NCBI GenBank assembly: GCA_963663275.1
Contig: OY760183.1
Coordinates: 1,600,001-1,664,000, forward strand
Length of the DNA stretch: 64,000 bases
Origin: Chloroflexota bacterium
Lineage (GTDB): Bacteria; Chloroflexota; UBA11872; VXOZ01
Direction: 5' to 3'
Shown here: positions 1 to 64,000 of the stretch, piece after piece
How the letters are laid out: every line of letters starts with the position of its first letter
How positions within the stretch are numbered: the stretch's first letter is position 1
Translations under genes and position numbers: made by a program
Notes under the pieces: generated by a model
Databases searched by the model: none
What the model was told of the DNA's origin: nothing
What the model saw: only the letters and a program-made list of their open reading frames with translations

Positions 1-559
1 GCGCCCCCTGGGGCAACGACAGCGCCCATCCCTTCACGCCGCTCACCGTCTGGCTCATGCGCCTGGGCATCAAGGTGCTTCACAGCCGTCCCTACCATCC
101 CCAGACCCTCGGCAAGCTGGAACGCTTCCACCGCTCCCTGAAAAGCGAAGTCCTGGCCGGTCGCACCTTCACCAACCTGGAGCACTGCCAGCGCGCCTTC
201 GACGCTTGGCGGCACTTCTACAACCGGGAACGCCCGCACCACGCCCTCACGCTCAACACGCCCGTCAGCCGGTACACGCCCAGTCCACAGCCCTTTCCCG
301 AAACGCTGCCCCCCATCACCTACGCTCCCGACGACCAGGTGCGCGCCGTCGACGTCAGCGGCCGCATCTCGTTCCAGGGCAAGACCCTCCGCGTGGGGCG
401 AGCTTTCGCCCACACCCGCGTCGCCCTGCGACCCACGCAAACCGACGGCGTTTGGAACGTCTACTTCGCTGTCAATCCGATAAGAACGGTAGACCTCAGT
501 GAACAAAATGTGTAACCTATCTCCCTGAATAACTGTTACCCATGTCCCCGGACTGTACA
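1..559 (+). mobile_element. IS481-family insertion sequence, right part (left end lies outside the window)
   Basis: Transposase C-terminus followed by a subterminal repeat (tgtaacctatctccc / tgttacccatgtcccc) and a terminal ...TGTACA at 554-559, matching the TGT...ACA ends of IS481. Confidence 0.8.
3..515 (+). CDS. IS481-family DDE transposase, 5'-truncated
   Basis: Frame open from the window edge: PWG..., HSRPYHPQTLGKLERFHRSLK and YNRERPH integrase-core motifs. Confidence 0.9.
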   Translation, partial: APWGNDSAHPFTPLTVWLMRLGIKVLHSRPYHPQTLGKLERFHRSLKSEVLAGRTFTNLEHCQRAFDAWRHFYNRERPHHALTLNTPVSRYTPSPQPFPETLPPITYAPDDQVRAVDVSGRISFQGKTLRVGRAFAHTRVALRPTQTDGVWNVYFAVNPIRTVDLSEQNV

Positions 560-566
560 CTCCCCA

Positions 567-730
567 GGGAGAGGGAGTGACGTTGCTTTTCTGCGGGGAG
601 AGGGAGTGACGCTGCTCTTTACGAGGAGAGGGAGTGACGCTGCTCTTTACGGGGAGAGGGAGTGACGTTGCTCTTTACGGGGAGAGGGAGTGACGCTGCT
701 CTTTGCGGGGAGAGGGAGTCATGTTGCTCT
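567..730. repeat. Tandem array of about 6 x 28 bp (ggggagagggagtgacgctgctctttac)
   Basis: GAGGGAGT starts at 571, 600, 628, 656, 684 and 712. Confidence 0.9.
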
Positions 731-770
731 CCCTTGGGGTGGCGGCGACTGAGGGCGGCGCCTTCTCCGG

Positions 771-808
771 TTCCCTCTCCCTGGGGGAGAGGGTTAGGGT
801 GAGGGGGG
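771..808. repeat. REP-like palindrome, family A (CCCTCTCCC-n-GGGAGAGGG-nnn-GGGTGAGGG)
   Basis: Same motif recurs at about 560, 17158, 48349, 48669, 61994 and 63979. Confidence 0.85.
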
Positions 809-815
809 CGTTCTC

Positions 816-1625
816 TCAGCGGCTTGAAGGCGGCCGGAAGTCCGGCTGCGCGGGCGGTTCGGGGTCAGGGGGACGCCACTGGCCGGCCTCGGCCTCGCGG
901 GCCAGGGTGTGGACCGGAGCGCCTGACACTTCATCCTGCGAAGCGTTCCAGCGGGAGAGCACGCCGTCGCTCATCGTATACGTCTCATCGGCGATGTCGC
1001 GCACCGAGAGGTCGTGAGTCGCCATGACCACCGTAACGCCCTCCTGGCGCACGATGCGCGAGAAGAGGAGCATCATCTGGAGGCCGGTCACGCTATCCAG
1101 GTCGCCGGTTGGCTCGTCGGCCAGGAGCAGGGCGGGATTGTTGGCAAGGGCGCGGGCAATCGCCACGCGGCCCTGCTCGCCGCCGGAAAGCTCGAAAGGA
1201 CGGTGACTTGCGCGCTTGCTGAGCCCCACCAGGTCGAGGAGTCCAAGCGCCCGTTCGTGGCGTTGGCGCGCGCCCATACCGGCAATGCGCATGGGCAGTT
1301 CCACGTTCTCGTAGGCGGAGAGCACCGGCAGGAGGGCGAAGGCCTGGAAGATGAAGCCAATCTTGTGCCGCCGCAGCATCGTCAGTTCCCGGTCGCTCAT
1401 CTGGCGCGTGTCGTTATCCATGATCCTGACCATGCCGGCGGTGGGCCGGTCCAGGCCGCCAACCAGGTTGAGCAGGGTGGTCTTGCCGCTGCCGGAGCGC
1501 CCTTGCAGCGCCAAGAAGCGGCCGGGCAGGATGCGCCAGTTTGCTTCGCGCACGGCGTATACGTCCTCACGGCCCACGTGATAGACGCGGGATACGCCTT
1601 CCGCCAGGGTAATCGGTTCAGCCAT
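816..1625 (-). CDS. ABC transporter ATP-binding protein (MacB/LolD type)
   Basis: Walker [14 protein letters not shown] signature, LLADEPT Walker B, ATHD switch. Confidence 0.95.
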
Positions 1626-1738
1626 GGCTGCGAGTTTGCCCCTTCTCTTGCTACTGTTGTCTCGTACGGCGGCACGATTGCTAACGAATGGCCGCCGGGC
1701 CCCGCGGCTAGCCCACGGCGGGGCGCGCGGGCGGTTGC

Positions 1739-2680
1739 CTAGCGGCGCAGGAGACCGCGCAGGCCGCGCTTCTCCTCTTCTTCATCGCTGGAAGCGTATG
1801 CCGGTTTCACGATGATGCCGTCGTCCGACACTTCCACAATCGCGCGGTCGCGGATGCCGAATTGTTCCAGGTACTCTTGCGGAATCTGGAGGCGGCCGGC
1901 GGAGTCGAGCACCACGTACTCGTCGTGGCTGATCTCTTCCTCGCCCTGTTCCAGATTGATGCGCCGCACCGTCTCCGTGCTGGTGCGGCCGTCGCGGATT
2001 TGCACCACCCGGTCTACGCGAAACGCCACGTTGGGGTCGTGGCTCACGATGATGATGGTGGTGCCGTATTCCGCGTTGATGCGGCGAAAGGTGTCGTAGA
2101 TGGTGCTGGCGGTCTGGGTATCAACCTCGCCGGTGGGTTCGTCCGCCAGCAGCAGCGGCGGCGAGTGCGCCAGCGAGATGGAGATGGCGACGCGCTGCTG
2201 CTCGCCGCCGGAGAGTTGGCCCACCCGGTGGCGCAGGCGGTGCCCCAGCCCCACGGCTTCTAGCAGTTCCGCCGCTCTGGCTTCCCGTTTCTTGGCGGAC
2301 ATGCCGGCGATGATCAGCGGCATCTGCACGTTTTCCAGCGCGGTGAGGTAGGGGATCAGGTTGCGCGAACTCTGCTGCCAGACGAAGCCCACCATGTGGC
2401 GCTTATACCAGACCAGGTCGGTGTCGGAGAGCTTGATCAGGTTCAGGTTGCCGACGGTCAGGTTGCCGGCGCTGGGCCGGTCCAGGCCTCCAAGCGTATT
2501 GAGGAGCGTGGACTTGCCGCTGCCGGAGTTGCCGATGATTGCCATGATTTCGCCGCTGGCCACTTCCAGGTCAAGCCCCTGCAAGGCCACCACCTCGAGG
2601 TCGGCGACTTTGTAGATCTTGACGAGGTTGTCGCAGAAGATGAACCGCTCGCCGCGTTTGGGGAGTTCCGGAAACTTCAT
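1739..2680 (-). CDS. ABC transporter ATP-binding protein (MacB/LolD type) with C-terminal AbrB/SpoVT-like domain
   Basis: [23 protein letters not shown]; tail [20 protein letters not shown]...DGIIVKP resembles a swapped-hairpin domain. Confidence 0.93.
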
Positions 2681-5466
2681 CCTTGCTCCTCACCAAACTT
2701 GATGGCTTCGTGAATGCGCATGCGCGAGAGCATGGAGATGATCACCGGCACGGCGATGACGAGGATGATGGCCAGGATGAAGTAGATCTTGGCAATGTCG
2801 CCCCAGGCGGTGACGACGACGAATGAGGGAATGTTGGCGTGTTCGCCGGTCTTGATTTGGAGGAAGGGGATGAAGATCCGGCCGGCGGCCACGCCGAAGA
2901 TCGTGCCGATCGTCACGCCCATCACGATGAGGAAGCCCTGCTCGAAGATGTAGAGGCTGATCAACTGCCGGATGGAGAGGCCCATGGCGCGCAGGATGCC
3001 AAAGTCCTGCATGCGGCGCTGGAAGGAGAGCAGCGAGTACGTCAGGAAGCCCAAGACGGTAAGGAGGATGGCAATCAGGAAGCCGACGGTCAACATGCCG
3101 AAGACGCCGGTGCGCTGGGGGTCGTCGCGCTGGGCTATCACTTTTTCACGGGTATCCTGGGTGCGCACCACGATGAATTCCAGTTCGCGCAGTTCCTCTT
3201 CGATCTTCTCGATGTCGGCGCCCGGGTCGGTCTTTACCCAGGCGTCGTACGGCCCCAGTCCGATATTGTCGAAGATGTAGTCCAGGTTCGCGATGGCAAA
3301 GTAGTCGGTATCGGGAAACTGGGTTGGGAAGTAGTCAACCCAGTCCACGATGACGAAGTCGATCTGCGTCTGGCGCAGGTTGATGCGCACGCGGTCGCCG
3401 ACCTTGAGCTTGTGGTCGATCATGAAGTTGGCGCTGGCCAGGATGGCGTCCGGCTGGGCGGCGAGTTCGTTCAGCAGCGTCACCAGCGAACGGTGGGCGA
3501 AGTCGGGCCGCCAGTACATCACGTTCACGGCGTCCCAGGGGTCGATGCCCACGATTTGTATCTCCGGCGTGGCGCGGTCGGGCAGGATGGCGTTGCCTTT
3601 GCTATCCCAGAAGCGGGCCACCGCCTTGATTTCCTCCACCTGCAAGTGGTCGTAGAACGGCGCGATATACCACTGCTCCAGTTCTTCGTCGTAATCGCCG
3701 GATTCATAGAACGCCATGTCCGCGCCGATGCGGTAGTAGACGGAGTCCGAATGGTTGCGCGTCAGCGTGGCGGCCACGGAGGCGCTGAAGGTGCCAATCG
3801 CCAGGGTCAGCACCAGCAGCAGGAGCAGGCTGTTGTACTGTCCCGCCGAACGGGAGATGTGGCGCAACCCCAGGAGGATGGAGACGCCCCAGAAGCGGTT
3901 GCCGATGCGGGTGACCAACTCCACGATGTAGGGAAAGAGCCGCACGAACAGGAGCGCCATGCCGAACATGAAGACCGAGGGCACAATGAGCAAGAGGGGA
4001 TTGGAGAAGACGTTGCCTTCCTCTCCCAGGACGATCACCTGCCGCTGGTCTTGCAGCAGGCGGTAGCCGTAGACAGCCAGCGCCAGCAGGAGGATATCGA
4101 CGAAGAACCGCTGCCACCAGGGCCGGCGCAACTTGCGGGAGGCTTCCTGCTTGAAGGTGACGATGCTGTGCCGGGCGGTGGCGGCCGCGGGCATGAGCGC
4201 CGCGCCAATCGAGAGCGCAATCGCGGCCAAGGCATAGTTGAAGGTGCTGGCGTTAATGGTGATGGGCAGCGGGTCGCGGCCGATGAACGTGAGGAACGTG
4301 TACGTGCGCGCGATGAGTTGGGCCAGATAGACGCCCAGCACCGGCCCCACCACCAGCGCCAAGATGCCGATCATGCCGCCTTCCAGCAGGTAGATGCCGA
4401 TGATTTGCCACGTGCTGGCGCCGCGGCTCTTGAGCACGGCAATCTCGTTGCGCTGGCGGTCCACCACCATCGAGGAAGCGATACCAATGTAGTAGAGCAC
4501 GATGCCGATGATGGGCGCGGAGAGGATGAAGAGCAGGATCTTGAGGAAGAAGAGGTCGCGCAGATAGCGCATCAATATGTCTTCGGGGGAGATGTCAACC
4601 TTCACCTTGCCAAGAATTGTGCCCAGGTTGGAGCGGATTTCGCTCACGCCGGTGACGATGGCCCGGGCATTGCTGGCGTTGATGGCGTCCACGTCGAACA
4701 CGGAGAACCACGTGTATTCATAGCCAATTTCCTCATAGTCGGACAGAATCACGTCGATGAACGTCTCGTCCGGGACCATCAATCCTTCTTTGAAGTACTG
4801 GGGATGGTAGAACCAGTAGATTTCGTTGGGGTCGTTGGGGAACCAGCGGCCCACGATCTTCACTTCGATGGGTTGCGGCTCGTTGTTGGGATTCATGAAG
4901 CGGACGTAGAGATGGTCGCCGACTTCGGCCCCGATGGCGTCCATCTTCTCGGTCATTATCACCGCTTCGATGTACGGATCGCCTGACTTAGCCGGGTTGG
5001 CGTAGCGTCCTTCCAGGATGCGGACGTGATCATCGAAGTCGGTGGCAAAGGCGATGAAGCCCCAATCGGCGAACTGGCGCGATGAAAAGTTGACCTCATC
5101 GCCGCTTGAAAGAATGGCCATGTGCTCGGTCTGGCCGTAGCGGGTGGAGAGGAGCAGCGGAATGCCCATCTCGGTAGGCGCCGTGACCCGCATGTAGTCG
5201 TCCGCCTGCTGGTATTGCAGCAGCGTGATGTTCACTTCGTTCTTGGGCTCGAACATGCGGATAAGCAGGCTGGCGCGGGGCTGCGCCTGGCGCTGCTCGG
5301 ATTCGCGCAGGGCGCGGTGCAGCAGCATCTCGCTCATGCCCTCGGAGTACAGCGGGACGCTGGAAACCAGGGTGACGGTGACGATCAGGCCCAGGATGGT
5401 GGAGGAGACGATGTTGATGTTGTTGAGCAGGCGCTTCGTAACGAGGACCAGGATCGAGTAGGTCAA
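2677..5466 (-). CDS. FtsX/MacB-family ABC permease (two permease repeats)
   Basis: RNEIAVLKSRGAS and DFGILRAMGLS FtsX motifs, many TM segments; TTG start with a GAGGGG RBS. Confidence 0.92.
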   Translation of the reverse strand: MTYSILVLVTKRLLNNINIVSSTILGLIVTVTLVSSVPLYSEGMSEMLLHRALRESEQRQAQPRASLLIRMFEPKNEVNITLLQYQQADDYMRVTAPTEMGIPLLLSTRYGQTEHMAILSSGDEVNFSSRQFADWGFIAFATDFDDHVRILEGRYANPAKSGDPYIEAVIMTEKMDAIGAEVGDHLYVRFMNPNNEPQPIEVKIVGRWFPNDPNEIYWFYHPQYFKEGLMVPDETFIDVILSDYEEIGYEYTWFSVFDVDAINASNARAIVTGVSEIRSNLGTILGKVKVDISPEDILMRYLRDLFFLKILLFILSAPIIGIVLYYIGIASSMVVDRQRNEIAVLKSRGASTWQIIGIYLLEGGMIGILALVVGPVLGVYLAQLIARTYTFLTFIGRDPLPITINASTFNYALAAIALSIGAALMPAAATARHSIVTFKQEASRKLRRPWWQRFFVDILLLALAVYGYRLLQDQRQVIVLGEEGNVFSNPLLLIVPSVFMFGMALLFVRLFPYIVELVTRIGNRFWGVSILLGLRHISRSAGQYNSLLLLLVLTLAIGTFSASVAATLTRNHSDSVYYRIGADMAFYESGDYDEELEQWYIAPFYDHLQVEEIKAVARFWDSKGNAILPDRATPEIQIVGIDPWDAVNVMYWRPDFAHRSLVTLLNELAAQPDAILASANFMIDHKLKVGDRVRINLRQTQIDFVIVDWVDYFPTQFPDTDYFAIANLDYIFDNIGLGPYDAWVKTDPGADIEKIEEELRELEFIVVRTQDTREKVIAQRDDPQRTGVFGMLTVGFLIAILLTVLGFLTYSLLSFQRRMQDFGILRAMGLSIRQLISLYIFEQGFLIVMGVTIGTIFGVAAGRIFIPFLQIKTGEHANIPSFVVVTAWGDIAKIYFILAIILVIAVPVIISMLSRMRIHEAIKFGEEQG

Positions 5467-5637
5467 GGTGTATCCCCTCGCAGCGGCTTACGATTCAACG
5501 TCGAGCGTGCCGCAGAGATTACTGCGAACCAGGAAGTTCGATTGTGCTTCTTTCATGCGGCGGGCGCCCGCGCTGCCGGCGAGAATGCCGTTGATCTCGC
5601 CGGTCGCGCGCGGCGCTCCGTCCAGCGGCCCTCCGCG

Positions 5638-7950
5638 CTACTGGCCCTGCAAGATGACAAAGCCTTCTTCCAGGCCGCTCAGGATTTCCACTTCCGTCTC
5701 GGTTTGAATGCCGATTTCCACGTTCTTGGCGCGTTTGATGTCGCCGTCCATGTATTCCACGTAGGTGCGCCGGCCGGAACGCTTCACGGACTCGATCGGC
5801 ACTTTCAGCACGTTGTCCTTATGCTGCACGGTGATGTTCACCCGCGCCAACATGCCGATTTCCGCGCCCGCCTTCGGCCAGTTCACCTCGATGTGGATGG
5901 AGCGGTCCTGGATGACGCCCTGCGTCGTTACCAGACTCGTCGGCAATTTCGTGATGATGCCCGTGATACTCTCGGACGAGAAGGCGTCCAGCGTCAGGTC
6001 CGCCACTTGCTCCAGGGCCACCTTGGCGGAGTCGTCTTCCGAAAGGTCGGCGGTGATGATGAGTACCGTGGGGTCGGCCAGGCCGATGATGGGCTGGTAG
6101 GCCGTGGCGCTTTCACCCGCCTTGCCCTTGATGAACTGGATTACGCCGTCGAACGGCGCCTCCAGGCGGGCGTCCTTCAGTTGCTCCAGCAGCAACTCGT
6201 GGTTGGCGCGGGCGCGCTTGAGGTCGTTCTCCAGCGTGGTCACGTTGCCGGCGTCGGCGACGTTGAGTTGGGTCTGCTCCAGGTTCACTTTGGCCTTTTG
6301 CAGGGCGGCTTCCTTGCTCGCCAGGTTCCATTCGGCGTCCTGGAGTTTCTCCGGGTCCAGGCCGGAGCGCACCACGTCCCAACGCTCCTCGGCCACGGCG
6401 AGGTCGGCTTCGGCCTGCCTGACGGCGGCTTGCGCGGCGTTGAGGTTGAGTTCCGCCGTGGTCAGCGCCTTTTCAAGCGACGGCCCTACGTCGTCGAAGG
6501 CCTGCTGCGCCTGCTCCAAGGCGAAGCGGGCTTTGTCCACTTCAGCCTGGGCCGTGGGCAAGGCCTGGCTGCCCTGCGCTTTTGCCTGATCCAGGCCGGC
6601 CGTGGCCGATTGCAGGTCCAGCCTCGCCTTCTCGCGGGTGGCCCACAGGATGGCCATTTGCGTACCCACCAGCGGAGGGGCCACAAGCTGTTGGTTGCGG
6701 ACGAGAATCTCTTCGTTCATATCGGTCTTGCGCTCGGTATACTCTTCCTTTTCTTCGCGCACGGCGTCGATTGCGCTCTGGGCGGAAGTAACGTTCGTGC
6801 CCGCTTCCTTCGCCGCCGCGTACTCAGTCTCCGCCGCGTCCAGCGCGCTATCGAGGGATGCCCCCAACACGGCCTCGAGCGTGGTCTGGGCGGTCACCAC
6901 GTCTCCCTCTTCCCGCCGCGTTTCGTTGTAGGTCTGCCGGGCTTCCTCCAGCGCGTCCAGCGCCGTCTCCAACGCGGCCTTCGCGTTCGGGGCCTTATTC
7001 CCCAGGCCTCTAGCCGAGTCGAACGCCGCTTGCAGCTTTTCTTCGATTTCCTTCGACAACTGGACGAGATCGGCCTGGAACTTCAGGATCTCGTTGTCGA
7101 TCTCGTCCATCAGCTTCTTGCGCTCGGCGTTGACCTTCTGATTAGCTGATTCCAGGGCCTGCTGCTTCGCTTTGAGATTGGCTTCTTGCGACAGCACCTG
7201 GGAATCGGGGCTGCCGGAGCGCAGGTCTTCCAGCCGGGCCTTCGCCGCGCCCAAGGCTTCTTCCGCCGCGCGCAGGGCGAGTTCCCGCTGCACTTTCAGG
7301 TCTACCACCTCACCGGCGCGGAAACTCGTCAGGTCTTCCTGCGCCTGGGCATACGCTGCCTGTGCGCTCCGCAGGGTGTCCTGGGCCGTGTCGAGTTTGG
7401 CGGCGGCATTGGTATAGGTCGTCTCCGCCTGGGCGCGTTCCTGGGCGTTGGGGCCGGCCTGCGCCTCGGTGAGGGCGTCCTGCGCCTCGGCAACGTCCTG
7501 CTCCGCCCGTTCCACGGCAATGCGCGCCAGCGTTACTTCCGCTTCGCCCGACGCGGCCTGGGAACGCGCCTTGTTCAAGGCGCGCTCTTTGTCCTGGAGG
7601 CTTAGCTCTGAATTCTGGATGGACGTTTCGAGGTTGCCGGTTTCCAGGTCCGCCAGCAACGTGCCTCTCACGACTGGCTGGTTATACTCGACGTAGACGC
7701 CTTTCAGGCGGCCGTTTTGCTTGAAGAAGAGGCTCTCTTCGGTTTCCGCCGTGACGCGCCCCAGGACGCGCACCGCGTCGATGATGGAACCGCGCTCGAC
7801 TTTGACGGTGGGCCGCTCGACGCGGGACTGGACCGGCCGCGCCACGACGTCTTCTTCATCGTCACCGGAGAGAAACGGCAGCGAAGGCACACACGCCGTG
7901 AACAGCAGCACGCCGCTCACGAGAAGTATAGAGAACGATCTGATCTTCAC
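5638..7950 (-). CDS. Efflux periplasmic adaptor (MacA/HlyD family) lipoprotein with a very long coiled coil
   Basis: Lipobox LFTAC; split lipoyl halves (GRLKGVYV...LLADL and LEAPFDGVI); C-terminal VEIG...EILSGLEEG. Confidence 0.88.
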   Translation of the reverse strand: MKIRSFSILLVSGVLLFTACVPSLPFLSGDDEEDVVARPVQSRVERPTVKVERGSIIDAVRVLGRVTAETEESLFFKQNGRLKGVYVEYNQPVVRGTLLADLETGNLETSIQNSELSLQDKERALNKARSQAASGEAEVTLARIAVERAEQDVAEAQDALTEAQAGPNAQERAQAETTYTNAAAKLDTAQDTLRSAQAAYAQAQEDLTSFRAGEVVDLKVQRELALRAAEEALGAAKARLEDLRSGSPDSQVLSQEANLKAKQQALESANQKVNAERKKLMDEIDNEILKFQADLVQLSKEIEEKLQAAFDSARGLGNKAPNAKAALETALDALEEARQTYNETRREEGDVVTAQTTLEAVLGASLDSALDAAETEYAAAKEAGTNVTSAQSAIDAVREEKEEYTERKTDMNEEILVRNQQLVAPPLVGTQMAILWATREKARLDLQSATAGLDQAKAQGSQALPTAQAEVDKARFALEQAQQAFDDVGPSLEKALTTAELNLNAAQAAVRQAEADLAVAEERWDVVRSGLDPEKLQDAEWNLASKEAALQKAKVNLEQTQLNVADAGNVTTLENDLKRARANHELLLEQLKDARLEAPFDGVIQFIKGKAGESATAYQPIIGLADPTVLIITADLSEDDSAKVALEQVADLTLDAFSSESITGIITKLPTSLVTTQGVIQDRSIHIEVNWPKAGAEIGMLARVNITVQHKDNVLKVPIESVKRSGRRTYVEYMDGDIKRAKNVEIGIQTETEVEILSGLEEGFVILQGQ

Positions 7951-8075
7951 GCGGCTCTTCCCTCACATGGCTCTTGATTCGGCACGTTTCCAACAAAATG
8001 CGTTGGGGACATGATACCCCGCGCCGCCGCCAGCGGCACGCACGTATATTCTAGCAAGTCTCGCACATCCTTTGC

Positions 8076-8128
8076 ATCATGTCTATTGCGAAGAAAGCTG
8101 TCAAGAGAATTCTTAGAGGATTCTTAGA
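8076..8128 (-). promoter_or_regulatory. Sigma70-type promoter of the ABC operon with an upstream direct-repeat operator
   Basis: Minus strand TTGACA (8104-8099), 17 bp, CATGAT (8081-8076); TCTAAGAAT twice with 11-bp period at 8109-8128. Confidence 0.65.
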
Positions 8129-8252
8129 CAGATTGAGATACCGTGACCGCTCCGGCGCGCGGCGCGGCAACTTGCGCGGGCATAGCAGTGGTGATATGCT
8201 CCCTTGGCTTGCGCAATGGAGCGCCACGCATGGACGCGCGGCAAGGGTGCTA

Positions 8253-8261
8253 TGCTATAGT
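8253..8261 (+). promoter_or_regulatory. Extended -10 element upstream of the HU gene
   Basis: TGcTATAGT about 37 bp upstream of the ATG. Confidence 0.45.
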
Positions 8262-8297
8262 GCGGAGACCGCTCTCAGCTAGATGGAGGTACGAGGG

Positions 8298-8573
8298 ATG
8301 ACTCAAAGCGACTTGATCAAGGATATTGCGTCTCGTACAGGCACCACCCAAAAGGCGGCCAAGACGTTCTTGGACGCTTTCGTCGATTCGGTGCAGGACT
8401 CGCTCCAGCGTGGTGAGAACGTCGCCATTTCGGGCTTCGGCACGTTTCGCGTCGCGCAGCGCGCGGCTCGCACCGGGCGCAACCCGCGCACGGGCGAACC
8501 ATTGGAAGTGGCGGCGCGCAAGGCTCCAGTCTTTTCTGCGGGCACGACTCTGCGCAAGTCCGTCAGCGGATAA
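8298..8573 (+). CDS. hup: HU family DNA-binding protein
   Basis: ISGFGTF...RAARTGRNPRTGE...PVFSAG signature; ATG at 8298 with GGAGG upstream. Confidence 0.95.
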   Translation: MTQSDLIKDIASRTGTTQKAAKTFLDAFVDSVQDSLQRGENVAISGFGTFRVAQRAARTGRNPRTGEPLEVAARKAPVFSAGTTLRKSVSG

Positions 8574-8603
8574 GGGCCTTTCCCGTGTAATCCGGTGGCG
8601 GGC

Positions 8604-9617
8604 ATGGCAGGCCGAACGCCTCGGTTCATTCTCTGGCTGCTTGCGTTGCTGGCAGTGGCGCTTGCCTGCGGCCCGGGAGCGCAGACCGCGGTGCAAGGCC
8701 CGGTGCGCTTGCTGGTAGCGCCGGACGACGGCGCGGGCGCGCTGCTCCCGTGGTTGCGCGGCGCCGAACACTCCATCGACATAATGATATATCTGCTTTC
8801 GAGCGATGAAGTCGTGGCGGAGCTGGCGGCGGCGTGGCGGCGCGGGGTGGCGGTGCGGGTACTGCTGGAGGAAGACCCGGTTGGCGGCGGGGCCAGCAAC
8901 CGCGCGTCGGCGCAAAAACTGAAGGCCGCCGGTGTGGCGGTGCGCTGGGCCGGCCCGGCTTTTCGCTTTACCCACGCCAAGGTGATGCTGGTGGACGGCC
9001 GGCGGGCCGCCATCATGACTCTCAACCTTACGCCCAGTTCGCTGCGCACCAATCGCGAATTCGCCGTCCTGGTGGAAGATCCCGCGGTTGCGCTTGCCTT
9101 GGCGCGCCTCTTCCAGAGCGATTGGGAACGCGCGCCGGCCCCGCGGCCGGAACTTCCTCTTATCGTTAGCCCGGTCAACGCCCGCGAGACCCTGCAAGAC
9201 CTGATCGGCGGGGCGCGCCAGAGCCTGGAGGTCTACGCGCCGGCGCTGGAGGACGACGCGATCGCGGCGGCGCTGGCGGCGGCGGCCGGCCGGGGCGTGC
9301 GGGTGCGCGTGATTATGAACCCACCGTCAGACGCCGACCCCTACGGCGACGAACGCGCGTGGCTGCGGGAGCGCGGCGGCATCGTGGGCTTCCTGGACTT
9401 TCCCAACGTGCACGCCAAGGCGGTGATCGCGGACGGCCAGCGCGCCTTCGTGGGCAGCCAGAACTTTACGGCCACCTCTCTTGACCGCAACCGCGAGGTG
9501 GGCATTCTCATCGATGAGCCGGCGGCGCTCCGGCGCTTGCGGCAGACGTTCGAAGCCGACTGGTCCGAGGCGGCGTTGGAAGGGGTGGAGGCGCGCGCGC
9601 CGGTTCTGGCCGCGTAG
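8604..9617 (+). CDS. Phospholipase D superfamily lipoprotein
   Basis: Two HKD motifs (HAKVMLVD, HAKAVIAD...GSQN); lipobox ALAC; start could be 8595. Confidence 0.88.
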   Translation: MAGRTPRFILWLLALLAVALACGPGAQTAVQGPVRLLVAPDDGAGALLPWLRGAEHSIDIMIYLLSSDEVVAELAAAWRRGVAVRVLLEEDPVGGGASNRASAQKLKAAGVAVRWAGPAFRFTHAKVMLVDGRRAAIMTLNLTPSSLRTNREFAVLVEDPAVALALARLFQSDWERAPAPRPELPLIVSPVNARETLQDLIGGARQSLEVYAPALEDDAIAAALAAAAGRGVRVRVIMNPPSDADPYGDERAWLRERGGIVGFLDFPNVHAKAVIADGQRAFVGSQNFTATSLDRNREVGILIDEPAALRRLRQTFEADWSEAALEGVEARAPVLAA

Positions 9618-9769
9618 CAGGGTTGCTGCTTGAGTGGCGCGTGATTGCGAACTCCGGCGCTTGGTCTGGATGAGCGTGGGCACAGCCGTTCGCCCCCGAA
9701 TCAGGTACGGGGCAGGCTCTGAGCCTGCGGCAAGGCGCATGGCGGGTTGGTGGTGGGGCGTTGTACTAT

Positions 9770-9895
9770 CCGTTCGTGCTTCGACAGGCTCAGCACGAAC
9801 GGGAAGTACAGTGCTCATCAGTTTTGGGCGACGGCGTTGGGGAGAAGCCCCGGCGCAACGATGAGCCAGGAGGCGGGGGCAAGTCCCCGCGCTAC
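9770..9895. repeat. REP-like palindromes, family F (ccgttc..cttcgac..gctcag..cgaacgg) and family B
   Basis: Family F recurs at about 30470 and 59119; family B recurs about 10 times. Confidence 0.8.
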
Positions 9896-9900
9896 GTTGT

Positions 9901-9955
9901 TTGACGCTGCGCGGCGTAGCGTGCTACGCTAATTCCTAGAAGGCGGCTAGGGTTT
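9901..9955 (+). promoter_or_regulatory. suf operon promoter with a probable Rrf2 operator
   Basis: TTGACG, 18 bp, TGcTACGCT, directly followed by the inverted repeat AATTCCTAG-N7-CTAGGGTTT. Confidence 0.55.
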
Positions 9956-9985
9956 CGTGTGGAGTGAGCCGGTGGAGATAGGGCG

Positions 9986-10471
9986 ATGTTGGGGATTTCC
10001 ACCAAGGGACATTACGGTCTGGTGATAATGACGGCGTTGGCCGGGGCGGCGGATGAGAAACCGCTTTCCCTGGCGCGCATCGCCGAGGAAACCGGCATCT
10101 CTCTCGGCTATCTGGAGCAGATCGTCTCGACGCTCAAAGAAGCCGGCTTGGTCGAGAGCACGCGCGGCGCGAAGGGCGGCTACGTGCTCGGCAGAGCGCC
10201 GGCCGAGATTACGGCGCTGCAAGTCATTCTGGCAACGGAGCGCGAAATCGCGCCGATTTCCTGCTCGTTGCAACCTGAAGAAGGTGTATGCTGTGAGCGG
10301 GTTGACTATTGCCCCACGGTCTTCCTCTGGGGACGGCTGGAACAGCAACTCAGCCTGGCGCTGGGAGACACCACGCTCGCGGACCTGGCGCGGCACAGCC
10401 GCCGCAGCAAGCCGGCTGCGCGCGGGCCTCTGTCCGCGGTGACGCAGTTTGGCGCGGGCGCGCTGGACTAA
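9986..10471 (+). CDS. Rrf2 family transcriptional regulator (IscR/CymR-like)
   Basis: ISTKGHYG, YLEQI, STRGAKGGY motifs; Cys cluster C-x8-CC-x5-C. Confidence 0.93.
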   Translation: MLGISTKGHYGLVIMTALAGAADEKPLSLARIAEETGISLGYLEQIVSTLKEAGLVESTRGAKGGYVLGRAPAEITALQVILATEREIAPISCSLQPEEGVCCERVDYCPTVFLWGRLEQQLSLALGDTTLADLARHSRRSKPAARGPLSAVTQFGAGALD

Positions 10472-10525
10472 GCTCGTTGCCCGCGCGGCGGGATTGGAGC
10501 CGCGGCGGTCGGAAAGACGCAAGCG

Positions 10526-10990
10526 ATGCCAGTGTTCGATACGCACAAAGCGGTAAAGGCGCTCACCGGCGCGGGCTTTCCGGCCCACCAGGCGGAAGCC
10601 TTGGTCGAGGTAGTGGGCGAGGAACATGAGGCCCTGGCAACGAAGGCTGATCTGCAGTCGCAGGAACGTGTGCTCAGGGGCGACATTCGGTCGCTGGAAC
10701 AGAAGGTCGAGTCCGGTCTGCAGTCGCTGGAACAGAAGATCGAGTCGGATAGGCAGTCGCTGGAACAGAAGATCGAGTCGGATAGGCAGTCGCTGGAACA
10801 GAAGATCGAGTCGGAAGTACAGTCACTTGAACAGAAGACTGACGCGAGGATTGATTTGCTGGAGCAGAAATTCAATTCCGATATGCGCGCGAGCGAATTG
10901 CGCATGCGGCTCGTTCTTGGCGCATATCTCTTTGCTGCGACCACTTTGATGATAGCGGTGATGTTGGCGCTGGAATTGCTGCCCCGGTAG
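10526..10990 (+). CDS. DUF1640/CCDC90-like coiled-coil protein with C-terminal TM anchor
   Basis: FDTHKAVKALTGAGF..QAEALV, LATKADL, 11-aa repeats, hydrophobic C-terminus. Confidence 0.8.
   Translation: MPVFDTHKAVKALTGAGFPAHQAEALVEVVGEEHEALATKADLQSQERVLRGDIRSLEQKVESGLQSLEQKIESDRQSLEQKIESDRQSLEQKIESEVQSLEQKTDARIDLLEQKFNSDMRASELRMRLVLGAYLFAATTLMIAVMLALELLPR
10688..10838 (+). repeat. Intragenic tandem repeat of about 4.6 x 33 bp (QSLEQKIESDR)
   Basis: Units start at 10688, 10721, 10754, 10787 and 10820. Confidence 0.92.
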
Positions 10991-11042
10991 CGTGTCCGCC
11001 GGAACCGAAGAAGCAGAGAACAAGGGAAGAAAACACAGCACG

Positions 11043-11810
11043 ATGGCTAGCGAGCAACCGTTTTTTCGTATAGACGATCTCCACGTGGAGATTGAAGAGA
11101 ACGAGATTCTGCGCGGGGTGGATCTCTCCGTTGAGCGCGGCGAGATTCACGCGATCATGGGGCCGAACGGCTCCGGCAAGAGCACTCTGGCCCACACGTT
11201 GATGGGGCATCCGAGTTACGAGGCCACCGCCGGCCAGGTGCTCTTCAACGGCGAGGACATTCTGGAGAAAGACCCGAACGACCGCGCCAAACTCGGCCTC
11301 TTCCTCGCCTTCCAGTATCCGCTGGCGATTCCCGGCGTGAGCACCTTGAACTTCCTGCGCACCTCCCTGAAGGCGGTGAAGCAGAAGGAAATCAGCGCGC
11401 GGGAGTTCCGGCGGCATCTGCTGGAAAAGATGGACCTGCTCAAGATCAGCCGCGAGTTCGCCGGGCGCTATCTCAACGACGGCTTCTCCGGCGGCGAAAA
11501 GAAGCGCATGGAGATCTTGCAGATGGCGGTGCTGGAGCCGGAAATTGCCATCCTGGACGAAATCGACTCCGGCCTGGACATCGACGCCATTCGCGCGGTG
11601 GGCGAGGGCATTTCGTCGCTCATGCACGCCGGAATGTCCATCGTAATCATCACGCATTATCCGCGCATTCTCCACTTTGTAAAGCCGGACTACGTGCACA
11701 TCATGGTGGACGGCAAGATCCGGCAATTGGGCGGTTTCGAACTGGCGGAGGAGTTGGAGGCCAAAGGCTACGACGTGCTGCTCAAAGAGGTGATGCAGAC
11801 CTCGTCGTAG
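11043..11810 (+). CDS. sufC: Fe-S cluster assembly ATPase SufC
   Basis: [41 protein letters not shown]. Confidence 0.97.
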
Positions 11811-11871
11811 ACGCAGACCTAGTCATAGACGCAGACTACGTCACGAACGCGAACCTCGTCGCGGACGCAGG
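11792..11871. repeat. Degenerate tandem repeat of about 4.5 x 18 bp spanning the sufC stop codon
   Basis: gacgcagacctcgtc-like units at 11792, 11810, 11828, 11846 and 11864. Confidence 0.75.
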
Positions 11872-11895
11872 AAGCCTAGGGAGGCAGGCGCAGAC

Positions 11896-13311
11896 ATGGC
11901 GGTAACCGAGAAAGACATACAAGAGAGCAAGAAGGTCTACAAGGAGAAGTACGGCTTTGCGGACCCGGAGCAGGCGCTTTACAAAGCGCCGAAGGGCCTG
12001 GATCCGGAGCGCGTGATCGAGATTTCCCGCATGAAGAACGAGCCGGAGTGGATGCTCGAGTTCCGGCTCAAGTCGCTGGAGATCTTCAACAAGAAGCCGG
12101 TGCCGAAGTGGGGCGCTAACCTCTCCAAGATTCCGTTCGAAGACCTCTCCTATTTCGTGCGCACCACGGAGAAGCAGGGCCAGACCTGGGAAGACGTGCC
12201 GGAGTACATCAAGGAAACCTTCGATAAACTCGGCATCCCGGAGGCGGAACGCAAGTTCCTGGCCGGCGTTTCCGCGCAGTACGAATCGGAAGTCGTCTAT
12301 CACTCCATCCAAAAAGACCTGGAAGCGAAAGGCGTGGTCTTCCTCAGCACTGAGGAAGGGCTGGAGCAGCATCCGGAGCTTTTCCGGCAGTACTTTGGCA
12401 CGGTCATTCCGTCGGCGGACAATAAGTTCGCCGCCATGAACGGCGCGTTCTGGAGCGGCGGCTCGTTCGTCTACGTGCCGCCGGGTGTGCAGGTGACTAT
12501 CCCGCTTCAGGCCTACTTCCGCATCAACGCCGAGCAGATGGGGCAGTTCGAGCGCACGCTCATCATCGTGGACGAGGGCGCGTACGTGCACTACGTGGAA
12601 GGCTGCACCGCGCCGGTCTATTCGACCGACTCGTTCCACAGCGGCGTCATCGAGATCATCGTGCAGAAGAACGCCCGCTGCCGCTACACGACCATCCAGA
12701 ACTGGTCGACGAACGTGTACAACCTGGTGACCCAGCGGTCGGCGGTCTACGAAGGCGGAGTGATGGAGTGGGTGGACGCCAACCTGGGCTCCAACATCAC
12801 GATGAAGTATCCCAGCGTCTACCTGATGGAACCGGGCGCGAAAGGCGACATTCTTTCGATTGCCTACGCGGGCGACGGCCAGGTGCTGGACGCCGGCGGC
12901 AAGGCGATTCACGTCGCGCCGAACACATCGTCCAAGATCATCTCCAAGTCCATCAGCCAGCACGGCGGGCGTACTTCGTTCCGGGGCTTGTTGAAGATCT
13001 ACAAGGGCGCGGAGCAGGCCAAGTCGGCCATGCGCTGCGACGCCCTCATTCTGGACCAGGCTTCGCGTTCCGACACTTATCCGACGATCGAAATCGAGGA
13101 GGAGCAGGTCAACCTCGGCCACGAGGCGGTGGTGAGCCGGATTGGCGAAGACCAACTCTTCTACCTCATGAGCCGCGGCCTGAGCGAGTCCGAGGCGGCG
13201 GGCATGATCGTCAGCGGCTTCATCGAGCCGATTGTGAAAGAACTGCCGATGGAGTACGCGGTGGAAATGAACCGCCTGATCCAACTGCAAATGGACAAGG
13301 CAGTGGGCTAA
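11896..13311 (+). CDS. sufB: Fe-S cluster assembly protein SufB
   Basis: [35 protein letters not shown]. Confidence 0.98.
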
Positions 13312-13480
13312 GCGCGGAGTATCGTGCGTATGCGCGGTGGGCGGGGCGTAGAGCGCCAGGCACAGCAGCACGGCCAGCCGTGCGCTTGTCTGGCGCGATT
13401 GCTGTACGCCGGACTGTGCGGACGCGAGGCGGGTTTCGCGGGTAGGCAACCAGGCAAGGGTAGAATCAGGAAAGGGAAGC

Positions 13481-14845
13481 GTGAGTCAATCGTCAGTTGA
13501 ACAAGAGCCGCTAACGGCAGTGCAAGGCATTACGACGGCAGCATGGCAAGAGGTCTCTCGCGCCAATGGAGAGCCGGACTGGGCGCGCGACCTGCGCCGC
13601 AAGGCATGGGAGGCGTATGTGGATACGCCGCTGCCCACCATGAAAGATGAAGATTGGCGGCGCACCGACTTTCGCGAGTTGAAGCTGGAGGAACTCCTGC
13701 TCTCCCCGCCCGCCGGTCTCGACGCGCCGGGCGGGTCCGCGCTGCCGGAGGTGTGCCGCGCCCACGTGGATACCGGCGACACCTGGGGCGGTTTGGCCGT
13801 GCAGGTGAATTCCGAAGTCGTGTACGTGGAGTTGGACGAAACGTTGCGGGAGCAGGGCGTCATCCTGGCGCCGCTGGCCGAGGCGATGCGCGCGTATCCG
13901 GAGCTTGTGCGGCCGCACCTGGGGCAGGTCGTGACCCCCGACGACGGCAAGTTTCCGGCGCTGCACGGCGCGTTCTTCTCAGGCGGCGTCTTCTGCTACG
14001 TGCCGCCGGATACCCAGGTGGAGTTGCCGCTCCAGGCGTGCGTGTGGATGGATGCCGAGCGCGCCGCCGTCTTTCCCCATGTGCTGCTGGTGGCGGACGT
14101 TGGCAGCCAGGTCACGTTCGTCGAGCGGTACGCCGGCCCGGACCTGGAAGGGCAGTCGTTCTCGTGCCCGGCCACGGAGGTGGTGGCAAAGGACGGCGCG
14201 CGGGTGCGCCACGTCACAATTCAGGACTGGGGACGGCACGTCATCGAGCTGGGGTTTCAGCGGTTCAGCGTGGCCAACGACGGCAATCTCCACACCATTC
14301 TCGCCGCCGTCGGCGGCCGGCTGGTCAAGAACTACGTGGACAACAGTTTCGCGGGGTCGGGGGTAGAGTCCTTTCATCGCGGCTTCTTCTTCACCGACGG
14401 CACCCAGCACATGGACTATAAGACCATGCAGGATCACCTGGCGCCCTACAGCACCAGCGACCTCCTGATCAAGGGCGCGCTGCGGGACCGCTCGCGGGCC
14501 GTCTTTACCGGTATCATCAACGTGCGCAAGGGATCGAAACGCACCGACGCCTACCAGGAGAACCGCAACCTGCTCTTGAGCAAGCGCGCGCGTTCCGATT
14601 CTATTCCCATCCTGGAAATCGACAACGACGACGTGCGCTGCACCCACGGTTCGGCCACCGGCCAGGTGGACCAGGAGGAACTCTTCTACGTGATGGCGCA
14701 CGGCCTGAACAAACGCGACGCGGCGCGGATGCTGGTGGAAGGCTTCTTCAGTGAAGTGATCCAGCACACGCCGGTCGACGGCGTGCGGGCGCAGCTTGCG
14801 GAGATGGTGCAGCGGAAGATGACCGGCTGGCAGGTGGAGGATTGA
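13481..14845 (+). CDS. sufD: Fe-S cluster assembly protein SufD
   Basis: EDWRRTD, QENRNLLLS, PILEIDNDDVRCTHG; operon context. Confidence 0.95.
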   Translation: MSQSSVEQEPLTAVQGITTAAWQEVSRANGEPDWARDLRRKAWEAYVDTPLPTMKDEDWRRTDFRELKLEELLLSPPAGLDAPGGSALPEVCRAHVDTGDTWGGLAVQVNSEVVYVELDETLREQGVILAPLAEAMRAYPELVRPHLGQVVTPDDGKFPALHGAFFSGGVFCYVPPDTQVELPLQACVWMDAERAAVFPHVLLVADVGSQVTFVERYAGPDLEGQSFSCPATEVVAKDGARVRHVTIQDWGRHVIELGFQRFSVANDGNLHTILAAVGGRLVKNYVDNSFAGSGVESFHRGFFFTDGTQHMDYKTMQDHLAPYSTSDLLIKGALRDRSRAVFTGIINVRKGSKRTDAYQENRNLLLSKRARSDSIPILEIDNDDVRCTHGSATGQVDQEELFYVMAHGLNKRDAARMLVEGFFSEVIQHTPVDGVRAQLAEMVQRKMTGWQVED

Positions 14846-14848
14846 CCC

Positions 14849-15160
14849 ATGGCAAACTTCGTGAGGGTGGCGTCCGTAGACGAAATCCCGGAGGGCCGGG
14901 CGATTGTCGTGGACATAGACTACGATAGCTTGGCCCTGGCGCGGGTGGACGGCGAGGTGTATTGCATCGACAACATCTGCACCCATGACGGGGGGCCGTT
15001 GGGTGAGGGCGAACTGGACGGCACGGCGCTGGAGTGCCCCCGGCACGGCGCCCGCTTCGACGTCTGCACCGGACGGGCGATTACCTTTCCGGCGGTGGTG
15101 CCGGTGAATACGTATGACGTGCGCATCGATGGCACGGACGTGCTGGTGGACATGGGATGA
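14849..15160 (+). CDS. Rieske-type ferredoxin
   Basis: CTH...CPRHG Rieske ligands. Confidence 0.95.
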   Translation: MANFVRVASVDEIPEGRAIVVDIDYDSLALARVDGEVYCIDNICTHDGGPLGEGELDGTALECPRHGARFDVCTGRAITFPAVVPVNTYDVRIDGTDVLVDMG

Positions 15161-15224
15161 CCGTTTTCACGGACGAACGCCGCGCATGCGGCGAGAGCGG
15201 CGCCGCTAGATTGGACTGCGCGCG

Positions 15225-16481
15225 ATGGTGAACAATGGCTTTGACGTGAATGCCGTGCGGCAGGATTTTCCCATCTTGGGCATCCAGGTGCACGGCAAGC
15301 CGCTGGTCTACTTGGACAACGCCGCGACCTCGCAGAAGCCGCAAGCCGTCATCGACAGCCTGGTGGACTACTATTCGCGGTACAACGCCAACGTGCACCG
15401 GGGCATCTACACGCTCAGCGAGCAAGCGACCGCGGCTTACGAAGAAGCGCGAGCCAAGGTGGCGCGCTTCATCAACGCGCCCTCGCCGGAGTGCATCGTC
15501 TTCGTGCGCAATACCACCGAGGCTATAAACCTGGTGCGCTATGCCTGGGGGCCCGACAACGTGCGCGGCGGCGATGAAATCCTGGTCTCCGAAATGGAGC
15601 ACCACTCCAATCTGGTGCCGTGGCAACTGCTGGCGCGGGAGCAAGGCGCGGAACTCCGCTTTCTGCGCGTCAACAATGAAGGCCGTCTCATGCTGGATGG
15701 CATAGACGCGCTCATCACGGAAAAGACGCGGCTGATCGCGGTGACCCACGTCTCCAACGTGCTCGGCACGATCAACCCGGTTAAGGGCATCGCCAAGCGA
15801 GCGCACAAGTATGGCGCGTTGCTCCTGGTGGACGCCGCGCAGAGCGTGCCCCACATGCCGGTGGACGTGCAGGACCTGGACTGCGACTTTCTGGCGTTTT
15901 CCGGCCACAAGATGATGGGGCCGACCGGCGTGGGCGTGCTCTACGCCAAGCCTCACTTGCTCAAGTCGATCGGCCCCTTCCTAGGCGGCGGCAGCATGAT
16001 TCGCAAGGTGATGCTGAGCGAATCCACCTGGGCGGAGGCGCCGCAGAAGTTCGAAGCGGGCACGCCCAACATCGCGGACGTGATCGCCCTCGGCGCGGCC
16101 GTGGACTACCTCAGCGAACTCGGCATGGAGCAGGTGCGCGAGCACGAGCGGCAGATTACCCAGTACGCGCTGGACCGGCTGCGCGAGGTCTCCGGCATCA
16201 AGCTCTTCGGCCCATGGGAACTGGACACACGGGGCGGGGTGGCGTCCTTCGACGTGGACGGCGTGCATCCCCACGACGTTGCGCAAATCCTGGATAGCGA
16301 AGCGGTGGCCGTGCGCGCCGGGCACCACTGCTGCCAGCCGCTGATGCGGCGGTTCAACGTGCCCGCCACGGCGCGCGCGAGTTTCTACGCCTACAATACG
16401 GAGGCGGAGGTGGACGCGCTGATACTGGGCATCAACAAGGCGCAGAGGGTATTCGGCCATGCAGTTGAACGATCTCTATAA
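15225..16481 (+). CDS. sufS: Cysteine desulfurase SufS
   Basis: YLDNAATSQKP, FSGHKM PLP lysine, RAGHHC catalytic Cys. Confidence 0.97.
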   Translation: MVNNGFDVNAVRQDFPILGIQVHGKPLVYLDNAATSQKPQAVIDSLVDYYSRYNANVHRGIYTLSEQATAAYEEARAKVARFINAPSPECIVFVRNTTEAINLVRYAWGPDNVRGGDEILVSEMEHHSNLVPWQLLAREQGAELRFLRVNNEGRLMLDGIDALITEKTRLIAVTHVSNVLGTINPVKGIAKRAHKYGALLLVDAAQSVPHMPVDVQDLDCDFLAFSGHKMMGPTGVGVLYAKPHLLKSIGPFLGGGSMIRKVMLSESTWAEAPQKFEAGTPNIADVIALGAAVDYLSELGMEQVREHERQITQYALDRLREVSGIKLFGPWELDTRGGVASFDVDGVHPHDVAQILDSEAVAVRAGHHCCQPLMRRFNVPATARASFYAYNTEAEVDALILGINKAQRVFGHAVERSL

Positions 16482-16914
16482 GGAAATAATCCTCGACCAC
16501 TACGAGAGTCCCCACAACCGGGGACGGCCGCCGCACGCGGACATCGAGGCCGAGGGCAGCAATCCGCTCTGCGGCGATGACGTGGAAATCTACGTGCTGA
16601 TGGATGGCGACCGCCTGAAAGAGGTGCGCTTCGACGGCGCCGGCTGCGCAATCAGCCTGGCGGCGGCGTCGATGATGAGCGAGGCGCTGGAGGGCAAGTC
16701 CAAAGAAGAGGCGCGCGAGATCGGCGAACGCTTCAAGGCCATGATGCACGGCGCCGACGTGGAGTTGCCGGAAGAGATGGAAGACCTGGAAGCCCTGAAG
16801 GGCGTGGCTAACTTCCCGCTGCGCGTGAAGTGCGCCCTGCTGGCGTGGACAACCCTGGAACACGGCCTGGCCAATGAGGATGCGGGACGCAAGGTCTCCA
16901 TCGAGATGGACTAG
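16459..16914 (+). CDS. sufU: SufU (NifU-like) sulfur-transfer protein
   Basis: LYKEIILDHY, NPLCGD, GCAIS, RVKCALL. Confidence 0.95.
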   Translation: MQLNDLYKEIILDHYESPHNRGRPPHADIEAEGSNPLCGDDVEIYVLMDGDRLKEVRFDGAGCAISLAAASMMSEALEGKSKEEAREIGERFKAMMHGADVELPEEMEDLEALKGVANFPLRVKCALLAWTTLEHGLANEDAGRKVSIEMD

Positions 16915-17049
16915 CGCGGTACTTGGTAACCCTGGTAGTGGACGCAGCGCCGTTCTTAGCTTAGCGCCGCCTGCGGACTGGCTCCGTATCCAATGTCGGA
17001 AGCGGCCACCTTGCGAAAGCAAGAAGACCCCCGCTCGCTTCAAAGCAGC

Positions 17050-17195
17050 AAAAGTCCCTCTCACTCGAGAGCCAGAAAACTCCCTCGCACTTTAGAGCCA
17101 GAAAACCCCCTCTCACATGGGAGCCAGTAAACTTCCGCTCCCTTGAGAGCCAGATTACTCCCTCTCCCTTGAGGGAGAGGGCCGGGGTGAGGGTG
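17050..17195. repeat. Degenerate tandem array of about 4.5 x 26 bp running into a family-A palindrome (17158-17195)
   Basis: GAGCCAG at 17069, 17095, 17121 and 17147. Confidence 0.85.
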
Positions 17196-17217
17196 AAGTT
17201 CTCCGGGCCCGAGGGGT

Positions 17218-17370
17218 CTACTTATTCGAGGTATGGCGTAGTATCCCTCTGACCGCAACCATGATGGCGAGACTGGTCAGAATGGCGATCATGGGCGCGA
17301 CGACGAAGGGAAGCCCGGAAAAGAACCCCCAGACGACAAACCCGATGATGCGCAGCACGATGTCCATCAT
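17218..17370 (-). CDS. Small (50 aa) hydrophobic membrane protein, absent from the ORF track
   Basis: GGAGGA RBS then ATG; MMDIVLRIIGFVVWGFFSGLPFVVAPMIAILTSLAIMVAVRGILRHTSNK*. Confidence 0.6.
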   Translation of the reverse strand: MMDIVLRIIGFVVWGFFSGLPFVVAPMIAILTSLAIMVAVRGILRHTSNK

Positions 17371-17487
17371 CCGCTCGATCCTCCGCAGGTAGTAGTGTGA
17401 TTAGAGTCAGGTGAAAGTAGCTTCATAGTACACTACCCGCGCGCGCAACGCACCCGCGGCGGGCAAGAATTTCGGCATTACAGGAGC

Positions 17488-18309
17488 ATGCACACCATGG
17501 CGGCGAAAATTGGCTGTCAGGCGCGGTTGTGGCTGCGGGAGACGCAGGACCTGGGCGTCGTTTTGCCGAGAATTGGCAACGACCTGGCGGCGGCGGGATA
17601 CGAGGGCTTGGAGATTGGCTACGCCTACGTCAACGACCCGGACGATGTTACCGCTTACCGGCGGGCGGTGGACGGCAACGGTCTCAGGACGGCCGGCATC
17701 CACGTGGGCGGCGCGTGGCACGACCCGCATGTTGTCAAAGAGAAGGCCATGCCCCAGGCGCGGGCCGCCGCGGATTTCGCCGGCGCGGTGGGCGCGGAAT
17801 ACCTGGTGATCAGCACGGGACGGAAGCAGGACGGCCCGCTGACGCAAGCAGAGATTGGCCTGCAAGTGGCGCACCTCACCGAGTTGTGCGCGTACACGGC
17901 GGCCCAGGGGGTGACGCCGTTGCTGCACAACCATCAGCACGAGTTCGCCCATGGCGCGGCGGTCTTCAACGGGATCATGGCCGGCATCGACGCCGCGGCC
18001 CTTGGCCTCTGCCTGGACGTCAACTGGGCAATGTGGGCCGGCGCGGACGGTCCGGCGGTGATGGCAGAGCACTTTGACCGGCTGCGCATGGTGCACATAC
18101 GCGATACCGTCGCCAACAAGGCCTGCGTGGAGGCGCTGGGCGAAGGCGACGCGCCCCTGGACGAGATCTTCTCCCCACTCCGCGCCAGGGAGTACCCGCA
18201 CTGGGTCCTCTACGAGTGGTCGGCATGCGACCCGACCACGAACCGCCCGACGGCTGAAATTGCCCGGTTGAACTTGGAGTATCTCCGTAGAGCGCAGGGA
18301 CAATCGTAG
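17488..18309 (+). CDS. Sugar phosphate isomerase/epimerase (xylose-isomerase-like TIM barrel)
   Basis: GYEGLE, LHNHQHEF, LCLDVNW, VHIRD, LGEG motifs. Confidence 0.85.
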   Translation: MHTMAAKIGCQARLWLRETQDLGVVLPRIGNDLAAAGYEGLEIGYAYVNDPDDVTAYRRAVDGNGLRTAGIHVGGAWHDPHVVKEKAMPQARAAADFAGAVGAEYLVISTGRKQDGPLTQAEIGLQVAHLTELCAYTAAQGVTPLLHNHQHEFAHGAAVFNGIMAGIDAAALGLCLDVNWAMWAGADGPAVMAEHFDRLRMVHIRDTVANKACVEALGEGDAPLDEIFSPLRAREYPHWVLYEWSACDPTTNRPTAEIARLNLEYLRRAQGQS

Positions 18310-18347
18310 AGTGCTGGGCCAAGAGCCAACACCGTCGGCGTGTTCCG

Positions 18348-18444
18348 CGGAGGCGCATGGGAGTCGAACCCACCCAGGACGGGAGTAGCCCGCCCCGCAG
18401 ACGGTTTTGAAGACCGCGAGGCCCACCGGGACCCGAGCGCCTCC
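18348..18444 (-). tRNA. selC: tRNA-Sec (anticodon UCA)
   Basis: 8-bp acceptor stem GGAGGCGC/GCGCCTCC, 6-bp D stem with 4-nt loop, anticodon loop CTTCAAA, long variable arm, T loop TTCGACT; CCA not encoded. Confidence 0.95.
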
Positions 18445-18451
18445 ACGTTCC

Positions 18452-18480
18452 AGTCTAGCAGTCTCCGTCCCCGCGTGAAA
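18452..18480 (-). promoter_or_regulatory. Probable selC promoter
   Basis: Minus strand TTTCACG ... TGcTAGACT ending 7 nt before the tRNA 5' end. Confidence 0.5.
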
Positions 18481-18722
18481 TACGCTCGACTCCCCCCACT
18501 CCGCCCACGCGGCGCCGGACGCTCCCGCGGGTCACTTGACAGGCGCTTGCCGGGTTCGGTATCTAAGGTGGGAAACGCCAGGTCGCGTTCGTCTGTGGCA
18601 ACGGCGTCTTACGCGGTGAGGCAATGCGCGCTCGCCGATCCAGACGAATGGCGGGAGAGTGGGCGGCGAGCACGGCATGGAAGAAAACCGGTACGAATGC
18701 TTGATCGATAGCGGTGTCATCG

Positions 18723-19553
18723 ATGTTAGTCGGATTCAATCCTCGTTTGCAGCCGTTTCGGCGTATGAGTGTGGCCGAGCAGTTGCAGGAGACGGTGCAT
18801 ACGGCGGAGCGGCTTGAGTTTGCGGTGGTCGAGTTGAGCGTGGACGAGGTGGTCTATCGCAGGGGGTTGTGGGACACGTACACGCAGGACGCGCTGGACG
18901 TCATCACGCGCGCGCCGCTGCAATTCCAGGTGAATCTCTTCCCGGACGAGGGTTTCGAGGAAACGCCGAGCGACGTCAACGCCTTTCCGCGCTCGATCTA
19001 CCTGCGGCGGCTGGTGCAGACCATCGAGTTCTTCGAGGCGTACGCGCCGATGTCGCTCTACGTGGCGCACGCGGGACGGCGCACGCGGCACGTGGACGAC
19101 CACCTGAAGGCGCTGGACGAGGCGTTTCAGGCGCTGCAAACGCTCTATCCCGGCGTGCCGCTGGCGATCGAGAACGGCGGGCGCGAGTTCGTGCTGCACT
19201 TTCCCGACGACTTCCTGACGTTCCTTGATGCGTTCCCGTCGCTGCGCTTTGTGCTGCACACCGGCCGGGCGTTTCAGTCGGTGATGTGGGATAACGAGCA
19301 GTTGGCGCGCTACGTGCGCAAGGCGGCGCGCTTCGTGGACCGGCTGGCGGCCATTCGCTGGACGAACGCCAATCCGATCACGGACCCGGACCGCCCGCTG
19401 CAACTGGAACTCGACCGCGCGCCGGACCTTGGGCTGATCATGCGCGGGTTGGGACGCAATCCGGCGCTGGTGCACCTGCTGGATACGGTTGGCGGCCGGC
19501 CGGCGGCGCTGGCCCGCGAACGCCGGGCGCTCCACGCGCAGGTGGAACGGTAA
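18723..19553 (+). CDS. Hypothetical protein, divergent xylose-isomerase-like TIM barrel
   Basis: Long GC3-biased ORF; VVELS, YVAHAG, LAIENG, FVLHTGRA strands echo the AP_endonuc_2 fold; start could be 18714. Confidence 0.65.
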   Translation: MLVGFNPRLQPFRRMSVAEQLQETVHTAERLEFAVVELSVDEVVYRRGLWDTYTQDALDVITRAPLQFQVNLFPDEGFEETPSDVNAFPRSIYLRRLVQTIEFFEAYAPMSLYVAHAGRRTRHVDDHLKALDEAFQALQTLYPGVPLAIENGGREFVLHFPDDFLTFLDAFPSLRFVLHTGRAFQSVMWDNEQLARYVRKAARFVDRLAAIRWTNANPITDPDRPLQLELDRAPDLGLIMRGLGRNPALVHLLDTVGGRPAALARERRALHAQVER

Positions 19554-19614
19554 TCCAGTTTGACTATAGCGCTGAATTGCGCGCGCACCCCCTGGGGAGA
19601 CCTTTGCAAAACTC

Positions 19615-19722
19615 CGTCATTCCGGCGAAAGCCGGAATCCAGAGCGCCTTTACAACTATAGATTGCATGACGTCAAGCCATTTCACCCCCCATCCCAACC
19701 TTCCCCCCAAGTGGAGAAGGGG
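19615..19722. repeat. CGTC-tagged palindrome (cgtcattccggcgaaagccggaatccag) plus a degenerate family-A element
   Basis: Hairpin attccggc-gaaa-gccggaat; ccccccatcccaaccttcccccc...gagaagggg. Confidence 0.7.
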
Positions 19723-19882
19723 TTACGCAAAGGTCTACTGGACGCTATGCGGGCGCGCCTGCGGTATACTTTAGAGTGTAGCGATTCTCTGCGCTTACGC
19801 GCCGGCGTCCCGTCGATGGTGTAAAGGCGCAATCACCGGTGAGGCGCACCGCAGCGAAACGGGCATCGAGGCAGAATTCGCC

Positions 19883-20227
19883 ATGGACACCGCAACCATA
19901 GACGCCGCCGTCGAGCGCCTGGAGTATGATGCCCAAGGGCTGGCGCCGGCCGTTATCCAGGACGCGAGCACGCGGCAGGTGCTCATGCTGGGCTTCATGA
20001 CGCGGGAGATGGTGGCCAAGACACTGGAGACGGGTCGGGTCTGGTTCTGGAGCCGGAGCCGGCGGGAGCCGTGGCTGAAAGGCGCTACCAGCGGCAACTA
20101 TCTGAACGTGGCGGGCGTCTACCGCAACTGCGAGGACAACTCCCTGCTGATACTGGCGCGGCCGGAGGGTCCCACCTGCCACACCGGAAACGTTTCCTGC
20201 TACTACCGCGCGCTGGATGAGGAGTAG
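19883..20227 (+). CDS. hisI: Phosphoribosyl-AMP cyclohydrolase
   Basis: [35 protein letters not shown]. Confidence 0.95.
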
Positions 20228-20229
20228 CC

Positions 20230-20604
20230 GTGGCTGACGAGCAAACGCGCGCCCCGGCAACGGCGGCGGTGCTGGACGCGGTCTTTCAGACTATCCGCGA
20301 GCGGCAGGAGACGCTGCCGGAGGGGTCGTACGTCACGCACCTGCTGCAAGGCGGCGTCGATCGCACCGCCCGCAAGGTGGGCGAGGAAGCGATCGAGGTG
20401 GTGCTGGCGGCGAAGAACGAAGCGCCGGACGAGCTCACGGCGGAGGTGGCCGACCTCTGGTTCCACTGCCTGGCGCTGCTGGCGCAGAGCGGCCTCACGC
20501 CGGCGGACGTGTACGCGGAACTGGCGCGGCGGCACGGCAAGACTCCCACTTTTCAGCAGAAAGCTGAGGCGCAAACCCGGCTGCCCACGGCGAAAGACGT
20601 GTGA
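20230..20604 (+). CDS. hisE: Phosphoribosyl-ATP pyrophosphatase
   Basis: [22 protein letters not shown]. Confidence 0.95.
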
Positions 20605-20748
20605 CGCCGGCGCCGGCCGGGGTGACTTGGTCGGGGGCGGCGCCCGGCGAGACGTGAGAGACGCGCGTCCGGGACGAGGATCAATTCGCGCTTGCATAGC
20701 CGCAAAGCCGTCCTGCCAGGCCGCTAATGCGCTGCTCCCAGGATTGCA

Positions 20749-20777
20749 TTGACGACGAAAAAAACTTGTGCGATACT
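20749..20777 (+). promoter_or_regulatory. Sigma70-type promoter upstream of the solute-binding protein gene
   Basis: TTGACG, 17 bp, GATACT with a TG extension. Confidence 0.5.
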
Positions 20778-20910
20778 ACTGCTACCCGATTGAGGGGGAG
20801 TAAGCAGGGGAAAGGAGGCGAGACTGTCCCTTTAATGGCGCGAGTGCGCCTAGAGTAGTTCGATTTGATTGCCGCTCCGGAGGGAGTTGGCTGACCGAGG
20901 AGAAGCAATA

Positions 20911-22302
20911 ATGGAAGAGAAGCGAAACGTCTTTTCCCGCCGTGGATTCCTGGCGGGAGCGGGCGGTCTCGGTGGCGTTGTGTTCCTGGCGGCTTGCGGC
21001 GCGGTGCCGGTAGCCGATTCCGGTGACATGGCCGAGGACGGCGAGCCGGAACCTGAGGCCCAAGAAGAGACGACGGTGGAAGAGAAGATCATGCGGATTG
21101 ACGAGACCTTCGTCGAATCCGATGGTCGCTATCAGGCCTTCCGCAACACCTTGGAGCAGGCCGAGGAAGCGCTGGGCATCACGACGGAAATCGTGCCCGG
21201 CGAATACAGTACGATTTGGGAACGGCGGCAGACGAACCACGCGGCCGGACAAGCCGACGTGGACCTCTCCATCAACCAAATCAACTGGTACGGCTATGGT
21301 GGCTTGCGGGGCATTTTCCCGGACCACATCCCGTTCTTCCAGCGCGATAAGATTTCGTTGGAAGACTACTTCCAGGCCGACCTCCGTTCTTGGACCTGGC
21401 AGAACAAGCTCTACGCCGTGCCCATGCAGTCCGGCGGCGAGGTGGTGCTCTTCAACAAGGAGTACTTCGACGAAGCCGGCCTGAACTACCCCGGCGGCGA
21501 CTGGACCTACGACGACCTGCTCTCGATGGCCGAGCGGCTCCATAAGCCGGACGACGGCCGCTGGGCGCTGCAAGTGGGCCAGAATAGCCTCTGGTACATG
21601 GGCGGCACCTTCCTGCTCAACTTCGGCGGGTCCATCATGAACGAGAACGACACCAAGGCCCTCTACGGAGAGGACCCGTTGTCGCTGCGCGGCGCGCAGT
21701 TCAACGTCGATCTCCACATCAAGCACCAGTACACACCTTCCGGCGATGATATCAAGAAGGTTACTGGTGGTAGGTCCGGTATCGGCATCCTCGAGGTGAG
21801 GGCCCTTGCCATGGAGTTCAACGGCATGTTCCGGTACAACGCCGCCAAGAAGCACTTGGAGGACGCGCTGGACATCGCCATGCCGCCGCGGGACCAGCGC
21901 CAGACTGCTACCCTGGTCGGCAATGGCTACTCTCTGATGACCCTCTCACCGAACCAGGAGACCGCTTGGAGTTTCCTCAAGTACATCCATAGCGATGAGG
22001 GCGCAGAGGAAACCGACTACTTCGGCTTTATCGCATGGCCGCCGATTATCCGGCACGGCCTGTTCCCGAAGTGGGCAGCGCGCTACGAAGGCACGCAGGT
22101 AGAGCAGGTGGTGAACGGTTGGGCCGCCGGCGGCCGCCCGTTCCCGCGTGTGCTCGAGTTCAGCGAAGCCTTCGGCCCGTCCAACGCGCCCTGGTATGAA
22201 GCCCTACGTGGTGAAATTACCGTGGCCGAGGGTCTGCGCCAGTCCGCAGACATCCTCAACGAGGTCCTGGATCGCCGCCCCGAGGAGTATCGGGAGGCAT
22301 AG
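20911..22302 (+). CDS. Carbohydrate ABC-type extracellular solute-binding lipoprotein (Tat-exported)
   Basis: SRRGFL twin-arginine motif plus FLAAC lipobox; KLYAVP..VLFNKEYFDEAGL..P..DWTYDD family-1 motif; GAGGAG RBS. Confidence 0.9.
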   Translation: MEEKRNVFSRRGFLAGAGGLGGVVFLAACGAVPVADSGDMAEDGEPEPEAQEETTVEEKIMRIDETFVESDGRYQAFRNTLEQAEEALGITTEIVPGEYSTIWERRQTNHAAGQADVDLSINQINWYGYGGLRGIFPDHIPFFQRDKISLEDYFQADLRSWTWQNKLYAVPMQSGGEVVLFNKEYFDEAGLNYPGGDWTYDDLLSMAERLHKPDDGRWALQVGQNSLWYMGGTFLLNFGGSIMNENDTKALYGEDPLSLRGAQFNVDLHIKHQYTPSGDDIKKVTGGRSGIGILEVRALAMEFNGMFRYNAAKKHLEDALDIAMPPRDQRQTATLVGNGYSLMTLSPNQETAWSFLKYIHSDEGAEETDYFGFIAWPPIIRHGLFPKWAARYEGTQVEQVVNGWAAGGRPFPRVLEFSEAFGPSNAPWYEALRGEITVAEGLRQSADILNEVLDRRPEEYREA

Positions 22303-22354
22303 GGCCCGAGCCTTTGGCCGCAGGAGATTGATCTCCGCGATTGGAGAAACGCGC

Positions 22355-22481
22355 GTAGGGGCACGACACGTCGTGCCCCTACGCGCGTTAGTGATTCCCT
22401 AACGGTAGGGACACGACATGTCGTGTCCCTACACCGGGGCACGGGTTGGCATTGGTGGGGGCACGATACATCGTGCCCCGC
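22355..22481. repeat. Three GTAG-tagged palindromes, family D (gtaggggcacgac-nn-gtcgtgcccctac), at 50-bp period
   Basis: Starts at 22355, 22405 and 22455. Confidence 0.9.
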
Positions 22482-22608
22482 GCGGCGCGTTTTCAATGGG
22501 CGCGCGTCGGTATATAATCGCAATGGCAGACCGCGCCGGGCGATGGGGCGTTGTCCGCCGCGCGGCGGCGCGGGCTAATGAAGAGAATTGCTGAACAGGG
22601 AGGACGAT

Positions 22609-23523
22609 ATGGGCGTATCGAACAAGATCTACTTTTCTTATTTCGTAGATTGCGAGCCGCTGGCGGCCAGGTCGCCCCGCTGCGGCGGGCCGGCATCCTG
22701 GGCGGTCAGCGAACGCACCGTGCGCAACATTCGGCAGTCCTTCGAATCCCACGGCTTGCTGCCCGCGGTCACCTTCAACCTCACGCCGGAGGCCGCCAAG
22801 GCCCACGCCGACATGATGCGCGAGTGGCACGCCGAGGGCGTGAACATCGGCATCCAGCCCAACGTGCCCGGCTTTCGCTATCCCAAGTACGAAAACGACC
22901 TGGGTGAATACGACGAAGCCACGCAGCGCCAGATCATCGCCGAGGCGACGGAGGACTTCGAGACCGCGCTGGGCTTCCGTACCGATACCTATTGCGCCTG
23001 CTGCGGCTCGAAGAGTCCGGTCACGCTGCGGCTGCTCTACGAGGCCGGCTACCGGCAGTACATCGCGCCCGCGCCGGGGCGGTACTTTCCGGACCGCCCG
23101 GACCGCTGCACGGAAGGCGACTACCCCTATCCTCATTGGGGCAGCGCGCAGCACCACGTGCTGGGCGGCGCGTTGCCGATCTGCGTCATCTCGTGCAGCG
23201 GCGAGATGAGCGGCGGCCGCTGGGCGCGCCCCCGCGACCTGCGCTCGGAAGAGCCGGTCAGCGAGGAGAGCCGCGAACTCTACCGCACCATCATCAATTG
23301 GAACCTGGAACTTTCCGGTCTCATCCAAACCCCGGTGCGGGCTATCATCGGCGCCACCCACAACTCCGAGAAGGTCAACATTCCCAACGTCGATTACGTG
23401 CTGGAGTACATCCAGGAAGCCACCGAGCGCGAGGGGCTGGAACTCGTGCCGGCCTCGTTCCCCATGATCCACGAGGCGCTGGCGGAGGCCTTGCCCCTTT
23501 CCCAAGCGACGTTGCCGGCCTAA
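22609..23523 (+). CDS. Hypothetical protein, NodB/polysaccharide-deacetylase-like barrel
   Basis: YFVDCE, VTFNLTP, ...QRQIIAEATEDFETALG spacing; GGAGG RBS; TATAAT at 22513-22518. Confidence 0.65.
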   Translation: MGVSNKIYFSYFVDCEPLAARSPRCGGPASWAVSERTVRNIRQSFESHGLLPAVTFNLTPEAAKAHADMMREWHAEGVNIGIQPNVPGFRYPKYENDLGEYDEATQRQIIAEATEDFETALGFRTDTYCACCGSKSPVTLRLLYEAGYRQYIAPAPGRYFPDRPDRCTEGDYPYPHWGSAQHHVLGGALPICVISCSGEMSGGRWARPRDLRSEEPVSEESRELYRTIINWNLELSGLIQTPVRAIIGATHNSEKVNIPNVDYVLEYIQEATEREGLELVPASFPMIHEALAEALPLSQATLPA

Positions 23524-23550
23524 TAATTCGCAGACGTGGAGGCAAAACCC

Positions 23551-24714
23551 ATGGCAACCACTATCGACCGCGTAACGCTGGAGGAACTGCAAGCCGATCC
23601 GGCGCGGGAAGAGGCGATCGCGCCGGAGTTGCGGATCATCGAATACCAGAATGAACGCCTCGTGCGCAGCGCGTTTCCATATCGCTATCAAGCGCCGGAC
23701 GCGATGCTGGCCGAGTTGCGCGAACGCTACCGGCTGGACGACGTAATCGCCGCCGGCCGGACCGAGTTCGAGCAAGTGCTGCACCTGCGCGAGTGGGTGC
23801 ACACGCGGTGGAAGCACGGCTGGACTCGCGTGCCCCCGCCCCGCAACGCGCTGGAGATCCTGGCCGCGGTGGAGCAAGGCAAGGACTTCAACTGCGGCTA
23901 CTTTGCGGTCACGTTGATGCAGTGCCTCTTGTCGCTGGGTTTCGTGGCCCGCACGTTGAGCATCTGCAAACCGGAAAGCGAGTGGATGTCCGCCGACGAG
24001 GGCAATATCGGCCACTCGATCGTGGAGTTCTGGTCGCACGAATACCACAAGTGGATTCTGCTGGATCCCGACCTGAACGTGCACTACGAGCGCGGCGGCG
24101 TCCCGCTGAGCGTCCTGGAAATCCACCGGGCCTGGGTCACGCGCCGCTGGGATGACGTGAGCATGATTACCGGGCCGACACCGTTCCGCGTTACGGACAA
24201 GGTGGAATCCGGCGCGGCCACGACGTTCCTGAATCAAGACAATCAGGACGCCGAGTTTCAAATCTTTGGCTGGCATGACGTTGGCGACTACTACTCGTGC
24301 GTTGTGCTGCCCATGCGCAACACCCAGCACTCGTCGAACGAGGGTGAGCCTTCGCTGGAATGGGTCGATCCCTGGACGCCGCCGCGCATCATCGCCTACA
24401 ACCGGGCGAACGGCAGCCACTTCACCAGTAATGAAGACGATCTCTATTGGTCAGTCGACCAGGTGCAGATCAACCTGGAGGCGGATCAGGCGGCGTGGGA
24501 GCGCAGAGAGGCGGCGCTGTTCGTGACGCTCGACCACAGCATGCCCAACCTCGACCGGCTCTTGGTGCGCCTGGACGATGAAGAATGGCGCGCGAGCGCG
24601 CCGACGTTTACCTGGCGCCTGCGCCCCGGCAAGAACCAGATCATGGCCAAAGGCGTGAACCAGTTTGGCCGCGAGGGGCACGTGAGCCGGATTCTGTTGC
24701 GGTTCAATCCGTAG
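23551..24714 (+). CDS. Transglutaminase-like superfamily protein
   Basis: Cys-His-Asp triad: FNCGYFA, GHSIVEFWS, KWILLDPD. Confidence 0.8.
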   Translation: MATTIDRVTLEELQADPAREEAIAPELRIIEYQNERLVRSAFPYRYQAPDAMLAELRERYRLDDVIAAGRTEFEQVLHLREWVHTRWKHGWTRVPPPRNALEILAAVEQGKDFNCGYFAVTLMQCLLSLGFVARTLSICKPESEWMSADEGNIGHSIVEFWSHEYHKWILLDPDLNVHYERGGVPLSVLEIHRAWVTRRWDDVSMITGPTPFRVTDKVESGAATTFLNQDNQDAEFQIFGWHDVGDYYSCVVLPMRNTQHSSNEGEPSLEWVDPWTPPRIIAYNRANGSHFTSNEDDLYWSVDQVQINLEADQAAWERREAALFVTLDHSMPNLDRLLVRLDDEEWRASAPTFTWRLRPGKNQIMAKGVNQFGREGHVSRILLRFNP

Positions 24715-24830
24715 CCGATGGGGCCGGGGGGGAACCGCGCTTCCTTGCCATACCGGAATAGGCTAATGCGGAGTCAGGCTAACCGACCAAAATCAGGATG
24801 TGCGCGTTTGCCGATGCTGTTCGCTTTACC

Positions 24831-25064
24831 GTAGCGCGGGGGCTTGTCCCCCGCCTCCGGCCCGTCGGAAGCCCGGGGGGCAATGCTTAGCCTCTGGATT
24901 TTCGCTTGCGCCAGTATAGATGTTGATCGGACTCAGATTGAAAGCCTGCGCAATCAGAGGCTGGCCGCATGTTGAATACCTACGCTGCCGGGGGCCGAGC
25001 GCAGGTTACAAACCTACGCTACCGGAGGGTGGGCCGCAGGTTGAAAACCTACGCTACCGGAGGA
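24831..25064. repeat. Family-B palindrome plus four decaying tandem copies of family E (cgcaggttacaaacctgcgctacc), 34-35 bp period
   Basis: B at 24831; E-like units at 24932, 24966, 25000 and 25035. Confidence 0.75.
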
Positions 25065-25153
25065 AACCGCCTCAGGGCGCGCCGGCGCGCTGGGCCATCA
25101 TGCACTCGTTCACAATTTCAATTGCCACGTAGTAAGGAGAATGGGAAACGCCT

Positions 25154-26665
25154 ATGGACGTGCTAGCGGCACAGGGAAACATACTCGAGCAGGACGCGGA
25201 CCTCGTCGTCGTCAATCTCTTCGAGGGCGTCACCGCGCCGGGCGGCGCGACCGGAGCGGTAGACCGCGCCCTGAACGGCCAGATAAGCGAGGTCATTGGC
25301 GCCGGCGACTTCGAGGGCAAGTTGCACGAGACGCTCTACCTCTACACCGGCGGCGCCATGCCGGCGCGGCGTGTGCTCCTCATCGGGCTGGGCAAGCAGG
25401 ACGACTTTACGCTGGAGCGCGCCCGCCAGGTTGGGGGCAAGGCGGCGCGCGCGGCCCGTGACATGGGCGCGAAGCGGGTTGCCAGCATCGTGCACGGCGC
25501 CGGTATTGGCGGCCTCGAGCCGGTGGACGCCGCCCGCGCCGCCGCCGAAGGCGCCGTGCTCGGCCTTTACCGCTACCTGCGCTACTCGTCCGAGGAAGAC
25601 GGCAAGGAGTTGGACTCCTTGACCTACGTCGAGGCGGACGCGGCCAAGTTCGGCGCGGTAGCCAGCGGCGTCAGCGAGGGCGTTGCCATTGGCGAAGCGC
25701 AGAACTTCGTCCGCGACTTGGCTACCACCCCCGGCAGCGACCTGCCGCCGGCCGCGCTCGCGGACGCCGCCAGCGCCATGGCGCAGGAGTTCGGCTTGCG
25801 TTGCACCATTCTCGGGCCGGAAGAGATTGCCGCCGAGAACATGAACGTTATCCTGGGCGTGGACCGGGGCAGCGACCAGCCCTGCCGCTTCATCGTGCTG
25901 GAATACACGCCGGCGGAGGCCACCGACCAGACCGTCGCGCTGGTGGGGAAGGGCATCACATTCGACACCGGCGGGCTGAACCTCAAGCCCGGCGATTCCA
26001 TGCGCCACATGGAAAGCGACATGGCCGGCGGCGCCGGCGTGATCGGCGCGATGCGCCTGGTGGGCCACTTCAAGCCGCCGGTCCGCGTGGTCGGCCTGGT
26101 GCCCGCCTCGGAGAACATGCCCGGCGGCAATGCCTTCAAGCCCGGCGACATCCTCCGCGCCGCCAACGGCAAGACCATCGAGATCGACAATACCGACGCT
26201 GAGGGCCGTCTGGTGCTCGCCGATGCCCTGTGCTACGCGCAGCGCTACAATCCCTCGGCCATCATAGACATTGCCACGCTCACCGGCGCGGTGATCGTTG
26301 CCCTGGGCCAGCACGCCGCGGGACTGATGGGGAACCACGCCGGCCTGGCGGATAAGGTGAAGGCCGCGGGCGAACTGACGGGCGAGCGCGTCTGGGAACT
26401 GCCGCTGTGGCCGGAGTACGAAGAACAGGTGAAGAGCACGCTTGCCGACGTCAAGAATACCGGCGGCCGCGCGGCCGGGAGCATTACCGGCGCGGCGCTG
26501 CTCAAGCTGTTCGTCGATGAAAAACCGTGGGTGCACCTGGACGTGGCCGGTGTGGACTATACGGACCTGGATCGGCCCTACATTCCCAAAGGCAGCAGCG
26601 GCTACGGCGCGCGGCTGCTCTTCCAGGTCGTGCGCGACTGGGGGGAGGGGCTCGATTCCGATTAG
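25154..26665 (+). CDS. pepA: Leucyl aminopeptidase (M17)
   Basis: VGKGITFDTGG, NTDAEGRL, WVHLDVAG. Confidence 0.96.
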   Translation: MDVLAAQGNILEQDADLVVVNLFEGVTAPGGATGAVDRALNGQISEVIGAGDFEGKLHETLYLYTGGAMPARRVLLIGLGKQDDFTLERARQVGGKAARAARDMGAKRVASIVHGAGIGGLEPVDAARAAAEGAVLGLYRYLRYSSEEDGKELDSLTYVEADAAKFGAVASGVSEGVAIGEAQNFVRDLATTPGSDLPPAALADAASAMAQEFGLRCTILGPEEIAAENMNVILGVDRGSDQPCRFIVLEYTPAEATDQTVALVGKGITFDTGGLNLKPGDSMRHMESDMAGGAGVIGAMRLVGHFKPPVRVVGLVPASENMPGGNAFKPGDILRAANGKTIEIDNTDAEGRLVLADALCYAQRYNPSAIIDIATLTGAVIVALGQHAAGLMGNHAGLADKVKAAGELTGERVWELPLWPEYEEQVKSTLADVKNTGGRAAGSITGAALLKLFVDEKPWVHLDVAGVDYTDLDRPYIPKGSSGYGARLLFQVVRDWGEGLDSD

Positions 26666-26764
26666 GCATTGCCAAGAAGAGTGGGCGGGGCTGAGAAGAG
26701 TCAGGTATCGCTGAGAATGCGAGCGGCGGCCTCTGTTATTCCTACACGTGTTGATAGGGGCGTT

Positions 26765-26885
26765 GACAGAATCCGCCCTCTTCTCAGCAACGGAATCTAC
26801 GCTATTCTCAGGAACGGGATCCGCCCAATTCTCAACAACGGGAGCCACCCTCTTCTCTGCAACGGGAGCCACTCTTTGCTTAGCA
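26765..26885. repeat. Degenerate tandem array of about 5 x 24 bp
   Basis: AACGG at 26789, 26813, 26837 and 26861. Confidence 0.8.
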
Positions 26886-26898
26886 GTGGTAACCCTTC

Positions 26899-27151
26899 TG
26901 TCATTCCGAGCGCAGCGAGGAATCCAGGGCCGTCCCCCACGAAGTCCATAGTGCCCAGCGCCAACGTTTCCGCACTCGATTCCTCACTGCGCTGCGCTCC
27001 GTTCGGAATGACATGCGTGTGGTGTGTTTGCGCCGCTCCGAGCGCAGCGAGGGATCCAGGGCCATCCCACACGAAGCCCATAGTGCCCAGCGCCAACGTT
27101 TCCGCACTAGATTCCTCACTGCGCTGCGCTCCGTTCGGAATGACATGCGTG
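26899..27151. repeat. Duplicated (132-bp period) inverted pairs of family C (tgtcattccgagcgcagcgaggaatc)
   Basis: Near-identical blocks start at 26906 and 27038. Confidence 0.88.
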
Positions 27152-27215
27152 TTGTGCGTGCCCGGCGCTGGGCAGCCACCGCCGGGCCGTCCGCCCAGGG
27201 CGGCGGGCCGCCCTA

Positions 27216-27224
27216 TGCTATAAT
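27216..27224 (+). promoter_or_regulatory. Extended -10 promoter of the clp gene
   Basis: Perfect TGnTATAAT about 50 bp upstream of the GTG start. Confidence 0.6.
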
Positions 27225-27275
27225 GCCCTCAAAGCGGAAATCCAATTCCCTCCCAGATATAGAAGAAATCCGGTT

Positions 27276-29723
27276 GTGGATGTCGATCGTCTAACGGACA
27301 TGGCCAGGCAGGCGCTGGCCCTGGCGCGCAACGAGGCGCTCTTCTTCCAGCACGAACAGGTGCGGCCCGAGCACGTCTTGTTGGCGCTCGTGGCCTTGCC
27401 CGAGTGTCTCGCGGCGCGCTTGTTGCGCGAACTCGGGCTCGACCTGCACGTGATCGTGCGCGAAATCGTGGCGGCCATCGACTTTGGCAAGACCCGTGAA
27501 GCCTCCGCCAGTCCCCGGCTCTCCGCCGCGGGCGCGCGCGTGCTGGAACTGGCCGAAGCGGAGTCCAAGGCGCTCAAAGCGGAATATACCGGCACCGAGC
27601 ACCTGCTACTCGGCCTCCTTATCGAAGAAGAGGGGCTGGCCTCGCACGTTCTCATCAACCGTTTGGGCGTACAGCTTGACGTAATTCGTCACGTGGCCGC
27701 CCGTTGGGCGCGCAAGAGCCCGGAAGTGGGACGGCAGCGCGGCCGCGAGCGCGGGCGGCGCCAGGAACGCGCCTCGATACTGACCCAGTACGGGCGGGAC
27801 CTGACTCAACTTGCCCGGCAGGAGGAACTGGACCCGGTCATCGGCCGCCATCGGGAGACCGAGCGCATGTGCGAGATTCTGCTGCGCCGCCGCAAGAACA
27901 ATCCGGTGCTCGTCGGCCCGGCCGGCGTGGGCAAGACCGCGGTGGTGGAGGGTCTCGCCGAACGCATCGCCTCCAAAGAAGCGCCCACCATCATGCACGA
28001 GTCCCGCGTCGTGCAACTCGACCTTGCCGGTCTGATCGCCGGCACCAAGTTTCGCGGCGAGTTCGAGGAGCGGCTCAAGCGGCTCCTGGAAGAGGTGAGG
28101 AACACCGAAAACCTCATCCTGTTCGTGGACGAAGTGCACATGATGCTCGGCGCCGGGTCCGCGGCCGGCGCGATGGACGCCGCCAACATGCTCAAGCCCG
28201 CGCTCTCTCGCGGCGAACTGCGCATGATCGGCGCGACCACGTGGGAAGAATACCGCCGCTACATCGAGCGCGACGGCGGCCTGGTGCGGCGCTTTCAACC
28301 GGTTGCCGTCGAGGAACCGGCCTTCGAGGAGACGGTGGACATCCTGGCCGGCGTGCGCAGGGTCTACGAGACCTACCACGGCGTGACGGTTACCGACGAA
28401 GCGTTGGTAAGCTCGGTGCGGCTGGCGCAGCGCTACTTGCCCACCCGCTTCTTTCCCGATAAGTCGATCGACCTGATCGACGAGGCGGCCGCCCGCCTCA
28501 AAGTGGAGCGCCTCACGCCGCCGTCCGAGATGCGCAAGCTGAAGCACCGCTTGGAATTGCTGCAAAAAGAGGCGAAAGCGGCCCGGGAAGAGGGCAATTA
28601 CGATTGGATTACGCGCGTCAACAGCGAGATCGAAAGCCTGCACATGCAGTTGCGCGACATCGAGACCGGCTGGCGCCACAAACTGGCGGAACACAAGGCC
28701 GAAATCGGCGAAAAGGAAATTGCTACCGTCATCGCCCAGTGGACGGGCATCCCCAGCAGCGCGGTGGACGCCAACGAGGCGCGGCGGTTGCTGGAGATGG
28801 AAGCGGCAATCGCGCGGCGCATCGTGGGACAGCGGGAACCGGCGCGGGAAGTAGCGCAGGCGCTGCGGCGCGCCCTGGCCGGCGTCAAAGACCCCAACCG
28901 GCCGATTGGTTCCTTCCTCTTCGTCGGCGGCCCGGGCGTCGGCAAGACGGAACTTGCCAAGGCTATTGCCGAGTTCGTGCTGGGCGACGAGAAGCAGATC
29001 GTCCGCATCGACATGTCGGAGTACGACGAATACCACACCGTCTCGCGCCTCATCGGCTCGCCACCGGGCTACGTGGGCTACGACGAAGCGGGACAGCTTA
29101 CGGAAGCAGTGCGGCGGCGGGCATACGCCGTGATACTGCTGGACGACATCGATAAGGCGCATCCCGCCGTGCTCGACGCGCTGCTGCAGATCCTCGATCA
29201 CGGCCAACTCACCGATGGACACGGACGCGCCGTGAGCTTCCGCAACGCGATCCTGATCTTCACCTCCAACTTCTTCGACGACGACCCGGAACGCATTGGC
29301 ATCGGCTTCAACGCCCATGAGGCTGTGCTGGACTACCAGCGCGTCAAGCAAGCGGCCATGAAGGCGCTGCAGCGCAACCTGCGGCCTGAGTTCCTGAACC
29401 GGGTGGATACTGTTTCCGCGTTTCGCCCGCTTGAACCGGACGACATCCACGCGATTGCGCGGAGGCTGGTGGCGGAGCGCGCGGCACACCTGGCGGAAGA
29501 GGGCGTCACCCTGGAGGTGGACGAGGCCGTTATCGAACACCTGGCGCGGCGCTGCGGCGCGGCGCAGGGCGCGCGGCCCTTGCGCCGCCTGGTTACCACG
29601 CTGCTGGAAGACCCGCTCACCGACCTGCGCCTGCGGCACGATACCCAGACCCACTGGCTGGTGACGCTCAACGCAGCCGGCGACGACGTGATCATCGAGC
29701 CGGCTGAGGTCACGGTTGGCTGA
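27276..29723 (+). CDS. clpC: ATP-dependent Clp protease ATP-binding subunit, ClpC-like
   Basis: Two Clp-N repeats, [25 protein letters not shown]-like middle domain, [18 protein letters not shown] loop. Confidence 0.85.
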
Positions 29724-29726
29724 CGG

Positions 29727-30434
29727 GTGCGGAGCCTGGTTCACCACGTTTTCGACCTGCTGCTGCCGCAGCGTTGCGTGAGTTGCGGCGTCCTCGGCGA
29801 GAATCTTTGCCCTTCGTGCCTTGAGCGGATTGCCTTACTACCCACTCTGCGGTGTCCCCTGTGCGCCGCCGCCGTCTCCCGCAGCTATACGCTCTGCCGC
29901 GCGTGCCGGCGGACGTACCCGCGGCTGCGGGGCATCGTGGCGGTGGGCGCGTTCGGCGGCCCGCTGCGCCAGGCAATCCACCAGTTCAAGTACCGCGGCC
30001 GCACCAGCTTAGCGGGAGAATTGGGGGCGTTGCTGAGCCGCGCCATCGTGGAGGCTGAGATTCCGCCGTGCGCGGCAATCGCGCCGGTGCCGCTCCATCC
30101 CAAGCGGGAGGCGGCGCGGGGCTTCAACCAGGCCGCGCTGCTGGCACAGGAGGTCGGCGAACGCCTGCGCGCGCCCCTGGACCGCGACGGCATCGCGCGC
30201 GTGGTGGATACGCCGCCGCAGGTGGGGCTGTCGCGGGCGCAGCGCCTGCGCAACGTGGCCAACGCCTTCGCCGCGCGCCCCGGCGCGTTCAGCACAGGCG
30301 GCGTGCTGCTCGTCGACGACGTGGCCACTACCGGCGCGACCCTGGCAACGTGCGCCCGGTTCGCGGCGGGTGAGGGCGGTGCGCCTTGGGTGTGGGGCGC
30401 GGTGCTGGCGCGGGATACTAAGGAAGACGTGTGA
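29727..30434 (+). CDS. comF: ComF family protein (double zinc ribbon plus PRTase fold)
   Basis: Four CxxC pairs, PVPLH..R...RGFNQA, LLVDDVATTGAT. Confidence 0.92.
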   Translation: MRSLVHHVFDLLLPQRCVSCGVLGENLCPSCLERIALLPTLRCPLCAAAVSRSYTLCRACRRTYPRLRGIVAVGAFGGPLRQAIHQFKYRGRTSLAGELGALLSRAIVEAEIPPCAAIAPVPLHPKREAARGFNQAALLAQEVGERLRAPLDRDGIARVVDTPPQVGLSRAQRLRNVANAFAARPGAFSTGGVLLVDDVATTGATLATCARFAAGEGGAPWVWGAVLARDTKEDV

Positions 30435-30440
30435 AAAAGG

Positions 30441-30597
30441 CGCCGTCGAGCGCCGTCGAGCGCCGTCATCCGTTCACCCTTCGACGCGCTCAGGGCGAAC
30501 GGATGACGGCGCTCCGCGATTCAAAGGCGCTCATCCATTGGCAAGCGCAGGCCGAATGGGAGGACGACTAACGTAGCGCGGGGGCTTGTCCCCCGCC
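30441..30597. repeat. Family-F hairpin with 10-bp tandem of its outer arm, plus a family-B palindrome
   Basis: cgccgtcgag x2.7 running into gagcgccgtcatccgttc...gaacggatgacggcgctc; gtagcgcgggggcttgtccccc at 30573. Confidence 0.8.
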
Positions 30598-30788
30598 GGA
30601 GACAGGGATACGAAGACGCAGAGATTGACCCTAGGCCGGCGCAAGTTGCACACTTGCGCTATTCGCAGCAAAGACCCTTGGTGTGGCGCTGTACGATTGC
30701 AGTGGTGAGTTGGAGGGCCGTCAGCTTAAGTCTGCAACCTGCCACACGCCTGTCAATAGATGCCGGGATTCCTTTGCAACAGGCTGGC

Positions 30789-31064
30789 TTACTCCTCGTC
30801 TTGCTTCTTGCTGGCATGCATGATGTAGCCTTCGAGACGTGCTACATCGGCTTTAGTAGCGAAGGTCTCTAGCCGACATTCAATGCGGGCTATATTCCCT
30901 TCAATACGAGCCACATCGTCTTTGGTAGCAAAACTCGTCAATAGACCTTCAATACGAGACACGCGGTCGGAGAAACTGGAAAACCTTGCCTCAACCCGCC
31001 AGAGCAAGCCTAGCCCAATGAGAATGACCGTGGCGATCGTCGCGTAGTCGGTGTTGAATTCCAC
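30789..31064 (-). CDS. Small TM-anchored coiled-coil protein (FATKxDVARxEG repeats)
   Basis: GTG start with a GAAAGGA RBS; N-terminal TM; internal repeat; visibly lower GC. Confidence 0.65.
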   Translation of the reverse strand: MEFNTDYATIATVILIGLGLLWRVEARFSSFSDRVSRIEGLLTSFATKDDVARIEGNIARIECRLETFATKADVARLEGYIMHASKKQDEE

Positions 31065-31278
31065 TTCGATTTTCCTTTCATACCCACAGTGCCGCACCTA
31101 TCCATCTACGGAACAGGATTCCCTTATCTACATAATAAACTATGCCTGCTACAGTCGTGCCCCTGGCTTGTGAGCAAAACCCTGAGTTTGGTAGATTTGT
31201 CAAGCAAGAGACCAAGAGGAAGACTGACAATCTTTGCTGGCCACTACGCTCATTGACCTCTTCAAGTGTGAAATCTGT

Positions 31279-31665
31279 TCAATGAGCACAGCCCAGCGCG
31301 CCTAGCGCACAATCCGCCAGCTCATACACCGTGACCGGCAGCCTGAGAACATGGTTGACGCCGTGCCAGTCGGAGCGGGTGCGGGTGCGCGGTTCGACGA
31401 GCAGGACGATGGCCAGCGGCAGGCGGGACGCGGCTTTGAGGCGGGCGCACTCCTCGTAGACGTCCGGATAGATGAACGCTTCGTCCAGCACCAGCACGCG
31501 GGCGCTCCCCGGCGCGTCTGCCGTCTCCGCCGCCAGCAGCCGCGTCAAGTCTTCCAGGTCGCGGGTCGTACGGACAGCCGCGCCGCGAGCGCGCAGTTCC
31601 GCTGTGAGCCTCGTCCGCAAGCGCGGATTGGCGATAGCGACGACTAAGGCAGGTAGTTCCGGCAT
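31279..31665 (-). CDS. Atypical stand-alone receiver (CheY-like) domain protein
   Basis: Alternating beta/alpha pattern, VLVLD, IVLL, VLRLPV..EL; 16 bp downstream of the VWA gene. Confidence 0.6.
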   Translation of the reverse strand: MPELPALVVAIANPRLRTRLTAELRARGAAVRTTRDLEDLTRLLAAETADAPGSARVLVLDEAFIYPDVYEECARLKAASRLPLAIVLLVEPRTRTRSDWHGVNHVLRLPVTVYELADCALGALGCAH

Positions 31666-31681
31666 GCTCCGGCGCTCACAT

Positions 31682-34417
31682 CTACCGCCGTCCCGGCACG
31701 CGCCGCCGCAGCCATCGCGGCAGGCGGGCGCGCCAACGGGACTGAGCGATCATGCGCACCGGCGCGCGGGCCTGGCGCGGAATGGGTATGCGCGGCCGGG
31801 GCAGGCGCGCGGAACGCACGAGCGCGCCAAAGACGCCCAGTTCGTACCACGTAAAGCGGAGGCGGCGCACGCCAATATCGGCCACGAAGAGCAGCAGGGC
31901 GATCACGACCAGCGGCTGCCAGAAGGGACGGTTGTAGCCTTCCGGCGGCGGACGGTCGTGGCGAAAGGCCTCCGCCGCGTCGGTCAGCGCCTGGCCGCCG
32001 GTTGCCGCCGCCAGCCGCCGCAGGAGGCGATAATTGGTCTCGAAACTCAGGAATTCGGCCGCCACCGGCACCACCGCGCCGGTGATTTGCTCCACCACGG
32101 GCGTATCGCCGTCATACTGGGTGATGCGCAGGGCGTAGACGCCGGCCTTATCGGTGGTCAGCGTGCCGCCGTACCGTCCCGGCGCGGTCTGGGGCAACGT
32201 GAGCGAGAACGCGCGCTGTTCCGGTCCGGCCACCTCCACCCGCGTATCGAGCAAGTTGCGGACGTTGCCCTGGTCGTCCACCGAATCTACCGCGAGCGTT
32301 ACCTCGCTGCCGTCCACGCGCACCTGCGTCGCCAGTTGCGGGTTGAGGGGGCTTGGCATGGTCCAGCGCACCATTTGCGCCCAGAAGCGTTGATTGTCTG
32401 GCCACTCGCCCCAATCCGCCGCCCAGTCCTGTCCCGCGTCGCTGGTCCACGCCACGGAGCGGCCCAGCCCGTACTGCCACTGGGCCAGGATGACCTCGCT
32501 GGTGTCGGAGAGCAGGGGCGTTTCCGCGGCCGGTTTCGCCTCCGTGCGCACGAACGCCGAGAGATTGGGCAGGGAATCCGGCAGGATGGCGCGCAGGATC
32601 GGGCTGGCCGCCACCACCTGCGGCTGGAAGAGGCGGCTCATGATGAGCGAGCGGCTGGCGCGTTGGCTCTCTTTCGTTACCACCTGGGGGATATTCTCCG
32701 GCACGTCGGCGTAGTAGTAGCGGCCGTCGCCCTGCCGCACCAGCCGCTGCAAGAGGTTTTGGTCGGCGTCGGCGCCCACCGCCACCGCCGAGAGGGTGAT
32801 GTGGTCGCGCCTCATGCGGGTCATCAAGGTTTCCCAGAGGCCGGGCGCGGAGGTTGACTGGCCGTCGGTGACCAGGATGATGTGCTTCACCTGGGCCGGG
32901 GTGCGGCGGAGCGTATCGTAGGCCAGTTGCAGGGCATTGTAGATGTCGGTGCCGCCGCCGGCCTCGATGGTAGAGACGCGCCGCACCACGTTGCGGGCGT
33001 CCTCGGCGTCGTTCACCGGCGCGGGGCGCACCACCCACTGGGGCGTGTACTCGAACGCCAACACGCCCAGCACGTCACCGGCCTGGAGAATCTCCACCGC
33101 CTGCGCCGCCGCCTCCCGCGCCATGGCGATCTTCGATACCGGAGCACCCTCGTTCATGCTGCCCGACTTGTCGATGAGCAGCGCCAGCGCCAGGGTGGGC
33201 AACTCTTCGTGGTCCGGCGGCTGCGAGATGACCGGCAACGCGCGTTCCAGGGGCGTGCCGCCGTAGTCGCCCATGCCGAACGAGGCCGCGCCGCCCAGCG
33301 CGACCAGGCCGCCGCCAAGGCGTTGCACGTAGGTTTGCAGCGCAGCCATCTGCTGGTCGGTGAGCAAGGAGGCCGGCACGTTCACCAGCACCACGCTGGA
33401 GACGCCGTCCAGGTCTTCCGGGCGCGCCGGAAGCTGGGCCGGCGTGACGTTCTGGGCCTGGATGCCGGCCGCCTGGAGCGCCTGGGTGAGAATGAGCGCG
33501 TCCCCGGTGACGCTCTCCACCACCAGCACCTCGCCCTTCGGCCCCACCTGGGAATAGCCGTAGGCGTCGTTGTTCTGCGGACGCTGGTCGTCGGGCGCTA
33601 CCACCTGGGCGCGGAAAGAGTAGAACCCCTCTTCCAGGCCGGGCTGCTGGATGGTGAAGGCGTTTTGCCCGTATTCGAGATTGACCGGCCCCTCGCTGAC
33701 GAGGGTCTCGTTCATGAACAGGCGCAGTACCGCTTCACCGCGCAGCGTGGAGGTCACCGCGACCCGCACCTCGAAACTCGCATCCGCGCGCAGGGCCGGC
33801 GGCGGCGCCACCTCGGTCACGGCGGCGTCCACGCCCGGCTCGGCCAGGAGCGGCACCACGTCCACCTGCACGCCCTGGGCCGCGACCACCTCCGCGGCGC
33901 GCATCACGTCGCCGGCCGTTTGGTTGCCGTCGGAGAGCAGCACGATGCGTTGCGGCGCGTCTGGCGGGAAGAATGAGGCGGCCATCTGCAGCGCGTTGGC
34001 GATGTTGGTGCGTTCGTCGCCGCCCGCGGGCGGTTCGCCTTCGTCCGGCGCGCCGCGGCCGAACGGCTGCTCGATGCGGGTTTCCGCGCCGAAGGTCAGG
34101 AGCGCGTATGCGTCATCCGGCGCGCGGGCATCGACCGCTCTTTCGATCCACTGGCGCGCGGCGGCCTGGGTTGCCGGGGGCACGCTGGCGGAAGTATCGA
34201 GCAGAAAGATCGTATTGACCGGTCCGCCCGGCAGCGGCAGCCGCAATCCGGCCAGCGCGGCGATGAGCAGCGCGACCGCCAGCAGGCGCAGCGTTGTGGC
34301 CAGCGCCAGCGTGCGCCGCGAAAGCTGCATCACGCCCCGCCAGGCAATGAGAATGACAAAGACCCAGGCGAGCGGGATCAGGAGCAGCAGCCACGGTTGT
34401 GTGAAGTATGCAAGCAT
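31682..34417 (-). CDS. Membrane protein with two VWA domains and a glutamine-amidotransferase-like domain
   Basis: MIDAS DTSAS and DKSGS, LLSDG/LVTDG, GGGLVALGG..SFG.GDY, QYGLGRSVAWTSD. Confidence 0.88.
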   Translation of the reverse strand: MLAYFTQPWLLLLIPLAWVFVILIAWRGVMQLSRRTLALATTLRLLAVALLIAALAGLRLPLPGGPVNTIFLLDTSASVPPATQAAARQWIERAVDARAPDDAYALLTFGAETRIEQPFGRGAPDEGEPPAGGDERTNIANALQMAASFFPPDAPQRIVLLSDGNQTAGDVMRAAEVVAAQGVQVDVVPLLAEPGVDAAVTEVAPPPALRADASFEVRVAVTSTLRGEAVLRLFMNETLVSEGPVNLEYGQNAFTIQQPGLEEGFYSFRAQVVAPDDQRPQNNDAYGYSQVGPKGEVLVVESVTGDALILTQALQAAGIQAQNVTPAQLPARPEDLDGVSSVVLVNVPASLLTDQQMAALQTYVQRLGGGLVALGGAASFGMGDYGGTPLERALPVISQPPDHEELPTLALALLIDKSGSMNEGAPVSKIAMAREAAAQAVEILQAGDVLGVLAFEYTPQWVVRPAPVNDAEDARNVVRRVSTIEAGGGTDIYNALQLAYDTLRRTPAQVKHIILVTDGQSTSAPGLWETLMTRMRRDHITLSAVAVGADADQNLLQRLVRQGDGRYYYADVPENIPQVVTKESQRASRSLIMSRLFQPQVVAASPILRAILPDSLPNLSAFVRTEAKPAAETPLLSDTSEVILAQWQYGLGRSVAWTSDAGQDWAADWGEWPDNQRFWAQMVRWTMPSPLNPQLATQVRVDGSEVTLAVDSVDDQGNVRNLLDTRVEVAGPEQRAFSLTLPQTAPGRYGGTLTTDKAGVYALRITQYDGDTPVVEQITGAVVPVAAEFLSFETNYRLLRRLAAATGGQALTDAAEAFRHDRPPPEGYNRPFWQPLVVIALLLFVADIGVRRLRFTWYELGVFGALVRSARLPRPRIPIPRQARAPVRMIAQSRWRARLPRWLRRRVPGRR

Positions 34418-34419
34418 CG

Positions 34420-36285
34420 CTAGGTGCGCACGCGGTGGTACCAGACCCACTCGAAGAGCAGGAGAATGAGCGCGAACAGCGCAAGGAACCACCAGAATTC
34501 CTGGAAGACGGGCAATTCCACCGGCGGCACGGCGGCCTCGCCGCCGGCAAGCGCGGGCAATTGCGCCCCCACGTTGGCTTCCGCGCCCGCGGCGAGCCCG
34601 GCAGTCTCCTGGAGGCTAACGATGAAGATCTCGCGGTAGATCTCCTGCTCTCCCGCGTAGTGCGCCACCTGGTAAACGCCCAGTTCCTCCGTGGCGGAGA
34701 AGGGGATGCGCTGGCGGCCCGCGAAGGCAACGCGCCCGCCGCCCGGCTGTTCCACCACCAGGCGGTCGGCATGGGGATGCAATCCAAGCTCGATTACGTC
34801 CTGCGGCTGCGCGTGGGCGACCGTCTCCTGAATGCGGTACGGGTTGAGCCACTGGTAGACGTTTCCCATCAGCACCGGAAAGGCGGTGCGCAGCGGCAGG
34901 TTGCTCCGCAGCAGCGAGAATGAGAAGACCACCATGCGCCGCCCGTCGAGCGTGCCGCTGAAGAGCAGCGGGCCGCGATTGCTGCCGATAAGTTCGTCCG
35001 CCCAGGGCGGCAGTTCCAGGCGCTGGGCGCGGGAGACGCGCAGGTCGCGGAGGTCCACGAACCGCATGAGGTCGTGCTCCTGCGCCACGAACGCCACCGG
35101 CGGCTCCATGATTTCGCCGGTCACCGGCAGGAACGGAGCGCCGGCCGGCGGGTCGAAGATGAGCCAGTTGCCGGGCGGCAGCGCGTCCGGCAGCCAGCCG
35201 TCGAAGATGTAGAGGTCGTAGACGTCCGCAGGCCGGTACTCCGCCGGCAGCGCGTGGTCAAGCGCGAGAAAGGGAAACGACGCCAGCGCCGTGCTGAGGA
35301 AGAAGGGCGTGTCCGAGACCAGCAGCGCGCGCAGCACCGGCGGCGGGGTGAGGATGGCCGCGGCGCGGTCGTCCGCCGCCAGCGCGTCCTCGTGGTCCAG
35401 CGCGGCGTCGACGCGAGCGGTTCCGGCGGGAAAGTCGCCAAAGACGACGTCCAGCGAGGAGCCCGGCTGCGGATAGGGCGCAAGAGTGATCTTGCGCCGC
35501 TCCAGCGGCTGGCCGTCCGCCAGAATCGCCAAGGGCACGGTGGCGGGCTGGGCGCTGTAGTTTTGGACCTGCACAAAGGCCTGGAGGCTATCCAGGTGGC
35601 GGCGGACGGCGAAGGCACTGATGCCTTGGTTATTCGCCGGCGCGCCTACCCGCGCGAAACGCACCGTGGCGTTGAGCGACCCGGGGATGGTGGGCGCGCC
35701 AAAACTGCCGTCGGTGTAGAGGAAGACCTCGCTGCCGGGCAGGGCGTCGGCCAGCGAGACCGCCAGTTGCAGGGCGCGATCCGTATCGCCCACGGCGGCG
35801 GTCTGGGTGATGCTCTCGATGGCGGCGCGGGCCTCCTCCAGCGATCGCGTCTGGTAGACGAGCACGGCGGGCTGGTTGCCGAAACTCATCACGGTGAGCC
35901 GGTCGCCCGGCTCTCTGAGCGCCGCCTGCGCCAGCGCGGCGGCCTTGGCCTCTTCCAGCCGCGTGGAGTCGCCGAAGGCCACGCTCATGCTCGCCGAGGC
36001 GTCGATCACGTGCACCACGTGGCGCTGGGGCAGCGTATCGGCCGTGCGCTCCGGGCGCGCCAGCACCAAGGCGAGTAAGAGCACGGCGAGGAGTTGCAGG
36101 AGGAGCAGCAGGTGGCGCCGCAGCCGTTGCCAGAGGGTGAGCGCCTGCTCGCGCTGCGCCAGGTCGCGCCAGAGGAATACGCTGGGCACCTCCACGCGCA
36201 GGCTGCGCGGGCGCAGAATGTAGAAGAGCAACACCAGCCCGGCCAGCGCCGCCCACGCCAGGGCCAGAGGTACCAGCAGACTCAT
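34420..36285 (-). CDS. BatA/VWA domain membrane protein
   Basis: N-terminal BatA double TM (LFYILR..VPSVFLW...LLLLLQLL..LARP), VIDASASM MIDAS, C-terminal TM LLFEW. Confidence 0.88.
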   Translation of the reverse strand: MSLLVPLALAWAALAGLVLLFYILRPRSLRVEVPSVFLWRDLAQREQALTLWQRLRRHLLLLLQLLAVLLLALVLARPERTADTLPQRHVVHVIDASASMSVAFGDSTRLEEAKAAALAQAALREPGDRLTVMSFGNQPAVLVYQTRSLEEARAAIESITQTAAVGDTDRALQLAVSLADALPGSEVFLYTDGSFGAPTIPGSLNATVRFARVGAPANNQGISAFAVRRHLDSLQAFVQVQNYSAQPATVPLAILADGQPLERRKITLAPYPQPGSSLDVVFGDFPAGTARVDAALDHEDALAADDRAAAILTPPPVLRALLVSDTPFFLSTALASFPFLALDHALPAEYRPADVYDLYIFDGWLPDALPPGNWLIFDPPAGAPFLPVTGEIMEPPVAFVAQEHDLMRFVDLRDLRVSRAQRLELPPWADELIGSNRGPLLFSGTLDGRRMVVFSFSLLRSNLPLRTAFPVLMGNVYQWLNPYRIQETVAHAQPQDVIELGLHPHADRLVVEQPGGGRVAFAGRQRIPFSATEELGVYQVAHYAGEQEIYREIFIVSLQETAGLAAGAEANVGAQLPALAGGEAAVPPVELPVFQEFWWFLALFALILLLFEWVWYHRVRT

Positions 36286-37165
36286 AGCACCACTCTCCGC
36301 AGCAACCGCTGGAACACCACCTCTTCCAGCGGCCACGAGGTTTCCAGGCGCACGTAGCGCGCGTTGCGCCGCCCGCAGAAGGTCTCAAGCTGGTCCGCCC
36401 AGGCGAGGGCGTGCTCGCGGTACTGGTTCAGGGTTTCCGCGTCCGCGGCCACGTTGATGCTCCGGCCGGTTTCCCGGTCAACCAAGCTCAACTCGCCGCT
36501 CAGTTGCGGGTTGATCTCCGCCCAATCGAGCACGTGGAGCAGGACGAGTTCGTGTCCGGCCTCTTGAATGGCCGTGATGCCCCGGTAGGCGTCCTCGGTC
36601 ATCATGTCCGAAATCAGAATTACCAGGCCGCGCTGGGCGTTGCGGGCGGTGTAGTGGCGCATGGCCGCCACCAGGGAGGTGGCGCCGCCGACCGATTCCG
36701 CCTGCTCCAGAAAGTCGAAGTAGCGCAGGATGAAGGCGCGCCCCTGGGCCGGGGCGAAATACTGCTCGATCGTCTCGCTGAAGACCGCCGTGGAGAGCAC
36801 GTCGTCGCGGTTGAGCGCGATGTAACCCAGGCTGCCGGCCAGGGACTTGGCGTACCTGAATTTGTTCTGCCGTCCCCAATCCATCGAGCGGCTGCCGTCC
36901 ACCAGCACGTGCACGGCCAGGTGCTCTTCGGCTTCGCGCAGCTTGATATACAGGCGGTTGGAGCGGCCAAAGACGTTCCAGTCCACGTGGCGGAAGTCGT
37001 CGCCGGGGCTGTAGTTGCGGTAGTCGGCGAATTCGATCGAAGAGCCGAACTGGCGGCTGCGCCGCCCGCCGCCGCTGACCATGCCGTAGCCGCGCCGGCT
37101 GATCAGTTGCAGGCGATCCAGCCGCCGCAGGAAGGCGTGGTCGATCAGGGCCGAGGGACTCGGCT

Positions 37166-37169
<4 letters not shown>
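36282..37169 (-). CDS. DUF58 domain protein
   Basis: GSSIEFADYRNYSPGDDFRHVDWNVFGR, VDGSRSM, ILISD. Confidence 0.92.
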
Positions 37170-38163
<994 letters not shown>

Positions 38164-38167
<4 letters not shown>

Positions 38168-39876
38168 GGTGCTTGCTCCAGGGCGTTTGAGAGGGCGTTG
38201 AAGTACTGTTGGACGTAGTCGGCGACGGTCCAGGGCACGAAGTGGCTGGCGCCGCCGGTGGAGACGATGGCGTTGCCGGCGTCGGTCACGCCGAATTGTG
38301 CGGGCGCCGCGCCCGCGCCGGGCACGGCCACCGGCGCGCGCTGCGGCGACCAGCGCGACGGGCCGACGCCTCTATCCGCCAGCACCACCGAGGGCTTCTG
38401 TTCGACCTGCAAGCGCGGCGCTTCCGGGCCCGGCTGGAACGACTCCTCGCCGGTGTTGCCGCCGCCCTGGCTGGGGCCGCCGCCGGGGGCGGACTGGAGT
38501 TGCCAGGAGTCCTGCCGCCGCGACGGCCCGGACTGCTCCGTCACGCCGGCGGTATTGAAGGCTTGTTGCGATTGCGCGCTTTGCTGCTCTCCGCCCGTTT
38601 GCGCCCCCGCTTCCTCGCCGCCGGCGCCGGCGCGCAGTTGCTCCGCCTGCGCCTCGAGTTGCTGCTGCGTGCGGATGCGCTCGCCGCGCTCTTGAATGGC
38701 GTCACCAAGTTCCTGCAACTCACGCTGCGTCTCCCGGTCGTTGTAGGAAGCGACCTCGCGGCTCACGTCCGCCAGTTCCTGCGCCAGGCGCGGATCCACC
38801 GCCTCGGCGCGCTCGGCGGCTTTGGTGAAGGCTTCGGTCATGTCGTTGCGGTCCTCGCGGGAGAGGTCGCGCACGTTTTGCGCCAACTGTTCCAGGGCCT
38901 GCGCCGCCTGCTCGTAGTTGCCCTGTTGCAGGTTCTGCCCGGCGCTGCGGGAGGGCCGCGCCTGTGAGAGCTCGCGTCCTACCTCCGCCAGGGCGGTTTC
39001 CTGCTGGTTGACGTGGGGATTGCGCGCTTCCTCCAACTGTTGGGCAAGGTCGGATAGACCCGCCTCGCCTTGCCCGCGCTCACCGGACTCTTCCTCTTCC
39101 CCCGCCTGGCCTTGCTGCCCGGCGTTCTGTGGTTGCGTGCCGTCGGCCTGGGTCAGCAGGGGCTGGGTCTGCTCGGGTTGCGTCGGGTCCTGCGCCGCCG
39201 GTTCGGCAAGTTCCCCGGCGGCCGCCGGGCTCTGCGTCTCTTCTCCCACCACCAGCGCGTCGGGCGGCGTGGGTTCGAGCAGCGTGCCCTCGCGCGCGGC
39301 CGCCACCTGGTGCGCCAGGGGCGCGAGCGGCGCGAACTGGCCGGCCATGTAGGGGAAGATTTCCCAGAAGAAGAGCGCCGACAACGACACGAACAGCAGC
39401 AGCGTGTCCCACTGCGTCAGGCGCAAGGGGAACGCCCGCCTGGGTTCGATGTCCGCCGCGTGGCGCGTTGCGTCGGCCAGGAGCGCCGCGCGGAACGGGC
39501 TGGGGGGAGTAAGCCCCAGCACCTCGACCGCCGAGGCCAGGCGCTCGGACAAGGCCAGGCGGGCGTCGTAGGCTTTAGCGACGTCCAGCGCGCTCCGCCG
39601 CCGCAAGAGGGTGGGCGCGAGCACTACCGCGAAGACGCCGGCCGCCAGCAGCAGGCTGACGGAAAAGATGGGGAATTGCGGCGCGAGCAGCGAGCCGACC
39701 AACGAGAGGGATACGTAGAGCAGCGACGCTATCCACAACGCCCGCGCTCCCCGCAGCAGCACGGCGCGCAGCCGCAGCCGCCGGCCAAACCGCATAATGC
39801 GGTCTACGTACAAGGCCGCCGCGGCGTCGCCCTGCCCGGAGAGTTCAGCAGTTGCTGTGTTCGACGAGGTCGCCAC
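38164..39876 (-). CDS. Hypothetical membrane protein with a long Gln/Glu-rich coiled-coil tail (MoxR-operon associated)
   Basis: Three N-terminal TMs, D.RL.L.ERL.SA motif, C-terminal YVQQYF; ATGA overlap with moxR. Confidence 0.75.
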
Positions 39877-40083
39877 GCTGATTGCCGCTTCCTAAGCCCC
39901 GGCGGCGACTTCACCGAAGAGGCCGACTTTACCGCGGGCGGCGGGTTCACCCATTGGCGGCTGCATGGATTCATTGCCCCCAGAACGCGGCGTCCGCGAC
40001 GCAATCCGGCAGCCCCCAGGCGCGCCCGCGCGCGCCAAACTCGTGTGGAAACGCAGCCTGCCCCCGGTCTGCTCCTTGCTACA

Positions 40084-40112
40084 ATCTTACCTGACAGCCG
40101 CACACCCGTAAA
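40084..40112 (-). promoter_or_regulatory. Possible promoter of the MoxR operon
   Basis: Minus strand TTTACG, 17 bp, TAAGAT. Confidence 0.45.
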
Positions 40113-40161
40113 CGCAGCCGGAGTTATCGGCACGAGACGCGGCGCCTTTGCAGGGCTGCTC

Positions 40162-40285
40162 TGTCATTCCGAGCGCAGCGCAGCGGAGAGAGGAATCTAG
40201 CGCTCGCTGCCAGAACGTCGGTTCTAGATTCCTCGCTCCGCTCGGAATGACATGAAATCTAGTTGGAATGACGTGAAACCTAGCC
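40162..40285. repeat. Family-C inverted pair with a 21-bp duplication of the outer arm
   Basis: tgtcattccgagcg...ggaatctag / ctagattcc...ggaatgaca; ggaatgac.tgaaa.ctag at 40244 and 40265. Confidence 0.8.
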
Positions 40286-40333
40286 CGATGGAGAGGTCAG
40301 CTCTGGATCTGCTTATTGCCAACGCGGCGGTGA

Positions 40334-40362
40334 TTGAAGCGCCTGATACGCTATGCTACTAT
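40334..40362 (+). promoter_or_regulatory. Probable acs promoter
   Basis: TTGAAG, 17 bp, TACTAT with a TG extension. Confidence 0.5.
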
Positions 40363-40425
40363 GGCACCCAAATACCCGCCTACCGTAGCAAGCGACTATT
40401 GCTGTGCCGATTGCAGGAGGACACG

Positions 40426-42387
<1,962 letters not shown>

Positions 42388-42444
42388 GGAGGCTACCCGG
42401 AGGGGAGTCTGGATTACGAAGCGGGAAGTGCCAGGAACGAAAGC

Positions 42445-42479
42445 GGCGGGCTCTGCGGTTGACGACCGCAGGGCCCGCC
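42445..42479. terminator. GC-rich hairpin between the convergent acs and hxlR-like genes
   Basis: ggcgggctctgcggt-tgacg-accgcagggcccgcc. Confidence 0.55.
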
Positions 42480-42540
42480 AATGTCCCTTAACGAAAGAAA
42501 CCTCCACCGCGTCAACAAACGGGAGAGGTTTCCCCTTCTC

Positions 42541-42774
42541 GGAGGCGGGGGACAAGCCCCAATGCTGTCGCATTAAACACAATGAGAGTGAAAACAACGC
42601 TCGTTTCTCCGGTAGCGCAGGTTTGTAACCTGCGTCTTCCGTAGGGTCAATCCATTTCGTTCTCACTTTGCTTGCTCCGGCGGGGGACAAGCCCCCGCGC
42701 TACGTTTACGCGACAGCATTGGGGACAAGCCCCCGCGCTACGTGTCTTGGATTCCTCGCTGCGCTCGGAATGAC
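42541..42774. repeat. Mosaic of REP-like families B, E and C
   Basis: ggggacaagcccc three times, ggtagcgcaggtttgtaacctgcg, gattcctcgctgcgctcggaatgac. Confidence 0.8.
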
Positions 42775-42811
42775 TCTTGGCCGGTCTATCGTGCCGGGTA
42801 TTGCTTGGCGG

Positions 42812-43186
42812 CTACTTTACGGCTACCGCTACCCGCTCCGCCGCCACCGGCTCTTCCTCGCCGGGATTGAGCCACCGCTCGCCGTACTCGCGCATCATTT
42901 CCAGCACCGGCACCAGCGCGCTGCCTTTTTCGGTGAGGGCGTATTCCACGCGCGGCGGGATTTCGGCGTAGGCGCGGCGGGTGATGATCTCTTCTTCTTC
43001 CAGCGTGCGGAGGCGTTCCACAAGCGTATTGGGGCTGATGCCTTCCAGGGAGCGTTCCAAGGTGCAGAAGCGCTGGGGGCTGGCGGCAAGGTCGCGCAGG
43101 ATCAGCAGCGTCCAGCGACCGCAAATCAACGAGGCGGTGCGCGCAATCGCGCACTCGACTTCCTTATCCGAACAGCGAGTGGACAT
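42812..43186 (-). CDS. HxlR family winged-helix transcriptional regulator
   Basis: C.IA....ICGRWTLLILRDL, GISPNTLVERLRTLE, PPRVEYALTEKG. Confidence 0.93.
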   Translation of the reverse strand: MSTRCSDKEVECAIARTASLICGRWTLLILRDLAASPQRFCTLERSLEGISPNTLVERLRTLEEEEIITRRAYAEIPPRVEYALTEKGSALVPVLEMMREYGERWLNPGEEEPVAAERVAVAVK

Positions 43187-43425
43187 GGCAACCTCTGCAC
43201 TCCGCTGCGGGCGGAATCGCCCACCTTGCACTCGCGCCACTTGATTCGATTGTAGCGCAGCCCTGGCGCTACGGTCAAACCGAACGCGCGCTTTCTCTAT
43301 TGCCAATTGTGCTTAAAAGCGTATCAATCCGCTCCATGCCGCCACGCGCGCCCGCGTCCCTGTTGACGACTATGCCCTCCATACGATATAAGAAGTCGCA
43401 GTACCGAAAGGATGTTGAGTTCGCT

Positions 43426-43896
43426 ATGGCACGACGAATTGGAATCTCACTGCTCTTCAGCCTCATCGTGGGACTGGCGGCGGTAACGCCGGCCGCGGCG
43501 TTCTCGTTCGTCGTGGAGAATGAAGACGGCACGCTGACGAACCTGACGCGCGCGCGGCCGCCGGCATTCCGGCGCGATCAATCGACGTACACGGTAACGC
43601 AGGTGGAATTCGGCAACGCGACCTACTATCATCCGTCGCTGCACGGCGGCACCATGGCAAACGGCGAGATCTACGATCGCTACGACCCCATCATCGCCGC
43701 CAGCCCGTTCTTCCCGATGGGCACGGTGGTGCGCGTCACGCGGCTTTCCACGGGCGCGAGCATCATGGTCGTCGTGAAAGACCGCGCCCCGGCGCCGGGC
43801 TTCATGTGGATCGACCTCAGCGAAGCGGCGTTCATCCAGTTGGCGCCGTTCGTTACCGGCCGCTTCGACGTGCGCATGGAGTTGTTGAGCCAGTGA
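43426..43896 (+). CDS. Secreted RlpA-like (double-psi beta-barrel) protein
   Basis: Signal peptide; GNATYY...MANGEIY, PMGTVVRVT, VVVKDR, IDLSEAAF. Confidence 0.82.
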   Translation: MARRIGISLLFSLIVGLAAVTPAAAFSFVVENEDGTLTNLTRARPPAFRRDQSTYTVTQVEFGNATYYHPSLHGGTMANGEIYDRYDPIIAASPFFPMGTVVRVTRLSTGASIMVVVKDRAPAPGFMWIDLSEAAFIQLAPFVTGRFDVRMELLSQ

Positions 43897-43930
43897 TCCC
43901 GGCCCTCGGCGTTCCGCCCGGACTTGCGCC

Positions 43931-44911
43931 GTGAAGAGCGGCGCGTACACCATCGAGCCGCTCACGCCGGCGCCTGAACACGTGGGCGGCATCCGCGAAG
44001 AGCTTAACCTGCTCACCTACGGCCCCAGCGACATCCTGCTGGCCAAAGACGGCGGCGCGATCGCGGGCGCGGTGCGCCTGGCCCTGCGGGAGGACGCCCG
44101 CCGCCGCCACGGCCTCATTGCCGATCTGACCGCGCATGAAGACTATGCGCGCCAGGGGCTTGAGGATGCGCTGATCGCCGCCGCCGAAGAGCGCCTGAAG
44201 TCCAGAGGCGTGACGAAGATCGACGCCGTCGTGCGCGACGGCGAGGGCGCTACCGTGCCCTTCTACGAACGCGGCTACTGGGCCGCCCGCAAGATGGTGC
44301 TGCTCACGTGGGATCTGAACTCCCTGGACGACCTGGAAACGAGCCCGGCCTTCACCATCGAAGAGCAACCCGCTCCCGAGCCGGGGTTTCTCACCGACTT
44401 CGCGCTGAACAGCTACCAACCGTACTGGCGCTGGTGGAAAGAGTACAAGGAAGATACGCGCTGGCATCGCGTGGAATACCCGGCCGAACCGGAAGCGCCG
44501 CCCAGCGCGGCGCTGGCCCAGGAGATGCGCGCCCGCGTGGAAGCGCGCGCCGCCGCCTTTGGCACAACCGCCCCGCAGACGCTCTTTGCCGCGCGCATCG
44601 ACGGCGAGGCGGTCGCGCTCTGCGACGCCAAAGCCGCGGCGGACGACATTACGTTCGATTGGGGCTTGCTGGTGCGCCGCGACTTCGGCGGACGCCGCAT
44701 CGGCTCGGCGCTGCTGGGGCACGCGCTCCATTGGCTCAAGGCGCAAGGACTGGCGTCGGCGCGCATCGTTACTACATCGGGATTGGACGACTACGATCCT
44801 ACCGTGTATCTCTACGCCGCCGCCCACGGCGGCGTGATTCGCGCCGAATACCTGAATCTGGTGAAGCGCAGGCTGTACGGCGGGTCCGCCGGTGACCCGG
44901 AGCGAGGCTAG
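43931..44911 (+). CDS. Tandem GNAT N-acetyltransferase
   Basis: YARQGL..LI, FYERG, FGGRRIGSALL acetyl-CoA-binding motifs. Confidence 0.8.
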   Translation: MKSGAYTIEPLTPAPEHVGGIREELNLLTYGPSDILLAKDGGAIAGAVRLALREDARRRHGLIADLTAHEDYARQGLEDALIAAAEERLKSRGVTKIDAVVRDGEGATVPFYERGYWAARKMVLLTWDLNSLDDLETSPAFTIEEQPAPEPGFLTDFALNSYQPYWRWWKEYKEDTRWHRVEYPAEPEAPPSAALAQEMRARVEARAAAFGTTAPQTLFAARIDGEAVALCDAKAAADDITFDWGLLVRRDFGGRRIGSALLGHALHWLKAQGLASARIVTTSGLDDYDPTVYLYAAAHGGVIRAEYLNLVKRRLYGGSAGDPERG

Positions 44912-44924
44912 CAGTCCAGCACGA

Positions 44925-45053
44925 TTGTATTGATGGGTAGCGTAGGTTTGTAACCTGCGCCATCCTGCCGTAGCGTGGAGCGACCGCGCCAAATCGAGGG
45001 CCTGGGCACAGGTTACAGACCTGTGCTACCGGCAATCCTACCCATCAATGCAA
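44925..45053. repeat. Inverted pair of family-E palindromes
   Basis: ttgatgggtagcgtaggtttgtaacctgcg ... cacaggttacagacctgtgctacc ... ctacccatcaa. Confidence 0.75.
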
Positions 45054-45252
45054 GAGTGTCGAACCACTAGCCCCGGCCAGGCGCTTGCGGCTATGGGCAA
45101 ACGTCCACGCCTATAGGCGAGCGTTCACCCCCCGCGCCGCATATTCACTATTTCCCGAAAGTGTGGTAGTCTAAATCCGAACGCGACGACGCATCGCCGT
45201 ACCGGAATTCGCAGGAACCGCACAGAAACACGCATAGCAGGGAGCGCCCATC

Positions 45253-45858
45253 ATGGCTTTTACCGTGAAAGACCTCAAGTTCGGCAAGGATGCGCTGGAA
45301 GGCATATCCGAAAAGACCGTAACCGTGCACCACGATACGCTCTACGCGGGCTACGTGAACAAGCGCAACGAGATCGAGGAAGGCCTGAAGGGCGTGGACC
45401 GCTCCACGGCCAACCAGGCCTACAGCGCCTACCGCGCCCTGAAGCTGGAAGAGACCTTTGCCGCGGACGGCCAGATTCTGCACGAACTCTACTTCGATAC
45501 GCTTGGCGGCAACGGCGAGGCCGGCGGCGAACTGGCGGAGAAGATCGCCGAGGACTTCGGCTCCTGGGACGCTTTCATCGAGGACGCCCGCGCCTGCGCC
45601 ATGGCCGCCCGCGGCTGGATGGTGACCGCGCTCGACCCCACCGACGGCAAGATCCACAACTTCCTCTGCGACGTGCACAACCAAGGCGGCGTCTGGGGCA
45701 CGGTGCCGCTCTGGACGATCGATACCTACGAGCACGCTTACTTCATGGACTACGGCAGCGATCGGCCGTCCTACATTACGGCCCTGCTGCAGAACGTGGA
45801 CTGGGACGCGGTGAACGAGCGATACCAGGCGGCCAAGGCGTCGCTGGCGGCGCGCTAA
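45253..45858 (+). CDS. sod: Fe/Mn superoxide dismutase
   Basis: VHH, LHELYF, DFGSW, IDTYEHAYFMDY metal ligands. Confidence 0.93.
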   Translation: MAFTVKDLKFGKDALEGISEKTVTVHHDTLYAGYVNKRNEIEEGLKGVDRSTANQAYSAYRALKLEETFAADGQILHELYFDTLGGNGEAGGELAEKIAEDFGSWDAFIEDARACAMAARGWMVTALDPTDGKIHNFLCDVHNQGGVWGTVPLWTIDTYEHAYFMDYGSDRPSYITALLQNVDWDAVNERYQAAKASLAAR

Positions 45859-45910
45859 TCTGGCGGCCTCTCTCGGGCATTCCCGGCGAGTGTGATTACA
45901 ATCGAATATG

Positions 45911-45951
45911 CAATGCAAAGGCGCAGGCAATCAGCCTGCGCCTTTGCATTG
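45911..45951 (+). terminator. Perfect 18-bp stem hairpin downstream of sod
   Basis: caatgcaaaggcgcaggc-aatca-gcctgcgcctttgcattg; no U tract follows. Confidence 0.5.
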
Positions 45952-45997
45952 GGCTGCGCGCGTAGCCCTGAGGCCGAACGGCTGCTACAATGACACG

Positions 45998-46130
45998 GCG
46001 TAGGGCGCACGGAATCGGGGATAACACGATGTAGTGGGGCACGACACGTCGTGCCCCACGCCAAAAGCGAAGTAGGGCGCACGGGATCAGGAATAACACG
46101 GTAGGGGCACGACACGTCGTGCCCCACGCC
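45998..46130. repeat. Duplicated unit of about 70 bp, each copy containing a family-D palindrome
   Basis: gtagggcgcacgg.atc.gg.ataacacg...ggggcacgacacgtcgtgccccacgcca twice. Confidence 0.8.
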
Positions 46131-46166
46131 AGAGTCAAAGCACACGCGGGAAGAGAGGCAGGCGCG

Positions 46167-46958
46167 GTGAGTTTAGCAGCGGATATAGAGGAAACAAGTG
46201 TGCCGCCGGGTTCGCTTGCCGTCTGGAGTCTGGGGCAAGCCGGGTTTGCGTTCAAGTCGAGCCATGGCGCGGTCGTCTACGTCGATCCGTATCTGGGCGA
46301 TGCGTGCAATCAACTTTACGGGCTGGAACGGCTGATCGCGCCGCCGCTGGCCGCGTCCGCGGTGCGTGCCGGCTACGTGCTCGCCACCCACAACCACGCC
46401 GACCACCTTGACCCGGACGCTTTCCCGGAAATCGCCCGCTACAACGCAACGGCGCTGCTCATCGGCCCGTCGTCCTGCACCAATGCCATGCGCGCGCTCG
46501 GCATTCCCGCCAGCCAGACGTATACGCTGAATCACGACGACGTGCTGCACAGCGGCAGCGTCACAATTCACGCCACGTTCGCCAACCACGTCTGGGGCGA
46601 CCCGGACGACGCGCCCGATGCGGTGGGGTATGTCATTGACTTTGGAGACGTGCGCGTTTACGTCAGCGGCGATACGCTCTACCATGAGCGCATGGAAGGT
46701 ATCGCCGCCTTGCAACCGCACCTGGCCTTCATCTGCATCAACGGGCGCTGGGGGAACATGCCGGCGTCCGAAGCCGCCCATCTCGCCACCGTGCTCCGCG
46801 CCCGGACCGCCGTGCCCACGCACTACAACATGTTCGCGAACAATACCGCCGATCCCGCCGACTTCACCCGCGCGCTGGCAGAAGAAGGAGGCGGCGTGCA
46901 GCCGCTCGTTCTCACGCCAGGGCAGGGCGCGCTCTACCCGGAAAGGAACGCCTCGTGA
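46167..46958 (+). CDS. MBL-fold metallo-hydrolase (UlaG-like)
   Basis: LGQAGF, VDPYL, THNHADHLD, YVSGDT, PTHY. Confidence 0.88.
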   Translation: MSLAADIEETSVPPGSLAVWSLGQAGFAFKSSHGAVVYVDPYLGDACNQLYGLERLIAPPLAASAVRAGYVLATHNHADHLDPDAFPEIARYNATALLIGPSSCTNAMRALGIPASQTYTLNHDDVLHSGSVTIHATFANHVWGDPDDAPDAVGYVIDFGDVRVYVSGDTLYHERMEGIAALQPHLAFICINGRWGNMPASEAAHLATVLRARTAVPTHYNMFANNTADPADFTRALAEEGGGVQPLVLTPGQGALYPERNAS

Positions 46959-48238
46959 GCCAGAAGAGAATCCTCAAAGCCGATTGGGCCTTCACCGCTA
47001 CCGGCGCGGACCTGATTCAAGACGCCGCGGTGGTGTTGGAAGGCGGGCGCATCGCGTTCGCGGGGCCGGCGGCGGAACTCGAACCCAACCATTTGGAAGG
47101 CGCGCTCGTGGAGGAGTTGCCCGGCCACACGCTGCTGCCCGGCCTGCTGGACGGCCACACCCACCTGAGCTTTACCGCCGGCCGCCATCACGAGGAAGTG
47201 GTGGACGAGATCAGCCGCGAGACCGATATGCAGCAGGTGGTGCGCACCGCGGCCAACGCCCAGAAGTGCCTGCGCGCCGGCCTGACCACCGTCCGCGACC
47301 TGGGCGGCCGCCGCGACGTGGTGCCCACGGTGCGCGACGCGATCTACAGCGGCCGGATTGCCGGTCCGCGCATTCTCTCGTGCAACGTGCCCATCACCGT
47401 TACCGGCGGTCACATCCACTTCGTCGGCTGGGAAGCCAACGAGGAATGGGAACTGCGCCAAGCCGTGCGCACGTTGATAAAACACGGCGCGGACGTGATC
47501 AAGATCTGCGCCAGCGGCGGCAACATGACCGCCGAGTCCAACCCGCTCATGACGCAGTACAGCGCCGAGCAACTGGGCGTGGTGGTGGCGGAGGCGCACA
47601 AGCTGGACACGCCGGTGGCGGCGCACGCCATTCCCGCCGAGAGCATCCGCAATTGCATTGAGGCCGGTATCGACACCATCGAGCATTGCGTCTGGCTGGG
47701 CCCCGACGGCGGCTACGCCTACGACGCCGGCGCCATGGCCACGGCGGTTGAGAAAGACCTGACGGTGTCGATCACTCTCGCCGGGGTGCTGCGGGGCTAC
47801 CTGGACGACGTGCCCCACAGCGAAGACATGCGCGCGGCCATGAACATCGACGGCCCGCTTGAAGAGGAACGAGTCAACCTCTTCCGCAGCATCTGGCAGT
47901 CGGGCGTGAACCTCATCGTCTCCAGCGACGCGGGCGTGCGCTATACGCCGTTCGACGATTTCTACATTTCGCTGCGCTGCGCGGTGGAGTTGCTCGGCAT
48001 CCCGGCCGCGGAGGTGCTGCTGATGGCCACGCGCAATCCGGCGAAGGGCCTCGGCGTGCTCGGTGAACGCGGCACGCTGGAGGCGGGCAAGGTTGCCGAC
48101 GTGATCGCTGTGGCGGGCAATCCGCTGGCGGACATCAAGGCGATGGCCGACGTGAAACTCACCATCATAGGCGGCACGGTCATGTTCCGCGACGGCATGA
48201 TCGACGCCCCGCGCACTGCCGTCCTGGGAGAGAGCTAA
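46955..48238 (+). CDS. Amidohydrolase family protein
   Basis: PGLLDGHTH, GLTTVRDLG, DVIK, AAHA, TIEH, SSDAG, GTLEAGKVAD. Confidence 0.9.
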   Translation: MSQKRILKADWAFTATGADLIQDAAVVLEGGRIAFAGPAAELEPNHLEGALVEELPGHTLLPGLLDGHTHLSFTAGRHHEEVVDEISRETDMQQVVRTAANAQKCLRAGLTTVRDLGGRRDVVPTVRDAIYSGRIAGPRILSCNVPITVTGGHIHFVGWEANEEWELRQAVRTLIKHGADVIKICASGGNMTAESNPLMTQYSAEQLGVVVAEAHKLDTPVAAHAIPAESIRNCIEAGIDTIEHCVWLGPDGGYAYDAGAMATAVEKDLTVSITLAGVLRGYLDDVPHSEDMRAAMNIDGPLEEERVNLFRSIWQSGVNLIVSSDAGVRYTPFDDFYISLRCAVELLGIPAAEVLLMATRNPAKGLGVLGERGTLEAGKVADVIAVAGNPLADIKAMADVKLTIIGGTVMFRDGMIDAPRTAVLGES

Positions 48239-48256
48239 GCAGACCAAGAGCGCGGT

Positions 48257-48334
48257 TTCGGTTAGCAACTTCGGTTTGTGGGTTCGGTCTGCGGGTTCAG
48301 TCTGCGGGTTCGGTTTGCGGATTCCGTCTAACGA
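48257..48334. repeat. Degenerate tandem array of 6 x 13 bp (ttcggtctgcggg)
   Basis: Units at 48257, 48270, 48283, 48296, 48309 and 48322. Confidence 0.8.
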
Positions 48335-48341
48335 AACTTCG

Positions 48342-48716
48342 CTCCTGTCCCCTCTCCCTCTGGGAGAGGGCTAGGGTGAGGGCGAATCATCAGGATACCC
48401 GTAGCGCGGGGGCTTGTCCCCCGCATCTTGGGCAATACGGTCAACACCGTACCGGACAAGGCGCACAATGCCGTTCCAGATGGGTTTGGCGGACACCTGA
48501 AGAAACGCTCTTGTCTCCTTTCCCTCGGCTGACAAGGGTAGGTAATATAATCGGCATACCGTGTCATTCCGAACGGAGCGCAGCGGAGAGAGGAATCTAA
48601 GGCATAGCCTCGGAAGTTCAGCATTCCAGATTCCTCGCTCCGCTCGGAATGACATTTGCATACTCCTGTCCCCTCTCCCATTGGGAGAGGGTTAGGGTGA
48701 GGGCGAATCATCAGGA
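48342..48716. repeat. Mosaic: two direct family-A copies bracketing a family-B element and a family-C inverted pair
   Basis: ctcctgtcccctctccc..tgggagaggg.tagggtgagggcgaatcatcagga at about 48342 and 48663. Confidence 0.85.
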
Positions 48717-48743
48717 AACAGAAAGCTGAAAGGGCACTGAAGC

Positions 48744-50135
48744 ATGGCGGCGCAGTTGCTATCCGACATTCGTATACGCGAAGTTGAGACCTACTTCACC
48801 GACGAGCGCGCGCGTACGCCGCTCAAGTTTGGCGGGGTCACAATGGAAGAATCCACCCACGTGCGGGTGCGCGCGGCGGTGGAGAACCGCGCCGGGCAGG
48901 TGGCGGAAGGCTGGGGCAGCATGTTCCTGGCGATTGGCTGGGCCTGGCCGACGGACGCCGTGGGCGCGATGGAGCGCGACGCGGCCATGCGCCAGGTTGT
49001 CGAACGCTACGCCAAGTCCCTGGAGGGCCACAGCGGCTACGCCCATCCGATCGACATTGCGCTCAAGACCGAGCCGGCTTTGCTCAGCAACGCCGCCGCC
49101 GCCAGCCGCGATATGCAACTTGCCGAGCCGATGCCGGTGCTGGCCTCGCTGGTCTGCGGTTCGCCCTTCGACGGCGCGCTGCACGACGCCTTTGGCAATG
49201 TTAACGGCATCTCCAGCTACGACGGCTACTCCGACGAATTCATGGCGGAAGACCTGAGCGCGTACCTCGGCCCGGAATTCAAGGGACGGTATCTCGACGA
49301 CTACGTGCGCCCGGCTTTCGTGGCGGAACTGCCCGTCTTCCACCTGGTCGGCGGCCTGGACAAGCTGTGGGAGCGCGAAATCACGGCCGACGACCCGGAC
49401 GACGGCGAACCGGTCTCACTCGACCAATGGATCGCGCGCGACGGTATGTACTGCCTTAAAATCAAGCTCCTGGGCAACGACATGGACTGGGACGTGCAGC
49501 GCACCCTGGACGTATACGCCGTGGGCAAGGAATCGCTGGCAAAGCAGGGTCGCGCGGAAATCTATCTCACGGCGGACACCAACGAAATCTGCGAGACTCC
49601 CGACTACATGGTCGAGTACCTGGAACGGGTGCGGGAGCAGTCGCCCGCGGCCTACGACGCCTTGCTCTACGTGGAACAGCCCACGCACCGCGACCTGGAC
49701 CGAGCGCCCTTCCGCATGGACGGCATCGACAAGCTCAAGCCAGTCATCATGGACGAAAGCCTCTACAATCACCGCCAGTACGAGCGCGCTAAGGAACTCG
49801 GCTGGTCCGGCATCGCGCTGAAGGTGTGCAAAGGCCACTCCCACAGCCTGCTCTTCACGGCGCTGGCCACCCACGACGGCTTGCCCTACACGGTGCAGGA
49901 CCTCACCAATCCCGACCTCTCGCTGATCCACTCGGTGAGTTTCGCGGCGCGCATCAACCCCATGAAGGGCGTGGAGTGCAACTCGCGCCAGTTCTTCCCG
50001 GCCTCCAACGCCGCCGTGGCCGCCGTCCACCCCCGCATCGCCAACGTCCGCAACGGCGTGGCCCACACCGGAACCCTCACCGGCACCGGGCTGGGCTACC
50101 AGGTGGAACGCATTCTGGCACACGCTGGCGGCTAG
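48744..50135 (+). CDS. Mandelate racemase/muconate lactonizing enzyme family (enolase superfamily)
   Basis: LKIKL, TADTNE, YVEQP, IMDES, IALK. Confidence 0.85.
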   Translation: MAAQLLSDIRIREVETYFTDERARTPLKFGGVTMEESTHVRVRAAVENRAGQVAEGWGSMFLAIGWAWPTDAVGAMERDAAMRQVVERYAKSLEGHSGYAHPIDIALKTEPALLSNAAAASRDMQLAEPMPVLASLVCGSPFDGALHDAFGNVNGISSYDGYSDEFMAEDLSAYLGPEFKGRYLDDYVRPAFVAELPVFHLVGGLDKLWEREITADDPDDGEPVSLDQWIARDGMYCLKIKLLGNDMDWDVQRTLDVYAVGKESLAKQGRAEIYLTADTNEICETPDYMVEYLERVREQSPAAYDALLYVEQPTHRDLDRAPFRMDGIDKLKPVIMDESLYNHRQYERAKELGWSGIALKVCKGHSHSLLFTALATHDGLPYTVQDLTNPDLSLIHSVSFAARINPMKGVECNSRQFFPASNAAVAAVHPRIANVRNGVAHTGTLTGTGLGYQVERILAHAGG

Positions 50136-50188
50136 GAACTGAAACGCCCGCCCAGCTTTGTCGTGCGTTCAGGCCGGTTAGGCATTTG

Positions 50189-50947
50189 TCAAAGCGAATC
50201 ACCGCCGTCTACGTCGAGGATCTGCCCTGTGACCCAGGCCGCTTCGTCGGCGGCAAGGTAGACGGCTGAGAGGGACACGTCGGCGGGATGGCCGTCGCGG
50301 GCGAGGGTTGCGGGCGGCAGGCCGGCGTCTTCCGCGCCGCGGGAATCGCCGATTGACCCCGGGCAGATGCAGTTCACGCGGATGCCGTGGGCGCGGTATT
50401 CGCGGGCGAGGGTGCGGGTGAGGCCGACCAGCGCCTCTTTGCCGGCGGCGTACCCCACGTTGGCCTCCCGGCGGGTGCGCGAGGCCGCCGCGACCAGCAG
50501 AATGCAGCCGCCGCCCTGCGCTACCATCGACGGCAACACCGCGCGGGTGCAGTAGTACGCCGTGTCGAGGTTGATGGAGATGAGGTAGCGCCATTCGTCC
50601 GGGGCGGTCTCGTGCAACTTCTGTTCGCCGTAGGCGTAGTCGCCGAGATTGTCGAAGAGCACGTCGATGCGCCCCCAGCGGTCGAGCGCGGCCTGGGCCA
50701 TGTCGGCGGCCCCCTCCGGAGTGGCCAAGTCGCCCGTGGCAATGGCGGCCTCACCGCCGCGCTCCTGGATTTCCCGCGCCAGCGCCGCTAGCGGTTCCGC
50801 ACGCCGCGCCACCAAGAGCACCTTCGCGCCCTCATGCGCAAACCGCAGCGGCGTCGCGCTCCCCATGCCGCCGCCGGCCCCGGCGATTACGGCCACCTTT
50901 CCCGCAAGACGGCCCGTGTTTCCGTTGCCAATGTCGTTGCTCATCAC
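50189..50947 (-). CDS. Short-chain dehydrogenase/reductase
   Basis: AGAGGGMG, YAAGK, IRVNCICPG, WVTGQILDVDGG. Confidence 0.92.
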   Translation of the reverse strand: MMSNDIGNGNTGRLAGKVAVIAGAGGGMGSATPLRFAHEGAKVLLVARRAEPLAALAREIQERGGEAAIATGDLATPEGAADMAQAALDRWGRIDVLFDNLGDYAYGEQKLHETAPDEWRYLISINLDTAYYCTRAVLPSMVAQGGGCILLVAAASRTRREANVGYAAGKEALVGLTRTLAREYRAHGIRVNCICPGSIGDSRGAEDAGLPPATLARDGHPADVSLSAVYLAADEAAWVTGQILDVDGGDSL

Positions 50948-52936
50948 TTATCCTTCCGCTTTGTGGTAGGTGTGCGTCATGGCCGCTTCGGATTCTGCCA
51001 CGCCGGAGAGGACGTCCACGTGGCGTTGGAGGCGCAGGCGTTCGTTCAGGGGGGCGTCCGGATCGGCCAGGGCCTGGTAGACCACCGCGCCCTCGCAATC
51101 GGCGGGCACCGGCAGGCCCATCAGGTGGCAGACGGTCGGCACAAGGTCTTTCAGGCTGACGTTGCGCGCCAGCGTGTGGCCCCGCTTCACGCCCGGGCCG
51201 GAGAGCGCAAAGAGGCCGCGCAGGTCGCCCATGCCCTGGGTAGCCGAGGGAAACTGCGGCCCGTGCTGGGAGCCGTATTCGTCGGCATAGCAGAACACCA
51301 CGTCGCCGGTGGTATCGCCGTAGAGATCCAACATGCGGGCGTCCTGTTTCTTGATGGCAAAGCCGATCGGCTTGAGGCCGGTTTCCGGATCGGTATAGTC
51401 ATAGAGCGCCGCGATGATTTCGTTCTGCACCGAAACGTAGTCTTCCGGCTCCACGATGCCTTGCGGGTCGCGCCCCTTGAGGTTCACCCAGACGTACGAC
51501 GAGCCGCTGGCCGCCGCGCGGGTCTTGGACCAATCCACCTGCCTGCGTCCCGTGTACATGGCAAAGTGCGCCACCGCGTCCGGATCATCCTCTTCGGCAA
51601 GCACGGTCAGCCCGGCGTCGATGAGAATCTGGCCGGGATTGCACTTGTAGCCGTTGGCTTTCGCGCCGTGGTCGGAGACGTAGGCGTAGAGCGTGCGCCG
51701 GGGGGCGGCTGCGGCTATGTCGCCGAAGGCGCGGTCCAGGCTCTCGTACATGCGCGCTTCGACTTCCTGCCAGTGCTTGAGACTGTCTTCATCGCGGTTG
51801 TGCGCCGGATCGACTTCACTGGCGAAGAGGTGGTAGAAGTAGTCGGGCGTGTGGATATGGATGAAGAAGAGGTCCCAGGGCTTTTCGTTCATCAGGTAGC
51901 GGGACGTGTCGGCAAACCACTGGTGGCTCATGTCGCAGAGTTCGATGAAGGTGTCGGCGTCGAACCAGCCCATGCGGAAGGTGCGCAGGCCGAGATACGG
52001 CGCGGGCAGACCCCGGCACTGCCCCTTTTCGAATATCTCGCGGTCCAGCCCTTCCGGGTGAGTCCAGCCGTCCAACTGGCAGAGCGGGGTCACGAAGAGC
52101 GTGGCCGTCTCGCCGTCGGCGGACAGTTCCAGCAGCTTGGCGCGAAAGACCGCCTCGGCCTCGCCCAATTCCGCGCAGGCAAACTCGCGGACGATGTTGT
52201 CCGACCACTCGCCGACCCGCAGCGAGCACATGGCGGCGGCGCGGTCGCGCTGTTCGCAGACGTGGACGGTGGTGAAGTTCCCGTGTTCATCCGCCTCCAG
52301 CAGCAGATGCCAGGTGAGCGGTCGCATCGCGTACTTTGGGTAGCGGAAGCGCCAGGGCAACTCGGCTTCCAGGTATGCCACGCCGTCCTCCAGGCCCTGC
52401 CAATCCTCGGCGTCTTCCACCTCGATCAGCGTGCCCTCCACGTAGTCGCCGGTGGAGAAGAGCGCATCGCCGGAGAAGGTGTAGGCGTGGTGGAAGGTGG
52501 GATGGTCGTGCCATTCGTTGACGGAGAGGCCGTAACCGGCGATTTGCCAGCCGTCTTTCATGCGCGCCGGCCACGACGACGGCCAATTGATGACGATCGA
52601 CCGCTTGCCGGCCTTTTCCGCCGCTTCCCAGAGATACTCCGCCGTGTGCCAGCGGGAGTCGAAGGCGGCGTGGGTCTGGCCGATGGGTTCGCCCGGCCAA
52701 TGGACGTTGAAGTCGGTGAAGCCGGTGCGGCCCGCCGAGGCGCCGGTGGCGATTGTGGTCCAGTTTGGCGGCGTTATCGTGGGATAGGGCACCAGGCAAT
52801 GCTCCGCCCACGCGCCGTTTTCGACGAGTTTGCGCATGAGCGGCATCCGGCCCGCGCCCATGAGCCGCTGCAACGTGGGCAGAATGGGGCCGTCGATGCC
52901 GAATACGACCAGCTTTTCCGGGGGGCGGTAGGCCAT
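50948..52936 (-). CDS. Alkaline-phosphatase superfamily protein (NPP/phosphodiesterase type)
   Basis: FGIDG, PTITPPNWTTIATG (Thr nucleophile), PDYFYH, VSDHG. Confidence 0.88.
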   Translation of the reverse strand: MAYRPPEKLVVFGIDGPILPTLQRLMGAGRMPLMRKLVENGAWAEHCLVPYPTITPPNWTTIATGASAGRTGFTDFNVHWPGEPIGQTHAAFDSRWHTAEYLWEAAEKAGKRSIVINWPSSWPARMKDGWQIAGYGLSVNEWHDHPTFHHAYTFSGDALFSTGDYVEGTLIEVEDAEDWQGLEDGVAYLEAELPWRFRYPKYAMRPLTWHLLLEADEHGNFTTVHVCEQRDRAAAMCSLRVGEWSDNIVREFACAELGEAEAVFRAKLLELSADGETATLFVTPLCQLDGWTHPEGLDREIFEKGQCRGLPAPYLGLRTFRMGWFDADTFIELCDMSHQWFADTSRYLMNEKPWDLFFIHIHTPDYFYHLFASEVDPAHNRDEDSLKHWQEVEARMYESLDRAFGDIAAAAPRRTLYAYVSDHGAKANGYKCNPGQILIDAGLTVLAEEDDPDAVAHFAMYTGRRQVDWSKTRAAASGSSYVWVNLKGRDPQGIVEPEDYVSVQNEIIAALYDYTDPETGLKPIGFAIKKQDARMLDLYGDTTGDVVFCYADEYGSQHGPQFPSATQGMGDLRGLFALSGPGVKRGHTLARNVSLKDLVPTVCHLMGLPVPADCEGAVVYQALADPDAPLNERLRLQRHVDVLSGVAESEAAMTHTYHKAEG

Positions 52937-53006
52937 GAGGCTCTCTTCCTGTGGTTCTTCGGTTGTGTTGATTGTTCCGGGAGGCGGGCCGACAGGGGTA
53001 TGTACG

Positions 53007-53442
53007 TGTCATTCCGAGCGCAGCGAGGAATCTAAAGACGCTGACTTTGCAGGGCTGCGTTTTAGATTCCTCACTTCGCTGCGCTCCGTTCGGAATGACA
53101 CGTGAAGTCGATTATAGAGTACATATCCCTGTCAGCGGGAGGCGGGGGACAAGCCCCCGCGCTACGGCGTTACCAAACCCGTCCTACTTTCATCGCTCCG
53201 GTAGCGCAGGTTTGTAACCTGCGCCGGCCTGTGCGGTCATGACGGCGCGGTTGGTGAGGCGGAGGCGGGGGACAAGCCCCCGCGCTACGAGGTCAGCAAC
53301 TACGCCTTTCTCTTATCCCTCCGGTAGCGCAGGTTTGTGATCTGCGCCGGTCTGTGCGGTGAGGCCGGGGCAAGCGGTGAGCCGGAGGCGGGGGACAAGC
53401 CCCCGCGCTACGCATTAGATTCCTCGCTGCGCTCGGAATGAC
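53007..53442. repeat. BIME-like mosaic: family-C pair, (B+E) modules at 123-bp period, family-C element
   Basis: B starts at 53138, 53261 and 53384; E at about 53199 and 53322. Confidence 0.85.
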
Positions 53443-53508
53443 AGACTGTTACACCAAATGTGTGACAGAGAGGAATCACAGGCAAATGACGGTAGACATC
53501 AACCTTGC

Positions 53509-54363
53509 CTAGCCGGCTGTCGCAACCGTCCCAGCGGCGGCGGCGTAGTAGGGCAGGGCGTTTTCGCCCGTGGCCGCGGCCAGGGCGTTCCAGGCGCGGA
53601 AGAGTTGCGCGTACATGAGGAAGTAGTCCTGGTGGGTCGGTTCGGTCTTGCCGATCTCCGATGAGAGATAGCCGTCGTAGCCGTCGCGCTGGAGCAGCCC
53701 GAAGAGTTCCGCGTAAGGAAAGCCGTTCACGAAGTCGTGCATGTGCACGTGGCCGATCAGGTGCGCCACGCGGTTGTAGGTGGAGGCCACCGAACCGCCC
53801 ACCAGGTCGCGGTTGTCGCAATTGTAGAGGATGCTCACCTGCGGGTGGTCGGCGTGCTCGACCGCGGTCATGGCGAAGTGCCAATAGTTGAACTGGCCGT
53901 GCATCTCCAGCATCACGTTCACGTCGTGGGGCGCGGCGAACTCGCCCAATTCGCGGAGCGCGTCGCCCACGTAGCGCATCACGTCTTCGCGGGCAGGCGG
54001 CGGCCCGCCGTCCACGCCTTCTTTGGGCATGTCGTTGCCAAAGACGCGAATCTGGCCCGCGTTGACGTCCGCCGCCAGTTCTATGTAGCGCTTGCTGCGC
54101 TCGATGACCTCCCGCCGTTGGGCGGCGTCCGGCGATTCGAAGCGGGAACTGGTGCTGATACCGGCGATTTCCAGGCAGGCGTCCTGCACCTGGTAGCGGG
54201 CCGCGCGGCGCTCCTCGGCGCTGGTCTCCAATTCCACGCCGTGCTTGTGGCCGGCCTCGGCGCGCAATTCCAGGCCGCTGAAGCCGCCCAGACGCGCCAC
54301 CTCGATAAGCTCCGACAGGTTCCAGTGCCGCGCCATGTTGTAGGTCAGGAGACAGAGTTTCAT
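53509..54363 (-). CDS. Sugar phosphate isomerase/epimerase (TIM barrel)
   Basis: GFSGLELR, IRVFG, LEMHG, HVHMHD, GYDGYLSSE. Confidence 0.87.
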   Translation of the reverse strand: MKLCLLTYNMARHWNLSELIEVARLGGFSGLELRAEAGHKHGVELETSAEERRAARYQVQDACLEIAGISTSSRFESPDAAQRREVIERSKRYIELAADVNAGQIRVFGNDMPKEGVDGGPPPAREDVMRYVGDALRELGEFAAPHDVNVMLEMHGQFNYWHFAMTAVEHADHPQVSILYNCDNRDLVGGSVASTYNRVAHLIGHVHMHDFVNGFPYAELFGLLQRDGYDGYLSSEIGKTEPTHQDYFLMYAQLFRAWNALAAATGENALPYYAAAAGTVATAG

Positions 54364-54530
54364 GGTGTTGCTCCAAGTAGTGTGTAGAGTTTCCCGTTGG
54401 CACGATAGCGCGCCCCGCCCGCGCCGTCAACAGCGACCGGCGGGGCGCGTATTCATCACGGAGGCGGCGCGAGCGCCTGGTCCCGAACAAGGGTGCGAAC
54501 GGTGCGGGCAGCGATTGGGGCGTGAACAGG

Positions 54531-54561
54531 TGTAGGGGCACGATATGTCGTGCCCTTACAC
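54531..54561. repeat. Family-D palindrome
   Basis: tgtaggggcacgatatgtcgtgcccttaca. Confidence 0.8.
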
Positions 54562-54653
54562 CTGTAAGCGCACGCGGCGGCCCGTTCGCGGCGCCAGGTG
54601 TGGGTATTCATTCATTGCGCGGTCGAGTATGATGGGAAAAGAGGCGCATACGA

Positions 54654-55934
54654 GTGGAGCGTGCCCTCATGCGGTGGATTGGCAGACAGCAAAGCGTACG
54701 GTTCGGCGGCCGCCCGGCGCGCCGGCACGACCGGCCCGCGCGGCTGCCGGTATGGCCGCTGCTGCTGGCGCTGTGCGCGTTGATCGGCGTCATTGGCGCT
54801 GTCGCGAGCGGGGCGTTTTTCACCGGGGACTTCCAGGCTCCCGCCGAGACGCCCAGCGCGCCGGTGACCGAGACCGCGCCCTGGCCGGTCCCGCGGACGG
54901 CAAGCGCCACGAACATTGGGCTGGCGTTCGAGTCGCCGCCAACGGCAAGCGTCGCCACACCGCAGCCGGCTGCCGTTGCTCCTGCGCCCACCGTCGCGCC
55001 GCCACTGCCGCAGTCCGCCCGGCTGGTTGGCCTCCGGCACGAGTACCAGGGGTGGAACAATTGCGCCCCCACGTCCCTCGGCATGGTGCTCAGCTACTTC
55101 GACCGCGCGGAGGCGCAGCACGAAATCGCGCCCTTCCTCAAGCCCGATCCCAACGACAAGAACGTAAGCCCGCATGAGATCGCCGCGTACGCCCAGAGCA
55201 TTGGCCTGCGCGCGCACGTGGGCGTCGCCGGCGACCTGGCCCTGCTCAAGCGACTCCTGGCCGCCGGGTTGCCCGTTATCGTAGAGTTCTGGTTCGAGCC
55301 GGATCCGGATGACGGCATGGGACACTACCGCGTGCTGTCCGGCTACGACGAGCAGGCCGGCGCGTTCTACGCCTACGATTCGTACGTGGGCCCCAACGTG
55401 ACAATGGCCTACGCGGATCTGGACGCCGTGTGGCAGGTGTTTAACCGCGCGTACGTGGTCGTCTATCCGCCGGAGAGCCAGACCGCCGTGGATACGATTC
55501 TTACCGAAAGTTACGGCGGCGCGCCGATGTGGGAGCGCGCGCTGCGCATCGCCCAGGAAGAGATTGCGCGGGATCAGAACGATGCGTTCGCCTGGTTCAA
55601 CCTGGGCAGCAGCGCGCTACGGCTCGGGGACACCCAGCAGGCGGTTCACGCCTTCGATTGGGCGCGCCAACTCGGCCTGCCCTGGCGTATGTTCTGGTAT
55701 CAATTCAGCCCGTTCGAGGCCTATTGGGCGCAGGGCCGGTACCAGGACGTCATCGCACTGGCCGAGGCCAATCTGGCAATCGTCTCCGTGGAGGAATGGC
55801 ACTACTGGCGCGGGCGGGCGCGGGAGGCGTTGGGCGACGCGGAGGGCGCGCGCAGCGACTACCAGGCCGCCGTGGCGTTGAATGCCAACTTCACCGCCGC
55901 CAAGGAAGCGCTGGCCGAGAGCAACGCGGCCTGA
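54654..55934 (+). CDS. Membrane-anchored C39-like cysteine peptidase with C-terminal TPRs
   Basis: N-terminal TM plus Pro/Thr linker; YQGWNNCAPTS, GHYRVLSGYD, YDSY; AFAWFNLG and HYWRGRA TPR motifs. Confidence 0.85.
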   Translation: MERALMRWIGRQQSVRFGGRPARRHDRPARLPVWPLLLALCALIGVIGAVASGAFFTGDFQAPAETPSAPVTETAPWPVPRTASATNIGLAFESPPTASVATPQPAAVAPAPTVAPPLPQSARLVGLRHEYQGWNNCAPTSLGMVLSYFDRAEAQHEIAPFLKPDPNDKNVSPHEIAAYAQSIGLRAHVGVAGDLALLKRLLAAGLPVIVEFWFEPDPDDGMGHYRVLSGYDEQAGAFYAYDSYVGPNVTMAYADLDAVWQVFNRAYVVVYPPESQTAVDTILTESYGGAPMWERALRIAQEEIARDQNDAFAWFNLGSSALRLGDTQQAVHAFDWARQLGLPWRMFWYQFSPFEAYWAQGRYQDVIALAEANLAIVSVEEWHYWRGRAREALGDAEGARSDYQAAVALNANFTAAKEALAESNAA

Positions 55935-56078
55935 GCGCGGGGACCGCGTTTGTCGTTCATGGTGGGACGTCCGCGCCCGGCCTGGCGTTCTATGCCGGTG
56001 TGCCAAGCGGAAGGGACGCAGGTTACAAACCCGCGCTACCGGAGGTAGGGAGCTTTTTGCTGGGGCAGCGGCGCGATT

Positions 56079-56870
56079 CTAGTAGTGAATATCCTTGCCT
56101 AACTCTTTCACCCCGGCGGAGAATTGGTCGAGCGCGCCGCTGAGCATCTCCCGGGCGTCGCGGTCTGAGGCCGCCCGCGCCACAAAGTCCACCGGCATGT
56201 GGGTATCGCTGCGCAGGGCCACGTACGCCTTCGCGTAGAGGCCGGGATATTGTTGCATCGCCTCTTCGATGAGCGGCGAGCACTCGGACTCGCTCATGTT
56301 CACGAACACGCGGCGGGCGGCGCTCTTGGTCTCGAGCGAATCCGAAATGGCGGTCGCCACGTAGCGATCGAAAAGCGCCTCCATCTCGCGCGGCGGGCCC
56401 GGCATCACGAAGTAGGTCGTCTCGGCTTTGCTCACCTGGATGCAGGGCGCCCATCCGGCCGGGCTTGCCCAGACGACTGCGTTTTCCGGCACGGTAGCCA
56501 TCTTGCGCAGGCCGGGGGTCAGGTCGTCGGCGCTCATTTGCCGCCGCCGCTGGTAGTCTTCCAGCAGGTTTGGCTCCTCGTAGGTACCCACGCCCAAGAG
56601 CCGCGCCAGGGCCTCCACGGTAATGTCGTCGGGCGTAGGGCCGAGGCCGCCGGTGACCACCACGAAGTCCGCGCCGGCGTCGGCGGCGTCTTGCAGCGCG
56701 GCGATAATTTCATCCAGCACGTCGGGAAGCACGACGATCCGCCGCACTTCCGCGCCCAGGTCGGTAAGTTGCTGCGCCAGCCAGAATGAATTGGTGTCCT
56801 GGATGCGGCCTAGCACCAGTTCGGTGCCAATGGCCACGATCCGCACCGTGGGAACGTGAGGGTCCGGCAC
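56079..56870 (-). CDS. CinA-like competence/damage-inducible protein (molybdopterin-binding domain only)
   Basis: IGTELVLGRIQDTNS, TGGLGPTPDDIT, MPGPPREM. Confidence 0.88.
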   Translation of the reverse strand: MPDPHVPTVRIVAIGTELVLGRIQDTNSFWLAQQLTDLGAEVRRIVVLPDVLDEIIAALQDAADAGADFVVVTGGLGPTPDDITVEALARLLGVGTYEEPNLLEDYQRRRQMSADDLTPGLRKMATVPENAVVWASPAGWAPCIQVSKAETTYFVMPGPPREMEALFDRYVATAISDSLETKSAARRVFVNMSESECSPLIEEAMQQYPGLYAKAYVALRSDTHMPVDFVARAASDRDAREMLSGALDQFSAGVKELGKDIHY

Positions 56871-56884
56871 GCTTTTCTCTCCTT

Positions 56885-58621
56885 CTATCCAAAGAACGGC
56901 AGCCGCCAGCCCTCCAGGGGCGAGCGCACGCGCGTGACGTTCTTCCTCGTCTTGATGTACCAGCGGTCGATTTCGGCCAAGCGGGATTCAACGGTGGGCA
57001 GCACCATGGGCACGCTGACGCCGCGCACGGTGGCGCGCACGGCAAAGCTGTAGCGCGGCGTGAGCAGCATCAAGCTGGGCGCTTCCTCGGCGAACGTGCG
57101 CTGGAAGTCCGCGTACATGGCTTTGCGTTCGTTCTGGTCCAGGGTGTGGCGGGCGTTCTGGAGCGCCTCGTCCACGCGGGGATCGACGAATCCGGCAAAG
57201 TTCCAGCCGCTGTCGATCTGGCTCGAGTGCCACGTCACGTACGGATCGGGATCCAGGCCGTCCAGCAGCCAGGTGTAGAGGGCGATGTCGAACTCACGGG
57301 TCAGCAGAAAGTCGTTGAGCAAACCGGAGGGGCGCTCGGCTTGCACCGCGGCGGCGATGCCAACCGCCCACAATTGCTCCACGATCGCTTCGGCGAGTCT
57401 AATCTGGTCCGGCGCGTCCGTAGTCAGCAGCGTGAGCGAGAGGCGCACGCCGTCCTTGGCGCGCACTTGATCCGGGCCGGGCCTCCAGCCGGCTTCGTCC
57501 AGGAGCGCCCGGCTCTTCTGCGGGTCGTACGGGTAGCGCGCCACGTCATTGAAATAGGCCCACGAGAGCGGCAAAATCGGACTTTCCAGCGGATCCGCGG
57601 CGCCCGCCAGCACGTCCCGCGCCAGGTATTCGCGGTCGATGGCGTGGGCAATCGCTTGCCGCACCGCGCGCTCGTAGAACTGGTTGCGGCGCAGATTGAA
57701 GTAGAGAATCGTATAGCCGGCCAGCGGCGCGCTATAGGCCTGCACGTCGGCCAATGCCTCCACCCGGCCGGCTTCCGCGGCCGGCAGGTAGCTCACGCCT
57801 TCCACCTCGCCTCGCTCCAGGGCCGTAATGGTAGCCTTGGCGTTGGGATAGAACTTGAACTTGATGAAGCGGATGCGGGGGCGGCCGTTGTGGTACGCCT
57901 CGTTCACCCGCAGCAGGGCGGATTCCTCGGTGACCTCCACCACCCGGTACGGGCCGGTGCCGATTGGCCGCAGATTGAAGAGGCTGAGCCTGATTTGATC
58001 GATGGTAATCCCGTCCAAACGATGACGGGGCAGGATGCCGATGGTGGCGTACTCGAGGATGGGCACGTAGACGTTGTTGAGCACAAAGACGCGCACGGCC
58101 CAGTCGCCGGCGCGCTCTGCCCTGACGTTGCTCCATACGGGATGATTGTGCTGGGGACTGGACAAGAGCGCGAAGGTGAAGAGCACGTCGTCCGCCGTAA
58201 AGGCCGCGCCGTCGTGCCACGTCACGTCGGACCGCAGGAAGAACGTGTAGGAACGGCTGGCGGTGTCGATCTCCCAGCCGGTGGCCAGGTCGGGCACGAT
58301 CGCGCCGTCGGGCGCGTAGGCGGTGAGGCCGTTGAAGACCAGTTGGGAAATGGTGCGCGCCGTCTCGTCCTGGGCAAGGACGGAAACCAACGTGGGCGGC
58401 GGTCCCAACGTGCCTTCGATGTAGGTGCCGCCGTAGTCGGGGACGTCTTCAACGGTGGCGGCATAGGCGAAATACGCCAGCAGCGCCGCCACCAGCAGCG
58501 AACCGACGCCGCCGACCAGGACCGCGCCGGCAATGCGCGAAGAGGAGGGCGACCTCATCGAAGATGGAGATCTCATCGGAGACGGCGATTTCGTCGAAGA
58601 CGGCGCAATTCGATCAGCCAT
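56885..58621 (-). CDS. Peptide ABC transporter substrate-binding protein (family 5), TM-anchored
   Basis: GGTYIEG, PDLATGW, WHDGAAFTADDV, PIGTGPY, VRQAIAHAIDR, LLDEAGW. Confidence 0.92.
   Translation of the reverse strand: MADRIAPSSTKSPSPMRSPSSMRSPSSSRIAGAVLVGGVGSLLVAALLAYFAYAATVEDVPDYGGTYIEGTLGPPPTLVSVLAQDETARTISQLVFNGLTAYAPDGAIVPDLATGWEIDTASRSYTFFLRSDVTWHDGAAFTADDVLFTFALLSSPQHNHPVWSNVRAERAGDWAVRVFVLNNVYVPILEYATIGILPRHRLDGITIDQIRLSLFNLRPIGTGPYRVVEVTEESALLRVNEAYHNGRPRIRFIKFKFYPNAKATITALERGEVEGVSYLPAAEAGRVEALADVQAYSAPLAGYTILYFNLRRNQFYERAVRQAIAHAIDREYLARDVLAGAADPLESPILPLSWAYFNDVARYPYDPQKSRALLDEAGWRPGPDQVRAKDGVRLSLTLLTTDAPDQIRLAEAIVEQLWAVGIAAAVQAERPSGLLNDFLLTREFDIALYTWLLDGLDPDPYVTWHSSQIDSGWNFAGFVDPRVDEALQNARHTLDQNERKAMYADFQRTFAEEAPSLMLLTPRYSFAVRATVRGVSVPMVLPTVESRLAEIDRWYIKTRKNVTRVRSPLEGWRLPFFG
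58542..58613 (-). repeat. Intragenic degenerate 4 x 18 bp repeat (MRSPSS-like hexapeptide)
   Basis: Units at 58542, 58560, 58578 and 58596. Confidence 0.7.
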
Positions 58622-58641
58622 GCTTCACGCCCAGCCGCGCG

Positions 58642-58857
58642 CTAGATGCGCACGAGGATGATCGACACGAGGATGAAGAGCGCCGCGATGCCAATCGTGA
58701 CGTTGAAGAGCAGCCGGTCGACGCCGCGGCGCGTATTGTGAATGGTGTCCGAGCCGCCAAACGCCGAGCCCAGCGCGGCGCCGCCCGCCTGCAACAGCAC
58801 CGCCGCCACCAGCGCGACGGACAGGATGATCTGTATTATCTGGAGATATTGTTCCAT
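58642..58857 (-). CDS. secG: Preprotein translocase subunit SecG
   Basis: Two TMs, VLLQ..G..LGSAFGG, TRRG; 71 aa. Confidence 0.9.
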   Translation of the reverse strand: MEQYLQIIQIILSVALVAAVLLQAGGAALGSAFGGSDTIHNTRRGVDRLLFNVTIGIAALFILVSIILVRI

Positions 58858-59060
58858 CTGGACTTTCTTCTCCTCACTCTGCAATATCTTATTCCGCGGG
58901 TGACTGCCGCGCCGGCGCGCAACCGGCGCCGGACGCGCCGTCAAGGCCGCCGCGCAGTATGCGTCACCGTGCCGCGATGCCGCGACTTCGGCCCGTTCAG
59001 CCAATTCCTCACCGTGGGGAGGCAGCCTCCACCAGGGGCGGGCATCGTCATGTCCGCTTC

Positions 59061-59069
59061 ATTATACCA
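59061..59069 (-). promoter_or_regulatory. Extended -10 promoter upstream of secG
   Basis: Minus strand TGgTATAAT. Confidence 0.5.
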
Positions 59070-59118
59070 AGTCTGAGCGGAGGGAGAGCGGCGGTTTGAT
59101 TGTGGCGCGCTGTACTAC

Positions 59119-59276
59119 CCGTTCACCCTTCGACGCGGCTCAGGGCGAACGGATAGAACAGCGCATAATAGTCCTATGGGGCTACATGGGGGCTTGTCCC
59201 CCGCCGGAGAAAGAGAAGCGGTCACGCCAAGGATTGACCGTAGAGCGAACGCAGGTTGCAAACCTGCGCTACCGGA
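59119..59276. repeat. Mosaic of REP-like families F, B and E
   Basis: ccgttcacccttcgacgcggctcagggcgaacgg; gggggcttgtccccc; cgcaggttgcaaacctgcgctacc. Confidence 0.8.
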
Positions 59277-59452
59277 GCTGGAGTTCTATCGGAGTTGCAG
59301 GTCAGAGAGTGCCTGCGTCGCGTGTCAGGGATGTTGTGCCAAAATCGAGACTTGACAGTCGCTTTCTCGGTGCGCCGGAGGCCCCGGCTCATGCGCATCT
59401 ACGCTACAATGGCTAGGCGCAACCGCCAGTTAGCATGAGAGGAGACCGCAGC

Positions 59453-60322
59453 GTGTATAAGAAGATCAGTGGCTTTGGCGATGAGATTACCGACGACTTC
59501 GGCGCGCAACTCGACGCCATGCAGGAAATCGGCATCGACTACATCGAAGTGCGCAATCTGGCCTTCGACGGGAAGCCCAGGGACGTGGTGGTCGATCTCT
59601 CGGAAGACGACTTGCGGGCGGCGAAACAGGCGCTGGACAGCCGCGGCATGAGGGTTTCCGCCATCGGCTCGCCGATCGGCAAGATCGGCATTACCGACGA
59701 CTTCGACGCGCATCTGGAACGCTTCCAGGGCGCGTTGCGCGCCGCCGACGTGTTTGAGACCTCCGCAATCCGCATGTTCTCCTTCTTCATGCCGGAGGGC
59801 GAAGACCCGGCGCAGTACCGGGATGAAGTGATGCGCCGCCTCCAGGCGCTGAGCGACGCGGCGCGGCGGTACCGGCCGGACATCATGCTGCTGCACGAGA
59901 ACGAGAGCGACATCTACGGCGACACGCCGGCGCGCTGCCAGGACATCTTCGAGTCGGTCGGCGCCGAGAACCTCCGCCTTACCCTCGACCCGGCAAACTT
60001 CGTGGCCTGCGGCGTGAAGCCCTATACCGAGGCCTACCCCGCGCTGAAACCCTGGCTGCAATATGTGCACGTGAAGGACAAGGAATCGCCGCAAGGCAAG
60101 GTGGTCATCGCCGGTGAAGGCGGCGCGGAATGGCGCGAACTCCTGCGCGCGTTGAAAGCCGACGGGTACGACGGCTTCTTCTCGCTGGAACCGCACTTGC
60201 AGGTGGCGGGCCGCTCCTTTGGCTACACCGGGCACGACCTCTTCGCCCAGGCGCACGCGGGCTTGATGACCCTGCTGACGGAAACCGGCTGGCAGTCCGC
60301 GCCCGCTGGCGGCGCCGCGTAG
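59453..60322 (+). CDS. Sugar phosphate isomerase/epimerase (TIM barrel)
   Basis: ISGFGDEI, IGSPIGK, IRMFSF, LHENE, DPANF, VHVKD, SLEPH; GAGGAG RBS before GTG. Confidence 0.88.
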   Translation: MYKKISGFGDEITDDFGAQLDAMQEIGIDYIEVRNLAFDGKPRDVVVDLSEDDLRAAKQALDSRGMRVSAIGSPIGKIGITDDFDAHLERFQGALRAADVFETSAIRMFSFFMPEGEDPAQYRDEVMRRLQALSDAARRYRPDIMLLHENESDIYGDTPARCQDIFESVGAENLRLTLDPANFVACGVKPYTEAYPALKPWLQYVHVKDKESPQGKVVIAGEGGAEWRELLRALKADGYDGFFSLEPHLQVAGRSFGYTGHDLFAQAHAGLMTLLTETGWQSAPAGGAA

Positions 60323-60347
60323 TCCGCTGCCGCACACGTGCGGTGTA

Positions 60348-60483
60348 CGACAAAGGCGTAGGTTCACGACAGAGGTGTAGGGGCACGACAAAGGAGTGGG
60401 TGCCCGATAAAGGTGTAGAGGCACGACAGAGTTGTAGGTACGCGACAAAGGTGTAGGGGCACGACATGTCGTGCCCCTACACC
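60348..60483. repeat. 6 x 19 bp tandem array ending in a perfect 34-bp family-D palindrome
   Basis: CGA units at 60348, 60367, 60386, 60405, 60424, 60443 and 60462; palindrome at 60450-60483. Confidence 0.92.
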
Positions 60484-60579
60484 GGGCGGCAAACCCTTTT
60501 AGGCATCGTTTTCGTAACTGTCCACTCTCCTGCGGCCGCATTGCGCGGCGCGGGTCTCTGCACGGGCGCGCGTTGGGGG

Positions 60580-62325
60580 CTAGGCGATTTCCGTGATGGA
60601 GACGCTATCGAACCAGGCCGTGCCTGTCGTGCCCGGCAGGGCGGAGAGCGCCACCCGGCAGCAGTAGACATAATCCGGCAAGACGGGTGTGGCGACTGCA
60701 AGGCGCGTCCAGTCCTGGCCGGCTGCGCCGCGTTCGCTGCCGCCAACCGGTTCTGAGCGCGCGCGGCCAAGGAAGCCCATGTCGCCGTTCCATTCCAGCG
60801 AGACCGTCATCCCTCCGCCGCGCAGGTCTTTCGTGCGCACCCAGGCTTCGAGCGCGTAGCGTTTGCCGGCGGTGGCCGCGAGCAGTTTGCCGTCGTCATT
60901 CAGCACGCGGCGGATTGCGGGCACGATTGGCTCCGCGCCGTCGCTGTGCCAGCGGATGCTTTCCTGGCTCGTGCGCGCCACCGCCCCGTCGCGGGCGTAC
61001 TGCGGGCGCGGCAGCACCCAGCGCGCCGCGCCTTCTTCCATGCCTGCCACCACCGTGCCATGCGGCGGCAGGTCGGGATACGGCAGTTGCGGGCTGGCGG
61101 CGGACAATTCCGGCAGGGCCGCCGCCGGTTTGCGCAACGTCAGCGTGTCGAAGCAATTGCCGTCGGTGTCGATGGCGCGCACCCGGCATTCGTCCGGCGC
61201 AACCGACGTGAGTAGCAGGTGGTTGACGGGCTTTGCCAACGCCGAAACGGGATGCAGGTGGTCCCAGAGTTCGCTGGGCGCCAGGCTCATGTCGTAGCCG
61301 CCGCCGCCGGAGACGAAGTAGACCACGCCGATTTGGCTGTCGTACTCTCCGCCCCGCAGCGGATGGAAGCGCTCGTAGATGGTGGCGTGGGCGGTGTACA
61401 CGATGTCCACGCCGTAGCGTTCGAACAAGGGGCAGAGCGCGCGGGTGGCCGGTATCTCGCAATTGTTCGAACAGTACGGCGGATGATGGAAGACGACGAA
61501 TTTCCAGCGGGCGTTCTGAAAAGTCTTGAGGTCGTGTTCCAGCCAGTGCCATTGCTCCGAGCCGGGCCGGTAGTCCAAGTTGCTGTTGAGCACGGTGAAG
61601 TGCGCCGCGCCGTAGTTGAAGGAATACCAGTAGTGGGGTTCCGGGTAGTTGAAGTAGCGGAAGTAGCCCTCGTTGGGGGAGTCGTGATTGCCCATGGCGG
61701 CGAACCACGGCGTGTAAGGCAGAAGATTCGACGTGCACGCGAAGAAATCGCTGAAGCGCGCAATCTCGTCCTGGGCGTGGTCGCCGGCCCCGACGCAGAT
61801 GTCCGCCCGGTAGGCGCGGGCAAGGCCGGCGTTGCGGCGGTGGACGTGGTTGACACGCAGGCTGTCGCCGTAGGTGGCGAACGAGAAGGGCGAGTTTGCG
61901 CGAACGGCGGTGCGAAAGCTGGCGGGGGCTGAGGTGACTGTTTCTTTTCCCAACGGTGAATGGGCATGATTTTGGTTGGCAGGAGAGAAGACCCCCTCAC
62001 CCCGGCCCTCTCCCCAGGGAGAGGGAGAGAAAGAGGAAGGGGGAGAGGGGGAAGTCTGCGGGATTGCGGAGCAAGAGGAAACCCGGTAGAAGTAGTCTTG
62101 TTCGGCCTCGAGGCCGGTGATGCGGACGGCGTGGACTGTGCGCGGTTCGGGGTCTTCGCTGCGGCAGGGATAGGTCGGTTCCGGCCGGCCAGCGTAGGCG
62201 CTCCAGCCCAGGCGGGCGCTGCGTTCGTACTCCACGACAGAGGTGGCGGGTTCGTCGGTCTGCCACATGATGGTGATCGCGTCGTGGGCCACGTTTTGCA
62301 GATACGGGCCGGCGGTGATTTTCAT
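60580..62325 (-). CDS. Purple-acid-phosphatase-like metallophosphoesterase (FN3 + calcineurin-like + C-terminal CBM-like domain)
   Basis: GPYLQ, ITIMWQT, YFYRV, YGDS, GD, GNHD, FHHPPY; C-terminal WVRT...GTAWFDSV. Confidence 0.85.
   Translation of the reverse strand: MKITAGPYLQNVAHDAITIMWQTDEPATSVVEYERSARLGWSAYAGRPEPTYPCRSEDPEPRTVHAVRITGLEAEQDYFYRVSSCSAIPQTSPSPPSSFSPSPWGEGRGEGVFSPANQNHAHSPLGKETVTSAPASFRTAVRANSPFSFATYGDSLRVNHVHRRNAGLARAYRADICVGAGDHAQDEIARFSDFFACTSNLLPYTPWFAAMGNHDSPNEGYFRYFNYPEPHYWYSFNYGAAHFTVLNSNLDYRPGSEQWHWLEHDLKTFQNARWKFVVFHHPPYCSNNCEIPATRALCPLFERYGVDIVYTAHATIYERFHPLRGGEYDSQIGVVYFVSGGGGYDMSLAPSELWDHLHPVSALAKPVNHLLLTSVAPDECRVRAIDTDGNCFDTLTLRKPAAALPELSAASPQLPYPDLPPHGTVVAGMEEGAARWVLPRPQYARDGAVARTSQESIRWHSDGAEPIVPAIRRVLNDDGKLLAATAGKRYALEAWVRTKDLRGGGMTVSLEWNGDMGFLGRARSEPVGGSERGAAGQDWTRLAVATPVLPDYVYCCRVALSALPGTTGTAWFDSVSITEIA
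61994..62026. repeat. Family-A palindrome inside the metallophosphoesterase CDS
   Basis: ccctcaccccggccctctccccagggagaggga, translated as SPSPWGEGRGEG. Confidence 0.88.
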
Positions 62326-62330
62326 ACGCG

Positions 62331-63260
62331 CTACCGCTGGTACGACCACACGTCGTTGTAAAGCGTATCGCCAAAGCCGCCGATCACCCAGAGCTTGTCC
62401 CGGTATGCGAGGCAGACCGGCGCGTGGCGAATCGGCCAGATAGGATCGCCAACCGCTTCCGTCCAATGCGCGCCGTCGGAAGAGAACCAGACGTCGTTGC
62501 GGTTGCCGTTGTGGTGGCCGCCGATGATCCACAGCTTGTCGTCGTACACTGCCGAGGCGTGGAAGCGGCGTTCTTCCCACTCAGCCTGGACGTTAACCAG
62601 ATCCCACTTCTTGCCGTCGGTGGAGCGCCATACGTCGTTATGGTTGACAACGGTATTGTTCGGGTAGTTGGTGTTGTAGACGCCGCCGCCCATGAGCCAC
62701 ATTGTGCCGTCGAAGACGACCGAGGTGTGCATACTGCGGGCGCTCCACGGCGCGTGCTCCGTTACCAGGTCCCAATGCTCGCCGTCGGTTGACGTCCAGA
62801 CGTCCTGATAGTGGTGAAACTTCTCGATGTCGAAGCCGCCAAAGAGCCACATTCTGCCGTCATAGACTACGGCGGAGGCCGCGGTGCGCCGCCCCCACGG
62901 CGCATTCTCGGTGGCGGCAACCCAGTCTTTGCCGTCGGCGGAACACCAGACGTCTTGCAGAGAAATGTCGGGTTTGTCCGAGCCGCCAAAGAGCCAGACC
63001 TTGTCGTTGTAGACCAGCGTGCAGGGGAGGTTGCGCTTGCGCCACGGCGCGGCGGGCGTGACTGCCTCCCAGTGGACGCCGTCGGACGACGACCAGACGT
63101 CGTTGACGCGGGTGGGGATGAAACCGCCGAATATCCACATCTTATCGCGGAAGACGGCTGCTCCCATGGAGTCGCGCTTCGTCCACGGGGCTTGGGCCGT
63201 TTCTTGTTGCCAGGTTATGCGCGCCGCTTGGCTTGTTGAGTCAGTTGGCATGGGTGTCAT
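62331..63260 (-). CDS. Kelch-like beta-propeller protein
   Basis: Six repeats of [FY]xxK[ML]Wx[FI]GG....NDVWxSxDGxxW....APW. Confidence 0.88.
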   Translation of the reverse strand: MTPMPTDSTSQAARITWQQETAQAPWTKRDSMGAAVFRDKMWIFGGFIPTRVNDVWSSSDGVHWEAVTPAAPWRKRNLPCTLVYNDKVWLFGGSDKPDISLQDVWCSADGKDWVAATENAPWGRRTAASAVVYDGRMWLFGGFDIEKFHHYQDVWTSTDGEHWDLVTEHAPWSARSMHTSVVFDGTMWLMGGGVYNTNYPNNTVVNHNDVWRSTDGKKWDLVNVQAEWEERRFHASAVYDDKLWIIGGHHNGNRNDVWFSSDGAHWTEAVGDPIWPIRHAPVCLAYRDKLWVIGGFGDTLYNDVWSYQR

Positions 63261-63469
63261 CGCTTTCTTGAGGTCAGTGTGATGGGGCCGACGAGGGCCT
63301 GTGGCTACGATAGCAGACCGAGAGGGTGTTTCCAAAGCGAATGTCGCGCGCCGGGGGTCGTGTCGCGGCTTGGCGCGGCGGTCTATCGTACAATGGATAC
63401 CGACAGGGGTTGCGCGTCCTTGTGCGGTTGCTGGATTCGCGCGGAGTGCCGGAGGCAGGGTGAAGCGCG

Positions 63470-64000
63470 GTGATTATCTACACGGATCACGATGAGGAAC
63501 GCCTCTACCCGGAGGAAGAGAAGATCGCCGACGAGCGGGCGGAGTTCGAACGCGACCGCGCCCGCATCATCCACAGCGCCGCTTTCCGGCGGTTGCAGGG
63601 CAAGACGCAGGTCTTCGGCGTGCGCTACGGCGACTTCTTTCGCACGCGGCTCACGCATTCGCTGGAGGTGGCGCAGATCGGCAAGGCGCTGGCGTTGCGG
63701 TTAGGGGCGGATCCGACCTTGGTCGAGGCGATTTGCCTGGCGCACGACATCGGCCATCCGCCGTTCGGCCACCACGGGGAACAGGCACTGCGGTCGCGCA
63801 TGGCGGCGCTCGGCAATTTCGAGGCGAACGCCCAGAATCTGCGGGTGCTGACGCAGCTTGAGGTGAAGTCGGACCGGTACGCCGGGCTCAATCTGACGCG
63901 GGGGGCGCTGGACGGACTGCTGAAGTATAAGGCGCTGTATGAAATTCCAAGTGGCGCGGGCGCGCTTGGCCAAGCGAACCCTCACCCTAACCCTCTCCCT
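63470..64000 (+). CDS. dgt: dGTP triphosphohydrolase (HD domain), 3'-truncated; absent from the ORF track
   Basis: From GTG 63470: [54 protein letters not shown]; frame open to the window end. Confidence 0.92.
63979..64000. repeat. Start of a family-A palindrome inside the dgt reading frame
   Basis: ccctcaccctaaccctctccct, translated as PHPNPLP. Confidence 0.8.

What the first reader, a model, noticed from the sequence alone, without database searches (positions are those of the whole stretch)
63925..64000. Second in-frame family-A insertion, in dgt, read on the opposite strand
Seen: after the conserved LLKY motif the frame continues ...[16 protein letters not shown] to the window edge; the last 22 nt are the start of a family-A element, read in a frame that avoids its internal TAA. 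Established: the segment after LKY is variable in dGTPases. Inference: two coding insertions within 2 kb, in both orientations, suggest many more genome-wide.
Basis: partly seen in the sequence, partly recalled or inferred. Interest (0 to 1): 0.7.

Follow-up and report, generated by a model that had tools for sequence, protein, structure and literature searches.

The report
Hairpin repeats inserted inside dGTPase gene
A cluster of four small selfish DNA hairpin repeats sits in frame inside the dGTPase gene of an uncultured Chloroflexota bacterium, adding a floppy 87-residue loop without breaking the enzyme; this is a clear new example of a phenomenon already known from Rickettsia and other bacteria.

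Summary
The dgt frame (window 63470 onward) stays open past the window edge for 506 codons and resumes the dGTPase motifs (…[18 protein letters not shown]…).

**The insertion**
- Residues 158-251 (window 63941 to about 64222) replace a 7-residue turn, a net gain of 87 aa (261 nt).
- All 14 same-genus orthologues lack it, as do all 22 relatives in public genomes.
- It holds two canonical copies of a ~40-nt REP-like hairpin ("family A", 394 copies in this genome) and two degenerate ones, arranged as a 135-nt internal duplication.

**Evidence that it is real and tolerated**
- Contigs from other studies span both junctions.
- A 488-aa allele has one unit fewer.
- Listed strain differences are 31 synonymous to 6 non-synonymous.
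- All family-invariant residues are kept.
- AlphaFold predicts a disordered loop at the tip of a β-hairpin.

**Genome-wide**
- 372 of 394 copies lie outside my gene calls.
- 18 copies lie in frame in 12 conserved genes, including UvrA, holB, MoeA and TilS.
- So "many more" means about a dozen genes.

Intragenic REPs and Rickettsia palindromic elements are published precedents. This scan had also noted such insertions in other genomes. I rate it a new member of a known kind, of moderate interest.

The parts
63470..64000 (+). 5' part of dgt (dGTPase / dNTP triphosphohydrolase). The whole gene is G000:C1:1663470-1664990 = L001:3470-4990, 506 aa; the window holds codons 1-177.
   Evidence: ORF. 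Pfam HD (residues 60-109) and HD_assoc (400-492). NCBIfam TIGR01353 scores 321.3 bits against a cut-off of 152.35. PDB dGTPases align with residues 20-159 and 273-495.
63941..64000 (+). Start of the 282-nt inserted segment, codons 158-251. It runs on to window-equivalent 64222 (L001:3941-4222). It replaces the 21-nt turn GSRPGLR of the orthologues, a net gain of 261 nt / 87 aa.
   Evidence: Protein and DNA alignments with 14 same-genus orthologues, all 419 aa from the aligned start. Alignment A1 with 20 relatives.
63941..63977 (+). Leader of the insert ([12 protein letters not shown]), a small hairpin of its own (CCAAG...CTTGG). It has no other copy in the genome.
   Evidence: blastn-short of the insert against the genome gives 0 hits for insert positions 1-30. 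Fold.
63978..64000 (+). Unit 1, a canonical family-A element (full extent 63978-64015), read as [12 protein letters not shown].
   Evidence: nhmmer E 2.3e-9. It is 100% identical over 35-38 nt to 10 listed copies elsewhere in the genome. Units 2-4 lie beyond the window: U2 at 64033-64070 (nhmmer E 1.2e-4), and the degenerate cores of U3 at about 64128-64146 and U4 at about 64183-64200.
61992..62029 (+). The 'first' family-A insertion, read on the opposite strand as SPSPWGEGRGEG inside a purple-acid-phosphatase-like metallophosphoesterase.
   Evidence: nhmmer E 2.6e-9. Host gene and Pfam domains. The same element is at the same site in G001, G008 and G009, and the site is empty in 11 other congeners.
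60580..62325 (-). Host gene of the first insertion (Metallophos + Pur_ac_phosph_N, 581 aa as called).

Best explanation
The dgt gene of this uncultured Chloroflexota genome carries a cluster of REP-like hairpin repeats ('family A'). The element consensus is ttccCCCTCACCC-YRR-CCCTCTCCC-loop-GGGAGAGGGgAc.

Shown:
- The cluster adds a net 87 residues (94 replacing 7) at the tip of a β-hairpin, in a segment whose length varies among dGTPases.
- The gene stays in frame and keeps every family-invariant residue.
- It has evolved under purifying selection since the insertion.
- The number of units differs between strains.

Inferred:
- One or two elements landed in, or were copied into, the loop-coding DNA after this lineage split from the 14 sampled congeners.
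- The cluster then grew by an in-frame 135-nt duplication.
- It shrinks or grows by recombination between hairpin cores that lie 54 nt apart.
- Only events that were a multiple of three long, free of stops, and coding a flexible Pro/Gly/Glu-rich peptide in a permissive surface loop survived selection.
- The insert is therefore a tolerated passenger (selfish DNA turned into a disordered loop), not a new functional domain. The enzyme most likely still works.

The enzyme that moves family A is unknown.
For: **Insertion.** 14 of 14 same-genus orthologues are 419 aa from the aligned start, against 506 aa here. The extra 87 aa all lie between LLKYKALY and KACYAEDAPLL. By match length, 22 of 22 public relatives lack it. 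20 of them were aligned in A1.

**Repeat origin.**
- Unit 1 scores E 2.3e-9 and unit 2 E 1.2e-4 against a profile built from 324 genomic copies.
- Unit 1 is 100% identical over 35-38 nt to 10 listed copies elsewhere.
- The family has 394 non-overlapping copies at E<=0.01. 372 of them lie outside my gene calls, where about 303 would be expected inside genes at 76.8% coding.

**Growth in place.** A 102-nt direct repeat (L001 3981-4082 and 4116-4217) is 74% identical with a period of 135 nt. Hairpin cores 1 and 2 lie 54 nt apart. A 488-aa allele, P0001, lacks exactly those 18 residues.

**Not an artefact.**
- In run X1, contigs match at 0 differences from 3400 to 4002 and from 4135 to 5000. X1 may be the source sample.
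- In run X2, from another study, contigs cover 3400-3998 (24 differences, no gaps) and 4020-4484 (15 differences, no gaps).
- Runs X3 and X4, from a third study, hold pieces across the right and left junction respectively.

**Still under selection.**
- Of the 37 listed X2 differences inside dgt, 31 are synonymous and 6 are not. 29 of them are at third codon positions. 59 further differences were not shown by the tool.
- All invariant columns of A1 are kept, including H63, H92-D93 and D285.
- No second full-length dgt was found in G000.

**Passenger loop.**
- AlphaFold2 gives pLDDT below 50 and no secondary structure for residues 161-247, flanked by strands 156-158 and 250-252. The rest of the protein models well, with 10-residue block means mostly 82-97 from residue 271 to 490.
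- The closest solved folds are dGTPases (7lwz, TM 0.79 on target length).
- Against P0001 the insert differs at 6 of 76 aligned residues. The rest differs at 9 of 412, one of which is only the GTG start (Fisher p = 0.018).
- The insert is rich in Gly and Pro: G 19, P 11, L 10 and E 8 of 94.
Against: - No expression or protein data exist, so translation through four hairpins is not shown. The insert's RNA folds at -134.5 kcal/mol, z = -3.8.
- Enzyme activity and oligomer formation with the loop are untested.
- The order of events is ambiguous. Unit 1 matches the family consensus perfectly while its presumed duplicate, unit 3, has diverged. That fits a recent second insertion or gene conversion better than one old duplication.
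- No target-site duplication or transposase could be identified. The only Y1 transposase hit has no family-A copy within about 3 kb.
- The synonymous/non-synonymous count rests on 37 of the differences the tool chose to list.
Confidence: 0.85

Rival explanations
1. The loop has been put to use. The REP-derived, disordered Pro/Gly/Glu-rich segment gives the dGTPase a new property, such as a partner-binding tether, altered regulation or oligomerisation, or evasion of a phage inhibitor. On this reading it is kept for that reason.
For: - The insert is kept in frame in strains about 3-4% diverged, from at least two further studies.
- In 9 of 12 host genes the hairpin core is read as P-[LS]-P-x(1-3)-G-E-G, although only 319 of 1,417 stop-free frames (22.5%) read that way. 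This shows selection on the peptide encoded.
- Six of 12 host genes act on DNA. Di Nocera et al. 2013 (PMC3733652, passages seen) noted the same skew and proposed altered repair activity.
Against: - The insert is absent from all 14 congeners and all 22 wider relatives.
- It is predicted disordered.
- It evolves about four times faster than the rest of the protein.
- The unit number differs between close strains.
- The same sequence is overwhelmingly intergenic.
- The frame bias is equally explained by selection for harmless, flexible peptides.
Confidence: 0.08
2. The gene is a young pseudogene. The insertion inactivated dgt and the open frame is a leftover that has not yet decayed.
For: A 94-residue disordered segment lies inside a compact enzyme. 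The NCBIfam equivalog PRK03007 score (376.8 bits) falls just under its cut-off of 385. No expression data exist.
Against: - The strain differences linked to the insert run 31 synonymous to 6 non-synonymous.
- No indels appear in any laid contig (table 4).
- All invariant residues are kept.
- The allele with one unit fewer is also in frame.
- The two halves of the internal duplication are only 74% identical, so the insert is old. The frame is nevertheless intact.
Confidence: 0.05
3. It is an assembly artefact, or a home-grown low-complexity expansion unrelated to the dispersed repeat.
For: Repeats attract misassembly, and short-read contigs break inside unit 1. Units 3 and 4 and the leader have no copies elsewhere in the genome.
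Against: - Contigs from other studies span both junctions.
- An independent 1,733-nt ENA contig encodes the 488-aa allele.
- Units 1 and 2 match the family profile, and unit 1 is identical to dispersed copies.
Confidence: 0.02

Closest known systems
Intragenic REPs (GTAG- and CGTC-tagged repetitive extragenic palindromes; Di Nocera, De Gregorio & Rocco 2013, PMC3733652; passages read)
   Same: Both are short, GC-rich hairpin repeats that are mostly intergenic, with a minority lying in frame in known genes, often as dimers or clusters. That paper reports clusters coding 43-82 aa and a skew towards DNA synthesis and repair genes, uvrA included. Here the hosts include UvrA, holB, a RecN/SMC-like gene, dgt and two restriction-modification genes.
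   Different: Family A carries neither tag: each tetranucleotide is adjacent in at most 6 of 324 copies. It shows no RAYT association. At 94 aa the dgt cluster is longer than the range quoted there. The paper's host-gene list, Additional file 3 (.xls), could not be read, so whether a dgt host is already listed is unknown.
Rickettsia palindromic elements (RPE; Ogata et al. 2000 and 2002, known here only through passages of the review PMC10969869, and of PMC3733652)
   Same: Selfish palindromic DNA is inserted in frame into unrelated housekeeping genes, coding extra peptide segments judged compatible with fold and function.
   Different: By the review, RPEs are about 150 bp, belong to Rickettsia, and many copies lie in ORFs. 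Family A is about 40 nt, belongs to Chloroflexota, and only 4.6% of its copies are in genes.
REPINs / BIME-type REP clusters (names recalled; the earlier scan note e1-2640378 describes a 1-kb REP/BIME block in this same genome)
   Same: Family A forms inverted pairs at a fixed distance: 53 '-+' pairs, most with a 49-51 nt gap. It also forms tandem clusters that grow locally.
   Different: The dgt cluster is a tandem, same-orientation array inside a gene, not an intergenic inverted dimer.

Membership tests
dGTPase / dNTP triphosphohydrolase (TIGR01353; Pfam HD + HD_assoc) | HD domain plus the C-terminal HD-associated domain, scoring above the family cut-off | tested here: met
   PF01966 E 6.7e-13, PF13286 E 5.9e-18. 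TIGR01353 scores 321.3 bits against a cut-off of 152.35.
dGTPase / dNTP triphosphohydrolase (TIGR01353; Pfam HD + HD_assoc) | Conserved metal-binding and catalytic residues (H...HD...D) retained | tested here: met
   H63, H92, D93 and D285 are invariant across the 21 sequences of A1, the query included. Which residues bind metal is recalled, not tested.
dGTPase / dNTP triphosphohydrolase (TIGR01353; Pfam HD + HD_assoc) | dGTPase fold | tested here: met
   Foldseek top hits are 7lwz (V. cholerae dGTPase, TM 0.79 on target length), 9p8w and 2dqb.
dGTPase / dNTP triphosphohydrolase (TIGR01353; Pfam HD + HD_assoc) | Equivalog-level assignment (PRK03007, or the anti-phage dGTPase NF041026) | tested here: not met
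   376.8 bits against a cut-off of 385, and 342.2 against 400. The match is split in two by the insert, so substrate specificity is left open.
dGTPase / dNTP triphosphohydrolase (TIGR01353; Pfam HD + HD_assoc) | dNTP triphosphohydrolase activity | not testable with these tools
   Needs an enzyme assay.
REP (repetitive extragenic palindrome), broad sense | Short, palindromic, many copies with a common consensus, mostly extragenic (criteria as listed in PMC12306157) | tested here: met
   The element is about 40 nt with a 9-bp stem. There are 394 copies at E<=0.01, of which 372 lie outside gene calls.
GTAG/CGTC-tagged REP superfamilies (PMC3733652) | A GTAG or CGTC tetranucleotide at one end of the palindrome | tested here: not met
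   Adjacent GTAG 1, CTAC 5, CGTC 6 and GACG 4 of 324 copies.
RAYT-mobilised REP / REPIN | A RAYT (Y1 transposase) gene flanked by the family's own repeats | tested here: not met
   There is one PF01797 hit (383050-383358, 43.7 bits). No family-A hit at E<=10 lies within 381000-385500.
RAYT-mobilised REP / REPIN | Inverted dimers at a fixed spacing | tested here: met
   53 '-+' pairs lie within 300 nt. Most of the 40 shortest gaps shown are 49-51 nt. The dgt units are tandem '++', not such a dimer.
Rickettsia palindromic elements | Elements of about 100-150 bp in Rickettsia genomes | tested here: not met
   About 40 nt; the host is an uncultured Chloroflexota.
Rickettsia palindromic elements | In-frame insertion in conserved genes at sites compatible with the fold | tested here: met
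   dgt, and 11 further genes with Pfam domains on both sides of, or around, the element.
MITE | Terminal inverted repeats and target-site duplications | tested here: inconclusive
   The element is a single hairpin with a one-sided extension. The ancestral 21 nt at the dgt site are too diverged to show a duplication.

The most novel reading that the evidence does not exclude
Hairpin repeats that turn up again and again inside DNA-handling genes are not accidents of tolerance. In this genome the hosts are UvrA, dgt, holB, a RecN-like gene and two restriction-modification enzymes. Across the genus, the UvrA linker holds in-frame arrays of different repeat families, up to roughly 330 residues long. 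On the novel reading, these arrays form a selected, fast-changing layer. They would tune repair, dNTP supply or phage defence, at the protein level through variable disordered loops or at the DNA/RNA level through hairpins. The same 21-nt signature kept across a quarter of sampled Chloroflexota genomes would then mark a conserved recognition site.
Probability: 0.08. Interest if true: 0.7.

Novelty: new member of a known kind. Interest (0 to 1): 0.33.

Why it matters
This is a clean natural experiment in how proteins gain length. Selfish DNA is turned into a long disordered loop in a single-copy housekeeping enzyme. The empty site is known from 14 congeners, a unit-number polymorphism exists between strains, and there is direct evidence of purifying selection after the event.

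For annotators, such genes are intact even though family models score them just under their cut-offs. For repeat biology, it extends intragenic REPs to an uncultured Chloroflexota lineage. It also adds a frame preference (P-x-P...G-E-G) and a genus-wide UvrA landing site. Both could be used to test whether the published skew towards DNA-repair genes is selection or chance.

Tried and rejected
- **RNA evidence.** No RNA holder is listed for the stretch, so nothing can be said about expression.
- **Rfam on L001 3400-5100.** Only sub-threshold matches came back, the best at E 0.054 and 23.7 bits against a gathering score of 90. There is therefore no sign of an intron or a known RNA. No intein or other extra domain appears in Pfam.
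- **A possible shorter allele in run X4.** The joint 4013 to 4222 has a side of only 25 nt, below the tool's own reliability advice, so it was not used.
- **First repeat alignment.** The seed alignment with 40-nt flanks was too gappy to define element ends. It was redone with 8-nt flanks.
- **Strict test for missed in-gene copies.** Requiring 60 well-scoring codons on each side was too strict, because neighbouring repeat units score badly. The relaxed version found 13 element-frame combinations, all already called, and no new gene.
- **Literature.** A search for a dGTPase with a palindromic in-frame insert gave nothing relevant among the 10 papers listed. A search for REPs in Chloroflexi returned only general surveys.
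- **Steps not attempted.**
  - Target-site duplication: the empty sites are too diverged.
  - Homo-oligomer prediction: two chains exceed the size limit.

Full report
**1. The observation**

The window's last ORF starts at 63470 (GTG) and runs off the edge. It reads ...[31 protein letters not shown]. The window is bases 1600001-1664000 of a single 3,531,182-bp contig with no N and 64.3% G+C, so the edge is only a window boundary.

Read on in the genome, the frame stays open for 506 codons.

The protein is a dGTPase-family enzyme:
- Pfam finds HD and HD_assoc.
- NCBIfam TIGR01353 scores 321.3 bits against a cut-off of 152.35.
- Solved dGTPases align with residues 20-159 and 273-495 and skip what lies between.

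**2. It is an insertion**

A search of 30 relatives found dgt in 14 of 16 same-genus genomes. It was not found with this query in G012 (97% complete) or G014 (69% complete). In all 14, residues 1-158 and about 250-506 of the query match two stretches only 9-18 nt apart.

Extracted and aligned, all 14 orthologues are 419 aa from the common start, against 506 aa here. They read LLKYKAIH-GSRPGLR-KSCYAEDAPLL. G000 instead has 94 residues (158-251) in place of those 7.

A scan of one genome per species found 22 relatives, all uncultured Chloroflexota-type MAGs plus one bin labelled archaeal. Their match lengths are 1152-1281 nt. None has the about 1518 nt of G000. I aligned 20 of the 22 as A1, leaving out L046 (cut by a contig end) and L049, and the gap is clean.

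The segment after LLKYK also differs in length between dGTPase subfamilies. About 27 residues lie between the two conserved blocks in this genus and about 68 in 7lwz.

**3. What was inserted**

The genome holds a short hairpin repeat. Its consensus is ttccCCCTCACCC-YRR-CCCTCTCCC-loop-GGGAGAGGGgAc, derived from 324 copies found with a loose pattern. A profile built from them finds 394 non-overlapping copies at E<=0.01.

The units inside dgt:
- Unit 1 (window 63978-64015) scores E 2.3e-9. It is 100% identical over 35-38 nt to 10 listed copies elsewhere in the genome.
- Unit 2 (64033-64070) scores E 1.2e-4.
- Units 3 and 4 are hairpins with degenerate cores (CTCTCCCTCAGGGTGAGGG and TCTCTCTGAGAGAGAGGG). 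Like the 36-nt leader, they have no other copy in the genome.

A 102-nt direct repeat (L001 3981-4082 and 4116-4217) is 74% identical with a 135-nt period. Units 3+4 are therefore an old in-frame duplicate of units 1+2, or the reverse.

At the peptide level the four units read PLPQGEGIRGN, PLPQGEGTKGG, SLPQGEGIQGN and HLSEREGAVAGN. As RNA the insert folds at -134.5 kcal/mol, z = -3.8 against shuffles. No Rfam family matches.

**4. It is real, and it is polymorphic**

Logan contigs of four public runs were laid on L001:3400-5000.
- Run X1, which may be the source sample, has a 2,004-nt contig identical over 3400-4002 and a 944-nt contig identical over 4135-5000.
- Run X2, from another study, has a contig over 3400-3998 (24 differences, no gaps). 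It crosses the left junction at 3941.
- X2 also has a contig over 4020-4484 (15 differences, no gaps). It covers units 2-4 and the right junction at 4222.
- Runs X3 and X4, from a third study and labelled sponge metagenome, hold pieces across the right junction (4183-4567) and into the left side (3443-3969).

No indels were reported in any run. Short-read contigs break inside unit 1, where depth jumps to thousands, as expected for a dispersed repeat.

Separately, a protein-database search restricted to residues 130-280 found one insert-bearing relative, P0001 (488 aa, from a 1,733-nt ENA contig). The other 18 hits match only the flanks. P0001 is identical at 474 of 506 aligned positions. It lacks exactly 18 residues (QGEGIRGNAPSPHLDPLP), which is the 54 nt between the cores of units 1 and 2. 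Its junction has unit 1's left half and unit 2's right half. That is what recombination between the two identical cores would leave.

**5. The gene is still under selection**

- The 37 differences that the tool listed for X2 inside dgt are 31 synonymous and 6 non-synonymous, with 29 at third positions. 59 further differences were not shown. The contigs that carry them also carry the junctions, so this selection acted on the insert-bearing gene.
- All invariant columns of A1 are kept in G000.
- No second full-length dgt was found in the genome.
- Against P0001 the insert differs at 6 of 76 aligned residues. The rest differs at 9 of 412, one of which is merely the GTG start (Fisher p = 0.018).

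So the frame is kept, while the insert's own sequence is under weaker constraint than the rest of the protein.

**6. Where it sits**

AlphaFold2 on A1 (21 sequences) gave mean pLDDT 71.8 and pTM 0.72. Residues 161-247 are below 50 with no secondary structure. They lie between two short strands (156-158 and 250-252), which in the congeners would be joined by the 7-residue turn. From residue 271 to 490 the 10-residue block means are mostly 82-97. Foldseek places the model among dGTPases: 7lwz with TM 0.79 on target length, then 9p8w and 2dqb. The insert is Gly/Pro/Leu/Glu-rich, with 19, 11, 10 and 8 of 94 residues.

**7. The family genome-wide**

It called 2,636 genes, 76.8% of the genome.
- 372 of 394 copies lie outside genes, 4 overlap a gene end, and 18 lie inside 12 genes. 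About 303 would be expected inside genes by chance.
- A second test that ignores the gene calls looked for open frames spanning an element with positive coding score on both sides. It found no further host.

All 12 hosts are recognisable conserved genes:
- an NAD-dependent epimerase;
- UvrA, with four tandem copies at a 45-nt period;
- two Eco57I/MmeI-type restriction-modification enzymes;
- TilS;
- a RecN/SMC-like ATPase;
- the metallophosphoesterase in this window;
- dgt;
- MoeA, with two inverted copies;
- a cobalamin adenosyltransferase;
- a LytR-CpsA-Psr protein;
- DNA polymerase III delta'.

In three of them (TilS, the RecN-like gene, delta') the element sits at the very C-terminus.

The family is organised as 273 clusters: 181 singles, 66 pairs, 23 triplets and 3 quadruplets. 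There is a favoured inverted pair with a 49-51 nt spacer. It carries no GTAG or CGTC tag. The genome's one Y1-transposase hit has no family-A copy nearby. What moves the element is unknown.

**8. Frame preference**

Because the core is a palindrome, both orientations can be read as P-[LS]-P-x(1-3)-G-E-G. That is how it is read in 9 of the 12 host genes. Among all six-frame readings of the 394 copies, that class makes up 319 of 1,417 stop-free frames (22.5%). It is no more stop-free than the other frames: 73% against 72% in one orientation, and 48% against 48% in the other. By my own arithmetic, the binomial chance of 9 or more in 12 is about 2e-4. Stop avoidance alone does not explain which frames survive. 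The peptide matters.

**9. Relatives**

- The 21-nt signature CCCTCACCCYRRCCCTCTCCC occurs in all 17 genus genomes, from 1 to 332 times, with G000 highest. The reversed control is 0 everywhere.
- It occurs in 32 of 121 genomes sampled across the phylum, or 26 of 80 genera. One of the 32, G065, is unpublished and contributes a single match.
- The metallophosphoesterase insertion in this window (SPSPWGEGRGEG) is shared at the same site by G001, G008 and G009. The site is empty in 11 other congeners, and the locus is cut in G014. It is therefore older than the dgt event, or recurrent.
- The UvrA linker holds in-frame inserts of different length in all 17 genomes, none with a stop. In G010 and G004 the inserts are built from other repeat families, with peptides such as RHSRESG.. 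and MDSRFRGNDG.

**10. Comparison with what is known**

Di Nocera et al. 2013 (PMC3733652; passages read) describe REPs inside genes in several species. Many are dimers or clusters, clusters code 43-82 aa, and there is a skew towards DNA synthesis and repair genes, uvrA among them. Their host list, Additional file 3, could not be read here.

The review PMC10969869 (passages read) summarises Rickettsia palindromic elements inserted in frame in many genes (Ogata 2000, 2002; not read).

Earlier notes of this scan report a REP/BIME block in this same genome (e1-2640378) and intragenic REPs in two other genomes (e1-2231606 and e1-3565237). The scan has therefore found this kind of thing before on other DNA.

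My searches found no paper on this repeat family or on a REP-bearing dGTPase.

**11. Verdict**

What is here is a four-unit REP cluster turned into an 87-residue net gain of disordered loop in an intact, selected, single-copy dGTPase gene.

It is a new and unusually well-documented member of a known kind:
- the empty site is known;
- strain alleles exist;
- there is selection evidence from after the insertion;
- at 94 aa the cluster is longer than the published range quoted above.

It works like an RPE or an intragenic REP. It is not a member of the RPE, GTAG or CGTC families, because their defining features were tested and not met.

Noticed in passing
G000:C1:1163351-1163524 (UvrA, L023); L056 (G010), L057 (G004): The linker between the UvrA interaction and DNA-binding domains is a genus-wide landing site. 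It holds four tandem family-A copies at a 45-nt period in G000. In all 17 genus genomes it holds in-frame inserts of different length with no stops. In G010 the insert is several hundred residues long (roughly 330) and, as in G004, is built from other repeat families (peptides RHSRESG.., MDSRFRGNDG).
   Followed up: partly
window 61992-62029; L058-L060: The family-A copy in the metallophosphoesterase (SPSPWGEGRGEG) is shared at the same site by G001, G008 and G009. In those three it is preceded by a variable 9-residue tandem repeat (APSTPSLSG-like). Eleven other congeners have an empty site.
   Followed up: partly
genome-wide (12 host genes): In 9 of 12 host genes the hairpin core is read as P-[LS]-P-x(1-3)-G-E-G in either orientation, although only 22.5% of stop-free frames read that way. 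Stop avoidance alone does not explain the surviving frames.
   Followed up: partly
genome-wide: Six of the 12 host genes act on DNA: UvrA, a RecN/SMC-like gene, DNA polymerase III delta', dgt and two restriction-modification enzymes. This echoes the skew reported in PMC3733652. No baseline test was done.
   Followed up: no
17 genus genomes and 121 phylum genomes: The exact 21-nt family-A signature is present in all 17 genus genomes (1 to 332 copies, G000 highest). It is also present in 32 of 121 sampled Chloroflexota genomes (26 of 80 genera). That is unusually wide for a REP-type family. One of the 32 is the unpublished G065.
   Followed up: partly
genome-wide: Family A forms a favoured inverted pair ('-+') with a 49-51 nt spacer, a REPIN-like composite of about 130 nt. 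The spacer sequence was not examined.
   Followed up: no
window ~60100-60500 and L001:5040-5100 (just downstream of dgt): A second, different hairpin repeat family appears as an array upstream of the metallophosphoesterase and as one copy after the dgt stop. In spurious ORFs it translates as ..SCPYT.VV.LHLCR.. / ..GARHVVPLHL...
   Followed up: no
L001:6787-7797 (-), about 1.8 kb downstream of dgt: A 336-aa ORF looks like an insertion-sequence transposase, judged by eye. It was not scanned against any library.
   Followed up: no
G000:C1:383050-383358: The genome's only Y1 transposase (PF01797) hit scores 43.7 bits and lies in a gap between my gene calls. No family-A copy lies within about 3 kb, so it is not an obvious mobiliser of family A.
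   Followed up: partly
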